In this document: positions 1 through 53,002 of the stretch, piece after piece
Layout of the letters: every line of letters starts with the position of its first letter
How positions within the stretch are numbered: the first letter of the stretch is position 1
DNA from: a virus
Lineage: Duplodnaviria > Caudoviricetes
Strand: one strand, 5' to 3'
Virus record (IMG/VR): IMGVR_UViG_3300044453_000120
Location: 1 to 53,002 of that record
Length of the DNA stretch: 53,002 nucleotides
Notes under the pieces: model-generated
Database searches by the model: none
Seen by the model: only the letters and a program-made list of their open reading frames with translations
Told to the model about the DNA's origin: nothing
Translations under genes and position numbers: made by a program

Positions 1-127
1 AGCGTCAAGAGTCCGCCATTCAAGGAATGCTTTGTCGGCACTGTATGCAATGCCGGAATTTTGCCAGCCTTCTTTTGGGACTGAATGTTGCAACCCAGTA
101 AACGCCCGGATAACTTCAGAAAAGTCT
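1..127. repeat. 127-bp terminal direct repeat (copy 1); circular assembly overlap
   Basis: Identical to 52876-53002. A methyltransferase ORF reads in frame across the junction. Confidence 0.97.
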
Positions 128-528
128 CGGCCTTCATTTGAGTTAAACGCACCGACAACGTTTTCCCACAAAGCAAACCTTGCGCCGCTGTGCTTGTTAC
201 ACCACTCGATAATTTGCATTGCTTTGTAGAACAATCCTGATCTTGTTTTGCCATTTTTAAAACCCTCACGTTTACCTAATGCGCTTAAATCCTGACACGG
301 ACTACCAAAAACAATTAAATCAATAGGACCTAATTGTTTAATATCCTCTTCAGTGATCTTGGTAATGTCACCTAAATTCGGAATATTTGGGTAATGATGC
401 GCTAGCACTGCGCAAGGGAATGGTTCAACTTCAGAGAATGCAACCGCCTGCCAGCCCAAAGGTTGCCAAGCCACGGTTGCGGCTTCAATGCCACTGAATA
501 AACTAAGATAGCGTATCGCCACGTTCAT
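1..528 (-). CDS. dcm: DNA (cytosine-5) methyltransferase, N-terminal part (continues at 52875-52387 across the circular junction; about 338 aa total)
   Basis: Manual translation from ATG 528 (GAGG RBS): YLSLFSGIEA (motif I), GDIT, FGSPCQD (catalytic PC), WENV (motif VI). In frame with ORF 52387..52968. Confidence 0.92.
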   Translation of the reverse strand, partial: MNVAIRYLSLFSGIEAATVAWQPLGWQAVAFSEVEPFPCAVLAHHYPNIPNLGDITKITEEDIKQLGPIDLIVFGSPCQDLSALGKREGFKNGKTRSGLFYKAMQIIEWCNKHSGARFALWENVVGAFNSNEGRDFSEVIRAFTGLQHSVPKEGWQNSGIAYSADKAFLEWRTLDA

Positions 529-690
529 CACCTCTTTTAAATTGGTGACGCTCGCGGCGTTCTGCTTTAACTACGTACTTACAACGTGGACATTTTATTT
601 CAGTTCGTCCAATTAGTTTGCAAAGTAACTTATTACATTCTGGGCATCTAACTTCTTTCATACCTTCCTTAACTACACAATAAGGATCAA

Positions 691-1164
691 TTAACCACCA
701 AATCTCGCCTTTATCATTTTTTCAATCAACGGGGCTACATTTTTAAACGTCCGCTCCCCGAATAAAAATATAAGCACTAATAAGTTTATCACCCACAATG
801 CCGATTCTTGTGTTTGCGTGAGCGCTCCCCACTTACCACTAAACCACATCGCATCCATATACATTGTTGCAAAACCCCATGCGGGGCGCTGCACTCCACG
901 TAAAAACAAAATGAATGCACCTAAAAAAGGAATAGACTTGAGGTCTTTGGCTGTGCCTTCCATCTCTGCAATGCGGCGATTAAACTCTGCGGTTTGCTCG
1001 ACTGCCGCCTTTAATAGCAATCTTTCTTGCTCATTTGCGGTGCGTTCAATATTAATCTGTAGCTTTGCCTTTTCAGTGTCAGACATAGACGGCGGGAAAT
1101 ACTCTGAAACTTTATCAACCAACTTTTCAGCCAAACCACCTGACAGAACATTAATTAAACTCAT
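691..1164 (-). CDS. Putative holin / lysis membrane protein
   Basis: Hydrophobic C-terminal segments ending LFGERTFKN; overlaps the stop of the endolysin-like gene. Confidence 0.6.
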   Translation of the reverse strand: MSLINVLSGGLAEKLVDKVSEYFPPSMSDTEKAKLQINIERTANEQERLLLKAAVEQTAEFNRRIAEMEGTAKDLKSIPFLGAFILFLRGVQRPAWGFATMYMDAMWFSGKWGALTQTQESALWVINLLVLIFLFGERTFKNVAPLIEKMIKARFGG

Positions 1165-1577
1165 GCTCTTGTTATCTCCAAGTCGTGTTCTTCTTCACCA
1201 AGCAACTCGATCAAATCATTAAAAGCTTGGGTGCTATTCATCACTGACCACTGGCCACTCGTCACACCAAAATTTATACCTGGTGCAACACAACCGGCTA
1301 ACTGGTCAGGTCGGTTCGCAATATGAAGCAAACAATGTGTACGCAATGACGGGCCGTTAACTGTCACCCCCAACGACGGGGCAACCAGCGCAAAACATTT
1401 GTCATATTTCGGTGAGTTATGCGGCACAAGCTTATAGCGCCCCTCGGGCACACAACTTACAAATGGCAGGTTGTTATTCCATTCGCGCTCAACGGTCACG
1501 CAAATCAACTTATCAAACATAAATAAATCACCGAACGTGCCATGGTCAAAGTATCGGCGCTTAATAGTTAGTTGCAT
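1161..1577 (-). CDS. DUF5675-like putative endolysin (L,D-transpeptidase-like)
   Basis: Motifs GTFG..VTVE..W..N....SCVPEGRY and LLHIANRPDQLAGC (H..N.....GC); located in the lysis cassette. Confidence 0.75.
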   Translation of the reverse strand: MQLTIKRRYFDHGTFGDLFMFDKLICVTVEREWNNNLPFVSCVPEGRYKLVPHNSPKYDKCFALVAPSLGVTVNGPSLRTHCLLHIANRPDQLAGCVAPGINFGVTSGQWSVMNSTQAFNDLIELLGEEEHDLEITRA

Positions 1578-2004
1578 TATATTCTCCAGTAAAAAGCTGG
1601 GCGGCGTATACTTCTGCGCGCCACTGCGGCCAATGGTTTAACACGCAGCGCGCTGCAACTTCAAAATCAAAATTGCATAACGCCCGCGTCAAATACACGG
1701 AGTCGTTAAAAACATCACGGCCCAACCAATATGCAATTGCTATCACCGCTTGCTGACGCTCGTAGCTAAATTTTTCAATCGGAATTTTGGCGTGAAGCTG
1801 TTCAAACAAATACATCAAATCTGCGGCCAACTGCTGCTCTGCCTCTTCTTCGCTAAGCGGGTTTAAGCTCAAATCACGCTGTAATTCTTTTAAAGTGGGG
1901 TATTCGTCAGGGCGATGACCAAAGCCAAATAACGCAAAATCAGTCAAGCATTCAGTCGCTATAAACTGCTCATGACGTTTTATCATTGCGATCAAATTCA
2001 TCAT
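1561..2004 (-). CDS. Phage lysozyme-like (GH24/T4-type) protein, possibly degenerate
   Basis: IKRHE..FGFGH, AEQQLAADL, RQQAVIAIAYWLG, RAEVYAAQLFTGEY resemble phage lysozymes. Confidence 0.6.
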   Translation of the reverse strand: MMNLIAMIKRHEQFIATECLTDFALFGFGHRPDEYPTLKELQRDLSLNPLSEEEAEQQLAADLMYLFEQLHAKIPIEKFSYERQQAVIAIAYWLGRDVFNDSVYLTRALCNFDFEVAARCVLNHWPQWRAEVYAAQLFTGEYNATNY

Positions 2005-2019
2005 GACGGGCTCGTAAAT

Positions 2020-2048
2020 AAAAAAAGGCCCTTAAAACGCTAAGGGCC
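2020..2048 (-). terminator. Intrinsic terminator upstream of lysis genes (tR'-like)
   Basis: Stem GGCCCTTA/TAAGGGCC followed by a T-run on the minus strand. Confidence 0.75.
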
Positions 2049-2107
2049 TCTAATGCAAGTTGGGAAAGTAAACTGCAAGTGGACGTAACAAACCCACCAT
2101 ACGCAAA

Positions 2108-2136
2108 ACAATAGAGCAAGCCGCCAATAATTTCAA
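2108..2136 (-). promoter_or_regulatory. Putative late promoter (pR'-like)
   Basis: TTGAAA-N17-TATTGT on the minus strand, about 60 bp before the terminator. Confidence 0.6.
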
Positions 2137-2176
2137 CACAAAAAGTGATTTTATTTAATTTTATCTCTTTTTGTGA

Positions 2177-2518
2177 TTATTTTGACGATAAAAAATCATT
2201 AATACCCAGCGGATCACGGTAAAAAACACACCGCAAAATACGCTGATACCATGCCAATTCACGCCAACGCAATGCAGCCTTTTTAATCTGCCTTGTAGTG
2301 CACAACTCACCAATCACAACATTCACCGTCGCCATTTGTGTATGCCCTTGGCTTTGAACAAACGCATCAAAGTGCCGCTTTTTAATGTTTACACACTGGC
2401 CCGCGTTAACAACAACATAATCTCCCCGAACACTTTTAAGTATATAGCCCACATGCTGCTCACCTTTGTTAATGCGCTCAACAAACAAGGCGCTAGGGTC
2501 ACTTGACACAGCATTCAT
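2177..2518 (-). CDS. Hypothetical protein
   Basis: ORF coupled to the upstream gene in the leftward operon. Confidence 0.6.
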   Translation of the reverse strand: MNAVSSDPSALFVERINKGEQHVGYILKSVRGDYVVVNAGQCVNIKKRHFDAFVQSQGHTQMATVNVVIGELCTTRQIKKAALRWRELAWYQRILRCVFYRDPLGINDFLSSK

Positions 2519-2772
2519 ACAACCCCCCTATTTCGGGCCCAGTCGTCCTCTTTTATTATTTCAACCTCAGCGGCAACCACTTCTAAAGCATTTAGCGCTC
2601 GCGTTAAATTACCTGGTGGTACTTGATTTAAACGCGCGGCGATTGTTTTTGCGTTACCTTTCACCAAATAATCTTCCAATGCTCCGATAATCTTGTCACT
2701 TGTTATATCACTCAACCTTATCAACGCCGCGAGCCGAACTGCGCTTTGCTGACCCTTGTGTAACAATTTCAT
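2515..2772 (-). CDS. PapB/FocB-family transcription regulator
   Basis: LIRLSDITSDKIIGALEDYLVKG..AARLNQVPPGNLTRAL matches the PapB/FocB pattern. Start placed at MKLLHKG (GGAGG RBS). Confidence 0.7.
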   Translation of the reverse strand: MKLLHKGQQSAVRLAALIRLSDITSDKIIGALEDYLVKGNAKTIAARLNQVPPGNLTRALNALEVVAAEVEIIKEDDWARNRGVV

Positions 2773-2861
2773 TTTTATCACCCTCCCGATAATTACTAAT
2801 CGAATACCAGATATGTGCGCGGCGCAAAACACCCTTTTTCAATTTTAAAGCCTCCACTTGT

Positions 2862-3161
2862 TTATATGGGCCAATCTTCCTCGCCAATTAATAGCTTATC
2901 CTCAATCGGCACCAACGACTGAACATGCTTCAAGTCAGTGAGACTTACTAGCTTTTTAAACGAATTAATTGAAAGTGCTTCACAGCAACCATGATCAAAT
3001 TCAAACTCTTCAATGCTCAGCCCCCTCGTACTACCAAATGCTTGTTCTTCAATCAGGCAACATAATTGAACCTTTGACTCAGTGGCATTTAAGACCTTAA
3101 TAACAGGACCCGCACAGCGAACCCCATCGCGTGTTGAAACGTATACACCTAACTTATACAT
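2862..3161 (-). CDS. Hypothetical protein
   Basis: 99-aa ORF with RBS in operon. Confidence 0.6.
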   Translation of the reverse strand: MYKLGVYVSTRDGVRCAGPVIKVLNATESKVQLCCLIEEQAFGSTRGLSIEEFEFDHGCCEALSINSFKKLVSLTDLKHVQSLVPIEDKLLIGEEDWPI

Positions 3162-3181
3162 AACCTTTCTATTTCAGATAT

Positions 3182-3496
3182 TTAAACTTTGCTATTTAGC
3201 CTGCGAACTTGAGCTTGGAGATTGCTTTTTACTCGCTTAAGCTCTCCAACTTTCTCTTCCAACTGCTTAACTTCATCCTCAACGCTTTTTAAACGCCAAA
3301 CTATTCGCTGCTGGCCATTCGCGAAATCAAACAGATAATCAAACGCCTCGATTACTTTCCCGCAATTTTTACACTCAATTTTCCTGCGGTGTTCATCTAG
3401 TGTGATTGCTGTATGAGAGCAGCCACGGCTATAAGACTTTACGGGAGTCATGACCGTTTCTTTTGCTTTAGCTGTAAAATCTATAACGTCGCTCAT
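3182..3496 (-). CDS. Zn-ribbon plus coiled-coil hypothetical protein
   Basis: CSH...CKNC followed by a heptad coiled coil. Confidence 0.65.
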   Translation of the reverse strand: MSDVIDFTAKAKETVMTPVKSYSRGCSHTAITLDEHRRKIECKNCGKVIEAFDYLFDFANGQQRIVWRLKSVEDEVKQLEEKVGELKRVKSNLQAQVRRLNSKV

Positions 3497-3511
3497 TCTC
3501 GTATTCCAATG

Positions 3512-3757
3512 CTATTTGTTGAAAATAGGGTGGAGTTGACCAACGACTTCAAGCACTTCATTGATTTTATTAAATTGCACTTCAACAAGGTCGCTTATAT
3601 TGCGTTCATCTCCAAATGTATTTAGCCTGACAAAATATTTATGAGAATAATGTGCAACGGCCATGTTCATGCCAGCATTGAAAGTTGTACTACCCTGAAC
3701 AATGTCTTTTTTGAGCCTTACAATTGTGCCAAATTTCATAATGACCTCAGATTTCAA
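3512..3757 (-). CDS. Hypothetical protein
   Basis: ORF in operon. Confidence 0.55.
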   Translation of the reverse strand: MKSEVIMKFGTIVRLKKDIVQGSTTFNAGMNMAVAHYSHKYFVRLNTFGDERNISDLVEVQFNKINEVLEVVGQLHPIFNK

Positions 3758-3760
3758 ATA

Positions 3761-4216
3761 TTAACTTTTAGGTTCAAATATCGTTACTTGCTGGCTAGCC
3801 TTTTCCTGTGCGAATATTTGAATAGAGCTACCATCTGTAAAATGAATTTGAATAGAGCCAATCAATTCATGATATTGAATAAGCCTTACTGTTTTACCTT
3901 GTTGACGCGTTAGCGCATTTAGTTCGCTATTTGGTTCGCATTGCATCGTCAATCTTCCCCTATCTTGCACTCGGGTGTAATACTCAAGTTCGACAAATTT
4001 AGCCTGTGCAGACCTTAAACAAAGCTCAAGCGCCTCTATTCTGGCCTTGGCCGCTGCTGCAAGGTCTGTGATATAAACGGTACAACTGCAATCATTACCT
4101 TGTTGGCCTTCACCATACACCTCAATTTCACCCGTTTTTATTTGCCCTTCATCTGCTTCTGCTAACTCACCTAAAAACCACGTTAAATTTTTATCGTTAT
4201 GCTGCATTTTCATCAC
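3761..4216 (-). CDS. Hypothetical protein
   Basis: 151-aa ORF in operon. Confidence 0.6.
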   Translation of the reverse strand: MMKMQHNDKNLTWFLGELAEADEGQIKTGEIEVYGEGQQGNDCSCTVYITDLAAAAKARIEALELCLRSAQAKFVELEYYTRVQDRGRLTMQCEPNSELNALTRQQGKTVRLIQYHELIGSIQIHFTDGSSIQIFAQEKASQQVTIFEPKS

Positions 4217-4400
4217 CTTTTTTAGTTAATCCATGACGCCAGCGCTGAGCCATGGCCAAGCCATTAATACGATCACCCGAACAGACGTAACACCCCAGCG
4301 TAAACATACCCAGCATTAAAAAAACCAGTGCGCCAAGGGTTACAAACAAACTAAAACCACTCGTAAATACCATAAAAATATTTTCCTCTATGTAAAACAT
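4197..4400 (-). CDS. Small membrane protein
   Basis: One long hydrophobic stretch. Confidence 0.55.
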   Translation of the reverse strand: MFYIEENIFMVFTSGFSLFVTLGALVFLMLGMFTLGCYVCSGDRINGLAMAQRWRHGLTKKGDENAA

Positions 4401-4433
4401 TTAAAAACTGTGCAAAGCCATATATAGCGCTGC

Positions 4434-5657
4434 TTAAGCACCACACGAAAAATCATACAATCTCGGCTGGGTCTCATTCTCAAACACCAATTTCTGCGCT
4501 TGCAAATGGTCCGCCCAAAGCTGCCAAGCGGCCCGCCTACGTTCAGCGCCCACGTTAAGCCCAAGCGACTCAACATAGGTTTTTTGGACTGGGGTTAATT
4601 CATGGTTTAACATCAACTCAGCAACCATCGAGTCAATGCCCAGCTCTAGCCAGCGAACGCGGCAAAGCTTGCGAAAGTCATGCGATGTATAAGCGCCTTT
4701 GCTTATTTCATGAACCAACTCATTGGCAGTGTTCTGATCTATAAAAGTACGGCTTTTAGAACTCGGAAACATTAAGTCCCCTCTGTAACCACTTTTAACC
4801 TGATTTTGATGGGCTTGGATCAGCAAATTAAAGGCGTAGTCACTGAGATAAATAACGTGTTGTTTGGTTTTTGTAACGTCCGCTGGGAGCGTCAAAGTTT
4901 TATGGTTAGGGTCTATAAATGACCATTGTGACTTTCGAGTCTCACCAATGCGGGTGCCGTGAAGTAACATTAATTGACACAGTAAAGAAGCCGACCCCAA
5001 CACATGGCTGGCTATTAGAGGTTCATCTATTTTTTTTATTTTTGAAGGCTTAGGGAGAATTAGCGCGTCAATAATGTCTCTGAACTTAATGCCTGCAAGC
5101 GGATCATGATTTAACTTACCCGATTTTACTGCTTGAGACAGAGCCCGTTTTAACAGTTGGAAAATCTGGCGAACCGTGCTCGGTTTATATTTTTTTTGTA
5201 ATGGCCAAAGCAAAACGCTTTCTAATACCGACTTTTTAAACTGAATTAAGGGGATATCTTTCAATACTGGGATCAAGTGTTTACTAAGTAGTGATTTCAC
5301 CGAGCGCTTTCTATCATCTGACAACGACGCATCATTTTGACTACGCTCAAGATACCATTTTAAAAGCTGGCCAAGGGTTTCAAAATTGTCGGTCACAATT
5401 GGGGCATCAACAGCAAAACGCAATAACAAAGCAGGTACATCTTTTAACACCATCGCGCTAGGCACAGCGGGCCAATGTGCCAGCTTATGCCACTCTTTAC
5501 CCTGCACCAAGCCTCGTAAATACCAAGTACCACTCTCGCGCTTTTTATGAAAGCGCAAATAAAGCGGGTAGCGAGTATCTTTAAGCCTCGTTATCTCGTT
5601 GTTATTGAGCTGCGCCTTGATCACCGCGTCAGATATTTTTACTTGTTTTGTCGCCAC
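4434..5657 (-). CDS. Tyrosine recombinase / integrase family protein
   Basis: Arm-type N-terminus; catalytic motifs GTRIGE (R), KTK, HDFR (HxxR), LNH and KTY (Y). Confidence 0.88.
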   Translation of the reverse strand: MATKQVKISDAVIKAQLNNNEITRLKDTRYPLYLRFHKKRESGTWYLRGLVQGKEWHKLAHWPAVPSAMVLKDVPALLLRFAVDAPIVTDNFETLGQLLKWYLERSQNDASLSDDRKRSVKSLLSKHLIPVLKDIPLIQFKKSVLESVLLWPLQKKYKPSTVRQIFQLLKRALSQAVKSGKLNHDPLAGIKFRDIIDALILPKPSKIKKIDEPLIASHVLGSASLLCQLMLLHGTRIGETRKSQWSFIDPNHKTLTLPADVTKTKQHVIYLSDYAFNLLIQAHQNQVKSGYRGDLMFPSSKSRTFIDQNTANELVHEISKGAYTSHDFRKLCRVRWLELGIDSMVAELMLNHELTPVQKTYVESLGLNVGAERRRAAWQLWADHLQAQKLVFENETQPRLYDFSCGA

Positions 5658-5691
5658 TTAATCACCGCTTCTTAACAAAATCTGTGGATAA

Positions 5692-5838
5692 CTACTCTTT
5701 AAAATAATCAGGATGCGTCATATCAAACTGATCAACCGCGCTTTTTAAATCGCGTTCAGCCTCCCTTTTTCGCCTCAGCGTGGTATAGTGGAGGCTCATT
5801 CTTTTGGGCTTTTTACCCTCAGTATTTTTCTTATTCAT
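5692..5838 (-). CDS. Small basic protein (48 aa, not in ORF track)
   Basis: MNKKNTEGKKPKRMSLHYTTLRRKREAERDLKSAVDQFDMTHPDYFKE; ATGA overlap with the upstream stop. Confidence 0.5.
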   Translation of the reverse strand: MNKKNTEGKKPKRMSLHYTTLRRKREAERDLKSAVDQFDMTHPDYFKE

Positions 5839-6215
5839 AAAAATCCTCGTCCTTGCAAATGCTGTTTTAGCTGCCCTTTTAAGCCACTGAGCTTTCTCTC
5901 ATATGTGCGCAAGCTGATCCCCATTCTCAGGGCCCGCGTTGACTGACTCGCATCAAGCGGCAGCGCACCTAAACGCTTGACCCCGTACTCAACCCGCAGT
6001 ATCTCAACGGCCTGTTGTTCTTTGTCCACTTTCGAAAGCAAAAAGGCTTCAATTTCTGACTCACAGCACTGAATAAGCGGCTGTGCGGCTCCCCCTGTTC
6101 CTTCAAACGCTTTGCCATCCATGATTTTTTGCATAATAGATGTTGCTTGCAATTGTTCTCCACCGACGACCCAGCGCGCCCATAGCTCTAATTGCTCGTT
6201 TAAAGAACCTGGCAT
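5835..6215 (-). CDS. Antiterminator Q-like protein
   Basis: LELWARWV N-terminus and C-terminal HTH (ALRMGISLRTYERKL); lies in the cro operon upstream of a promoter-terminator pair. Confidence 0.65.
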   Translation of the reverse strand: MPGSLNEQLELWARWVVGGEQLQATSIMQKIMDGKAFEGTGGAAQPLIQCCESEIEAFLLSKVDKEQQAVEILRVEYGVKRLGALPLDASQSTRALRMGISLRTYERKLSGLKGQLKQHLQGRGFL

Positions 6216-6218
6216 AAT

Positions 6219-6623
6219 TCATTCACTCTCTTTATTTTTTCGATGCTTTAATACACATTCGGTGAGTATTTCAGGGGCTAAAATGACGCCGTGGTTAGGC
6301 CGCTCAGATAATGCAGATACCATCAAATCGTGATGCATAATGACTAAGTTTTTATACAAAGATGAAAGTGCGCCGTATTCATGACACACCACGGCCCCTT
6401 TTTCTCGTAATTTAATCAGCTCCGCGGACGATTGCGGATTAGTTATAAAATGTATTTGCCACTCGCTACCTGCAGGACTCAATAAGTCAATATGCGTTCT
6501 GCGGGTTTGTTCAAATTTACATGATGACAAGCACAGGTGAGACACACTCCCCTGGTGCTCTTGTCTGATCGCTTTGAGTATTTTTGATGCAGCAGTTAGC
6601 TTTCCAATGAATACAATGATCAC
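6219..6623 (-). CDS. Hypothetical protein
   Basis: Coupled to the cro-like gene. Confidence 0.6.
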   Translation of the reverse strand: MIIVFIGKLTAASKILKAIRQEHQGSVSHLCLSSCKFEQTRRTHIDLLSPAGSEWQIHFITNPQSSAELIKLREKGAVVCHEYGALSSLYKNLVIMHHDLMVSALSERPNHGVILAPEILTECVLKHRKNKESE

Positions 6624-6871
6624 GCTTTACCCCCTTCAAGCTCCGCCAATTTTTTACGAATTTCACGTTGTTTATTAAACGCCTCGATCCACTTCGTTAC
6701 ACAAATTTGCCCCTTGCTATCACGCACAATGCGCGCAAGCCGATCAGGTCTTGGAAAGCGCACTAATTGTACGTATTTGTTATAACTACTCTGATCCAGC
6801 CCAAAATAAGCTGCGCCCTCTTTAGCATTACGAAATTGCGCTTTGCAATACTCTGCAAATGTATTTTTCAT
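6620..6871 (-). CDS. Cro-like HTH regulator
   Basis: AKEGAAYFGLDQSSYNKYV HTH; divergent from the CI-like gene. Confidence 0.65.
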   Translation of the reverse strand: MKNTFAEYCKAQFRNAKEGAAYFGLDQSSYNKYVQLVRFPRPDRLARIVRDSKGQICVTKWIEAFNKQREIRKKLAELEGGKA

Positions 6872-6883
6872 TACCAGTAACCT

Positions 6884-6940
6884 TGTGATTTTTTATCACA
6901 ATATCACTTAAAGTGATAAAAAAGAATCACATTTGGCGAT
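6884..6940. promoter_or_regulatory. cI/cro operator region (ATCAC-N5-GTGAT sites)
   Basis: ATCACttaaaGTGAT at 6903-6917, ATCACatttgGCGAT at 6926-6940, TGTGAT-N5-ATCACA at 6884-6900. Confidence 0.65.
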
Positions 6941-7015
6941 AAAAATTAGATTTATTCTATTATTTGGCACATTTTGTGTTAATCTAATTAAAGGAAAGTA
7001 CGCTGGAACAGAGAC

Positions 7016-7636
7016 ATGACACAGGCTAAAGAGAGCCCCAAAATATCGCGCGCAACAATTTTAGGTCAGCGCATCAATGAGCATCGTAAAGCACTTGGCC
7101 TAAAACAAGGTGAATTCGCCAAGCTCATCGGCTTGAAACAAAATAGCGTCAGCATGATCGAGCAAGCCGAGCGTACGCCAGCGATTGATAAAATTCAGCT
7201 TATTGCCGAAACATTAAACGTGCCTTTTGAATGGCTTGTGGGTGTAACACACGAAATAAACGGCGACACACTTCATCACGCACTAAATACGAATAGCGAA
7301 TTAGCCATTAATCGCGAACTATTAGAAAAAAACGGCAGTAAAACAAATCAACTTATTGAGCACAAAGTGAAAGATGCCGCAATGTCTCCACACATTCCAC
7401 AAAATAGCACCGCGGTTATTGATATGCAGAAAAAACAGATCAACACCGAATCTGTATACTTAATAGAAAAAGACGAGCAAGCAACGCTTCGCCGCGTTCG
7501 CAAAGAATTTGATAATACATACACGCTTATCGCTACAAACACAGAGTACAGAGACCTTGCACTCACTGAGCAAGAATTTAAAAATATTAAGGTGATCGGC
7601 AAGTTAGTCGGCCATTTCACATGGGCGGAAAATTAA
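7016..7636 (+). CDS. cI: CI-like repressor (XRE HTH plus S24-like C-terminal domain lacking the catalytic dyad)
   Basis: HTH RKALGLKQGEFAKLIGLKQNSVSMIE. C-domain has VKDAAMSPHI and ATLRRV where GDSM and TLKR are expected. Confidence 0.85.
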   Translation: MTQAKESPKISRATILGQRINEHRKALGLKQGEFAKLIGLKQNSVSMIEQAERTPAIDKIQLIAETLNVPFEWLVGVTHEINGDTLHHALNTNSELAINRELLEKNGSKTNQLIEHKVKDAAMSPHIPQNSTAVIDMQKKQINTESVYLIEKDEQATLRRVRKEFDNTYTLIATNTEYRDLALTEQEFKNIKVIGKLVGHFTWAEN

Positions 7637-7711
7637 GCATTAGTGTGCTTTTTTTTCGCCCCAAAGTATCACAAAATGAGATTTATTAACTGTATATCAC
7701 AGGATTTAACT

Positions 7712-8359
7712 ATGGCAGAACCCAGCAATCACAAAAGCACTACTGATAAAGCATACCGTGACTTAACACAAACTCCACCGTGGCTTTTTGCCGCGTTTAA
7801 CTCGCTTTATAATTACGACATTGACCTTGCAGCACTGCCCCAAAGCGCACATTGCAGTCGCTACTACACCCCAAAAATAAACGCGCTGAAACAAAGTTGG
7901 CGCAACGACTTAGCACATATACAAAAGCCCACAGGTTGGTTAAATCCGCCCTTTAGCGACATTTTGCCATGGCAACAAAAATGCTTAGAAGAACAAGAAA
8001 AAGGCTTTACAACCACTCTATTTGTCCCCCGTGAAAACCGCGCTCAGTGGTGGGTCGCGGGCCTTGGTGTCAAAGTGATCGACATTGTGGGCTACTTCAT
8101 CGACAAAGTGTATGCGGCGGGGCCAAAAAAAGGCACTGCATACAAAAAATGGTGCAGCGGCGGTATCAAGTTCGTTGATGCAAAAACAGGCAAAGAAAAC
8201 GACTACGAACTCAATAAACCCATGTGCTTAATCGAGTTTAGCCCCAGCATGTTAGGCCAGCCAACGCAATATACGCATATTCGCAAAGACCACCTTTTTG
8301 CGCGTGGCCAAGCCGCGCTTCAAACAGTATTAAACAAACAATTACAACAGGCACAATAA
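7712..8359 (+). CDS. Phage N6-adenine DNA methyltransferase (Dam-type)
   Basis: QTPPWLF, DIDLAA, NALKQSW, WLNPPFS (NPPF). Start placed at MAEPS after an AGGA RBS. Confidence 0.85.
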   Translation: MAEPSNHKSTTDKAYRDLTQTPPWLFAAFNSLYNYDIDLAALPQSAHCSRYYTPKINALKQSWRNDLAHIQKPTGWLNPPFSDILPWQQKCLEEQEKGFTTTLFVPRENRAQWWVAGLGVKVIDIVGYFIDKVYAAGPKKGTAYKKWCSGGIKFVDAKTGKENDYELNKPMCLIEFSPSMLGQPTQYTHIRKDHLFARGQAALQTVLNKQLQQAQ

Positions 8360-8360
8360 A

Positions 8361-9233
8361 ATGACAGAGACCGATTTACAGCTTTTTGCACTCAATAAAC
8401 CCCCACATGTTTTGCTTGAACTGGCAATTATAGGGTTCAACAAATTAAGCGCCGAGAGCGACGAAAACGAGCAACAAAACTTACTGCTAACCAGCCAGCT
8501 CAACGCATACAAAAACCAAGCTAACGAGCAACACAAACAGCTTAACAAACTGCAAGCCGAACTAGACGCGCTGACAACTGAAAATGCCGCGTATAAAAAG
8601 CAAGAGTCAGACGTTGAAACGGTTTTAACTGACGCACATCGCGCAGTTGAAAAAAAGAACAAACAGATCACAGCCCTACAAAGAGAACTCACACATGCCA
8701 AAAACCAACTAAAAGCGACCCAGCAACAATACAACGAAGCAAACCCAAGGCGCTTAAAAGAGCAAATTAAACGGTTGAAAGAACAAAACGAAAAGCTCAC
8801 TTTACGCAACAAAAAGCAAACGCAAGAAGCCGCAGAATACAGAAAAGAAATCACCCATTACAAAACGCAAATTGTCGATATTGGAGACAAGCTATTCTCA
8901 ACAGAAAAGCGCCTGGCTTTTTCAAATGGCACAGGGCTTTACCATAACGGCTCGCACCACGTTATATACTGGCCGCAACAAACAAAAATGCAACGCGAAG
9001 ATGGCACCACTTATGCTAGCACCAGCTTGCTCTATATGGACCAAAGCGGTCGCGGTGCCATCATAAGCCGAGACCCAGAAAAAGGGGCGCAATTGTGCGC
9101 AGCCCCTAAAGGTGGGCTAAGACCGAACAAAGAAACGCTTGATTTTGTAGAAGCATGGCTTTACAAAGTCAACGAACTGCAAAACGGCGAAGTATTAGAA
9201 GAAGACATGATCCCCGTTAATCACAACTATTGA
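8361..9233 (+). CDS. Long coiled-coil hypothetical protein
   Basis: Heptad-rich central region and a globular C-terminus. Confidence 0.75.
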   Translation: MTETDLQLFALNKPPHVLLELAIIGFNKLSAESDENEQQNLLLTSQLNAYKNQANEQHKQLNKLQAELDALTTENAAYKKQESDVETVLTDAHRAVEKKNKQITALQRELTHAKNQLKATQQQYNEANPRRLKEQIKRLKEQNEKLTLRNKKQTQEAAEYRKEITHYKTQIVDIGDKLFSTEKRLAFSNGTGLYHNGSHHVIYWPQQTKMQREDGTTYASTSLLYMDQSGRGAIISRDPEKGAQLCAAPKGGLRPNKETLDFVEAWLYKVNELQNGEVLEEDMIPVNHNY

Positions 9234-9359
9234 TCGCACATTTTCTCCAAGGGCTTGATCTGCTGCGCCAAGCCCTCAACATTAAAATCAGCAATCAGCT
9301 CTGTACCATCCACAGCCCTAGTTGCAACAAGTAAAGAGCCATGCCGCACCAAGCTATAA
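9227..9359 (-). pseudogene. 3' fragment of IS-interrupted exported protein gene
   Basis: Removing 9360-10676 joins EQF-I to YSLVRHGSLLVATRAVDGTELIADFNVEGLAQQIKPLEKMCDQ* in frame. Confidence 0.85.
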
Positions 9360-9500
9360 TTGACATCCTCTCCCACCTCGCTTCGCGCCCGACAAGTCGG
9401 GAAAGGAAGGAGATTCCTGTTTCATAGCGTATCGCTTTAAATTCAAGAGAATCTAAAGTCTTATTTACGCTCCACAGGCTAACACTGCCTGCCCGACAGC
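9340..9500 (-). ncRNA. TnpB omega/reRNA (right-end scaffold plus flank-derived guide TTATAGCTTGGTGCGGCATG)
   Basis: Structured IS right end overlapping the tnpB 3' end and ending in TCAA; guide inferred from known TnpB biology; 5' boundary approximate. Confidence 0.65.
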
Positions 9501-10676
9501 TTTAATATTCAGTGCCGCATTTAGATCGCGGTCTAGCTCGCTAGAACATTCAGGACACGACCATTTGCGGATATGTAACGGTAAGGAATCGACAACGTGA
9601 CCGCAGCAATTACAGCGTTTAGAGCTTGGATACCACTTATCAATCTGAATTACAGTTCTACCGTACCATTCAGCTTTGTAAGTCAGCTGGCGCACGAATT
9701 CACCCCAGTTGGCATCGCTAATTGCTTTAGCAAGTTTTCGATTCTTAACCATATTTTTTACGCTCAGACTTTCACAGCTAATCACTTGATTATCGTTTAT
9801 CAATTGGGAAGTCAGTTTGTGGGTGAAGTCGCGACGACAATCAGCAATCTTTGCTTGAACGCGAGCGACTTTCTTCCTGGCCTTGTGGAAGTTAGAAGAG
9901 CCTTTCTTCTTCTTCGATAGTACACGTTGAGCCTTAGCTAGCTTACTAGCGTAACGCTTGGTGTAACGGGGATTACCAGACTTGAAACCGTTGGAGGTAA
10001 TAACAAGGTCAGTCAAACCTAAATCAATACCGACTGTATTTTTACTAATCGGTAGTGTTTTAGGTTCGAAGCGACATAGACAAGAAACAAAGTAGCGTCC
10101 AGCACTGTCTTTGCTAATTGTGACTGTGGTTGGTTCGCTAGGCAGCTCACGCGACCAGCGTACATTAAGAGGCTGCTTAGATTTAGCCATGAACAACTGA
10201 CCATCAACATATTTGAATGCGGCTTTGGTTAGTTGGGCGCTTTGTTTTGAACGCTTCTTTTTGAAAGCCGGGTATTTCGCTCGACCTTCAAAGAAATTTT
10301 TAAACGCAGTTTGTTGGTTTCTGATTGCTTGCTGTAGAGGAACGCTAGAAACATCATTAAGCCAAGAAAACTCAGGGTTTTTCTTGAGCTCTGTTAGGTA
10401 GCTTGATGCTTTGTTGTAGTTAATCTTGATTTGCTCATTATAGTAAGCATCGGTGCGCCAACGAAGAATAGAGTTGTAAACAAATCGCGTACAGCCAAAC
10501 GTCTGCTCAAGTAGGGTTACTTGCTCAGGTGTTGGGTAGATGCGGTATTTGTAAGCTCCCTCTTTCATAACTTACACAATAAACATCATTTGTGTAAGGG
10601 TCAACAACTATCGTTAGCGCGTTGCGCTAAAACCTTACATCCCCGACCTAAAGGACGGGGTTTTTCGGCTCAAATG
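9360..10676 (-). mobile_element. IS200/IS605-family (IS1341-type, tnpB-only) element inserted 3' of TTTAT
   Basis: Left-end hairpin CCCCGACC-TAAA-GGACGGGG at 10641-10660; right end GGAGAGGATGTCAA ending at 9360; no target duplication; excision restores the flanking ORF. Confidence 0.9.
9465..10568 (-). CDS. tnpB: RNA-guided endonuclease TnpB
   Basis: YKYRIYPT N-terminus; RuvC GIDLG (D), CESL (E), DRDLNAA (D); CxxC..CxxC Zn finger. Confidence 0.95.
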   Translation of the reverse strand: MKEGAYKYRIYPTPEQVTLLEQTFGCTRFVYNSILRWRTDAYYNEQIKINYNKASSYLTELKKNPEFSWLNDVSSVPLQQAIRNQQTAFKNFFEGRAKYPAFKKKRSKQSAQLTKAAFKYVDGQLFMAKSKQPLNVRWSRELPSEPTTVTISKDSAGRYFVSCLCRFEPKTLPISKNTVGIDLGLTDLVITSNGFKSGNPRYTKRYASKLAKAQRVLSKKKKGSSNFHKARKKVARVQAKIADCRRDFTHKLTSQLINDNQVISCESLSVKNMVKNRKLAKAISDANWGEFVRQLTYKAEWYGRTVIQIDKWYPSSKRCNCCGHVVDSLPLHIRKWSCPECSSELDRDLNAALNIKAVGQAVLACGA

Positions 10677-11218
10677 ATAAACTGTTCTACTTTTTGCACA
10701 ACAAACACCGCTTGGCCACTTGTTGCAGCTTGCCAAACATCATCATGCGCGGGTAATTTATCAAGCCGTGTTTGCACATTGATATCGCCAACACCCAAAT
10801 ACGCCCCAAAATGCACATACAAAGACAAACCAGATCGCGCTTGGCACATAATACCCAGCACAGGCTTAGCAGGCCCAAACATGGTGTCAACGGCTTTCGT
10901 ACTTTCTAGGCTGAGCAACAAACTTTTGCTGTCATCCATCACCGACACCGACTCTTTTAGCTGCCACGCCCCCGTTTTTATCATCGGCTCAGGTGAAGGC
11001 ATCGCGTCAGATTTTTTATTTTCTTGTGCAACACTGTCAATCATCACATTGATTGCAACCCGATCAAAGCATTGTAAGCGCCGTGTTTTATCTTGATGCG
11101 TAGCACATGCATTGATTTTATCTGCCAAGCCAGCTTGCGCAGAGGCGCATAGTAACAGTGCCAGCACTCCCATTTTTTTCACGTTCAAATCCTTATCGTT
11201 GTTTTTTTTATCATACAT
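10677..11218 (-). pseudogene. 5' fragment of exported protein (TagO/VasI-like), interrupted by the IS
   Basis: Signal peptide KKMGVLALLLCASAQA; CA....KTRRLQCFD motif; truncated at the IS left end. Confidence 0.75.
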
Positions 11219-11243
11219 GAACTACACAACAACAAAAATTGCA

Positions 11244-11331
11244 AAAACCAAAATAGAACCACTTTAAAACTAAAATAAATTTAAAATAAATTCATTTTAG
11301 TGTTGATTAAAAACTGTTTTAGAACTACTAT
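11244..11331. repeat. 11-bp-periodic AT-rich array (parS/parH-like) upstream of parA
   Basis: Units aaaaccaaaat/agaaccacttt/aaaactaaaat/aaatttaaaat/.../agaactactat. Related arrays at 12293-12360 and 46620-46690. Confidence 0.6.
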
Positions 11332-11372
11332 CACTCAAAATATATATAAAACACTATCAACAAGGAACAGCC

Positions 11373-12020
11373 ATGATCATAATAATCGGTGGTGAAAAAG
11401 GCGGACCAGGTAAAAGCACGGTTGCACAAAACCTCAGTGCATACTTAACCCTTGAGAAAAAGGTAGACAATATTTTAATTGACGCTGATCCACAGGGTAC
11501 AACTGAGGATTGGATTGATGATAGAAATAACAACCCCGATGTAAAACAAATTCATTGCGCAAAAAAAACAGGGCGGATCCACACCGCGTTACAAGATTTT
11601 GAGCAACGATATGGCATTGTGGTTGTTGACGTAGGCGGGCGTGATAACGAAGGCTTGAGATCGGCAATGGCTGTTGCTGACTTAATCGTCATTCCGCTTA
11701 GACCAAAGCGCAGAGACTTAAAAACACTTACACACATGAGCGAGCTGGTTGTACAGGCCGGTGCTTTAAACACAAAACTAAAAGCACGCACCTTGATCAC
11801 CCAATGCCCAACACTGCCAAACCAAGCAACAAGAATATTAGAGGCAAAAGAAGCTTGCGAATCATTTGGCTTGCTCTCACTTAACGCAATAACATACACA
11901 CGCAATGTGTATGACGATATAGAAGAAAATGGCTTGAGTGTATTTGAGTCATCAGATAAAAAAGCAATTGATGAAATCACCAAGATTGGTGAGGAAATTT
12001 TTAAAGTATTAGAGGTATAA
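11373..12020 (+). CDS. parA: ParA-family Walker ATPase (short type Ib)
   Basis: GGEKGGPGKST, LIDADPQ, VVVDVGG; no N-terminal HTH. Confidence 0.92.
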   Translation: MIIIIGGEKGGPGKSTVAQNLSAYLTLEKKVDNILIDADPQGTTEDWIDDRNNNPDVKQIHCAKKTGRIHTALQDFEQRYGIVVVDVGGRDNEGLRSAMAVADLIVIPLRPKRRDLKTLTHMSELVVQAGALNTKLKARTLITQCPTLPNQATRILEAKEACESFGLLSLNAITYTRNVYDDIEENGLSVFESSDKKAIDEITKIGEEIFKVLEV

Positions 12021-12021
12021 C

Positions 12022-12291
12022 ATGGGATTGGGTGACGGATTAAAAAAACAGCAAGCACCAAAAAAAGATGCAAACTCCAAGGCTGTAGATGAATTTATTG
12101 AAGGGGCGGCCGAACGTCAAGGCATTATGCCAAAGTTAGACCCAGATGCCAGCCCAACAAAATCATTCACATTCCCGCTGAATGAATATGAGCTAAAGCA
12201 ATTACAAGACTTAAGTGACGAAACTGACATTTCAATGCGCAAACTGGCACGACGGCTGATTGTGAAAGGCTTAGTAAATAAAGATTATTAA
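12022..12291 (+). CDS. Partition partner protein (ParG-like, RHH)
   Basis: Directly follows parA; flexible N-terminus, then KSFTFPL beta-strand and two helices. Confidence 0.7.
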   Translation: MGLGDGLKKQQAPKKDANSKAVDEFIEGAAERQGIMPKLDPDASPTKSFTFPLNEYELKQLQDLSDETDISMRKLARRLIVKGLVNKDY

Positions 12292-12368
12292 ATAAAGTTT
12301 TAAAACAGAACTACTATAGAATTATTTTAAAATTAATTTGGTTTTATTCTAATTCTATTGATAAGAAG

Positions 12369-12402
12369 TGTAGTCGGCTCGCTTCGACCCAAGCCGACTA
12401 CA
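12369..12402. other. Stem-loop between parAB and small ORF
   Basis: TGTAGTCGGCT ... AGCCGACTACA, an 11-bp perfect stem with no T-tract. Confidence 0.6.
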
Positions 12403-12430
12403 TGCAACATAAACACTTTAAGGAATACTT

Positions 12431-12580
12431 ATGTTACATACACATACTAACACACTAGACAAAACCCCCGCAGCACAATTACGTGACGCACCAATTAATG
12501 AGCTCATAGAGTGGATAGCAACTAAACCGATGAAGACGCAGAAAGGATTATTTAACTTTCTTCGTCAAGCGCCTCAGTGA
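12431..12580 (+). CDS. 49-aa small protein resembling the C-terminal helix of XRE regulator 13083..13433 (not in ORF track)
   Basis: AAGGA RBS; MLHTHTNTLDKTPAAQLRDAPINELIEWIATKPMKTQKGLFNFLRQAPQ. Confidence 0.65.
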   Translation: MLHTHTNTLDKTPAAQLRDAPINELIEWIATKPMKTQKGLFNFLRQAPQ

Positions 12581-12713
12581 TCAACTTAGCGATATGACTA
12601 GCAGCACAAGCCGCGTGATCTTCCCCAAACTCAGTAGATAAGGCGGATAAATCAAGCGTTTCGGCTAGAGCTTGCTTTAATTTTGCCAGCTGATGTTCAT
12701 TTATAGTCTTCAT
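12552..12713 (-). CDS. 53-aa small acidic protein (not in ORF track)
   Basis: MKTINEHQLAKLKQALAETLDLSALSTEFGEDHAACAASHIAKLITEALDEES; ATGA overlap with the upstream ORF. Confidence 0.6.
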   Translation of the reverse strand: MKTINEHQLAKLKQALAETLDLSALSTEFGEDHAACAASHIAKLITEALDEES

Positions 12714-12937
12714 TGGCTGGCCTCACGTTCTTTAACTAATTTTTTTGCGTTTACAGTTAACAAAACTTGTAATACCTCAAATTCAGCTTGGGCCTTGTTT
12801 TTTTCAGTTTGTGTGCATGCATTGTTTAGTTCGTGTTTTGCTTTGTTAAATGCACGATTTAAACAACGTCGTTCTATAAAACGATTGAGACTATATGCCT
12901 TTAAGCAAAAAATAATTATGAAGAGTAGGAGTATCAT
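12710..12937 (-). CDS. Small protein with N-terminal TM anchor
   Basis: MILLLFIIIFCL; AAGGA RBS; divergent from the XRE gene. Confidence 0.6.
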   Translation of the reverse strand: MILLLFIIIFCLKAYSLNRFIERRCLNRAFNKAKHELNNACTQTEKNKAQAEFEVLQVLLTVNAKKLVKEREASQ

Positions 12938-13082
12938 AAGTCGTCCTTTTTGTTAATAACAGCAAACTTCATGATTGCTGAGCAATACATGCAATATAAC
13001 AAGGCTTAGATGCAAAAAAATGCAATTATGTTAATGAATACAGTTTTTTTTCAATTTTTTTACAATTATACTTGTTTAAAAA

Positions 13083-13433
13083 TTGGCAAGAATGGATGCG
13101 GAGTTGAATGTGGCAGCAGAAGTAAACGACGAATCACGCGCAACGTCACGTGCAATTACAAGAATGCGACTTGATCTTGGGCTCAATAAAAGCAAATTAG
13201 CAAAAAAGCTAAAAGTATCAAATGGTACAATCGGAAACTGGGAAAATGAAGAACTTTCTAATTTGCCGAATGCAACACAATTCAAGGCATTACAAGAGAT
13301 GTGTAAGAAAAAAGACAGTACATTGTTTACGGCTCAATCTTTTAGTTTTTTCATAGAAGCGTTTGAGAGAATGCCGGATAAAACACAAAAAACGTTACTC
13401 GATGCACTACAAAAGTTAAGAGGAGATAAATAA
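13083..13433 (+). CDS. XRE-family HTH regulator
   Basis: RLDLGLNKSKLAKKLKVSNGTIGNWE HTH plus a short C-terminal helical domain. Confidence 0.85.
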   Translation: MARMDAELNVAAEVNDESRATSRAITRMRLDLGLNKSKLAKKLKVSNGTIGNWENEELSNLPNATQFKALQEMCKKKDSTLFTAQSFSFFIEAFERMPDKTQKTLLDALQKLRGDK

Positions 13434-13434
13434 A

Positions 13435-14040
13435 ATGGATATGCTTTTAGACTTTTTTAGAACAATGCAAAGTTATAATATTTTGGCCGAATATATGGGC
13501 TTTATATTCTTTAGTACTTTACTCATCACTTTAGTATGTAATCTACACGACACACAACGCATTTGGATTGTGTGCGTTTTTTTTAGCTTTAGTTTAATTG
13601 ACTTATTTGTATACAGAATACTTTTACCTCATGATTTATTGATCAGGCAAAGTGTCTATATCACAACAGACTTACTCATTATTTATTTATTGCAAAATCG
13701 TGTAATCGTATGCCATCAGATTTATGCTGTTTTGGAACCAAAAAATAATAATAAGTTTTTTGTAAGGATGCTTAAAGATATGGATTACACAAAACAGGAA
13801 TATGCAATACGTTCTGTGTTACTTACAGGTGTGTTAGTAAACATGTTGCTAATTATAGAGCACTGTATTAGACACCCTGAATTTTTTGGGTTTGCTGAAA
13901 ATACCAATTTACAACAAATCCAGTGGATATTTAATGCTTACCCCACAGTAAAGACAGTGCTTACATTTTTAGTGATACTGGGGTTAATCTCAATGACCAT
14001 TGATGGTATTGCACAAAGACGTATAAAAGATGCTTTTTAA
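13435..14040 (+). CDS. Multi-pass membrane protein (about 5 TM)
   Basis: Several hydrophobic segments; starts 1 bp after the XRE stop. Confidence 0.8.
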   Translation: MDMLLDFFRTMQSYNILAEYMGFIFFSTLLITLVCNLHDTQRIWIVCVFFSFSLIDLFVYRILLPHDLLIRQSVYITTDLLIIYLLQNRVIVCHQIYAVLEPKNNNKFFVRMLKDMDYTKQEYAIRSVLLTGVLVNMLLIIEHCIRHPEFFGFAENTNLQQIQWIFNAYPTVKTVLTFLVILGLISMTIDGIAQRRIKDAF

Positions 14041-14104
14041 TTTGCTTTTAAGGAACAAATAAGGAAAATATTTATTACACCCTTTTAAAAATACGAGGAC
14101 AAAA

Positions 14105-14227
14105 ATGATAGAGTTATCTAAAGAAGCATCAAAAGCAGTATCTGGTGGAAATACAGGCACTGGCGATCAAGGTGGTAGACCACTTGCCTTAAGAGCAGTG
14201 ATTACTTATAACAAAAAGAAACCATAA
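14105..14227 (+). CDS. 40-aa precursor peptide with double-glycine-type leader (not in ORF track)
   Basis: GAGG RBS; MIELSKEASKAVSGG|NTGTGDQGGRPLALRAVITYNKKKP; followed at once by a terminator. Confidence 0.75.
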   Translation: MIELSKEASKAVSGGNTGTGDQGGRPLALRAVITYNKKKP

Positions 14228-14235
14228 TTTATGAT

Positions 14236-14263
14236 AAAAAGCCGCTTTGATTAGCGGCTTTTT
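14236..14263 (+). terminator. Intrinsic (bidirectional) terminator
   Basis: AAAAAGCCGCT-TTGATT-AGCGGCTTTTT. Confidence 0.85.
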
Positions 14264-14374
14264 ATTGCCTGTATAATCCATTTTAGGGTAAACCCTAAAC
14301 ACATAAAATATTAACGTTTAAAAAGTTAATAACTTTACACTCTAGCCAATGATTTTAACTCTAAACTGGATTGT

Positions 14375-15088
14375 TTGATTTTGGCTAAAAATTACGCTTA
14401 TATCCGCATTAGTGATCATAACAAACAAGATTCCACAGGCCAGCGTGACCGCATTAATAAATATGCCGATGAACATGGGCTATATATTAGTAAATGGTTT
14501 GAATACGAACTGAGCGGCAGTAAAACAAACAAAGCGCAAAGGGGACTAATTGAGATCATCGAACTGCTTAAAAAAGGGGATCGGTTACTCGTAAATGATA
14601 TAGAACGACTTGGCCGTGATTCTGTCAGTGACATTCTAGAGATTATCACTAGAGTGATAAATAACGGCGCTGAATTGCACTTTTGTTTAAACGCTGACGT
14701 TCTTACCCCCGATCACAAAAACGATTTGGCCACCTTTTTTATCACCATCGGCAAAGCCTTTGCTGCACAAGACTTTAGCAAGCAACGCAGTTTAAAAGCC
14801 AAAGCGGCCGCTGAACGTAGAAAAAAAGCCAGCTTACCAACGGGCAGGGCAAAGGGGGCAATCATCACCAGTAAGCTAGATAAGCACGAAAATCAGGTGT
14901 TGTTTTGGTTATCCCAAGACGTTACCAAAAGCGAGATAGCGCGTAAGCTCAGTGTATCGCCAACAACGTTAGATAATTGGCTCAATAAACGCGATGAGTT
15001 GATTTGCCAAGCCCGCGACAGAGACATTTATCAAAAGGGCATGAGCATCACCGAAGTAAAGTATTTTTTAAAAACTATACCGCTTTAG
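14375..15088 (+). CDS. Serine recombinase (resolvase/invertase family)
   Basis: YAYIRIS (catalytic Ser), ELSGS, KKGDRLLVNDIERLGR; C-terminal HTH KSEIARKLSVSPTTL. Confidence 0.92.
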   Translation: MILAKNYAYIRISDHNKQDSTGQRDRINKYADEHGLYISKWFEYELSGSKTNKAQRGLIEIIELLKKGDRLLVNDIERLGRDSVSDILEIITRVINNGAELHFCLNADVLTPDHKNDLATFFITIGKAFAAQDFSKQRSLKAKAAAERRKKASLPTGRAKGAIITSKLDKHENQVLFWLSQDVTKSEIARKLSVSPTTLDNWLNKRDELICQARDRDIYQKGMSITEVKYFLKTIPL

Positions 15089-15362
15089 CGGTGAGCTCTT
15101 GATAAATCTGCTTTGCTTTTTCTCTGCCAGCATCGGTAAGCTGCCATGCTATTTTTAACGAGGGGTTTCTAAATAAATTAATTAAGCCTGATTCTTTTAA
15201 CTTATGACAGCTTGGTCGAAAGTTGCGATCAGCCACTTCATAATTAAAGGCTTTATTAACTAACTTATATAAGTCCATACTTGGTATTGGTCGTTGACCT
15301 TGTTGCAACTCAATAGCGTATAAGTAGAATAAAGTGTGTTTTTGAACTTTTGAAATACGCAT
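15075..15362 (-). CDS. Winged-helix-like hypothetical protein
   Basis: NFRPSCHKLKESGLI...WQLTDAGREKA wHTH pattern. Confidence 0.6.
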   Translation of the reverse strand: MRISKVQKHTLFYLYAIELQQGQRPIPSMDLYKLVNKAFNYEVADRNFRPSCHKLKESGLINLFRNPSLKIAWQLTDAGREKAKQIYQELTAKAV

Positions 15363-15370
15363 TAAATCCC

Positions 15371-15589
15371 TTATTCATGTGTCACATGATTAATAAACTC
15401 TTCCCACAAATTTTTACGCCTAAGTAAGCACTCAATGGCCAATGCTGTTTGTGTTGAGCAAGTTTTATCACTATTGGGGCTCTCTAAGTTCGTTACATTG
15501 CGTTTAGTTGTCCAACCTAATTGCTTAGCAAACTCAGTTTGACTTAGCTTTAATAATGTTCTGGCAACTAACACATCGTTACTTCTCAT
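15371..15589 (-). CDS. XRE-family HTH protein
   Basis: ARTLLKLSQTEFAKQLGW. Confidence 0.75.
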   Translation of the reverse strand: MRSNDVLVARTLLKLSQTEFAKQLGWTTKRNVTNLESPNSDKTCSTQTALAIECLLRRKNLWEEFINHVTHE

Positions 15590-15845
15590 AGAATTTATTC
15601 ACTGCTTCTTTAAATTGTTCTGCAAATTCTTGTGCAGCTTGATCGTCACTATTCGCGATAGAATCAAAAGCACCGGCTAAATTTACAATAGAGAAGCGAT
15701 CACCCGCGTGTATATTTGCCAATGCAACCGGGTCAGCACCTTGTTCTACCTTTATATTTAATTTATCTAGTAGGCCACGTGCGGCTTGTCCATTACTTTT
15801 AGCCGCTAATACACTTTGATCAGCAGAATCTATAAGAAAATACAT
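15579..15845 (-). CDS. Hypothetical protein
   Basis: ORF in the ardC operon. Confidence 0.6.
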   Translation of the reverse strand: MYFLIDSADQSVLAAKSNGQAARGLLDKLNIKVEQGADPVALANIHAGDRFSIVNLAGAFDSIANSDDQAAQEFAEQFKEAVNKFYEK

Positions 15846-15886
15846 ATATTACCCTTAATGAGTTAAGGGCCTGTTGGCCCTTTTTT

Positions 15887-16171
15887 TTAAATCTCTTCAG
15901 TGTGGTCAAAATTGAAAACATAAAGCGCTTTCATAACTGTGCGGGTTTGCTTTTCGTCTTTTTTAATTTCAACGTTCTCCAACTTTTTTTCGCATACCAT
16001 GAATATTTTACAACCCTTAGCCCCTTTCTTTACTTTGCGCCCCTTTTCCTTCCATTGCTTAAAGCCAGCCCATTCAACCGAGCTTAGCTCGAATGCTTCT
16101 CTATGCTCTTCTAGGTGTTTTTGGTTAGATACTGAATAGAAAGCGTTAGTTACTGAGTTGCGATTTTCCAT
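15887..16171 (-). CDS. ArdC-like ssDNA-binding N-terminal domain protein
   Basis: Y...NQ..L, WAGFKQWKEKGRKVKKGAKG, YVFN motifs; lacks the metalloprotease domain. Confidence 0.8.
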   Translation of the reverse strand: MENRNSVTNAFYSVSNQKHLEEHREAFELSSVEWAGFKQWKEKGRKVKKGAKGCKIFMVCEKKLENVEIKKDEKQTRTVMKALYVFNFDHTEEI

Positions 16172-16223
16172 GATATTTTTAACCTTGTGTTATGGTTTGA
16201 GCCGTTCTCAAACCTTGAAACCA

Positions 16224-16252
16224 AGTATAGGGAACTTTGTTCCCCATGTAAA
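16224..16252 (-). promoter_or_regulatory. sigma70 promoter of the ardC operon with palindromic spacer
   Basis: TTTACA-N17-TATACT; spacer contains GGGAAC-AAA-GTTCCC. Confidence 0.65.
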
Positions 16253-16256
16253 GCAC

Positions 16257-16482
16257 TTATACACAAAAAAGGCTTAAATCTTACCTATAAATATATCCTT
16301 TATATATCCTTTAAGAGATCTAAAGAGATCCCCAACCCGCTAAAGGCTTATGACACAAGGCTTTCAAGTAGATCGGGTGTAATGCAATCGGGATAAAGGT
16401 GTAGTACAAACGGGCATAAGTGTAATATAAACGGGATAAAAGTGTAGTATAAACGGGCTTATTGGTGTAGTGTAAACGGGAT
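16257..16482. other. Iteron-type replication origin: DnaA box, AT-rich tract, GATC sites, five iterons
   Basis: TTATACACA at 16257; AGATC sites at about 16316-16374; five RGTGTART..AA.CGGG repeats at 16376-16480 with 21-23 bp spacing. Confidence 0.85.
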
Positions 16483-16512
16483 ACCAGCAAAAATACTCAC
16501 AAAAGCAAAAAT

Positions 16513-17385
16513 ATGCCTGAGATAACCGCCATTACAGAGCTTGAGCTGGGTGCCAAGCTAACTGAAAAACTAGATATTAACAGTGCATCCACAGTGCAAG
16601 CGTTGTCACTGCTTAGAATTGGTGTATTTGTACCAATAAAGCGCGCTAAACAAAAAAATGGTTTAGATAGGCCTGTATTTAAAAGCGACGTTAGTGACGA
16701 GTTTAGAAAGTTAGAATTTGCTCGATCAGAAGGGTTTGAAAATATCAATATTACAGGCCCAGCACTTAATTTTGAAACCGATTTTAAAGTGTGGTGTGGT
16801 GTGATCCGCGCCTTCAATACATACGGTTATAACAGCGCAAAGATTACCTTTAGTTTTCAAGAGTTCGCAAAGTCATGCGGGTTCACATCAAAACAGTTAG
16901 ATGAAAGGCTAAGAACAAGAATACATGACGCCTTGGTGCGTATACGAGGGCAAGTGATTGAATTTACAAAGCCGCAGGTCAGCAAGTCATATATTGGTGG
17001 CTTGCTTCAATCTGGCGGCTTTGATGCTGCGGCCGACACCATAGAATTGGTAGCAGACCCAAAGCTATGGGAGTTATACAGTATCGATCACCAAGTACTA
17101 TTAAAACTCAATGTACTAAGTAAGCTTAATAGGTATGAGACTGCGCAATGTCTCTATGCCTATATGAGTGCATTACCACAAAACCCCGCGCCTGTGAGCT
17201 TCTCACGGTTGCGAGAAAGGCTTTGTTTAACATCATCCGTAAAAGAACAAAACAGAGCCATCAAAAAGGCCATTGAAAAGCTACGTGAGATAGGGTTTTT
17301 AAAAGGTGACATTGTAAGAAAAGACGGTGAAAACTACTTGATACTCCACAGCCTAAGCCAAAAGCTAGAGCTTAAAACAGTGTAA
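16513..17385 (+). CDS. repA: Plasmid replication initiator, P1 RepA/RepFIB-like
   Basis: TVQALSLLRIGVFVP, GPALNFETDFKVWCGVI, LWELY..D..VLL; flanked by iterons. Confidence 0.9.
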   Translation: MPEITAITELELGAKLTEKLDINSASTVQALSLLRIGVFVPIKRAKQKNGLDRPVFKSDVSDEFRKLEFARSEGFENINITGPALNFETDFKVWCGVIRAFNTYGYNSAKITFSFQEFAKSCGFTSKQLDERLRTRIHDALVRIRGQVIEFTKPQVSKSYIGGLLQSGGFDAAADTIELVADPKLWELYSIDHQVLLKLNVLSKLNRYETAQCLYAYMSALPQNPAPVSFSRLRERLCLTSSVKEQNRAIKKAIEKLREIGFLKGDIVRKDGENYLILHSLSQKLELKTV

Positions 17386-17386
17386 A

Positions 17387-17613
17387 GGTGTAGTCTGTAC
17401 GGGAAGATTCCCGTTTGTACTACACCAAATACCGCCAAAATTAGCAAAAAGTGTAGTCTGTGGGGGAGTCTTCCTGTTTACGCTACACCAAACACCGCCA
17501 GAATTGGCAAAAGGTGCAGTTTATGGCGGTTTTCCCCGCTCACACTACACCAAATACCGCCAGAATTGGTAAAAAGCGTAGTTTACGGTGGCTTTTCCCG
17601 TTTGCATTACACC
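17387..17613. repeat. Downstream iteron array (incA-like): four tandem units of about 62 bp, each an inverted iteron pair plus linker
   Basis: GGTGTAGT...CGGG / CCCG...ACTACACC plus an AAATACCGCCAGAATTGG-like linker; same iteron core as the origin. Confidence 0.85.
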
Positions 17614-17666
17614 AAAATGCCGTTGAAATTAACGCATAATATAATCGGCCCGCTATATACATAACA

Positions 17667-17963
17667 TTAACCTTGCTCTTTAATCTGCAATTGAACTTTA
17701 AGAGGGTCAAGTTCATTCACGGTATCACTAATAATACGATAGCTAACATGAGCGCTTGATAACTGTTGTTCGATTTCACGCTGTTGCTCGCCAAAAACAG
17801 AAAGCGTAATAACATTACCACCTTTAAAGCTGCTGATCGGACGAAGCCCCTCAACTGTATCACTAAGCAATGTTAAGCTACGAACTAACTCAATGTGCTC
17901 TGATAAAGTAAAGTAGTGATTGAAAGCGCGTATTTTTTGCGTTAAATCATTAAACTGACACAA
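17667..17963 (-). CDS. Hypothetical protein
   Basis: ORF only; weak start. Confidence 0.45.
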   Translation of the reverse strand: MCQFNDLTQKIRAFNHYFTLSEHIELVRSLTLLSDTVEGLRPISSFKGGNVITLSVFGEQQREIEQQLSSAHVSYRIISDTVNELDPLKVQLQIKEQG

Positions 17964-18012
17964 TAGCGATTTTAATTGCTCAGGGGGCCAGTTTGAAACT
18001 GACTTTTGAACA

Positions 18013-18561
18013 TCAAAAACATGAATTGTATTGTTGGTTTTTGTATCTAGCTGTTTGGCTTAAAATAGATTGCTGCATAAAAAACCACAACCCCGCTGCA
18101 CTCTCTATTTCACTGCTGGGCGGCACGACATCACAGCCATATTTTTGCTGTAGCGCTTTGCCCATTTCCCAAAGGGGTAAATCACCAGGTACTACACTAG
18201 CCGACTCTCTTAAAAGTGCTAATACTTGCAAGCTCGGCACCTCTGGTAATGATTCAAATGCGTTTGCTAATTCAATAGCAATGGGCAAACTTTTCATTTT
18301 CTGCCCTGCTGAATCCATGCTTTCCATGAAGATTTTACCCAGCTCAGTAAGCTGCTTGTTTGTGTTGCTTTTGCCATCAATTAAAAATCCACCTTCAACC
18401 GCCAAGTGATAAGCTGTATGACCAGACCAATAACCGTTAGTCTGATCTCTTAGCGTTTTGAAAAGCTGCTTGCGCTGGTCCTCAATTGGCGCTAAGGCAA
18501 GGTTTTCAGTCCAACGCTCAGAAAACAACTTGCCGATAATCTTGTCTATTACACTGTCCAT
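18013..18561 (-). CDS. Hypothetical phage protein
   Basis: 182-aa ORF in the leftward accessory operon. Confidence 0.6.
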   Translation of the reverse strand: MDSVIDKIIGKLFSERWTENLALAPIEDQRKQLFKTLRDQTNGYWSGHTAYHLAVEGGFLIDGKSNTNKQLTELGKIFMESMDSAGQKMKSLPIAIELANAFESLPEVPSLQVLALLRESASVVPGDLPLWEMGKALQQKYGCDVVPPSSEIESAAGLWFFMQQSILSQTARYKNQQYNSCF

Positions 18562-18569
18562 AATTTTTC

Positions 18570-18902
18570 CTATTGGGCAATTTTCAGTTCTTCTTTAATC
18601 TTGGCTTTGCGGCCACGCATCCAAAAACGACGATAAAGCCGACGTTCAATCGCTGGAGCAAATTTGAATTTTGGAATTTGCTTCGGGATAGATAGCGGGT
18701 GCTCAACTGAGCAATACCCATCTTCTTCAATTTCATCTTGAAAGTAGCGTGTTCTTGCTCTGGCGTTACATGAAGGGCATGGCTCATCACCCCCTTCCGT
18801 CAAACCGCGAGAGTCACCACTATCTGCATCCCATAAGAAGCCATCTATACAAACAGCATCAGGGTAGTGAGCACCAAAATGAGCACCTTGATAATTACAC
18901 AT
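18570..18902 (-). CDS. Cys-rich hypothetical phage protein
   Basis: MC...YPDAVCIDGFLWDADS...PCPSCN. Confidence 0.7.
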   Translation of the reverse strand: MCNYQGAHFGAHYPDAVCIDGFLWDADSGDSRGLTEGGDEPCPSCNARARTRYFQDEIEEDGYCSVEHPLSIPKQIPKFKFAPAIERRLYRRFWMRGRKAKIKEELKIAQ

Positions 18903-18992
18903 TTAGTTTATTCCTTTAGTCTTTGAAGTGCGTCAAAAAACTTTACATGTAAAGAAACTAGACACACTAAATCTACTACCAATATTAGATGA

Positions 18993-19139
18993 TTAGCTGT
19001 TGTAACCAGCTTTTGCTGAATCAATCGCGTGTTGGTTATACACATACGCTTTGTTGAATGCATTTAAAAACTCCGCAAAATCTAAACCTTGCTCCTTGCA
19101 CTCAACCCCAAAATTAAAACAATCTTGATCCCAATCCAT
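18993..19139 (-). CDS. Small hypothetical protein (48 aa, not in ORF track)
   Basis: GAGGGG RBS; MDWDQDCFNFGVECKEQGLDFAEFLNAFNKAYVYNQRAIDSAKAGYNS. Confidence 0.55.
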   Translation of the reverse strand: MDWDQDCFNFGVECKEQGLDFAEFLNAFNKAYVYNQHAIDSAKAGYNS

Positions 19140-19162
19140 AAACCCCTCTCTTTTACCAATGC

Positions 19163-19399
19163 TTAATCTGCTTTCTGCAAACGCTTTAAATTTAGCTCTA
19201 GGTTTTCAATTACTGCGGCTTTTGGTGTCCAATTGCCAGCATCATTTTTATACCCATGTAACAAAACCTGCTCAGCATCAAAGATAAGATCATTAAGCTG
19301 CTGCTCAAGCTCTAATAGAGCTTCGTGCGCTTGCCGAACATGAGCTGGGTGGCCAGTCCTCTCTGCGTACCACTTTTTAAATGCTTCTGCTTTGGTCAT
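19163..19399 (-). CDS. Hypothetical protein
   Basis: ORF in operon. Confidence 0.6.
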   Translation of the reverse strand: MTKAEAFKKWYAERTGHPAHVRQAHEALLELEQQLNDLIFDAEQVLLHGYKNDAGNWTPKAAVIENLELNLKRLQKAD

Positions 19400-19423
19400 G
19401 ATTTATTATTCCAATACGTTTTA

Positions 19424-19960
19424 TTAAACGGCAATCTTAGCGCTGCGCTCTTTTAAACAAGCTTTAATAGCGTCCAAGATTCGACATAAATAAATGAACT
19501 CGGTAGAGTTCTTACTTGGTATGCAGTACCACCATTCACAACCCATGATTTCATAAAGCAGATCATGATTGCTCGAATCATGAAACCATTCTTTTTCTGG
19601 CACTATATCTTTCACTTTATCCCACAATTCACGAGCTTTTTCTTTGTCATAATCCTCTGAACGGCGCATTTCAATGATTTGCTCATAACATTTATCAATG
19701 AAGCCGTCATAATCATCTTCGCTCAATGCTGATAAAGTGGATAAGTTTTTAGACAAGTAATGATTGTCAGTGCTTAAAACAAACTCTTCTAATGTGCACT
19801 TACCCATAGCGCCCCAGCCAGCCGACCAACTATCACCAAAAACTTCAATCGTGAGTTTGCCACGGCCTAACTCAAAGTTTTCTATATAAACCGTCACGGG
19901 GTCTAGACAGGGTACGTCTTTGATAAGTAACTTAGTTACTGTTGATTCGGTCCAATTCAT
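19424..19960 (-). CDS. Conserved phage hypothetical protein
   Basis: LDPVTVYIENFELGRGKLTIEVFGDSWSAGWGAMG, a pattern seen in phage early regions. Confidence 0.7.
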   Translation of the reverse strand: MNWTESTVTKLLIKDVPCLDPVTVYIENFELGRGKLTIEVFGDSWSAGWGAMGKCTLEEFVLSTDNHYLSKNLSTLSALSEDDYDGFIDKCYEQIIEMRRSEDYDKEKARELWDKVKDIVPEKEWFHDSSNHDLLYEIMGCEWWYCIPSKNSTEFIYLCRILDAIKACLKERSAKIAV

Positions 19961-19988
19961 AAATCCCTCAATTATTCCAATGCTCTAG

Positions 19989-20339
19989 TTAAGCTGAAAA
20001 AGGCTTAAATTTCGGTGGCGTGTATTCAGCCCAACCGACTAACTTATATTCATCATTAAATTCAACAGGCATATAATAACTGTCAAAATAGTCGTGCTGC
20101 TTATCCAAAACCCAACCAATTGATTCGTGCGGTTCACCATCAGGACCAACAAGGCAATCTTCATCATCAATATCAAGCGGCCTGTTTTGGTAGAAAGCAA
20201 GGAACGTATGAACTCGCTTTTGCCTTTCGATGCTAGATGCTGTAATCGGCGCTTTAGTTTCTACAGCAAGCCAAAATAATAGCTCACTACCTTTTTCAAC
20301 TTCTGGCGTTGTTTCTGGTCTTTGCCAATTTAATTCCAT
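19989..20339 (-). CDS. Hypothetical phage protein
   Basis: Start placed at MELNWQ after a GAGG RBS. Confidence 0.65.
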   Translation of the reverse strand: MELNWQRPETTPEVEKGSELLFWLAVETKAPITASSIERQKRVHTFLAFYQNRPLDIDDEDCLVGPDGEPHESIGWVLDKQHDYFDSYYMPVEFNDEYKLVGWAEYTPPKFKPFSA

Positions 20340-20358
20340 AAATTCCTCACTTTCCAAT

Positions 20359-20775
20359 CTAATTAACTTCTTCAATTTTTGACATAAAAGCTTGCTCACA
20401 TGGCAGCTCGACATAATGCGTAAATGTCACCCCATTAGCAGGGTAAAAAGTGCCTGTATCAGCGCAATGCGCAACATATTCCGTGTCGAACATGTCACCT
20501 GTCCAAACCAAAAGATTTTGGTCTGGCGGGCAATCTTCGTATGTCTCTATTTTTGTCATGAGGAAAAGTAAAAGATCTAAACCAATTATGCCTTTTAGTT
20601 GCCCATCTTCATCAGAAAAAGAGGCTTTGCCACGCTCAAAACCAAGAGCGTATGCTTTGTCTTGTAGGCCTGCCACTACATCATTTAAATTTACTGTAAA
20701 AGCGTTATGAGCGACCTGAATGGCTGGCATATCGTCGCCATGAATCTCTGTTTTATCTGACATATTTATATTCAT
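20359..20775 (-). CDS. Hypothetical protein with DUF551-like C-terminus
   Basis: PPDQNLLVW...FTHYVELP. Confidence 0.6.
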   Translation of the reverse strand: MNINMSDKTEIHGDDMPAIQVAHNAFTVNLNDVVAGLQDKAYALGFERGKASFSDEDGQLKGIIGLDLLLFLMTKIETYEDCPPDQNLLVWTGDMFDTEYVAHCADTGTFYPANGVTFTHYVELPCEQAFMSKIEEVN

Positions 20776-20796
20776 ATTTCACCTATTCCAACTTTA

Positions 20797-21033
20797 TTAA
20801 TTTACGGTATGCATTGAGCTGGCCTGTTCAGCAATGCCGTTTCTATATTGAGATTGGGTTTCTGTAGCCGCTTCGATAAGTTCTTGCAAAGCTCCGTCTA
20901 CTTCATCTAATGTTTTGCAGTCATACGCATTTAAAAATCCCGCTATACAATGCAGCGCAGTGTTATCTTTCATGCTTACCAGTTCCTCGATGTTATCAAC
21001 CGCATAAGCGGCCACTTCTCTTGCGCCTGACAT
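20797..21033 (-). CDS. Hypothetical protein
   Basis: ORF in operon. Confidence 0.6.
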   Translation of the reverse strand: MSGAREVAAYAVDNIEELVSMKDNTALHCIAGFLNAYDCKTLDEVDGALQELIEAATETQSQYRNGIAEQASSMHTVN

Positions 21034-21034
21034 A

Positions 21035-21955
21035 TTAAAAACCTCTAAGGTTTAGTTTTATTTCATCGGTTTTATCTCTGACCTGAGTTAACAACAACAA
21101 GCTTTCTTGCACAGGTTTAGGCTGAGATAGCAATTGATACTTAGATAAAAAGCCGTGGCCTTTTTTTGTAGTTTTAAATAGATTTTCTGGTGAAAAATTG
21201 CGGTTGTTACCATCCTTGAACCTAACGACTTCATCGTTCTTGACTGGCCCAAAGTGATTTTCATACACAATGACTTGCTTAGGCTTCCACACGTTAGGTT
21301 CAGTAACTTTTACTCTGATATACCCGTTTTCTATTGCTTCTGAGCCAACAGGCAAAGCGGTGTGATGAGTGCCACCTTTTTTAAAAGCAGTTTCATTTAC
21401 TTCATAACCGACTTTCTCGGTGAACTTGGACTCACTTTTTATTTCGTGCTTAGATAAGACATTTTTGAATTGCACCATAGTTAAACCAAGTGCGTACTTT
21501 TCATTGAACATATTCAATAAAATGGGGGCGGTGTAAGTGCGATATTCTTTCTTGAGCCAATCAATCTGAGCGGCAGAAAGCTGAAATTTAAACTTCCCCT
21601 TGGTTTTAAAGCCGCCTACACTCTTAAGTCCCAAATTATGCATGATGTTTGCAAACTGGTGGTGAGTGTAATCACCCCCAAACTCACTGATAAAGCCAGC
21701 TCTCAACTCTGCGATTGTCTCAGCCTTATAGCGCTGCTTGATCCAAAGCGTTTGCGCATCATTTAACTGAAACTTTTTCTTCCTTTGCTTTTTAGTCACA
21801 ACTGATATTTTATGCTTTTGCATACAGGCCAATAACTGGCGTTCTGTTTTGTTTAAACCAAAGCATGCGTTAAATTGCTGAGCAACGCCCGTCATATCAA
21901 CGCGCTTAGTTGCATCAGCAAGGAACGCTCTATGTTCCTCGCTGTAAACAAACAT
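21035..21955 (-). CDS. HNH endonuclease-like protein with three N-terminal helical repeats
   Basis: C-terminal VYENHFGPV..VVRFKDGNNRNFSPENL; repeated FQL..AQ..W.K..Y units. Confidence 0.75.
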   Translation of the reverse strand: MFVYSEEHRAFLADATKRVDMTGVAQQFNACFGLNKTERQLLACMQKHKISVVTKKQRKKKFQLNDAQTLWIKQRYKAETIAELRAGFISEFGGDYTHHQFANIMHNLGLKSVGGFKTKGKFKFQLSAAQIDWLKKEYRTYTAPILLNMFNEKYALGLTMVQFKNVLSKHEIKSESKFTEKVGYEVNETAFKKGGTHHTALPVGSEAIENGYIRVKVTEPNVWKPKQVIVYENHFGPVKNDEVVRFKDGNNRNFSPENLFKTTKKGHGFLSKYQLLSQPKPVQESLLLLTQVRDKTDEIKLNLRGF

Positions 21956-22185
21956 TACTTATTACCCCCGACCTGAAGCATCTTAGGCATATTTGTTCTG
22001 CCATACTCCACTTTCATTTCTTCCGCTTTCAATGCCAGTGCTGCATTACTTATTGCTGACTTAGCGATTTTGTCCATTGCATCAGTTCTAGTCACCTCAT
22101 GCTTTAATTCCTCATCTGTTAAATCAGGATTTGACAACCTATCTAACTGCGCAAACAAATGATCATTTAGGGCACCTAAGCTCAT
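21955..22185 (-). CDS. Conserved phage hypothetical protein (HNH neighbour)
   Basis: LNDHLFAQLDRLS...EVTRTDAM; start at MSLG after an AGGAG RBS. Confidence 0.7.
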   Translation of the reverse strand: MSLGALNDHLFAQLDRLSNPDLTDEELKHEVTRTDAMDKIAKSAISNAALALKAEEMKVEYGRTNMPKMLQVGGNK

Positions 22186-22323
22186 ACCTTTCTCCTTAAC
22201 TAAAATATTGAATAAATCAACTTTGATGTATAAACTATAAATCAAAGTTGATTTATTTTAAAGCCTTTTTGCATCATTTTTGATTTATTTTGTAAAAGGC
22301 ACTAGGATCGCGAGATTGCAGAA

Positions 22324-22605
22324 TTGGACGATAAGACATTGCCAAAAAAGTTAGATTTAGATGACAACCCTCAGTACATATCCGCACTGAGAAGCTTTTT
22401 AAAAGCTGAGCGAAAAAAGATGGGGGGCACAAAGGCGCTCTATTTGGCGCTATACGGCACTGAACCGGAAGAAAAAGAAGAAAAGCGGCTGATTAACTTG
22501 TTAAATCGCGGTGCGCTGTCAGGGGAGTTTATCGGCTTGTGTGTTGATAAGCTGGGGCTAGCAGATAGAACGCTGGGTGAAGCGTTTGGTATACATCAAA
22601 GTTGA
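22324..22605 (+). CDS. Small putative DNA-binding regulator
   Basis: Divergent ORF flanked by three copies of ATCAAAGTTGATTTA. Confidence 0.55.
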   Translation: MDDKTLPKKLDLDDNPQYISALRSFLKAERKKMGGTKALYLALYGTEPEEKEEKRLINLLNRGALSGEFIGLCVDKLGLADRTLGEAFGIHQS

Positions 22606-22608
22606 TTT

Positions 22609-22630
22609 AAAAGGCCGCTAGTGCGGCCTT
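22609..22630. terminator. Terminator between convergent genes
   Basis: AAGGCCGC-TAGT-GCGGCCTT. Confidence 0.65.
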
Positions 22631-22647
22631 GTATATTTCCTATTATA

Positions 22648-23022
22648 TTAAAGCTCAGCGATATCATAGGTTTTTGGATATGTGCCTTCAATGATGGTAA
22701 TAGTTTTACCCTCTGTTTTGAATGAAACCTTTGTATCTGCTGGGTGTGTTCGCCAGCGACCTTCCGTTCCATCATTACGAACTGAACCCCAATGAATACG
22801 ACTACCTTTTATTTTGCATTTGTAACTCCATTTAGAGTTGTCACTTTTACGAATATATGACAGATACTTAACATCATCATTTGTACTATTGATAGTTATA
22901 ATTGATGGACTTTTACCCATAATAGTAGCAATTCCTGCTTTACATATTTGATCCGTAGAAATGTTAGCATTAGCTGATAGACTAAAAGTGACTAGCGATA
23001 TAGCAACAATATATTTATTCAT
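22648..23022 (-). CDS. Exported protein
   Basis: Signal peptide MNKYIVAISLVTFSLSANA; two Cys. Confidence 0.75.
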   Translation of the reverse strand: MNKYIVAISLVTFSLSANANISTDQICKAGIATIMGKSPSIITINSTNDDVKYLSYIRKSDNSKWSYKCKIKGSRIHWGSVRNDGTEGRWRTHPADTKVSFKTEGKTITIIEGTYPKTYDIAEL

Positions 23023-23053
23023 TTTAAAATGATTTCCTTAATCAGATTACAAG

Positions 23054-23143
23054 CTATACAAATAACGTAATAGTAGCGATGCTTAACTGAACTAAACTTG
23101 CCAGCGCTGCATCAGATAGCTCTAATGAAACGTTTAACTTCAC
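23054..23143 (-). CDS. 29-aa hydrophobic peptide (not in ORF track)
   Basis: GGAGG RBS then GTG; MKLNVSLELSDAALASLVQLSIATITLFV. Confidence 0.5.
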   Translation of the reverse strand: MKLNVSLELSDAALASLVQLSIATITLFV

Positions 23144-23532
23144 AGAAACCTCCAATTTAAATTATTAAAAATAATTGAAGCAGGTATGTGTTTACTGTAC
23201 GCTTATGACGTTCTAAGATCGAAAGCATACTTTCTAATACACATTAAGCAACAATGCGTGTTAGTAGCATTTCGTTAGATGCTGTGTTGGCGCACAGCGT
23301 CTAAAACTCTTTTAATATCAAAAACTCACTAGCCCATCATATTAAAAAATATCGCTACAGCCCATAAGATACATGCATTAATAAAATTCGCAATAGAGCA
23401 AGTTACTGTGAATTGTGGGTAACCTTTATTGTGTTAGTAGGCGTTAACTTGGCGAGCTTTTTGCGTTAAGCCACCATAAGAAAATCAATGAAGGGACGAT
23501 TATTTTTTGTTAAATTGAAAAAAAACAGAAAA

Positions 23533-23579
23533 ACACCATATATTGTGCTTTTACAATATAAAAGCACAATATATTGGTG
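23533..23579. promoter_or_regulatory. Tandem NrdR-box-like operator pair forming a palindrome of about 48 bp
   Basis: ACACCATATATTGTGC-N15-GCACAATATATTGGTG. Confidence 0.55.
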
Positions 23580-23580
23580 T

Positions 23581-23970
23581 CTATATATTGGCGCCATGTA
23601 ATTTGAATTCAGCAAGTGCCATGTGATAAATGACAAAATCGTCAGCTATCTCTTGTATTGAATAATGCTTGTTCTTATTAATCGTTTCGTTTGTCCAACC
23701 GTCTAAACATTCAGCACCACATAAACATTCACCGTCATACCAAACAAGATCACCTACTTTTGTTTGTTCACCGAGATATGCACGCTCGTAATCATGTTCT
23801 TGCTGTTCTAATTCGCCAGGTGATAGATAACTAAAATTATCTAATCTTTTGTGAACTTCATCTATTAAAGCTTGAGAAGGTAGTTTTTCCTCTGCGTTCG
23901 CATCCTCAGCCCAAGCAATTAAAGCCTTTTCTATATCATCTTTATTAATTACTAGCTTATGTTTAGCCAT
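23581..23970 (-). CDS. Hypothetical acidic protein
   Basis: GAGG RBS; 129 aa. Confidence 0.65.
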   Translation of the reverse strand: MAKHKLVINKDDIEKALIAWAEDANAEEKLPSQALIDEVHKRLDNFSYLSPGELEQQEHDYERAYLGEQTKVGDLVWYDGECLCGAECLDGWTNETINKNKHYSIQEIADDFVIYHMALAEFKLHGANI

Positions 23971-23985
23971 TTTAAATTCCTCTTT

Positions 23986-24595
23986 GATATTCCAATGGGG
24001 CGCAACAGCGCCCTAATTTAATTCTAAAACTGTGTAACTAAGCTTTTTATTATGTGCATAACTAATTGCTTCGTGATTAATAAAGGGAAAGCCAATTATA
24101 ATTTTTTTGTGAGTGGCGCTTGAAGAAGTGCCACTGGCAAAAACTTTATTACACAGTTTTTTTTGTGCGCTTGAATGTAACGACTCCATTGTTAAAATCA
24201 ATGATTTGGCCGCTTATCTTTTCAGACAATTTATCTATTTGATCATTTTTAAATGAGTCGGACACGGACAGTATTTTTACGCTGCCTTCTCCTGTCCAAT
24301 CTGAAAAAGCAGACCTGAGAAAATCGTTAAGTTCAGATTTGTTTTTTATTTCAGGAGCTTTACTGAAAATCTCATAGTTGTACTGCCAAGCATCTAAGCC
24401 GCGAGCATAGTCATAATCAATTCTTAATTTCATAATTAATTCCTTGTTATTTGGCAAAATTGCCGCTGCTTGTTCAGCAGTTAACGATATTCCAATGGGC
24501 GCAACAGCGCCCTAATTTAATTCTAAAATTGTGTAACTAAGCTTTTTATTATGTGCATAACTAATTGCTTCGTGATTAGTAAAGGGAAAGCCAAT
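23986..24595. repeat. Direct repeat of about 110 bp (23986-24096 and 24486-24595)
   Basis: Near-identical (one indel, two substitutions); encodes IGFPF.NHEAISYAHNKKLSYT.LELN* plus a hairpin. Confidence 0.9.
24149..24457 (-). CDS. Hypothetical protein between the direct repeats
   Basis: 102-aa ORF; likely start MKLRID. Confidence 0.55.
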   Translation of the reverse strand: MPNNKELIMKLRIDYDYARGLDAWQYNYEIFSKAPEIKNKSELNDFLRSAFSDWTGEGSVKILSVSDSFKNDQIDKLSEKISGQIIDFNNGVVTFKRTKKTV

Positions 24596-24808
24596 AATGT
24601 TATATCCGATCTCCCCCATTAGCTCTGCTTTACGCTCATCAAGTTTTTGACCCGCTTCTCTTGTTTCATGCAAAGCGTTCATAATAAACGCCTTGCAATC
24701 TTTCGCTAACACCTCAATTTCAGGTATCTTATTTAATAAAGGTTCTAGCTGCTCATCAACAGAGCAAAGAAACCTAAACTCTTTTATTTCAACTATTACA
24801 TATTCCAT
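24512..24808 (-). CDS. Hypothetical protein
   Basis: Start placed at MEYVIV. Confidence 0.6.
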   Translation of the reverse strand: MEYVIVEIKEFRFLCSVDEQLEPLLNKIPEIEVLAKDCKAFIMNALHETREAGQKLDERKAELMGEIGYNIIGFPFTNHEAISYAHNKKLSYTILELN

Positions 24809-24812
24809 TTTT

Positions 24813-25379
24813 TTACCAAACCTCTGCCATTTGACCACAATAAGGACACTTTACTGTGTCTCCGTGTCGATAACCTAAGCTACCTAAATCCTCATGTTGA
24901 CAGTTGCTAACCATCGCTTTTGCTGCCTTTGATGCAAACTGACCTTTGATTTCTATTGAATGTTTTTTGGCTAAGTCAGTCAGCCACTTTATTTGCTTTT
25001 CTGTTAGTTTTCGTTTTGTTTTAATATCGTTTAGAAACTGACACTCATAATCACTCAAACCGAAGCAAGCCAAAATGCTTTCACACGTTTTTTTAATGCT
25101 CGCGTTATTGTTTTTCTTCGCCTTTTTAACAGTATTTTTTTTAGCTTTCTGCGACTCGAAAAAGCAATTAATCACTTCTGAATGTGCTTGCATGAATACA
25201 TCACGTACAGCTTTATTTGAGAAAAGATCAGGTTTAATACTGTTTAGTATCGAACCACGTTCCGAAGCGGTTGAATGAGGTGTGCCTTCAACGATACTCT
25301 TTGCATAATCATAAGCTTTACTCTCTCCATCACTTTTGAAAATGGTTTCAAATTTCTCTATCTGCTGCGAAGTAATCAT
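24813..25379 (-). CDS. Hypothetical protein with C-terminal Zn ribbon
   Basis: CQH...CPYC at the C-terminus. Confidence 0.65.
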   Translation of the reverse strand: MITSQQIEKFETIFKSDGESKAYDYAKSIVEGTPHSTASERGSILNSIKPDLFSNKAVRDVFMQAHSEVINCFFESQKAKKNTVKKAKKNNNASIKKTCESILACFGLSDYECQFLNDIKTKRKLTEKQIKWLTDLAKKHSIEIKGQFASKAAKAMVSNCQHEDLGSLGYRHGDTVKCPYCGQMAEVW

Positions 25380-25416
25380 GTCCTTGCCCTTTTGTTAATC
25401 TCTTAAGTTGAGACTA

Positions 25417-25445
25417 ACTATAATATAGGCTCGCCTATATGTAAA
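25417..25445 (-). promoter_or_regulatory. Promoter with palindromic operator (copy 1)
   Basis: TTTACA-N17-TATAGT; ATATAGGC-N2-GCCTATAT fills the spacer. Confidence 0.75.
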
Positions 25446-25464
25446 GTGATTCAATGAATATTTT

Positions 25465-25668
25465 TTAATCTTTTTTTAATTCTTTTTCCCACGCATCGAA
25501 AGCCGCTATTAATGCAGCTTCTTTCGTTTTTTTCGTTGCTTTGATTATGCTATTAATCTTTGCTAATGCCTCAGCATCTTTAAAGCGTACAGAAGAAAAC
25601 GTAGGTGTTCCTTGTCGTTTTTCGTTCTGCTTTGCGTTAGCGCGTTGCTGTGCTGTTTTTTCAGTCAT
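25465..25668 (-). CDS. Small basic putative DNA-binding protein
   Basis: TAQQRANAKQNEKR followed by a strand-helix-helix-like segment. Confidence 0.55.
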   Translation of the reverse strand: MTEKTAQQRANAKQNEKRQGTPTFSSVRFKDAEALAKINSIIKATKKTKEAALIAAFDAWEKELKKD

Positions 25669-26281
25669 TTGTTACTCTCTTTTTATTTTCTCTATACCAA
25701 CGTCGATAGTACGCGTTCGCCGCTTTTCTGTATCTGATATACGCCTCAGGATCTTCGATTTTTAGCTTTTTAACATACGCAGAGCGCCACAAATTTGTAT
25801 ATTCATTTTGTTTTTTAATCAGCGCTTGACGCTGTTTTTCGGGCAATGCGTTCAAGCGTTTAAGTCGCAGTTGATAACGCTTTTTTTCATACAGTGGATC
25901 AGCTAACTGACGCGCTTTATGTCGTTTTTTATTGTGATCAGGGTCTAGCTCAATGAGCTTGTAATAGCGCTTGCGATGACGCGCTTTTGTTTGATCATGC
26001 TGACATTTGTCAGAGCACGTATTGCGCTTTACGCCCCAATCGTCATTTTCGATTGGAGCACCACAAATAACACATGGGCCGCGCCGACACGTTTTACAAG
26101 CAGGTTTTTGGCCTTTAATTAATGACGCCTGGTCAACTTCTAGCGTTTTACCGCACACGCATTCGCATAGCCAGATTTTTACATTATTGCGTCCGTGTTT
26201 TACTGTGCCGACAAGATGCAGCACAGTAAGCGCGTGGAATTTATAACCCGTATAGTCTGAAAAATTAGACCAATTTTTCAT
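25661..26281 (-). CDS. Cys-rich basic protein (homing-endonuclease-type N-terminal domain plus Zn finger)
   Basis: DYTGYKFHALTV...WLCECVCGK; CVICG...TCSDKC. Confidence 0.65.
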   Translation of the reverse strand: MKNWSNFSDYTGYKFHALTVLHLVGTVKHGRNNVKIWLCECVCGKTLEVDQASLIKGQKPACKTCRRGPCVICGAPIENDDWGVKRNTCSDKCQHDQTKARHRKRYYKLIELDPDHNKKRHKARQLADPLYEKKRYQLRLKRLNALPEKQRQALIKKQNEYTNLWRSAYVKKLKIEDPEAYIRYRKAANAYYRRWYRENKKRVTND

Positions 26282-26534
26282 GGTTAAAGTCGTGATAAAT
26301 AGATTTTATATTCTCGTTAGATAACTCAATTAAACCGTTTTCCAACATAAAATTAGTAGCTTCAATATACGCATTAAATTGAGCTTTATTAACGCCAAAA
26401 TAAAACGATTTACACTTAGCTTTATCACCAATTTTATAATTAACACTGTATCGAGTTAGCAAACCACCTTTATCGTTTTTTGTTGAACCAATGCTCAATT
26501 TTTTGATACCCGTTACGTTCGTTTTTCTAGCCAT
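26265..26534 (-). CDS. AP2-like DNA-binding domain protein
   Basis: NVTGI...YSVNY...KSFYFG...AYIEA. Confidence 0.5.
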   Translation of the reverse strand: MARKTNVTGIKKLSIGSTKNDKGGLLTRYSVNYKIGDKAKCKSFYFGVNKAQFNAYIEATNFMLENGLIELSNENIKSIYHDFNHEKLV

Positions 26535-26575
26535 TATTGCACCAATTCGTAATGTTTAAATACATATATTCACTT

Positions 26576-27013
26576 CTATCTTTTGAAAAGCCTTAAAATG
26601 TGATCAGCTTGGTCTTGAGATACACCCAAAGAAACTTGTAGGTCAATTTGCAAATCTCCATAGCCTTTACCATTTTCAAATGCTGAATTAATGCTATTCG
26701 CCAGCTTTGAGTAATCCTTGTCATCACCGATAATTTGACTAATTGCTTGTCCTTTTTCTATGTCTGATTTTGTTGTTATAATTTTTTTAGGCTTGTCATC
26801 CCCCGCATAAAACTCATTTTCACTAAGTTCAATTGCGAGGTCGGCATACTCCGCTTCAATAGTTCTCCATTTTTTAGCATTACTTACTTTTGCATTAATT
26901 TCATTTACAAGTGTTTTGCCTTGACGAAACCAAGCGACCCTAACTGACGCGCCTGACTTATACGTTTCTGATGTTGTAGCAATCACTTTGTTATCTTTGA
27001 TTAAATATGACAT
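26576..27013 (-). CDS. Hypothetical protein
   Basis: AAGGA RBS; first gene after promoter copy 2. Confidence 0.65.
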   Translation of the reverse strand: MSYLIKDNKVIATTSETYKSGASVRVAWFRQGKTLVNEINAKVSNAKKWRTIEAEYADLAIELSENEFYAGDDKPKKIITTKSDIEKGQAISQIIGDDKDYSKLANSINSAFENGKGYGDLQIDLQVSLGVSQDQADHILRLFKR

Positions 27014-27120
27014 TACTTTATTCCTTTTTTGATTAGCGTCAAAGCTACCTGTTTTGTTGTAAAAAAATATTTCAATGGAGGTCGAAGCCCCTAGAAAGTT
27101 AATTTCTTAACTTGGAACTA

Positions 27121-27149
27121 ACTATAATATAGGCGTGCCTATATGTAAA
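27121..27149 (-). promoter_or_regulatory. Promoter with palindromic operator (copy 2)
   Basis: Same TTTACA-N17-TATAGT and ATATAGGC-N2-GCCTATAT as 25417-25445. Confidence 0.75.
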
Positions 27150-27280
27150 GTAAATAAATGGATAATTTTTAATCTTTTTTTACTTTTATTCAAAATATCG
27201 CGCCAGCCCTTTAAAAATGGGCAATATTGAAAAGGTATGAGTGACAAAATCACAATAGCAAAGTACTTTTAACTCACTTA

Positions 27281-27300
27281 TACTGTATATATGAACAGTA
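27281..27300. promoter_or_regulatory. LexA (SOS) box
   Basis: TACTGTATATATGAACAGTA (CTGT-N8-ACAG) directly upstream of the umuD-like gene. Confidence 0.9.
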
Positions 27301-27317
27301 TAAGTGGGATCAATTTT

Positions 27318-27731
27318 ATGAAAGTCATTCCAATCAAAGCGCAAGCTGGCATTACAGGCTTTGAGTCTCCGGCCTCAGAATATAAAGAACTTGGGTTATC
27401 TTTAGATCAGTTGCTGGTCAAGCATCCACACTTTACTTTTTTCGGACTGGCGTCTGGCGATTCGATGCAAGGCGTTGGGATTTTTGATGGGGATATACTT
27501 TTAGTAGACAGAGCTGTCACGGCACAACAAAACGATGTGATCGTTGCCAATTACAACAATGAATTTGTGTGTAAACTGCTAGATATTCAGCATCGAGTTT
27601 TGAGATCAGCCTCTCCGATTTACGCCCCGGTTAACATTGGCGAATGCGATAACTTTCAGCTAGAAGGCGTTGTGATCTCTTCTGTGCGCTTGTTTCGAAA
27701 CAATTCAAGCTTGCAAAGAAAAATGAGTTAA
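27318..27731 (+). CDS. umuD: UmuD-like S24 peptidase (no umuC present)
   Basis: QAGITGFESPA, SGDSM (Ser), GDILLVDR, FVCK (Lys); no HTH. Confidence 0.85.
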   Translation: MKVIPIKAQAGITGFESPASEYKELGLSLDQLLVKHPHFTFFGLASGDSMQGVGIFDGDILLVDRAVTAQQNDVIVANYNNEFVCKLLDIQHRVLRSASPIYAPVNIGECDNFQLEGVVISSVRLFRNNSSLQRKMS

Positions 27732-27743
27732 TGCCTAGCACTT

Positions 27744-28010
27744 TTATTTCTTTTTTGCTTGCGCGTAGCTGTTCACTTTTATCGCAGGCTTGTCTTTAAC
27801 GGGCCGACTACGCTTTAAGTCTGACCACTCTACGGCGCTGTCAAACTGGCTACCAAAATGCGCGTAGGCATTGCTACCCGTTGTACCCCCCGCGCGGATT
27901 TTTTGGGTGTGGCCCCGCTCAAAGTCGTTGTACTCGGCTGAATCTATTTCGTAGGGGTTGTCAGAATACGCGCGGGCGCGCCGCCCCTGGTCATAAGCTT
28001 TTGTTACCAC
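27744..28010 (-). CDS. Hypothetical protein
   Basis: AAGGA RBS; AYDQGRRA..NPY..EYNDFERG. Confidence 0.6.
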   Translation of the reverse strand: MVTKAYDQGRRARAYSDNPYEIDSAEYNDFERGHTQKIRAGGTTGSNAYAHFGSQFDSAVEWSDLKRSRPVKDKPAIKVNSYAQAKKK

Positions 28011-28099
28011 GGCTGATAGTCCTTATCGCTTTACTGATAAATTTGTTGCGACTTACTTTAAAAGAACGGTCATAAAAACACCAGCGTTGTGTGAAGAAA

Positions 28100-28690
28100 T
28101 AGCGCAAGCAATTGCATAGCCCCCGCAGTATCAACGGGCACTCAATGGCCGCAGGCCATGAAAGGGCAGCGCCCGCAACCCTATGCGATGCGGTTAATTG
28201 GCCTCAATGTGAACGGGCAAAACAGCGCAAGCTTGGAATACAGATTGCAATTGCCCCCTTGATAAACCCAAAAATGCACTAGGACTAAGGCCACACAAAG
28301 GATAAGTGGTGTATTAAAGCTAAGAACGGGGCAGGGGAGCCCCAGCAACGTCTTTTTGTTGCTAGATGGGCTACATCATTCAATGATACCGCCACGGGCG
28401 TTAGCCCGTCGAGGCGGATTTCATTTATACACAGCTTGCTGTGCGTATCAATAAATTAGTTGTATTTAGTTAGCTGTAAATAATTTTGCACTTTATAACA
28501 GTGCGCAGGCACTTTATAAAAAAGACGTTTGCACTTTAACTGTATAAGTCACTGGCGCATGATGCTTTTAGGGGGAGTTTAGCTAGGGGGTGTGGATAAC
28601 ATCGCTATAAAGCCGCTGGGCAGCGCTGACAGGGGGCTATTTTTAAAAGGCAGGCAGCACAAAAGCCACGCGGTTGCGTGGTTGTCATGG
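28100..28690. other. Putative origin of the IncFII-like replicon (downstream of rep)
   Basis: DnaA boxes TGTGGATAA at 28591-28599 and TTATACACA at 28425-28433; GCACTTTA repeats at 28488, 28509 and 28531; AT-rich tract; several GC hairpins (ssi-like). Confidence 0.6.
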
Positions 28691-28702
28691 CCGTTAGAAT
28701 AA

Positions 28703-29593
28703 TTATGCGGGCGTTGGGGTGAGTAATCGCCTGATCAGCGCCACTTCCTGATTGACTTCTTGACTAAATTCTTGATCAGATAAATGCTTAACCTGCGCTC
28801 CTAAGCGTTTGATCACGCGCTCTGTGGCCACTGCGCGTTGCTCTGCTGGGGTTTTATTTAATGCTTGACGCTTAAGCTTTGACAGCGCTTGTTTGCTTGC
28901 GCGGCGCTCAAAAATAGTCCGCGCGTAAACATGGCGGGCAATGCGTTTAATCTCGGCCAAGGGCGTATTTGCAAGCTGCTGCTCTGTGAGCCCTAAATAC
29001 TGCTTTTTAGCTAGGTACTTAAGGCGCGCTTGGCGCTGACGTTCAACGCGCTCTGGGGTGATCCCAAGCGCTTTGAAAAACAGTGGCGTGAGTTCAAATA
29101 TTTTGTCTATCCAGTGGTGGGCGGCTTTGTCCCAAATTTGCCAGCTTTGCGGGGCATTTACCCACCCTAACTCGCACATGTCTTTAAATGCGCGGGTGGC
29201 GCGGGTGATGTTGGGGCGCGGGGTGTATGTTGGATCGGCTTCGGCTTTGTCTTTTTCACGCTGTGATATAGTGCTTAAACCGCACAAGTCGGCGGCGTTG
29301 CGCAGGGAAATTTGCACTTGCCCGGTGATCACGTTGTAATACTCTGCAAAACACGACACCAGCGCTTTAATTGCGTTGGCGCGATCTTTATAAAAGGCTT
29401 TTTTTCGGTCGTTGTTACTGCGGGCCCATTGCGCTACATCTGATAAGAGCACGTTAACTTCTTGACTTTTTTTAACTACGTCTTTGAGAAACGCCAAGCG
29501 ACTAACGTGCGTTGGCGGCACGTCAAAGCGCGGGTTGGGGTTCGCGACTTGATTGCAATAATCTACCGACCCCCGTCTTTTTGTTGTTTTCAT
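28703..29593 (-). CDS. Plasmid replication initiator, IncFII RepA-like
   Basis: QVANPNPRF, RANAIKAL, AADLCGLST, NITRATRAF, ELTPLFFKALGI, ERQRQARL resemble IncFII RepA. Confidence 0.8.
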   Translation of the reverse strand: MKTTKRRGSVDYCNQVANPNPRFDVPPTHVSRLAFLKDVVKKSQEVNVLLSDVAQWARSNNDRKKAFYKDRANAIKALVSCFAEYYNVITGQVQISLRNAADLCGLSTISQREKDKAEADPTYTPRPNITRATRAFKDMCELGWVNAPQSWQIWDKAAHHWIDKIFELTPLFFKALGITPERVERQRQARLKYLAKKQYLGLTEQQLANTPLAEIKRIARHVYARTIFERRASKQALSKLKRQALNKTPAEQRAVATERVIKRLGAQVKHLSDQEFSQEVNQEVALIRRLLTPTPA

Positions 29594-29647
29594 AAAAATC
29601 CTTTGCAAAAATTTGCAAAGCACGGGCGACCCACGTAAACTTAGAAA

Positions 29648-29722
29648 TGTCTGCGGTTCCTAAGCACTTGTTGTTTTTGTGGGTCGCTTTAAAAACCAAC
29701 TTTTGGCGAAGTTGGTTTTTTT
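29648..29722 (+). ncRNA. CopA/Inc-like antisense RNA (about 75 nt)
   Basis: Promoter TTGCAA-N17-TAAACT at 29613-29641; 12-bp stem AAAAACCAACTT/AAGTTGGTTTTT with TTGGCG loop and T-tail; antisense to the rep leader. Confidence 0.75.
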
Positions 29723-29858
29723 GTGCCTGCGATTTATCAATCATACCCTAAATTTGCCGCCGGTTTGTCGAACGACAGCAAAGAGTATATATCACTATTC
29801 GGGATAAAATCCATAAATTCAGATCAATTTATTTTTGGTGTGAACACATCAGCGGCTT

Positions 29859-30602
29859 TTATTTAGCCCCCCACAGTGCTGTTTGTGCTTGTCCTGCGGC
29901 TTTACACGCCGCCAATAACTGCGCTTTACTTACACTGACAACACGGTTATCGGCCAACACCCACAAGGTGCTTTCCGTGTCGTCCATAACCAGCGCCGCA
30001 CGAGCCATGCGGGTTTGTGCGACCTCATCGCCATCAAACACCATGCCGTCTACTTCAACGGTAATGGCCGCAACGTCAATAGCACGCTGCGCTTTAAAGC
30101 GTTCACGTTTGACTTGTTCAATGTGTTCAGTGCTGTGCGCCTCAGTGGCAGGGTGGTGATAGGCAATTAATGCCTCGTCGTCATACAACACTTTTGCGGG
30201 GGCTGCTTCGGTGGTGAGTGCCAAATCAACGGTCACATATTCAGCCTGATAACAGGCGCGGCGCAGTGCTAAATCAATCACCGGCTCTGCGGGTAATTCG
30301 GGTACTGGCTTTAGGTCTTCTGGGTTTGCTTCATTGTGTGCGTTGGCCGCCTCAATTGCTTGCTGCACCTGTTCACATTCAATGACCCAGTTTGCATGGG
30401 CGTCATCAAAGGTGGTTTGCTCATGTGCCATGGCCGCTATGAGGGCTTCATTAATTTGCGCTTGCGGGTGACGCAGCGCAATTTTGGTGTGTACATCTTG
30501 GTAAGTGACGACCGGCTGTTGGGCTGGTTCGTTGTTGTTAAATTCTTCCATAGCTACGTTTGTTACTTCATTCATTGCTGGGTTAGTTTGTTCTTGTGCC
30601 AT
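29859..30602 (-). CDS. Tail fibre-associated protein (DUF4376-like C-terminus)
   Basis: ITVEVDGMVFDGDEVAQTRM...WVLADN. Confidence 0.75.
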   Translation of the reverse strand: MAQEQTNPAMNEVTNVAMEEFNNNEPAQQPVVTYQDVHTKIALRHPQAQINEALIAAMAHEQTTFDDAHANWVIECEQVQQAIEAANAHNEANPEDLKPVPELPAEPVIDLALRRACYQAEYVTVDLALTTEAAPAKVLYDDEALIAYHHPATEAHSTEHIEQVKRERFKAQRAIDVAAITVEVDGMVFDGDEVAQTRMARAALVMDDTESTLWVLADNRVVSVSKAQLLAACKAAGQAQTALWGAK

Positions 30603-30611
30603 GAGCGTTCC

Positions 30612-33446
30612 TTAGTCGTTGTGCGCTATACCAACTGGGATTTGCGTATGGTGGCAGAATACTTTCACCGTATTGCCGTTGAGGTCGATTTTGACGTTTT
30701 CGCCATCAATAATAGGGATGGTTTGGTCATCGCCCCATCCATGTTCATCTTGTAAAAACACATAATTATATTGGGTATTTGTTGACCCTCTAATCCCCGT
30801 ATTGTCTATCGAATACCCTTGGTGATTTATTGCCGTGGTAGTGGCTCCAGACACACGTTGAATTAACCGACCTTTTAAAGGTCCATCTGTGAGTTTGAAC
30901 ACTTGATAGGTTTGTTTTTCAATGGTTGACGTTTCAGATAGCGCTGTGATTTCTTGTGGGTCATAGCGTAATTCAGCACCGTGAAGCTGCAAATAATACA
31001 AGCCATTTTTTTCGGTGATGGTTGAGAGTGTTTTAACGGCGGGTGAATTGTTGCCTTGCGGGGCAAGAGGCACTTCACCTGTCTTCACTGGGTAGTTACT
31101 TAATTCACTAAACTGCCCATTATCTATCCTATACCCTCCTAAGTTAGGCACAAAGACATGTGCTGGGTTTGCTGTGGCCTTACCGATTTCACCCGTTAAT
31201 GACCCCTGTAACCTATTACCACACACTGACTTGGAATGGGTCGTGTAGTACACATCATCTACATCACCCACAACAACCGCGTTGTTAGAAGGTTCTGTGA
31301 AGTTTGAGAGAGTTTCGTAATTAATAAGTGCAACAGTATTTGCACCAGAATTAACAGGGACCGTATTGCCTATCTGTTCAAAGGTTGCTGTTGATGAAGT
31401 CCAGCTTTGGCCATCATCTGTTGTAAACACCCTATTCCCAACCGATACATTCGATTTTTTATTGAGACCGATTGTACTAGAGTCTTCATGAACCTCAGGA
31501 ATCCACTGTCCAACCACCCCATCGGGGAACGTAGCTGCGATTCGTTCTGGGTGGCCGATAATATCTACCCAAGGGAGTGAGTCAAATTCTGGGGATAGGT
31601 AATTTTCACTATCTATAATATGAACAGAATCTCCGACAGTAAAATCTGCTTCAAACGCATTGTTAAAGTAGATAAACATCGTAGGACCAAAATTAACAAA
31701 AGCCGCCTTGTTTGTGACAAAATCAGTTATACCATTTTTAATATGCACATTGTAATTCGGGTAGTAAGGCCTAGGGGAAATTCCTAAATCTGCTTTATTT
31801 ATATTAATTCCGACAACATCTTTTATTCTCAAGCGTGAATTTTCAGAATCTAATCGTGTGTATTCTTCAACAACACCTGTGCCAATTTTAGTAAAAGGCA
31901 CTTTACCCTTACCTCGCAAAGTACCCACAACCGCTTTACGTATACTGTCTTCACGGAGTTTATTCACATCAAGTTTGTTGGCATTGAGGCGTAAGTCTTC
32001 AACTTGGCCTGCGTAGATGGTGTTGTAGAAACTGTATTGGTCAGAGCGTCCTGTACCAATTCCACCAATCCTACCATAACGAGGGTCTATAGGGGTTTTT
32101 GAGAAACAATCAGATTGCGAAGTTATTATTAGGCGATTAGGATCTGACGAAAACCACATCACTCCAAATTGGTCATTAGACTTACCTACCTGATTACACC
32201 CCATCGGATTATAACTTGGATGATAAGCGCCTTGGTTCATACGCTGGACGAGGGCGATGGGGATTGCTTTACCCTCATAAGCGACCCCACTAAAGCCCTC
32301 ACACCAAAGCCCAGGCTCTCCTGAACTAGCACCATCGGACCTAAAATTTCCATAGAGGACTCTATAGCCCGTTATAGATAAATAATAATCATCACTATTG
32401 GTGGATGATCCTCTGTACTTAACAAAATCACGGGGATTTTCACTGTAACGCATGACCATTGCTGATTCAGGGCTCTTCCAGTACCAATCATCCCCTTTAC
32501 CTTCAACAACCCGTATTCTGTAACGCACTTGAATATACGCATTAGCTTGCGGGTCAAAGTAAATATTATGTTCGGGCTCACTTAAAAACAGCGCTTTTTG
32601 TGCATCTGTTAATGATGACCATTTTGCGCCATAGCCCTTGGTGTTTTCGTCCCACTCACCAAAGGCGGAATAGCCTTGTGCCACCAAGTTATTGAGTAGC
32701 GTCACGCCTTCATATCTGCTTGCGCCGTATTGCACGTTGCCCAGCGGATACACCACGTCTTTGTCGGCAATTTTTTCATGCCATGACTCTAAAAACACCA
32801 GGTCTTTACGCGAGGTAATGACTTTATTGGTGGCCGTTTCAGCGGCGAATGCCACCTCAGCGTTGGCGTGTTGCGTGACTGTGCCTGTGGCCGAGTCATA
32901 GGTTTTAGTGCCGTCTGGGGCGGGTGGAAAGTAAATGTCATTGTCAATCTTGGAGGTTGTTTTAATAAAACTGAGCTTATGTTTAACCCCATCAATTAAG
33001 CACTCTGGTGTAAGCGTGCGAGAACTTCCTTCTGGCGTGTGTGTAGCTGGACCAAGCACGAGACGCGTTTGCCCAAAGGCTCCCATTCCTTCATTAATTA
33101 CCTTAGACATACTTCTATTATTTTTCCCCCACTCAACAAACCCACTCCCAGCATATTGTTGTTTGCGCAACTCACGCAGTGCATCAAACTGGGCTTTGGT
33201 CATGGTGTGTGGATGCGGGTTTACACTTTGCGCTTGCTCTATCAATGTTTTGAGCGTGGGCGTTGGGTGTTTGTTGCCTTGTTGGTCTGTGAGTTCCACC
33301 GTACCTTGCTGGGTCTGCCAGTCTGTCATGGCTTGCGTGTTGTTTGCTAATGCGTCATACGTGCCTTGGTACTTTTCGTTAAGCTGCGTGTGTTTTTGTG
33401 TTACCTCGTTTAATGCATCGACTGCATTGATAAGTTCGGTAGTCAT
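30612..33446 (-). CDS. Tail fibre / receptor-binding protein
   Basis: 944 aa; end of the tail module, upstream of a fibre-chaperone-like gene. Confidence 0.7.
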   Translation of the reverse strand: MTTELINAVDALNEVTQKHTQLNEKYQGTYDALANNTQAMTDWQTQQGTVELTDQQGNKHPTPTLKTLIEQAQSVNPHPHTMTKAQFDALRELRKQQYAGSGFVEWGKNNRSMSKVINEGMGAFGQTRLVLGPATHTPEGSSRTLTPECLIDGVKHKLSFIKTTSKIDNDIYFPPAPDGTKTYDSATGTVTQHANAEVAFAAETATNKVITSRKDLVFLESWHEKIADKDVVYPLGNVQYGASRYEGVTLLNNLVAQGYSAFGEWDENTKGYGAKWSSLTDAQKALFLSEPEHNIYFDPQANAYIQVRYRIRVVEGKGDDWYWKSPESAMVMRYSENPRDFVKYRGSSTNSDDYYLSITGYRVLYGNFRSDGASSGEPGLWCEGFSGVAYEGKAIPIALVQRMNQGAYHPSYNPMGCNQVGKSNDQFGVMWFSSDPNRLIITSQSDCFSKTPIDPRYGRIGGIGTGRSDQYSFYNTIYAGQVEDLRLNANKLDVNKLREDSIRKAVVGTLRGKGKVPFTKIGTGVVEEYTRLDSENSRLRIKDVVGININKADLGISPRPYYPNYNVHIKNGITDFVTNKAAFVNFGPTMFIYFNNAFEADFTVGDSVHIIDSENYLSPEFDSLPWVDIIGHPERIAATFPDGVVGQWIPEVHEDSSTIGLNKKSNVSVGNRVFTTDDGQSWTSSTATFEQIGNTVPVNSGANTVALINYETLSNFTEPSNNAVVVGDVDDVYYTTHSKSVCGNRLQGSLTGEIGKATANPAHVFVPNLGGYRIDNGQFSELSNYPVKTGEVPLAPQGNNSPAVKTLSTITEKNGLYYLQLHGAELRYDPQEITALSETSTIEKQTYQVFKLTDGPLKGRLIQRVSGATTTAINHQGYSIDNTGIRGSTNTQYNYVFLQDEHGWGDDQTIPIIDGENVKIDLNGNTVKVFCHHTQIPVGIAHND

Positions 33447-33481
33447 AATGTGCCTTTGTATTTTTCTGTATTTACTAAAAT

Positions 33482-34561
33482 TTAAACTGGGAATAATTGG
33501 TTGATTTGCTGCGCTGTAAGCGTGTTATTCAATGCTGCATTGAGTGCCGTGTTTAGCTTGGTGTTTTGCTGTACAAGCGTATTAATACTGAGCGCGCACA
33601 ACGCCGCGTTTGCTTTACTGTGCAGTGCATCTAATGATGTTTGTGCGCTTGCTGTGTTGACAACTTGAGCTTGAGCATTGATTGCTTGCTCTGCGCTCGC
33701 AACGCTATTACTTAAAGATTGGCCCAAGGCGTTGAGGTCATTTTTGACCTGTTCAATGTTTGTTTTATCCTCGTCTACTTGGGCGATGGCGGCGGTACAA
33801 ATGGCGGCTGCGGCGTGACTGTGGGTTTTGTCGAGGCTCACCATTTCAGCGGCTTGCGTCACACTTTGTTTAAGTTCAAACACCGTTTGTGTATGCGCTG
33901 CGATTTGCTCAGCATGTGCGTGTACGTCACTTACTTTTGCCATAACCTCATTATGTGTAAGCACAATTTCATCGTGCTTGGTAATGACGTTGTTATTCGC
34001 ATTTATAACTTGCGGATAAACGGCATCAAAGGCATTTATACGCGGTGCAACGCTCGCTAAGCTTTGCTTGTTGCTTGCTATTTCTTGCGCCATATTTTCC
34101 AAATCGCTGCTGGCAGTTAGAGCCACTTGCGCGAGTTCGGCTATTTTAGTGGGCGTGGGAATGTTTGTGGCTTCACCTAAAAAATTGGTAATAGCGTAAG
34201 TGTCGGCGGGGCTTGCAAACCAACCGGTTAACTCACTTTCGCGCCTATGCCATTTGGCTTGTAGCTCTGCAATGCCCTTAGCCAGTTTCGCGGGAGTTGT
34301 TGCTGCAAAGTTTTGCACTAAGCCGTAGCCAATGTTGTTGGCATTGGTTGCGGGATTAAACGTGGTGCCATCGAGCATACTGGCTTTTATTTGTGTATCG
34401 CTGATAACCTCAACCACTTGCAAAATGTGGTCTTGATCATCAATACGGAAGTACAGCAAATCGCCGTTTTGGGCTTTAGCCACACGCTCAAATAGCGTGT
34501 TAGTGCCTGTAATAATAGGGCTGTGTTGTTGTATTGAGATTGTGCCGATTGAGTAAGCCAT
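33482..34561 (-). CDS. Tail fibre proximal protein (coiled coil)
   Basis: YSIGTISI...ITGTNTLF N-terminal anchor; Ala-rich coiled coil. Confidence 0.7.
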   Translation of the reverse strand: MAYSIGTISIQQHSPIITGTNTLFERVAKAQNGDLLYFRIDDQDHILQVVEVISDTQIKASMLDGTTFNPATNANNIGYGLVQNFAATTPAKLAKGIAELQAKWHRRESELTGWFASPADTYAITNFLGEATNIPTPTKIAELAQVALTASSDLENMAQEIASNKQSLASVAPRINAFDAVYPQVINANNNVITKHDEIVLTHNEVMAKVSDVHAHAEQIAAHTQTVFELKQSVTQAAEMVSLDKTHSHAAAAICTAAIAQVDEDKTNIEQVKNDLNALGQSLSNSVASAEQAINAQAQVVNTASAQTSLDALHSKANAALCALSINTLVQQNTKLNTALNAALNNTLTAQQINQLFPV

Positions 34562-34563
34562 GG

Positions 34564-37500
34564 TTAACCTCGCTTGTAAATTACGGCGACCTGTTTCACT
34601 TGGTCAGGGGAGTCAAAAGTGACGTTGTGACGTACTTGCGCGACCGTGTAACGCTCCTCAGATTGCGTGGGTTGGCGCATGCCTTTGCCGAGCATGGAAC
34701 TTGAGCAAATCAGGTCGCCCGTTTGCAAATTGCCTCCTTCGCCACACACATTCATTGCCCCTTCGCCGCCAGCGTTGATTGATGCAATGTCGTATAAGTA
34801 GGCCAGTTGCTCCCACTCTTCAAAGCCTTTTAGTCCTGCGGGTTGTTCGTCTGTGAGCGTTCTACGGCGGGTGAAAATACCTCGGGCCGTAACGTCCATG
34901 GGGCTACTAGATAGCTTTGCTGTACATATCGCATTGGATATATCCGCAATGTGCATGAGTTCGTCATCGCATAGAATGTCGCCTGCGGCAGGGGTTAACT
35001 CCTTTGGTAACAGAGTTTCATGGGCAGAAGTATGGGGGCCTATTTCACCCTTACGGGCGTAAACCGCCCAGCCAACACCACTCACATCAATACCTGTTGA
35101 TGTTGTTGATTTAATTTGAGCGGCAATCCGTGTACTATTGAGACCTAAATGCTCTGTAACGACTTTCTTTGAGAATAATGAATCTGACGAAACGGAAATA
35201 AATTTAGCCGAACCATTGATGGAGAGCGAAGCTGTCAGAGTAAGCGTTCTGTCGTAAAACTGTATTGAGGATGAATTAACCGTAACTTGGCCATACCCAC
35301 TGTTTTTAAATTTAGCACCGGCATAAAACTGAACGGTATTAGAGAAAGCCGCTGAAGTTGCTTTAATCACTCCCTGAAATACATATCTTCTAGTTGACGG
35401 ATCAAAGTAAACAACACGATTTTGATAGTCGTCTAGTAGTTCAAACGCACCTGACTTAAACCGAATTTTACCGGGTGTAATAGTCATACCCGTCACCGTG
35501 CCATTTTCGTCAACACCTAGCTCAGCACGCGCACCTAATTCATTTAGCGTCCCCGCGTGTGACTGAAGCGTTAAATATGCACTGCTAATTTGATCCTCGG
35601 AATTTCTTACCCGCGTCGCGAGATTTTGCGTAGCCGTTGCTGCACCCTCGGCCGTGGTTTTAACATCTGAGATTTGACTGGCGTTGGCATTGACCCCTTG
35701 CTCTATGTTTTCAGCACGTAAATTCAGCGCTGAAATGGCGCGGCTGTTGTTGTTTGCATCGGTTTGCGCTGTATCGACTCTGTTATTTACCGCCCATACA
35801 CTGCCAGCAATGCTATTTGCGCGCAGCGTGAGCGTATTCAATGCTGAGTTATTGCCTTCTACGTCGCTTTTTACCACGCTCAGTGCGTCGTTTACGGCTC
35901 CTATGCGCTCGCCCATGCCTGTTTCAAGCCGTGTATTTGCGGCTGAAATGGCTTCGTCAGTACTTGTTTTGGTATAAAAGGTTTGATCTAGATAAGCTCT
36001 ATTATCATTAACTTTACTTTCAAGTACTGTTTTAGCTTGTGATATGGCTTTATTAGCATCTACTTTTGTAATGAAATACGTTTCAATTTCGCTGTGGTTT
36101 TCATCGACTGTTGATGTTAGTTTGGTTATTTTTGTTGCAATGGCTTCGTTTTCTTTTGCTTGTGCCGCCGCTACTTCGACTATTACCGCATTGGTGTTAT
36201 CGGTTTTTTGCTCTAAGTGCAATGTGCTTTTTAAATCAGCGTCAAACACATTCTCGCTGTCTAATGCTTGTTCGAGCACCGATTCGGCGAGCGCGTCCAT
36301 TTCGTTTATGTCTGCTTTAATGTCTTTGATGTCTTGTAAATTAACACCCGTGACACTAAATTGTTGCCGCTGTACGAGAAGGCCATGTGTAGCAGTGGCG
36401 GTTAAATTGGGGGTGCCTTGGCCGTCGAATGTAATTAACAGCGGTTCGCCGCTGTCATTGGTTGCATCGTCGTTTAACTGTGCGTTTAGTAAGCCGTTTT
36501 CACTGTCTAAATTTACGTTAAATGATCGGCGGGCCAATTGCGTTTGTGACTTCGCATCGTTGAGTACCACCGCACACTTTTGCTCAAGCGTGGCGGGGTG
36601 CCATGTGTCGCCTAAGCTAAGCCAAGTGGGTGACTGACTTAACTCAAAGACCAGCCCCGTGACGCGCTCTGACGCGCTGAGGGCTTTGGTTTTAATATTG
36701 AATGTTTGCCACTGGCTTTTGCCAGTTACATTGATAGTGCGACATTGCCCACTGTATTCAGTAGCAGGCAATAAGCCCGCCATGGTGAGCTGCGCGCCGA
36801 TCACCTTTTTTTGGGTGCCTTCGCCTGCAAATTGCCATTCGAATTGAGTGCCTATCCCCGCGTTATTCACTGAGGCGCTCAGCGTTATAGTATCGTGCGT
36901 TTTTGATAACGTTGTAATTGTTGGCTTCGTTGGTCGCGTAACCTCAAAGCTTATTTTTGCCCATGCGCTGTTGTAGCCTAACGCTGAACGAGCGCGCACG
37001 TCTATTTCGTAACTGCCCGACGAGAGCGTACTAATTAAAAACTGTGGCAACGTGCTGCTGTGCGAGCTTAAATGCCGTTCACCTTTGTGTATTTGTATAT
37101 CAAACTGGGTGTGCGGGGATTGCCATTTTATCAGTATTTTACCGTCGTCTTGTGTATGAATAGTGAAGTTTTCAACGGGTTGCACTTTACGTGGATCGGG
37201 TAAAATGGTGTCGGGGATCGGCGGGCGCACGTTGCCATTAAGCCAGTTGTAAATGTATGGCTGGTGCTCACGTAAGCGTAATTTAAACCAGCCGTCGTTT
37301 AACATTTCGATGTGCATAAGCCTGAACGGTTTGCCCGCCAGCCCTAATTTTTCGTGATGAACGGGGATCACATCGCCATGGGTGTATTGTATTGCGCGCG
37401 GGCATACTTCAATTTCAAGAGTATACGACTCGCGCGAAAGCATAGCGATAACACGGGCCATCTGTCGTGCTTCATAGTAGTCTGTTATTGCATTCACTTT

Positions 37501-38580
37501 AAAGCGTGTATCAAGCACTTGGTTGTTGTCTTCACTGAGCCACTGCTTTGCGAGATCGCTGTCGGGCTCTGGGTAAATGGCTTGCTGTGTTGACCATTTT
37601 TGATCTGCGTCGGCAAATTCAACAATGACAGAATTAAAGCGTTTTGATACGCCACTTTCTTTGTGTTTTAACGCACCTCGGATCATGTTTTGCAAAATGG
37701 GCGCGTTAACGGGCGCGTCGTCTTGCTCAATGACTAAAGTCAACTTGCCGTCGATTACGGGCAACGTGGCGCGCATGGTTTTAAGCAAAGCATTTACATT
37801 GTCGAGTACGCGAGTGCCAGCGGTATCGAGGGCAATATTGGTTGTAAACAAGAATTTTTTATCACTGCTGCCCTGTGAGACAGGTACTTGCGTATTGCAA
37901 ATGCGCGCACCCCGCGAAAATGACGCAATATCAATGTTAGCGGGGTTTTCGCCTTTACCATATCTGGGGTGTGTTAAATAGTCATAAAGACATTCTGCAG
38001 GATTGGTGCTGTATTGTTTGTTGTTGCTGTTTGCTGCTAAATTTTTGACTTTTGCGCCTTTGACCACGGCTTTGATGTTGGGGATGCCTGTGAATGGGGC
38101 ATCGTCGTCAATGCTCCACTCTAGTCGTATATATGAGCAAGCAGTGCCTTGCAAAACATGCTTTTTATAAATTGGGTCCCAGCCAGCTTGACGCAAAAGC
38201 GGGTCATTGTACCCCGTCATTCCGTCTATAAAGTTATTAGCATATGCCCAGCGACGTCCATCTTTGTCATCATATCGACTATCAGTAATTTCATAATCAC
38301 CGAGCCAAATTTGCTCAATTTCTGTGACGGGCTCAGACCAAGCGATCACCAGGTGTAATAAGTCGTTTTTAACATCGTCGTTGTCAGCGTCATTGGTATT
38401 CATAAATACGATTGTGCCCGCAATCATTCGACGGCCGTACACCACTTTAAGCGGGTCGTCTGAACTGGCTTTGGTGGTTAATGTACCCGTTTGCTGTTCG
38501 GGTATGTCGGGGGTCATCCAATCAAAAAGGGCTTTAATTGGAGAGAATAAAATACTGGCGAGATCGCTTAATGCGCCCAT
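34564..38580 (-). CDS. Tail tip / host-specificity protein (gpJ-like)
   Basis: LKVVYGRR, STNPAECLYDYLT..RYG, FN3-like segments, coiled coil. Confidence 0.85.
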   Translation of the reverse strand: MGALSDLASILFSPIKALFDWMTPDIPEQQTGTLTTKASSDDPLKVVYGRRMIAGTIVFMNTNDADNDDVKNDLLHLVIAWSEPVTEIEQIWLGDYEITDSRYDDKDGRRWAYANNFIDGMTGYNDPLLRQAGWDPIYKKHVLQGTACSYIRLEWSIDDDAPFTGIPNIKAVVKGAKVKNLAANSNNKQYSTNPAECLYDYLTHPRYGKGENPANIDIASFSRGARICNTQVPVSQGSSDKKFLFTTNIALDTAGTRVLDNVNALLKTMRATLPVIDGKLTLVIEQDDAPVNAPILQNMIRGALKHKESGVSKRFNSVIVEFADADQKWSTQQAIYPEPDSDLAKQWLSEDNNQVLDTRFKVNAITDYYEARQMARVIAMLSRESYTLEIEVCPRAIQYTHGDVIPVHHEKLGLAGKPFRLMHIEMLNDGWFKLRLREHQPYIYNWLNGNVRPPIPDTILPDPRKVQPVENFTIHTQDDGKILIKWQSPHTQFDIQIHKGERHLSSHSSTLPQFLISTLSSGSYEIDVRARSALGYNSAWAKISFEVTRPTKPTITTLSKTHDTITLSASVNNAGIGTQFEWQFAGEGTQKKVIGAQLTMAGLLPATEYSGQCRTINVTGKSQWQTFNIKTKALSASERVTGLVFELSQSPTWLSLGDTWHPATLEQKCAVVLNDAKSQTQLARRSFNVNLDSENGLLNAQLNDDATNDSGEPLLITFDGQGTPNLTATATHGLLVQRQQFSVTGVNLQDIKDIKADINEMDALAESVLEQALDSENVFDADLKSTLHLEQKTDNTNAVIVEVAAAQAKENEAIATKITKLTSTVDENHSEIETYFITKVDANKAISQAKTVLESKVNDNRAYLDQTFYTKTSTDEAISAANTRLETGMGERIGAVNDALSVVKSDVEGNNSALNTLTLRANSIAGSVWAVNNRVDTAQTDANNNSRAISALNLRAENIEQGVNANASQISDVKTTAEGAATATQNLATRVRNSEDQISSAYLTLQSHAGTLNELGARAELGVDENGTVTGMTITPGKIRFKSGAFELLDDYQNRVVYFDPSTRRYVFQGVIKATSAAFSNTVQFYAGAKFKNSGYGQVTVNSSSIQFYDRTLTLTASLSINGSAKFISVSSDSLFSKKVVTEHLGLNSTRIAAQIKSTTSTGIDVSGVGWAVYARKGEIGPHTSAHETLLPKELTPAAGDILCDDELMHIADISNAICTAKLSSSPMDVTARGIFTRRRTLTDEQPAGLKGFEEWEQLAYLYDIASINAGGEGAMNVCGEGGNLQTGDLICSSSMLGKGMRQPTQSEERYTVAQVRHNVTFDSPDQVKQVAVIYKRG

Positions 38581-38607
38581 GTAATGACCTTTTTTACTTG
38601 TTAATAC

Positions 38608-39219
38608 TTAGTGATGAGAGAGCAAGTTGCGACGACTCGAACCGCCCCCGCCGCCAGTGCGTGCAGGGGTTTTTCCTTCGCGGCCCCAAGGTATATCGGT
38701 GATAACTTGGCCGCTAAATTCAAAGCCGTTGTCATTGGGGTAAAATGCGTGCTGACTGTCTTGATTGGTTTTACGGCCACGACTTGCGGCGTAATCGGCC
38801 CACATGCTTGCGGCTTTAAAATCAAGGGTCGCTTTTTTGGGGCTTTCACTGCCTGATTTTTCGGTGAGAATACCTTTAAACAAGCTTATACTGCCTGCCA
38901 CACGGTGATCTGCATGAAAATAAACGCGGCGGATCTCTACGGATTGGTTTAACCATTTTTGGTTGTTAAATAATGCATTTAAATCTTTGCTTTGCGCATT
39001 GAGTTGGATTGATATTTCGTCAATCTTAGGCTCGCTACTGAGCCGAATTCTAGGCGCTGACGTCCAAAAGCCGGGCAAATATTTAACTGCGTGGTGTACA
39101 ACATCATGCGGTGCATCAGTAAAATTGAGTGTCGTATCGCTGAGCGTAATAGTTAATAAATGCGCGAATTTGTGCGGCGAATCGAGTAGATTTAAAAAAT
39201 CATCTGGATAGCTAATCAT
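38608..39219 (-). CDS. Minor tail / hub protein
   Basis: Position; RKTNQDSQHAFYPNDNGFEF..IPWG motif. Confidence 0.7.
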   Translation of the reverse strand: MISYPDDFLNLLDSPHKFAHLLTITLSDTTLNFTDAPHDVVHHAVKYLPGFWTSAPRIRLSSEPKIDEISIQLNAQSKDLNALFNNQKWLNQSVEIRRVYFHADHRVAGSISLFKGILTEKSGSESPKKATLDFKAASMWADYAASRGRKTNQDSQHAFYPNDNGFEFSGQVITDIPWGREGKTPARTGGGGGSSRRNLLSHH

Positions 39220-39823
39220 GTGCGATCTCTTCAAATTGCAAGGTGATTTTTTGGCTTGCTTTGGTGGCTTCAAGATTGAGTTTTGTGACGTCGGTTTTGA
39301 GCGATAATTGAAAATGCACTTCGCGCCCAGCGTATATGTGAGTATTGCGACTGATCGCAGTTCGCAGGCTCGGGGTAAAATGCAGCGTACTTTGCCCTAC
39401 GCCGTTAGTGTTGACATTTCGTGTGATCATGTAGACTTTGCGATGATTCGCAAACTGTATCAAATCACCCACTTTCAGTGCGTTGGTTTTTGTGGCGATA
39501 GCCCCACTGATAGGTACACTGGTTTGCATGGCCACTACGCTTGTACGTGCTTTGCTATTGCTACCAATGCCACTGCCCAACGGAGGCAATGGGTTGCGGT
39601 ATGTGCAACGGCCAAATTGCCCGCGCAAAGACACTGCAAAGGCAAACAAGGCCATGCAATCGGCATACTCTAATGACGGCGTGGTGATATCTAAACAAAA
39701 ATATTGCGGATCGCCAATTTGCGCTACATAGCTTTTACCCCCGTGACCGTTGGCAGTTTGGTTGTGGGTTTTTGAGCTGATCACAACGCCTTGCGGATCA
39801 ACAAACTCGGCAGGGAATATCAT
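39212..39823 (-). CDS. Distal tail protein
   Basis: Follows tape measure; LKVGDLIQFANHRKVYMI. Confidence 0.7.
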   Translation of the reverse strand: MIFPAEFVDPQGVVISSKTHNQTANGHGGKSYVAQIGDPQYFCLDITTPSLEYADCMALFAFAVSLRGQFGRCTYRNPLPPLGSGIGSNSKARTSVVAMQTSVPISGAIATKTNALKVGDLIQFANHRKVYMITRNVNTNGVGQSTLHFTPSLRTAISRNTHIYAGREVHFQLSLKTDVTKLNLEATKASQKITLQFEEIAHD

Positions 39824-39844
39824 AAATACCTTTGTTTTTTTATG

Positions 39845-42148
39845 CTAAATAGGTCTATCAAAGCGCTCTTGCACGTCGCGTAAAATGTCGTCTTTTTTGT
39901 TCTCAAACCACTCATCGAAACCGGCTGCATCGAGCGCGTCAACTGACATGGTAAAGTGATAGCTGTTTTGTGCTGCTTGGCTTGACTGCTGAGCGCTGGC
40001 AAGTTTATTAACAATGTTGTACATGGCATCGAGCTTGGCTGCAGATTCGTTTGTGTACACTCGCTCGCCTTTGTCGAGCAACCAAGTCCCTTCGCGCGGT
40101 ACTGACTCAATACCATTGTGCGCCATACCCACCATGCCAGCACTGATACCCGTTATAGCTGCGGCCATCGGTTGAGTAACGGCCAGCGCTGACGCCATAG
40201 CTGCGGGCGCTGCAGGCGGGCCAACAATGGGAATGGCGGCGGTGCTGGCAAAGGCATTTAAGCCCGCAATCATTGCCATTGCTTGGGCTTGTGTAGTCAT
40301 TAAACCCGCAGCACCGGCTGCGGTGGTTTTGTTGAGCAGTTTTTCAATGGCCCACACGGCTAAGCGTTTTGCAGCCATTTCGGCCAAGGCGGCAATGGTG
40401 CTTTTTACTACGCCGCGCATGACACTTTTCATTGAGTCGCTAAAGCTCTGCTGGGTCATTACCGCGTTTGCAACACTTTCGCCAATGCCTTGGGTAAAGC
40501 GGTCAAAGGTATTGCCCCACATGGTTTGATAATCAGTTGATGTTTGTGCCACTTGCGCTTTTAGTTGCGATAAAAAGCCTTGGTTTTGTTGTAATTGAGT
40601 AGCGTTATATTGCTCAGTGGCTTGAGTTGCGAGTAGTCGATATTGTTCGTCGTTGATCACCTTTTGGTCGTTGGCTTTGGCATATTCGCTGAGCTTAATT
40701 GCTAACTGAGCTCTTTCTTCGCTCCAGTCTTGCTCACGCATTAAGCGCTTTGTTTCGTAGTATTGCTGTGCTTGCTTGATCTGCGCGGCAAACGGGTTGG
40801 CTACTACAGTTTGTGGCTTGTACTCGGGGGCATCTGGGGTTACTGGGGGAGTAACGCCTGATAAGTCAACTTTTACATTGGCAATTTCGCTTTTCAGCTT
40901 TTTGATGGTTGAAAGGGCATTTGTAAATGGGGCGGTAATGCCCTCTTGTTGCTCAAACTCAGTGAGCTGCTGTTCTAAATTTTCAAGCTGCATGCCTGTG
41001 CGGCCCAAGGCGTATAAGCTTTGTTCGTGCTCTGCAATAAACTGACGAGCTTGCTGTTGCTGCACTTGCGATAAACTGCGGGTGCCGTTTTCGACCTCTT
41101 TTAAAATTGCTTTGGTTTTTTGATAAGCGGCGAGATTGCTTTCATAATCGCGGGCTTGCTTCTTATATACGTTATTTAAGTTGCGTACATTGCGCTGCAT
41201 GATTATGTAAGCCGCGTTGTGCTCTCCGGCAATTTTGTATGTAGCGCTGTTCACTTGATAAAACAACTGCGACAAGCTTTGTATGCTGGTTTGTACCGCA
41301 GTTAAAATTGAATTTGCTAAAGTTTTGCCTAAGTTTGCAAAGCCACCGCTTGCCTTGGCGGTGTCGGTAAGCCACGCGCGTAAACCTTCAGTAACATATT
41401 TGATGGCGGGGGCTGCGGCGGCTACGAGGTGTTGCCACGCCCCGCCGAGCATGGCGCCAAGAGTATTAATTTCGAGGTGCGTGGCTTTCACGCCTGCGAT
41501 CACATCTTGACTCATGACCAAGCCTAAGTCTTGGGCCAGCTTTACATTCGCAGCAAATTCGCCTTTGTTGCCGACGAGGGTGCCAAACATTTGGCTGGCT
41601 GAGTCGTTGATCTCGTCAAGCCAAAAACGCGCTTGGCTTTGGCTCATTTTATTGATTTCTTGGGTGAATCGTTCAAATTGCTGGGCGGGTTGTAACTGCT
41701 GCCACTCCTGCACACTTTGCCCTGTGACTTTAAAAAAGTCGGCCATGGCCCCGCCGCCTGTGAGCGCAAAATCAGTCACTTTGGCGTTGAGGTCTTTTAT
41801 CACATCTGCAAATTGCTCTGACTCTAACCCCGCCACGCGCGTGGCAAACGCGTACGCCTGGTACTGCTCAACAGGCATACTAACATTGGCCGCTTGGCGG
41901 CGTATTTCGTCAATAGATTTAAGGGTGCGTTTAACCGCATACACCCCCGCACCGAGCGTGGCAGTACCGGCTAAAATACCGCGCCCCATATTTTTACCCA
42001 GCGCAACACTGCCGCGCGCAAGTGAACTCAACTGCTTTTTTGCTTGGGCCACATAACTAGTGGTCGCTTTACGCGCGCGCGTTAACTCTTTGCGCAAAAC
42101 CGCAGAATTAGCGCCAAGTTGTATATTTAAGCTGGCGAGTGTACTCAT
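39845..42148 (-). CDS. Tail tape measure protein
   Basis: 767 aa, Ala/Gln-rich; GMAHNGIESVPREGTWLLDKGERV C-terminal motif. Confidence 0.9.
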   Translation of the reverse strand: MSTLASLNIQLGANSAVLRKELTRARKATTSYVAQAKKQLSSLARGSVALGKNMGRGILAGTATLGAGVYAVKRTLKSIDEIRRQAANVSMPVEQYQAYAFATRVAGLESEQFADVIKDLNAKVTDFALTGGGAMADFFKVTGQSVQEWQQLQPAQQFERFTQEINKMSQSQARFWLDEINDSASQMFGTLVGNKGEFAANVKLAQDLGLVMSQDVIAGVKATHLEINTLGAMLGGAWQHLVAAAAPAIKYVTEGLRAWLTDTAKASGGFANLGKTLANSILTAVQTSIQSLSQLFYQVNSATYKIAGEHNAAYIIMQRNVRNLNNVYKKQARDYESNLAAYQKTKAILKEVENGTRSLSQVQQQQARQFIAEHEQSLYALGRTGMQLENLEQQLTEFEQQEGITAPFTNALSTIKKLKSEIANVKVDLSGVTPPVTPDAPEYKPQTVVANPFAAQIKQAQQYYETKRLMREQDWSEERAQLAIKLSEYAKANDQKVINDEQYRLLATQATEQYNATQLQQNQGFLSQLKAQVAQTSTDYQTMWGNTFDRFTQGIGESVANAVMTQQSFSDSMKSVMRGVVKSTIAALAEMAAKRLAVWAIEKLLNKTTAAGAAGLMTTQAQAMAMIAGLNAFASTAAIPIVGPPAAPAAMASALAVTQPMAAAITGISAGMVGMAHNGIESVPREGTWLLDKGERVYTNESAAKLDAMYNIVNKLASAQQSSQAAQNSYHFTMSVDALDAAGFDEWFENKKDDILRDVQERFDRPI

Positions 42149-42711
42149 TTATTCTGATCCCCATGCTTTTAAATAAGCGAGTGCTTGCTCGTTATTGAGT
42201 TTTTTGGACTGTTGTGTTGTGTGCGCGGCGTCGTGTTGTAGCTCTTTGAATGCAATGATTTCTGCAATGTCGGCTTTTGTTGCTTTTTGGCGCAGTTCGG
42301 ACGGCAAGCAACCCAGCTCAAGCGCCACACTGATAATAGCGATTTGCCAACCGTCCTCTTTTAGTTTTTTTTCAGCTCCTCAATATCATCTTGAGTGACA
42401 TTATTAAGCTCTTGCGCGGCGGTAAATAACTTGTTCATCGGCGCGGCGGGTAACTCTGATATAGCTTGAATATCATCGCTGTTAAATATCAAACGCCCCT
42501 CTTCATCAACAACTGTTTTCACAATCAAACTGGCTTTAATGCTTATATCTTCACGCATTTCGCCTGTGTCGTTCATGATTTCACGCTCCCACTGTTCTTG
42601 CATAGAAAGCGTTAAAGGTTTAACTCGTACTTCACCAAGGCCGTCGATATAGACAGATTTAGACGCTGGCAAACCTAATTTTGAAAAAAAAGCTGCTTTA
42701 TTTAAGGCCAT
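42149..42711 (-). CDS. Tail assembly chaperone gpG (42361-42711) with -1 frameshift extension gpGT
   Basis: Slippery A8 run (GAAAAAAAAC) before the gpG stop; -1 frame open: KLKEDGWQIAIISVALELGCLPSEL...KAWGSE*, ending next to the TMP start. Confidence 0.8.
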
Positions 42712-43118
42712 TATGCAATTCCTCCATCTTTGTTAACTGCGCACTTAACTATAAGATTAAGGTGGTTGTCTTTTTCAGGCTCTGATACTGTAAAGCCTGC
42801 AAAAACAATGGTTGCTGACCATGTTGGGCCATCGGGTACACTCACTTGGCATACACGCTCTTCCCCCGCATTACACGCGGCTTTTACTTCTTGCTGACCT
42901 GGATCGTCGGCATCATATTGAAAAGTTATATCGCGCTCGCCGCCGTCTTTGCGGTTTGATTTGGCATATTTTTCTTCAGTGTCAGACAATGTTGATACAT
43001 TGTTTAATTTAGCCTCTGAGCCTATGTTACCGCCTAGGCCATCAAAGCCTTTGACTTCAAGCATTGAACCATCTGTTTTGGTGATTTTGAACTTAGAACC
43101 ATCTGGAAAAGTTGGCAT
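42711..43118 (-). CDS. Major tail tube protein
   Basis: Position; STLSDTEEKY..KDGGE..YDADDPGQ. Confidence 0.75.
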   Translation of the reverse strand: MPTFPDGSKFKITKTDGSMLEVKGFDGLGGNIGSEAKLNNVSTLSDTEEKYAKSNRKDGGERDITFQYDADDPGQQEVKAACNAGEERVCQVSVPDGPTWSATIVFAGFTVSEPEKDNHLNLIVKCAVNKDGGIA

Positions 43119-43120
43119 TG

Positions 43121-43492
43121 TTATTCCTCTTCATAGTTAATTGTAAAATCATGCATGCGACGATGCGTGCCGCTGCCATCGTCGAGGCTGGGTATTTCGC
43201 TTTGCTCGACGATGCTTTTAATGTGTATGTTGCCGATCAGACCGCGCTGTGTTGGTAGTGTGGTGCGCACGGATTTGGCAATGGTTTGCGCCTCTTTAAG
43301 TGAGTTGGCCACACTGTTAATTTGTACCGTGGCACTGCGATAACCTGTGTTGTCGAGTGTCGTCACTGGTTTACTATTAATAATTTGATAACTGATCGCG
43401 GGTAATGGTGTATTGTTTGGGATCGCATGGTGATATATGCGGTTATGGCCAACGATGGCATTGAGTAAACTGGTGATTGCTTGCTCTAACAT
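43121..43492 (-). CDS. Tail terminator (DUF3168-like)
   Basis: RIY..AIP...LPAISYQII. Confidence 0.75.
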   Translation of the reverse strand: MLEQAITSLLNAIVGHNRIYHHAIPNNTPLPAISYQIINSKPVTTLDNTGYRSATVQINSVANSLKEAQTIAKSVRTTLPTQRGLIGNIHIKSIVEQSEIPSLDDGSGTHRRMHDFTINYEEE

Positions 43493-43501
43493 AAACCCTC
43501 T

Positions 43502-44038
43502 TTAGCCCTTAGCTTTTTTTATTGCCAGTTCAATGCGGCGCTTGAGCTCGGCACGGGTGACATCAATAATTTGCTGATCGTTATTGAGCAGTGCCGGGCG
43601 AATAAAGGGCTGTGGCTGAATGCCCGGATGAAAATTATTTTTACCTTGGCCAACTTTGCCACGACTGCGCTTTGATTTGGCATTTAAGTCGTGCGGCTTT
43701 ACGCCTGTTTCAAGCCAATAGGCGTAAACAGCGGCGGGTATGTCGCTGCCGCTGGCTTGTTGAATGGCCCGTACGTTATAAATGCCAACATACACGGCGG
43801 CATCGTATAATTTATGTGTTTGTTTTTTATTGAGCGTGGTTTTGGTTTTAATCGACGCCGCCAGTAGCCCCGTTTGGGGCTCAAAGTGGCGTGTTACCGC
43901 GCTTTCGATGGCATTTTGGGCAATCTTGCCACCCGCTTTTAACGACGCCCGCAATGCTTTAGGTGCAACGCTTTGATCAAGCCTGGTAAGTTTCTTTTCA
44001 AGCTCTTTCATGCCCGTGATTTGGCTGTTGTATTGCAT
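43502..44038 (-). CDS. HK97 gp10-family neck protein
   Basis: ITGMKEL, TGLLAASI, YAYWLETG, PQPFIRPA. Confidence 0.85.
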   Translation of the reverse strand: MQYNSQITGMKELEKKLTRLDQSVAPKALRASLKAGGKIAQNAIESAVTRHFEPQTGLLAASIKTKTTLNKKQTHKLYDAAVYVGIYNVRAIQQASGSDIPAAVYAYWLETGVKPHDLNAKSKRSRGKVGQGKNNFHPGIQPQPFIRPALLNNDQQIIDVTRAELKRRIELAIKKAKG

Positions 44039-44047
44039 TTTTTACTT

Positions 44048-44368
44048 TTATTTGTTGCGTGTTAAGTCAAATATAAGGGTGCGATTAGCCAGAGCGACAT
44101 TGGTTATGTCGTCTACCTTGTATTGAGTGCCGCTTATGATGATGCAATCACAGCGTTCAAAATCTGGCCGATAGTCGCAAGCAAAGCTAGCGCTAGCGGT
44201 GCTTATATCGAGTGTTTCACGATTGACTATGCCGCCGCGTTGTTTTTTAAAACTGCCGTGTATGGTGGCGAGTATGCGTGCTTGCTCGGCCATGCCGATG
44301 TCAGTGGGCACTTGTTCGCACACGGTGAGCGTGGCGCGATGGCGTTTTTCACTGGGTTTTAATCGCAT
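44048..44368 (-). CDS. Head-tail adaptor / head closure protein
   Basis: Position and size; KRHRATL. Confidence 0.7.
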   Translation of the reverse strand: MRLKPSEKRHRATLTVCEQVPTDIGMAEQARILATIHGSFKKQRGGIVNRETLDISTASASFACDYRPDFERCDCIIISGTQYKVDDITNVALANRTLIFDLTRNK

Positions 44369-44374
44369 AGTTAG

Positions 44375-44713
44375 TTACCCCACAAACACGCCGATAAATG
44401 GCTTAATGGCCGTTTTATACGCGAGCGTTGCATTGCTCACCTTGTGGCTGTCGGCCTCGGTGGTTTGCCAAAGCGAACCGAGCTGCAATAGCACGGCGGT
44501 TTCTAAATTGCGGAGATGATATTCTTTTAATGTGTCTAAGATGATCGGCGCTTCGGCGTTGTCGGGTACTTCACTGGCCGTTTGATAAATATCGCGGCCA
44601 ATGTCGGCAATGACGAGGCCAATGGCTTGCGTTATTAAAGCGCTGATTTTGTCGTTGTCTAAGTCGTCGTCAATGACAAGTTGCTGCTTTGCGCGCTCGA
44701 GTGTGATCAGCAT
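44375..44713 (-). CDS. Head-tail connector (HK97 gp6-like)
   Basis: ITLERAKQQLVIDDDLDNDKI...AVLLQLGSLW. Confidence 0.8.
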   Translation of the reverse strand: MLITLERAKQQLVIDDDLDNDKISALITQAIGLVIADIGRDIYQTASEVPDNAEAPIILDTLKEYHLRNLETAVLLQLGSLWQTTEADSHKVSNATLAYKTAIKPFIGVFVG

Positions 44714-44769
44714 GGTCGCCTCTTTTTTTAAGCATAAAAAAGCCGCGCGCGGCGGCTTAGGTTTTGAAT

Positions 44770-45201
44770 TTAGATTGCTTTAGCAGTGCCGCTATTAATT
44801 AATTCATTGGCGATGCTTTCAGGCCTACGAGTTGTGTCACCTTTGACGTAATTTTCATAGGATCGCAAAAACTCGATTGTTTGGGATTTGCTACTCGGTG
44901 TAGGTTTACTTTCGGGTTGTTTGGCTTGATTTATCTGCTGCTGATAAAAATTCCATGCCTTATCGCGCTCCTCTGCCGATGGCTTTAAGTTTTTAGTTTT
45001 ACCGTTGTCGTCGAATATTTGCACTTTGATTTCGTCAACATTTGGTTTTTCAGTTGGTGCCTCTACAGCTAACGCGACAACGAACGGGGCAAGTGCTTCG
45101 TCGATACCATCGAGTTTTATTGAAATGTCATTTAATTGTTCAGGCGTAGGCGTGATTAATATTTCTGATAATGAGGTTAATAGTGGGGAATCAGTGGTCA
45201 T
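44770..45201 (-). CDS. Hypothetical head-region protein
   Basis: Between capsid and connector genes. Confidence 0.6.
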   Translation of the reverse strand: MTTDSPLLTSLSEILITPTPEQLNDISIKLDGIDEALAPFVVALAVEAPTEKPNVDEIKVQIFDDNGKTKNLKPSAEERDKAWNFYQQQINQAKQPESKPTPSSKSQTIEFLRSYENYVKGDTTRRPESIANELINSGTAKAI

Positions 45202-45258
45202 CGGATAGAATACCTTTTAAAGTGGGTTGAGGCGCGATTGGCCTCAACAAGTTTTTAT

Positions 45259-46563
45259 TTATAGATAATGTGTAGAGTTAAACGTAATATCAGTACCAAG
45301 CACTAAGCCTTCTAAATGCCTAAAACCAATATCATTCGCTGTCACAAGGCGTAAAACGCTTTCATTATTACTAAATGCAGATTGTAAATTTCCGCTTGCA
45401 TCGTGATAGGTCGCTTCTTTACTGAATGAGATTTCCCACACACCCGTATCACCAATCAGTACATCACTAAAATCAGCTAAATAAATCTCTGACTGATTGC
45501 CGTTAGTACCTAAGTTCGCCGGAATATTTGTGGTCTTATTAAATGGGATGCCTTTTAAGAATCCGTTTTCCATTTCTGGAAAGACTTTATTTCCTCTGTC
45601 ATTAGTGAGATCTGCCAAGAATCGAGCTGTACGAGGTGCCAACAACCACCCATTTTTACGCATTTTAGAATTTGATTCCTCAAGCGATAAAATTAACCCC
45701 CCTAAATATTGATCGATATTTTGTTGTGTCAATTCACCTGTAAAAGCAATTTTACGCCCTGCCTCTAATGCAGTTGATCTCATGCCCTTTGGATCTGAGC
45801 CGCTACCATCACCACGCATAAACTTTACATCTTGATGTTCTGCGGTGGCGCTTATCATGTCAGTTAAGAATAATTGCTCCGTGTTGTAACCTGCATGACC
45901 TATAAGTTCGTTTGATATTGGCACAATAGAGGTTTGAGTTTTAGCGCTTAACTTAACATCATCAGTTCTAGGGTTTGACGCCTTGGCTGGCTGACTTTCG
46001 CCCTTATAACTTGATGTTGCACCACCGGCTAAACGTGGAAAAGTAGCGTTACCGTTTGGTAATGGCACTTGTCTAGCGCCTGAAGCACGTACCACGCTTT
46101 CAGGTCTTAGCAATTCGATTACTTCATTTTGCCAATCTTCAGGCACAAGTGCTGCCCCTGAGTTTGCTGCTGTTGATACAGCCATGGCAACGTCTTTATC
46201 ACCAATTTCATTAGCTGCAAATTTTTCAGTCAGCGATAAATCACCTTGACCAGCGGCAATTGCCATTCCTAAACGCGCAAGCCTAGCCCCTTTATAATTT
46301 TCAGGTGCTTTTTTAACATGCACCGCTGGCGCGCCTTGACCTTCTGGTGCTGTAACGTCTGTTGCATCAGCAATCGCCAAACCTTGCGCGTATTCAAGGT
46401 TTGAAATTTTATCTTGTAGCTCGGTGATTTCGGTTTGCAGTTGTGCAAACTCTTTTTCGTCGTCGGCGCTTAGCTGGCCGTCGGTTTCTAGCTTGTTTGC
46501 AAGCTGCTTTACACGCTCAACTTTGGTGTTGTGCGCGGCTTTAAGGTCAGATAGTTTAAACAT
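45259..46563 (-). CDS. Major capsid protein (HK97 fold, N-terminal delta domain)
   Basis: GAALVPE...VIELLRP, ISNELI, FMRGDGSGSDPKG, IYLADFSD. Confidence 0.92.
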   Translation of the reverse strand: MFKLSDLKAAHNTKVERVKQLANKLETDGQLSADDEKEFAQLQTEITELQDKISNLEYAQGLAIADATDVTAPEGQGAPAVHVKKAPENYKGARLARLGMAIAAGQGDLSLTEKFAANEIGDKDVAMAVSTAANSGAALVPEDWQNEVIELLRPESVVRASGARQVPLPNGNATFPRLAGGATSSYKGESQPAKASNPRTDDVKLSAKTQTSIVPISNELIGHAGYNTEQLFLTDMISATAEHQDVKFMRGDGSGSDPKGMRSTALEAGRKIAFTGELTQQNIDQYLGGLILSLEESNSKMRKNGWLLAPRTARFLADLTNDRGNKVFPEMENGFLKGIPFNKTTNIPANLGTNGNQSEIYLADFSDVLIGDTGVWEISFSKEATYHDASGNLQSAFSNNESVLRLVTANDIGFRHLEGLVLGTDITFNSTHYL

Positions 46564-46686
46564 GGCTTTACCTTTGTTTTGACATAAAAAAAAGGCCACA
46601 CACGGCGACCTTTAAGACTGGGTTTTTGATTTTAAAATAGTTTTAAAATAATTTTATTTTGATTCTTAATTGCATTTATTTTGGTT

Positions 46687-47595
46687 TTAAAGTGATTGCA
46701 ATGCGCTGGCTTGTGCAATCATGCGTTGGTTACTGGCTTGCTGGGCAATGTTGCCAACAATGCTGTTGATGGCGTCTTGCGGAGTGGCAAGGCGATCAGC
46801 CAAACCTAAGTCGATGGCCTTTTGGCCTAAGTAAGTGTCGGCTTGTGTGGCTTTCACCTTGTCGGCGCTTAAATTGCGGTTTTCGGCCACGTAATCGACA
46901 AACATTTGATAGGTTTCGTCGATGCTGGTATTTATGCGGGCGGTTTCGGCGTCGCTTAGTGCCATGTCGGGGTGAAAGTCAACTTTAGTAGCGCCGCGAA
47001 AAAAGGTGTGAATTTTTGCACCTTGCTGCTCGTAATGCTCGGTGAGATCAAGACGTTTTAAGTACACGCCAATTGAGCCAACCCCTGCTGTTTTAGAAAT
47101 GATGATTTCAGTACAAGCACACGCGATAAGATACGCACCGCTGTAGGCGTTCATGTTGACGATGGCGCGTATGGGCTTTTTGCTTTTGGCTTGTTTGATG
47201 AAGTCGGCACACTCAAACCCGCCTTGGGCGCTGCCGCCGCCTGAATTTATATCGAGTACGATCTCTTGTACGCTGTCGTCTTTGAGCGCGGCGTTGATTT
47301 GATTTTGCAAACGCTCGTAGCTCATGACTTCCTCGCACGCGCCATCAATCAAACCCATACGTGGGACCAATAAACCATGCACGGCTATAACCGCGATTTT
47401 ATCGCCTTGCTCTGGGTCGCCGACCACATACTCTTTGGTTTTTTTAGCGGCCATGCTCGGCTGGGTCGTGAGTTCGGCACTGCCCAGTAAACGCTTATGT
47501 AAAAACTCACTGACGGTTTGCGCCAGTGTGCCGGTTGCGAGCAATGGGGTGTTAAACGCCATTGCGGCAATGTGTGGGTAATTTATCGCTGACAT
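46687..47595 (-). CDS. Prohead protease (S49 family)
   Basis: IVLDINSGGG, AYSGAYLIA, VGSIGV. Confidence 0.9.
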   Translation of the reverse strand: MSAINYPHIAAMAFNTPLLATGTLAQTVSEFLHKRLLGSAELTTQPSMAAKKTKEYVVGDPEQGDKIAVIAVHGLLVPRMGLIDGACEEVMSYERLQNQINAALKDDSVQEIVLDINSGGGSAQGGFECADFIKQAKSKKPIRAIVNMNAYSGAYLIACACTEIIISKTAGVGSIGVYLKRLDLTEHYEQQGAKIHTFFRGATKVDFHPDMALSDAETARINTSIDETYQMFVDYVAENRNLSADKVKATQADTYLGQKAIDLGLADRLATPQDAINSIVGNIAQQASNQRMIAQASALQSL

Positions 47596-48845
47596 ATTGC
47601 TTTGATCTCTTCTATTTGCTTTGCTGACGCGGTGTTTAACTGCTGGTGAATTTCGTGGTTTTTACTGTCAACCATGTTCAGCGGTGACAGGTAAATTTCG
47701 CCCTCTGGGCCTAGCGGCGATAAATTCTCTAGGCGGCGTATGTCGTTCACCGATAAAAAGCCCCACTGACGGCCTAATGCATAGGATTCGTAACGGCTTT
47801 TTAAGTCGCCCCGCATTAATGCGCTTAAGTTAAACTCTATGAAGTAATCGGCGCGCTCACTCATAAGTAGTAAGTCGCGGTGCATGGCGCTTTCCCAGCG
47901 CTTGATCCACGGTAATAATGCAAACACTAAAAAGTTGAGGGTGTTTTGTTCAACGGATTTGTAAGACTCGCCTGCTGTTTCTTGCAGCATGTTAAGCGGT
48001 ATGCCGTAAAGCCTTGCTATGTCGGCAATGCCCATGCGCCGCGCTTCGATTAGCTGAGCTTGCTCGTTGGTCATGGCGGCTTGTTTGTAAGTCATACCCT
48101 CTTGTAACAGGGCGACTTTAAACATATTGCGCCAGCCTGAATGCCGTTCGGCAAATGAATTGACAATATTATCAACTGCGTTTTGTGTGGTGAGCTTTTC
48201 GGCTTCTTTTGGGCGCTCGATAACGCCAGTTAAAACCGTGTTGTTATTGAAGCTATAAGCAGCATGTTTTTCAGTTGCCAGTGCTAGGCCGACTGTATCG
48301 GCGGCAATTTGCAGCGGTGAACACCCTAAGAAGCCATCTGTTGATGGGCCTTTTACATGGTGTACGTCGTCCATGCTGAGCGTTTTGTTTTCGCTCGGCA
48401 AATGATAATAAGGTAAGCCGTCGCCGCCTTTTAGCACCCGTACATTGTCAGGATGTATGGGGATCAGTTCTTCAACCTGCATTTGTTTATTGCGCTGAAT
48501 AAGCGCAATGTGATTGCCGTTGGTCCCTAAAAAACCTTGGCCTGTTTCAAAGTATTCAAAGGCGGTGTCTTTTTTGTTTGGTTGGTATCTAAGCACACTG
48601 TAAAGCGAGTGGCCTTTAGCTTTTACTCTGTGCTCACCATCGCGCTTAAACAATTCGCACGGCATACTGGCGACTGATTCGGCCAGCAAAGTAACACAAC
48701 GATAAACTGCGCTGTTTGCCTTGGCTGTTTCTGGCGTGACCATAATACCTGACTGACTGCTACGCGCTGAGCTGCCACCTATGGGCCAGTGTTCGCCTAT
48801 GGTTGTGTTGGTTGTGTTGGTACTAAAAAAACCTGTTGTAAACAT
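47583..48845 (-). CDS. Portal protein (HK97 family)
   Basis: AVYRCVTLLAESVASMP, DIARLYGIP, SVNDIRRLENL. Confidence 0.92.
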   Translation of the reverse strand: MFTTGFFSTNTTNTTIGEHWPIGGSSARSSQSGIMVTPETAKANSAVYRCVTLLAESVASMPCELFKRDGEHRVKAKGHSLYSVLRYQPNKKDTAFEYFETGQGFLGTNGNHIALIQRNKQMQVEELIPIHPDNVRVLKGGDGLPYYHLPSENKTLSMDDVHHVKGPSTDGFLGCSPLQIAADTVGLALATEKHAAYSFNNNTVLTGVIERPKEAEKLTTQNAVDNIVNSFAERHSGWRNMFKVALLQEGMTYKQAAMTNEQAQLIEARRMGIADIARLYGIPLNMLQETAGESYKSVEQNTLNFLVFALLPWIKRWESAMHRDLLLMSERADYFIEFNLSALMRGDLKSRYESYALGRQWGFLSVNDIRRLENLSPLGPEGEIYLSPLNMVDSKNHEIHQQLNTASAKQIEEIKAICQR

Positions 48846-48847
48846 GG

Positions 48848-49030
48848 CTACTCGACCCTTTTAGCTGGCTGTTTCGCGTAGGCGTTAAAACGTGCGAATA
48901 GGTACGAATAGGCAATGAGTGCCGCACCTAACACACAAAAGCCCAGCGCGGGGCTAAATAGCCATGCGCCGTACGATAAAACCGCTAAGCCTAACCAGCC
49001 TATGATCATGCTGAATATGTCTTTTAGCAT
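48848..49030 (-). CDS. Small 2-TM protein between terminase and portal
   Basis: Two hydrophobic helices; common position in HK97-like phages. Confidence 0.65.
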
Positions 49031-50769
49031 CCGACTTCTCCTGATTCGTAAACTGATTCGGTGTCTTCTGTTGGGGTTCGCATTTGTAGCATGGCCTCAC
49101 CCATTGCCATTATTAGCGCCACAGCCCCGTCTATTTTGTTGATGGCTTTTTGTTTGACTGGCCGCACTACGTCGTCGTTGCCTTGTAAGTTTTTGCCAAC
49201 GACGTTGCTTATGTTCCATGTCATGATGGGGTTGCCGTCATGGTGAAAGCGCCCGCTTGATATAGCGGCTTCTAGCTCTTTCATTGGATCTGATAAATTG
49301 GTGAAGTTTTGCGTAACGGTGACGACATCGAGCGATTCGTCTATTAAGTCATGCGCTAAGTTGGTCGCGCCGTGCGGATCTATCGGTACGCTGAGAAATG
49401 GTGTTTCTAAACGCGCGGCGAGTATGTCGGCTTTGATTTCTCGATAGTCTATCTCGCACCCGTCGGTAATATTGAGCAAGCCTTGCCCAGCAAACTTGAT
49501 GTATATCTCGCCAAGTTTTTTGTCTTGGTTGTTGTATACCTGCTCATACGGCACCCAAAAAAGCGGGCTGATACAATACCAGTGGATCTTACCTTTGATG
49601 TTGCGCCAAAACACGCGCGGCCCTGCGTTCATGTCGAGCTTACGCGCAAGGTCGAGGCCGATCACCGCGTCTTTGCCTGCAAAGTGTTCTAGCTTGAGGT
49701 TTTTATCTTTGCATTTTCTCCAATCTTCCATATTAAAAAAGGCGGTTTTTGCACTAACCCAAATATTTAAATGTTTGGTTTTAAATCGGTTGGCAAAGCG
49801 TGGATTCTTTATGGCTTTTTGTTGCTGTGCCAGTAAATATGTTGCTTTAACGCTTATGCCATAATTTGGATTGGCTTTTTTTAATATTTCGGGGTCGGTC
49901 CAATCGTCGCCGTCATCTAGACCATAAATGAGTGCGAATAAGCCGTCGTCGTCGTCAGATTCGAGCATGGATTTGCAGCGTTCTTCGAGGTCGTGACATG
50001 GCCCTGTTATGTTATCCCCAGCGGTGGTGATAACTAGCATCATGGGCTGTTCACGCGACCCCATGCCTGTATCGAATGTGTCGTACTGATCGCTGGTTGG
50101 GTGTTCGTGATATTCGTCGATGAGACCTGTATGCGGGCTACTACCATCCCCCGGTTGACCGATCACCGGCTCAAACTTTGAACCGTCGCTGAGCTCCAGC
50201 TTTTTGGCATTGACTTGAATACCAAAGCGTTTGCGTAGCGCTGGCAGTTTCGACACCATTAACTTTGCGGGCTTGAATACTTCCCACGCTTGCTTTTCGT
50301 TTGTCGCCCCGCAATAAACTTCGCTACCGAACTCGCCATCTGCTACAAAGCTAAATAAACCAATCCCTGCCGCAATAATGGATTTACCATTTTTACGCGG
50401 GACCTTTAAATAAACTTCTCTAAAACGGCGGTTGCCATCGGATTTATTTACCCAGCCAAACACACAGCAAAAAAAGAATAACTGCCATGGCTCAAGCGTG
50501 ATTTTTAGCTTTTTCTTTAACCACTCACCCTTAGTGTGCGGTAGCTTTTGCATGAAACGACACACGCGCTCGGCTTTGTCTTTATCAAATTTATAAGCAA
50601 AATTTTTGTTTTCTTTGGCGCGCTTAAGATCGTTTAGATGCCGTTCACATGCTAAGCGCGTTAAACGACATACTGGAATTTTGCCCGCGCATACGTCACG
50701 CGCATATTTATTGGCCGCATTTACGTTCTCGTAATTCGGCGCTTTGTATGCTGTTGACTTGGCTGACAT
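49024..50769 (-). CDS. terL: Terminase large subunit
   Basis: LEPWQ, PRKNGKS (Walker A), IDEYH (Walker B), ITTAG, KIDGAVA. Confidence 0.95.
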
Positions 50770-50787
50770 GCATTAACTTATCTCTAA

Positions 50788-51231
50788 TTAAAATTCGGCG
50801 AACTCGTTTTCTTCATCCTCACTTTTACCGCCGCCACACATAAAGCGCGCACGCGCCATAGGTGTAAGACCTAAGCGATCAGCAAGCTTTAAAGATTGGT
50901 TAGTGAAAATATTATGCGCAGTGACAAGCGGATGAACTTTTAAACCGCCAGTGCCCGCCACATCGACAAACTTTGATGTGTCGGTAAGTTCGGCTTCAAT
51001 TTTTATCACTTTACTGATTGCGTTACAGTAGTTGACAAGGTGCGGTATATCCTCTGCTGAGAATGACTTTCGCTCGAACATGATTGCTAAATTAGAGTGC
51101 CAAGCATCAATGGCGTGCTCGTCGTGATTCAAAAGCTCTTTAGGACATTTCGGTTTGCCTTTAATGTTCGGATCACCGACAGCCATCCCCCCTTTTTGAC
51201 GACCCCCGCCGGGTGCTCTAATTTCTGCCAT
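50788..51231 (-). CDS. terS: Terminase small subunit (P27-like)
   Basis: KVHPLV...RLGLTPMARAR. Confidence 0.88.
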   Translation of the reverse strand: MAEIRAPGGGRQKGGMAVGDPNIKGKPKCPKELLNHDEHAIDAWHSNLAIMFERKSFSAEDIPHLVNYCNAISKVIKIEAELTDTSKFVDVAGTGGLKVHPLVTAHNIFTNQSLKLADRLGLTPMARARFMCGGGKSEDEENEFAEF

Positions 51232-51294
51232 TTTTAACCTGCAACAAATGTTAATTTGATGATCGGAATATGATCACAATCTGATCAAAACGGG

Positions 51295-51385
51295 TTTCTT
51301 ATTTTTTGCGTATAAAAATATTGGAGGATGGCGGTACTTAGAACAGTGGTTTCATCTGGACAATTTGACCCCCATACCCCCTGAA
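51295..51385 (-). other. Putative cos packaging region
   Basis: Between HNH and terS: GGGGGTATGGGGGTCAAA...TACCGCCATCCTCC..TTTTTATACGCAAAAAATAA, as in HNH-assisted cos phages. Confidence 0.55.
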
Positions 51386-51804
51386 ACGTACGTTTCTATT
51401 GATGTATGCGTGTATTTTTGACGTATTTGGGCAACTGTTTTGTTCCTCTCCCATGCTGTTTTAGAATCAGCACAGGATTTACAGAAACAAGACAGGTTTT
51501 TACGGCTTTCAGTACCACCTTTTGACACCGGAACAATGTGTTCACACACAGTACCAGGTTTAACAATTGAGGGAGTACCGAGCAAACAATTCAAACACAA
51601 ATGGTTAGCATCAGCTTTGACCTGTGGTGCTATCTCAGTTCGCCACTCTTTCGTTTGATATACTCGCTTACCTTTGCGGCTTTGTTGCTGCTGATAGCTA
51701 CCCCAACTCGCTTTAGATTCGTGCTGCTTGCAGTAGCCATGGCGCTCTGTTGTTCTGTTACCACAACCGCGCTCACGGCATCGCTTAGGTGTTGCTGCTG
51801 GCAT
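51352..51804 (-). CDS. Packaging-associated HNH endonuclease (HK97 gp74-like)
   Basis: MPAATPKRCRERGC, CLNC, EHIVPVSKGG, NLSCFCKSC..KT. Confidence 0.88.
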   Translation of the reverse strand: MPAATPKRCRERGCGNRTTERHGYCKQHESKASWGSYQQQQSRKGKRVYQTKEWRTEIAPQVKADANHLCLNCLLGTPSIVKPGTVCEHIVPVSKGGTESRKNLSCFCKSCADSKTAWERNKTVAQIRQKYTHTSIETYVSGGMGVKLSR

Positions 51805-52119
51805 AATAAACCGCCTAATGTATTTAAAATATACTGATGAAATACACTTTAAATATAAGTCGCTCACTGTCGTACTGTTTTGCTCTACAGAGTATTAGCC
51901 GCACTTCAAGCGCAAGTACCGCAGCGGCGAAGCCACAACCATAGCTTGAAAGATACAAACCAAATTTAATGAACGCTTACAGTGTTGACAGTGAGCTAAT
52001 GCTTTACTTATTTTGAATGAGTGCAACAAGCTTACTCTCTCATTGCAACTAGAATAAAAAGGGGGAAGTACTCCCCCTTGGTCATAGGAGTCATGAATTT
52101 TTCACATTCCGCCAAACCT

Positions 52120-52353
52120 TTACTTTGCTTGTATCAGTGTATCGAGCTTTTTATCTATTGAATCGAGCCGCTTCTCTATGCGCTTCTGATCTTCATTACG
52201 CTGATTTTGCACATGATTAATTGACTGCGTGTTCACAGCAATTCGCTTATCCATGTCTGACAAAACCCACAGACCAGACACAACCAGTGCCACGGTCGTA
52301 ATAATGTGTGCAACATTAATTTCTTTCTTCATGTGCCAGTGATTATCCGCCAC
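52120..52353 (-). CDS. Single-TM coiled-coil protein (possible lysis accessory)
   Basis: One TM segment, then RIEKRLDSIDKKLD. Confidence 0.6.
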   Translation of the reverse strand: MADNHWHMKKEINVAHIITTVALVVSGLWVLSDMDKRIAVNTQSINHVQNQRNEDQKRIEKRLDSIDKKLDTLIQAK

Positions 52354-52386
52354 ATCAACCCCCTAAAATGGAATGACAAAGCCAGC

Positions 52387-52875
52387 TTAAAAGCTGACAG
52401 TTTGTTGTATTCGCTCACCTATCCATTGCAACTGCGGTACGGCAATAGAATTGCCGATTGCCCTTAGCCGAGCATGTATCACACATTGCTCTGCGGGCTT
52501 GCCACGGTAAGGTATGCGGGTGTAATTATCAGAAAAACCAAATAGACGCTCTTTTTCTACTGCCGTAAAAACTCGTAAATATTCACCATCATCACAGGCG
52601 GTGCCTACTTCATCACACACAATGACTTGATTACCTGATACTGTTGTTATGTCTTTTTCTGTATGTGAAGTTATGCACCCTGAGTACGATCTTGGTATGC
52701 CTTTTCCAGCACTGTCAGTACATTTGAAGGTACTTTCTTGTTCATCTTTTTGAGTCGTTGATAAATAGAACTCATCATTTGAACGCTGAAAAAGTATCGG
52801 CGCTCGATTGGTCCAGTTTCCAAAGTCTGCAAGAGCGAACACGCGGCGGCGTTGCTGGGCGACTCCGAAATATTT
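52387..52875 (-). CDS. dcm: DNA (cytosine-5) methyltransferase, C-terminal part
   Basis: LDAKYFGVAQQRRRVF (motif VIII), ERLFGF (IX), AIGNSIAVP (X). Confidence 0.9.
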   Translation of the reverse strand, partial: KYFGVAQQRRRVFALADFGNWTNRAPILFQRSNDEFYLSTTQKDEQESTFKCTDSAGKGIPRSYSGCITSHTEKDITTVSGNQVIVCDEVGTACDDGEYLRVFTAVEKERLFGFSDNYTRIPYRGKPAEQCVIHARLRAIGNSIAVPQLQWIGERIQQTVSF

Positions 52876-53002
52876 AGCGTCAAGAGTCCGCCATTCAAGG
52901 AATGCTTTGTCGGCACTGTATGCAATGCCGGAATTTTGCCAGCCTTCTTTTGGGACTGAATGTTGCAACCCAGTAAACGCCCGGATAACTTCAGAAAAGT
53001 CT
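52876..53002. repeat. 127-bp terminal direct repeat (copy 2)
   Basis: Identical to 1-127. Confidence 0.97.

Follow-up and report, generated by a model that had tools for sequence, protein, structure and literature searches.

A temperate marine phage carries a three-gene cassette, consisting of a small XRE-family DNA-binding regulator, a membrane protein of an unnamed family and a short peptide with a double-glycine export leader. The cassette recurs across Pseudoalteromonas and looks like an undescribed peptide-sensing circuit in Gram-negative bacteria. The window analysed here is the whole 53,002-nucleotide stretch of virus record IMGVR_UViG_3300044453_000120. An earlier note, based on the sequence alone, had described a tight operon in this window of an XRE gene, a protein with about five transmembrane (TM) segments and a 40-aa ORF with its own GAGG ribosome-binding site, closed by a strong terminator. 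That observation proved correct on re-examination, because all four elements lie where the note had placed them. Its interpretation, that a secreted peptide is sensed or neutralised by the membrane protein and relayed to the regulator in an arbitrium-analogous system, is only partly supported.

The cassette and its reality as a gene unit

The features of the region are as follows.

12552..12937, minus strand: two divergently transcribed small ORFs (75 aa with one N-terminal hydrophobic segment, 12710-12937; 53 aa, 12552-12713); possible regulated output
13011..13053, no strand assigned: conserved inverted repeat TGCAAAAAAA / TTTTTTTTCA, arms 23 nt apart; candidate operator in the divergent promoter region
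13025..13054, minus strand: promoter-like site (TTGAAA, 18 nt, CATAAT; 10 of 12) facing the divergent small ORFs
13067..13072, plus strand: -10-like hexamer TATACT (TATAAT in both sister phages), with no good -35, upstream of the operon
13083..13433, plus strand: XRE-family HTH regulator; likely true start GTG 13110 (107 aa) behind GGAG 13100-13103
13435..14040, plus strand: membrane protein of an unnamed family (201 aa, 5 predicted TM), with an E-H-x-x-R-H-P motif (residues 142-148) at the predicted periplasmic end of TM4 and a K/R-rich loop (87-122) predicted to be cytoplasmic
14095..14098, plus strand: GAGG ribosome-binding site of the peptide gene, 6 nt before the ATG
14105..14149, plus strand: double-glycine leader, 15 codons (M-I-E-L-S-K-E-A-S-K-A-V-S-G-G)
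14150..14227, plus strand: predicted mature peptide (25 aa, net charge +4, GRAVY -0.92) plus stop codon; the N-terminal G-T-G-D-Q-G-G-x-P block is conserved and the tail varies
14233..14266, plus strand: intrinsic-terminator hairpin that closes the operon

The regulator ORF matches Pfam HTH_3 at E 1.5e-5 (25.3 bits against a cut-off of 23). Alignment with two sister phages, here called L002 and L008, shows a conserved GGAG followed by the GTG at 13110, and the real start is therefore probably at that codon. The ATG of the membrane protein lies one base after the XRE stop codon, and the two genes are translationally coupled. A hydropathy analysis finds five TM segments in the membrane protein, and its AlphaFold2 model is an all-helical bundle with a mean pLDDT of 85.8. 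A simple terminator scan reported 0 sites, but folding of 14225-14275 gives a 14-bp hairpin of -19.8 kcal/mol (z -5.7, with 0 of 200 shuffles as stable) followed by T-rich sequence. As the note had said, no C39 peptidase domain is encoded in the 53-kb record.

The small ORF is a real gene. Its ribosome-binding site, ATG, frame, stop and hairpin are kept in 2 of 2 sister phages, whose TerL proteins are 96% and 92% identical to that of the window, and third-position changes run through the invariant G-T-G-D-x-G-G codons. The GAGG is invariant in the three-phage alignment. Residues 1-15 end in S-G-G, with G14 and G15 invariant in 4 of 4 aligned peptides, and the L4-x9-GG spacing and the V at -4 are kept in all 3 phage alleles. 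This is the [IL]-x9-G[GAS] spacing of the class II microcin signal motif (PMC12219008), although the R at position 2 of that motif is I in the window and K in L002. Double-glycine leaders also show a -4/-7/-12/-15 periodicity; position -7 is S in the window, I in L008 and A in L002. The leader periodicity and the exact 15-residue length are kept in all 3 phage alleles and also at one further locus (L068), whereas other loci have longer leaders. No Pfam or NCBIfam family, including the bacteriocin-signal models, hits any of the 3 phage peptides at E <= 1, but such short models are insensitive.

The control region is less certain. The intergenic region is 75% identical on average across the three phages, and the arms and spacing of the inverted repeat occur in all three; the region is AT-rich, however, so chance is not excluded, and operator function is inferred from sequence alone. 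The minus-strand promoter-like site is weak by itself, because the consensus scan found 8 sites in the region against 8.9 expected from shuffles, but it lies within the conserved block. The -10-like hexamer is likewise an inference only. The two divergent ORFs are kept in both sister phages (64% and 74% identity in L008; 35% for the 75-aa ORF in L002) and have no family match, and their link to the cassette is inferred from position only.

The membrane protein belongs to a family with 13 representatives among 1.84 billion proteins, in which R89, E142, R146, H147, Y169 and G191 are invariant. It matches no Pfam, PHROG, NCBIfam or PADLOC family, and a PDB sequence-profile search returned nothing. 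The best Foldseek hit to the model has E 0.8, and the best VIA-align hit (Z 9.7, rmsd 3.0 over 127 residues) is to de novo helical bundles, within the range expected for any helical bundle. The ESM Atlas returned unnamed Pseudomonadota clusters (score at most 0.89) and structural look-alikes that include the TM parts of diguanylate cyclases (TM 0.57), which are leads only. A CPBP/Abi-type immunity protease and a zincin-like HExxH site were considered from the E-H-x-x-R-H motif, but were rejected because there is no family match and the histidines are lost in distant members. A likeness of the Gly/Asp-rich peptide core to RaxX-type sulfated peptides and to RTX repeats was also rejected, because the motifs do not line up.

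Distribution and variation in Pseudoalteromonas

The membrane family occurs in 24 of 140 Pseudoalteromonas genomes, with several paralogous loci per genome, against 2 of 401 genomes in an order-wide sample that includes the query genome. An XRE gene lies directly upstream on the same strand or is fused in 29 of 29 loci with enough flank; four further loci end at contig edges. The note had proposed as a test that a conserved double-glycine-leader ORF should lie next to homologues of the membrane protein, and this comes out positive in 24 of 33 loci by a strict motif and in 31 of 33 by eye. The strict motif gives 35 matches in 37,021 bp next to the membrane gene, against 3 in 198,267 bp elsewhere in the same loci, with 0.56 expected, an enrichment of about 60-fold. 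The loci are partly orthologous, and so these counts are not independent events. Loci hold up to three tandem peptide genes with variable tails, and some precursors (loci L004, L063 and L064) hold 2-3 leader-core units in one frame.

Other searches found little. DNA and tblastn searches of the region and the membrane protein against phage and plasmid collections gave no match, and single-protein scans of viral and metagenome contigs gave none. A search with a 5-sequence alignment found only the L008 record, and a peptide search of 5.8 billion proteins found only the window's own entry. A DNA pattern for GG-x-x-G-T-G-D-[QR]-G-G in viral contigs gave 34 stretches, of which only two were relevant (L028, which is L008, and a further locus, L038); the rest were glycine-rich frames of unrelated proteins.

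In some homologues the regulator and the membrane domain are one polypeptide. Seven proteins of 297-314 aa carry HTH_3 at about residues 17-70 plus the membrane domain: two at locus L067 and one at L073, and, among the wider loci, three at L077 and two at L078. NCBI holds them as HTH proteins of P. xiamenensis, in 4 clusters at 43-100% identity. The AlphaFold2 model of the fused form puts five TM helices between the HTH and the E-N-x-x-R-H loop, which places that loop in the periplasm. Fused paralogues keep near-identical HTH domains and divergent TM domains, but arrays with 2-3 fused paralogues hold only one peptide gene.

The cassette also shows specificity-like variation. In one pair of loci, L048 and L049, the XRE is 100% identical, while the peptide genes number 3 against 1 with unrelated tails and the membrane protein is 35-65% identical over columns 1-100 and 85-100% over columns 101-200. 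Between the window and L008 the flanks are 64-97% identical but the trio only 39, 42 and 60%. Against the P. peptidolytica relative, however, the trio (38, 50 and 64% identity) is no more diverged than the genome median of 56% over 50 ORFs, and so "hypervariable" holds for the L008 and the L048/L049 comparisons only.

No exporter is encoded in the phage, but one is available in trans. C39 domains occur in 102 of 140 genomes. All 24 genomes with the membrane family have one at E <= 3.6e-32, against 55 of the other 116 at E <= 1e-30 (Fisher P 1.8e-7), although this co-occurrence is confounded by phylogeny, because the large-genome clade carries both. The C39 protein of P. peptidolytica is a full peptidase-containing ABC transporter (PCAT) with an HlyD-type partner. 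No PCAT or MFP lies next to any locus seen, the nearest C39 hits on the same contig being about 30-46 kb away.

A proposed peptide-sensing circuit and its alternatives

The analysis itself establishes that the XRE gene, the membrane-protein gene and one or more double-glycine-leader peptide genes form a near-obligate trio in Pseudoalteromonas chromosomes and in this phage lineage, that the XRE and membrane domains are one polypeptide in some homologues, and that the peptide genes and the N-terminal half of the membrane protein can diverge together while the XRE stays identical. From these data we infer, with moderate confidence, a self-contained peptide-sensing circuit built as a split transmembrane transcription regulator. 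Expression, cleavage, export, binding and any phenotype are all inferred in this model. The 40-aa precursor would be cleaved after G15 and exported by a host PCAT, and the 25-aa hydrophilic product would be bound on the periplasmic face of the membrane protein. The conserved Gly-rich/Asp-Pro start of the peptide would meet the conserved E-x-x-x-R-H loop, and the variable tail would meet the variable N-terminal helices. The membrane protein would then hold or release the XRE regulator through its cytoplasmic loop, changing transcription from the conserved divergent promoter region at 12940-13110. The phage copy would be one allele of a host-type module, and candidates for what it controls are the two divergent small ORFs, the operon itself, or host genes. 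A predicted complex of the membrane protein with the precursor peptide (score 0.01, mark 0.32) is neither support nor evidence against.

Some data do not fit this model easily. The 107-aa XRE has no recognisable sensor domain, and no output gene is conserved outside the phage lineage. The promoter region is 75% conserved among the three phages even though their XREs are only 37-39% identical and differ in the recognition helix, which is not what a co-varying repressor and operator would show.

The main rival, which is not excluded but appears unlikely, is that the peptide is a class II microcin-like bacteriocin, exported by a host PCAT to harm competitors or cells cured of the phage, with the membrane protein as its immunity factor and the XRE regulating only the operon. 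The leader spacing, the gene order, the tandem peptide genes with variable tails, the paralogous loci, the co-variation of peptide and membrane protein, and carriage on a mobile element all fit. The membrane protein, encoded 64 nt upstream of the peptide gene, also satisfies the published working criteria for immunity proteins (adjacent, <=216 aa, TM helices; PMC12219008). In addition, a peptide with the same G-T-G-D-Q-G-G-P-P start is paired in L038 with a membrane protein that is not a detectable homologue (hhalign probability 0.2% and 0.4%), and immunity proteins are diverse in this way. However, the peptides look like signals rather than pore formers. The 26 distinct predicted mature peptides are 15-37 aa long (median 26.5), hydrophilic (median GRAVY -0.79) and often acidic; 1 of 26 has Cys, and 0 of 26 has an 11-residue stretch with hydropathy above 1.6. 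Class II microcins of the MccV type with their immunity proteins, and bacteroidetocins, resemble the cassette in the 15-residue GG signal, the adjacent small membrane protein and the dependence on a PCAT, which is inferred here. The predicted mature part in the window, however, is 25 aa and hydrophilic, not a long glycine-rich or hydrophobic toxin, an XRE is an invariable partner and is sometimes fused, and no linked PCAT or MFP is present. Verified class II microcins are described as too long for chemical synthesis (PMC12219008). Furthermore, fusion of an immunity protein to an HTH domain has no rationale under this reading, and fused paralogues share one HTH and differ in the TM part. The fusions and the hypervariable patch that spans the peptide genes and the N-terminal half of the membrane protein favour the part of the note's proposal in which the peptide is sensed and relayed to the XRE over the part in which it is neutralised.

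A second alternative, that the membrane protein is a peptide-processing or export enzyme with an AgrB-like role, is very unlikely. In this view the conserved E/R/H loop would be catalytic and the XRE would be only the operon regulator or would sense the product by another route. The size of the family members (about 190-230 aa), their 5-6 TM helices, the invariant polar residues (E142, R146, H147) and the constant adjacency to peptide genes are compatible with this idea, and a hypervariable patch spanning the peptide gene and the adjoining half of a membrane protein, next to conserved parts, recalls the agr locus of staphylococci. However, 0 of 14 family members scanned match AgrB or any peptidase family, or any shared Pfam family, at E <= 1; there are no AgrB, AgrC or AgrA homologues; and the peptides have a double-glycine leader and, in all but 1 of 26, no cysteine for a thiolactone. 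The histidines are replaced in distant members (E-R-G-F-R-K in L004), the conserved loop is predicted to be periplasmic and so on the wrong side for processing a cytoplasmic precursor, the HTH fusion points to signalling, and the leader already fits PCAT processing.

It is also doubtful that the XRE and membrane proteins form a two-gene module with another role, such as exclusion, defence, stress sensing or a toxin-antitoxin-like pair, with the small ORFs acting inside the cell or having no signalling role and the GG motif reflecting only a glycine-rich sequence. The XRE gives weak hits to antitoxin-type HTH models (MqsA, HipB, RmrA), the first two genes are translationally coupled, the cassette sits in an accessory, low-GC stretch (36% GC at 12001-16000), and in L038 the peptides sit beside a CI/Cro-like pair, where morons and exclusion genes are often found. 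Against this reading, no PADLOC model hits the membrane protein or the peptide (the XRE has only generic HTH hits), the leader is conserved, the strict motif is enriched next to the membrane gene, and all carriers have a PCAT.

Relation to known systems and significance

The closest architecture is that of transmembrane transcription regulators with an XRE-type HTH, such as BcrR, the bacitracin sensor of Enterococcus, and BreG, which is involved in bacteriocin synthesis in Lactobacillus (PMC10269533). In these proteins a cytoplasmic HTH is joined to a multi-pass membrane domain that senses an extracellular (peptide) cue without phosphorelay. The fused homologues have exactly this architecture, but in the window the two parts are separate genes, and so the window encodes a split variant rather than a member in the strict sense. 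Its membrane domain has no Pfam match, the presumed ligand is encoded in the same operon, and the hosts are Gram-negative. In the double-glycine pheromone circuits of streptococci (ComC/ComAB/ComDE, BlpC/BlpAB/BlpHR), a precursor is, as inferred here, cleaved and exported by a PCAT and a short unmodified peptide is sensed at the membrane, and peptide and sensor vary in an allele-like way. The cassette differs in having no histidine kinase or response regulator, no linked exporter, and a presumed 5-6-TM receptor coupled to an XRE HTH. A literature search found no description of this trio, although the supplementary hit lists of PMC12219008, a screen that covered Enterobacteriaceae, lay outside it.

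The arbitrium-analogous role inferred in the note is not shown. As in arbitrium (AimR-AimP-AimX) of SPbeta-like phages, a phage-borne short peptide gene lies next to an HTH regulator, with different alleles in closely related phages. However, the XRE is 107-116 aa with HTH_3 only and no TPR receptor domain, the leader is a GG leader and not a Sec signal, and a membrane partner takes the place of Opp import. The cassette is not a member of the arbitrium family. It is mainly a chromosomal Pseudoalteromonas module, the phage has a separate CI-like S24 repressor at 7016-7636, and no link to lysis or lysogeny was found. The note's term phage-plasmid is plausible, given a ParA and a stand-alone 51-kb contig in a relative, but unproven, and the record also carries a tyrosine integrase. 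It nevertheless remains possible, though unlikely, that sister phages of one lineage carry different alleles of a Gram-negative peptide quorum-sensing system, with a GG-leader autoinducer sensed by a split transmembrane XRE regulator, which lysogens or the phages themselves would use to tell "self" carriers from others and so tune phage or plasmid decisions such as maintenance, induction or exclusion. That would be an arbitrium-like channel built from entirely different parts and exported by the host's PCAT.

Secreted unmodified peptides are the classic signals of Gram-positive bacteria, whereas Proteobacteria are known for small-molecule autoinducers. If the microcin reading is right, the cassette would extend class II microcins to very short hydrophilic peptides on marine phages. 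If instead the trio works as inferred, it would be a peptide-autoinducer family native to a Gram-negative genus, read by a one-component membrane regulator rather than a kinase, with pherotype-like alleles and apparent orphan receptors. Because the system is small (three genes and a 25-aa unmodified peptide), it is directly testable and could serve as an orthogonal signalling part. The phage copies would be the first candidates for peptide communication by Gram-negative temperate phages.

The phage record and its three-gene cassette

The 53,002-bp IMG/VR virus record is complete and carries direct terminal repeats (DTR). It encodes a large terminase, a major head protein, a replication helicase, an HNH endonuclease and a DNA methyltransferase, together with the following features.

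4434-5657, tyrosine integrase
7016-7636, CI-like repressor
9465-10568, minus strand, IS-type transposase of 367 aa (phrog_506, E 5.8e-144), inside the phage between the methyltransferase block and the ParA gene
11373-12020, ParA-like ATPase; 11373-12291, ParA plus RHH pair
12001-16000, stretch of lowest G+C in the record (36.2%, against 38-48% elsewhere), covering the cassette, the resolvase and several small ORFs
14375-15088, resolvase/invertase
15075-15362, minus strand, conserved 95-aa protein (phrog_19460)
15371-15589, minus strand, second small HTH protein (72 aa, weak HTH_3); this and the preceding gene lie just downstream of the resolvase on the opposite strand

The terminase is 96% identical to that of another DTR record, of 50,380 bp (G537, the source of locus L008), and 92% identical to one on a stand-alone 51,281-bp contig of Pseudoalteromonas peptidolytica DSM 14001 (G001:C33, the source of locus L002). 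The host is therefore most likely a Pseudoalteromonas. The element is a temperate phage, and because it carries both a tyrosine integrase and a ParA plus RHH pair, integrated and plasmid-like lysogeny both look possible; maintenance as a plasmid is only a possibility on present evidence. ParA is only 26-38% identical between the sister phages.

The earlier note had described an operon of an XRE-type HTH regulator, a membrane protein and a 40-aa ORF with a double-glycine (GG) leader, closed by a strong terminator, and each of these elements is indeed present. The XRE ORF matches HTH_3, and comparison with the two sister phages reveals a conserved GGAG followed by GTG or TTG, so that the real start is probably the GTG at 13110. 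The membrane ORF begins one base after the XRE stop codon; a hydropathy analysis predicts five TM segments, and the predicted structure is a confident all-helical model (pLDDT 85.8). The 40-aa ORF has GAGG six bases before its ATG. A simple terminator scan missed the terminator, but the 14-bp hairpin at 14233-14266 is far more stable than shuffled sequences (z -5.7). The note had also stated that no C39-peptidase transporter is encoded by the element, and in agreement with this, no C39 domain was found in the record.

Several lines of evidence argue that the small ORF is a gene. Both sister phages keep an ORF at the same place behind the membrane gene (40 aa in L008, 47 aa in L002), with the same RBS, start and hairpin. 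In the protein alignment, M1, L4, S5, V12, G14, G15, G18-T-G-D21, G23, G24 and P26 are invariant, while the C-terminal tails differ. The DNA alignment shows third-position differences running through the invariant glycine, threonine and aspartate codons, which is the signature of a translated, constrained frame. The 15-residue leader has the [IL]-x9-G[GAS] spacing of class II microcin signals (PMC12219008), although no curated signal model hits it.

The 180 bp upstream of the XRE gene are 75% identical among the three phages. This region holds a -10-like TATACT or TATAAT, a minus-strand promoter-like site that faces two conserved small ORFs, and an inverted repeat, TGCAAAAAAA-N23-TTTTTTTTCA, that is present in all three phages. 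The conservation of this region, when the XREs are only 37-39% identical, does not fit simple co-variation of repressor and operator.

The membrane protein family and its partner genes

The membrane protein has no match in Pfam, PHROG, NCBIfam or PADLOC, and none of 14 family members examined shares a Pfam family. A search against PDB sequences gave no match, and fold searches gave no convincing match. An exhaustive HMMER search recovered 13 representatives among 1.84 billion proteins. The invariant residues are R89, E142, R146, H147, Y169 and G191, within the blocks T-K-Q-E-Y-A-I-R, E-H-x-x-R-H-P and M-T-x-D-G. A genome search placed the family almost wholly in Pseudoalteromonas, with 24 of 140 genomes of the genus positive, against 2 of 401 genomes in an order-wide sample, one of these being the query genome itself. 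Distant members remain recognizable (hhalign probability 95.9% for locus L004).

The association of the three genes was examined in 33 locus entries, namely the phage record itself, L002, L008, L004, L007 and L046-L073. Some of these entries are orthologues in different species, and L061 and L073 are two identical places in one genome. An XRE-type gene lies directly upstream on the same strand, or is fused, in 29 of the 29 entries with enough upstream sequence; the other four end at contig edges. Pfam confirmed the assignment in 8 of the 8 XRE-type sequences submitted.

Peptide genes were sought with a strict motif that requires a hydrophobic residue at -4, G/S/A then G, two or more further hydrophobic residues in the leader, two or more G in the next nine residues, and an x-P within twelve. 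This motif hits next to the membrane gene in 24 of 33 entries, amounting to 35 matches (some of them overlapping) in 37,021 bp, against 3 in 198,267 bp elsewhere in the same loci, with 0.56 expected near the gene. Over both strands of the whole phage record (106,004 bp) there are four matches, one of which is the peptide. By eye, seven more entries have GG-leader ORFs that miss the strict motif (L046, L060, L062, L064, L065, L066 and L071); L007 is ambiguous, and L059 lacks flanks.

The gene order is XRE, peptide(s), then membrane protein in most chromosomal loci, but XRE, membrane protein, then peptide in the phages. Up to three peptide genes occur in tandem (L047, L048). In L004 (2052-2339, minus strand), L063 and L064, two or three leader-GG-core units lie in a single reading frame, which is unusual for substrates of peptidase-containing ABC transporters (PCATs). 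The shared peptide pattern consists of a leader, GG, a Gly-rich stretch that ends in D/E-P or G-x-P, and then an unrelated tail. In L038 (850-3029), from an IMG/VR record of 36,064 bp, two GG-leader peptide genes, one with the same S-A-G-T-G-D-Q-G-G-P-P start as the family of the phage peptide, precede a 182-aa multi-TM protein. That protein is not detectably homologous to the membrane protein of the phage cassette (hhalign probability 0.2-0.4%), and the genes lie next to a CI-like HTH and a Cro-like gene.

Fused forms, predicted topology and sequence variation

In two genomes, the XRE domain and the membrane domain form one protein of 297-314 aa. HTH_3 lies at about residues 17-70, and the family HMM matches the C-terminal 170 residues. 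NCBI holds these as HTH proteins of P. xiamenensis, in four clusters at 43-100% identity, all 301-302 aa; they are therefore not ORF-calling artefacts. The chromosomal arrays L077 (7719-11902) and L078 (7270-10168) each consist of one split trio plus two or three fused XRE-membrane paralogues, but only one peptide gene, and are flanked by housekeeping-looking genes. The fused copies may be orphan receptors. Fused paralogues keep almost identical HTH domains and differ in the TM part.

The AlphaFold2 model of a fused protein (pLDDT 75.8) shows the HTH, a long linker helix that runs into TM1, and then five more TM helices, with the E-N-x-x-R-H loop following the fifth. Because the HTH must be cytoplasmic, the conserved loop is periplasmic in this model. 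This agrees with the positive-inside pattern of the phage protein, in which the K/R-rich loop 87-122 and the C-tail are predicted to lie inside.

Variation within the trio was examined in a comparison of loci L048 and L049. The XREs are 100% identical, whereas the peptide genes differ (three against one, with unrelated tails) and the membrane proteins are 35-65% identical over alignment columns 1-100 but 85-100% over columns 101-200. A single hypervariable patch thus covers the peptide genes and the adjoining N-terminal half of the membrane protein. Peptide identities from the comparison that gave the XRE values were left out as unreliable, because other ORFs had passed the filter. Between the phage record and L008, the resolvase is 97% identical, the upstream small ORFs 64-83% and the terminase 96%, while the XRE is 39%, the membrane protein 42% and the peptide 60%. 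Against this pattern, when the comparison is made with the P. peptidolytica element, the trio (38, 50 and 64%) is close to the genome median of 56% over 50 ORFs.

Predicted peptides, export and interpretation

A total of 26 distinct mature peptides were predicted, two of which are multi-unit read-throughs of 69 and 76 aa. The median length is 26.5 aa and the median GRAVY -0.79; one of 26 contains Cys, and none has an 11-residue stretch with hydropathy above 1.6. The product of the phage gene would be 25 aa with net charge +4. These peptides are unlike the long, glycine-rich or hydrophobic class II microcins. A microcin with its immunity protein nevertheless remains a possible reading of the cassette, since it explains the self-contained trio and the tandem variable peptides, but it explains neither the fusions nor the peptide chemistry.

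C39 domains occur in 102 of 140 Pseudoalteromonas genomes. All 24 carriers of the membrane family have one at E <= 3.6e-32, against 55 of the other 116 genomes at E <= 1e-30 (Fisher P 1.8e-7), although phylogeny confounds this comparison. No PCAT lies next to any trio examined; the nearest on the same contig are about 30-46 kb away. The only C39 hit of P. peptidolytica (L045 6549-12864, G001:C14) is a full PCAT with C39, ABC membrane and ABC ATPase domains. It lies behind an HlyD-type gene and ahead of a 385-aa ORF with no family, and these are followed by a His_kinase (PF06580, LytS/YehU-type) gene and a response-regulator receiver gene. This looks like a second, kinase-based circuit linked to peptide export.

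The earlier note interpreted the cassette as a secreted peptide that is sensed or neutralised by the membrane protein and relayed to the XRE regulator, in a communication system analogous to arbitrium or a microcin plus immunity pair; this interpretation is partly supported. Nothing was found that ties the cassette to the lysogeny switch of the phage, and on the tests applied it is not a member of RRNPP/arbitrium, agr or the known defence systems. Literature searches, which did not extend to supplementary files, found no description of the trio. The analysis itself shows the association of the three genes, the existence of fused forms, and the divergence of peptide genes together with the N-terminal half of the membrane protein beside an unchanged XRE; cleavage and export of the peptide, its sensing by the membrane protein, and the transmission of a signal to the XRE are inferred. 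The known class that the cassette would work like is the XRE-type transmembrane regulators, BcrR and BreG (PMC10269533). The GG-peptide pheromone circuits of streptococci are a second system that it would resemble in operation. The evidence fits best a peptide-sensing circuit in which the membrane protein is the sensor half, and the XRE the output half, of a split transmembrane transcription regulator, whose ligand would be the operon's own PCAT-exported peptide.
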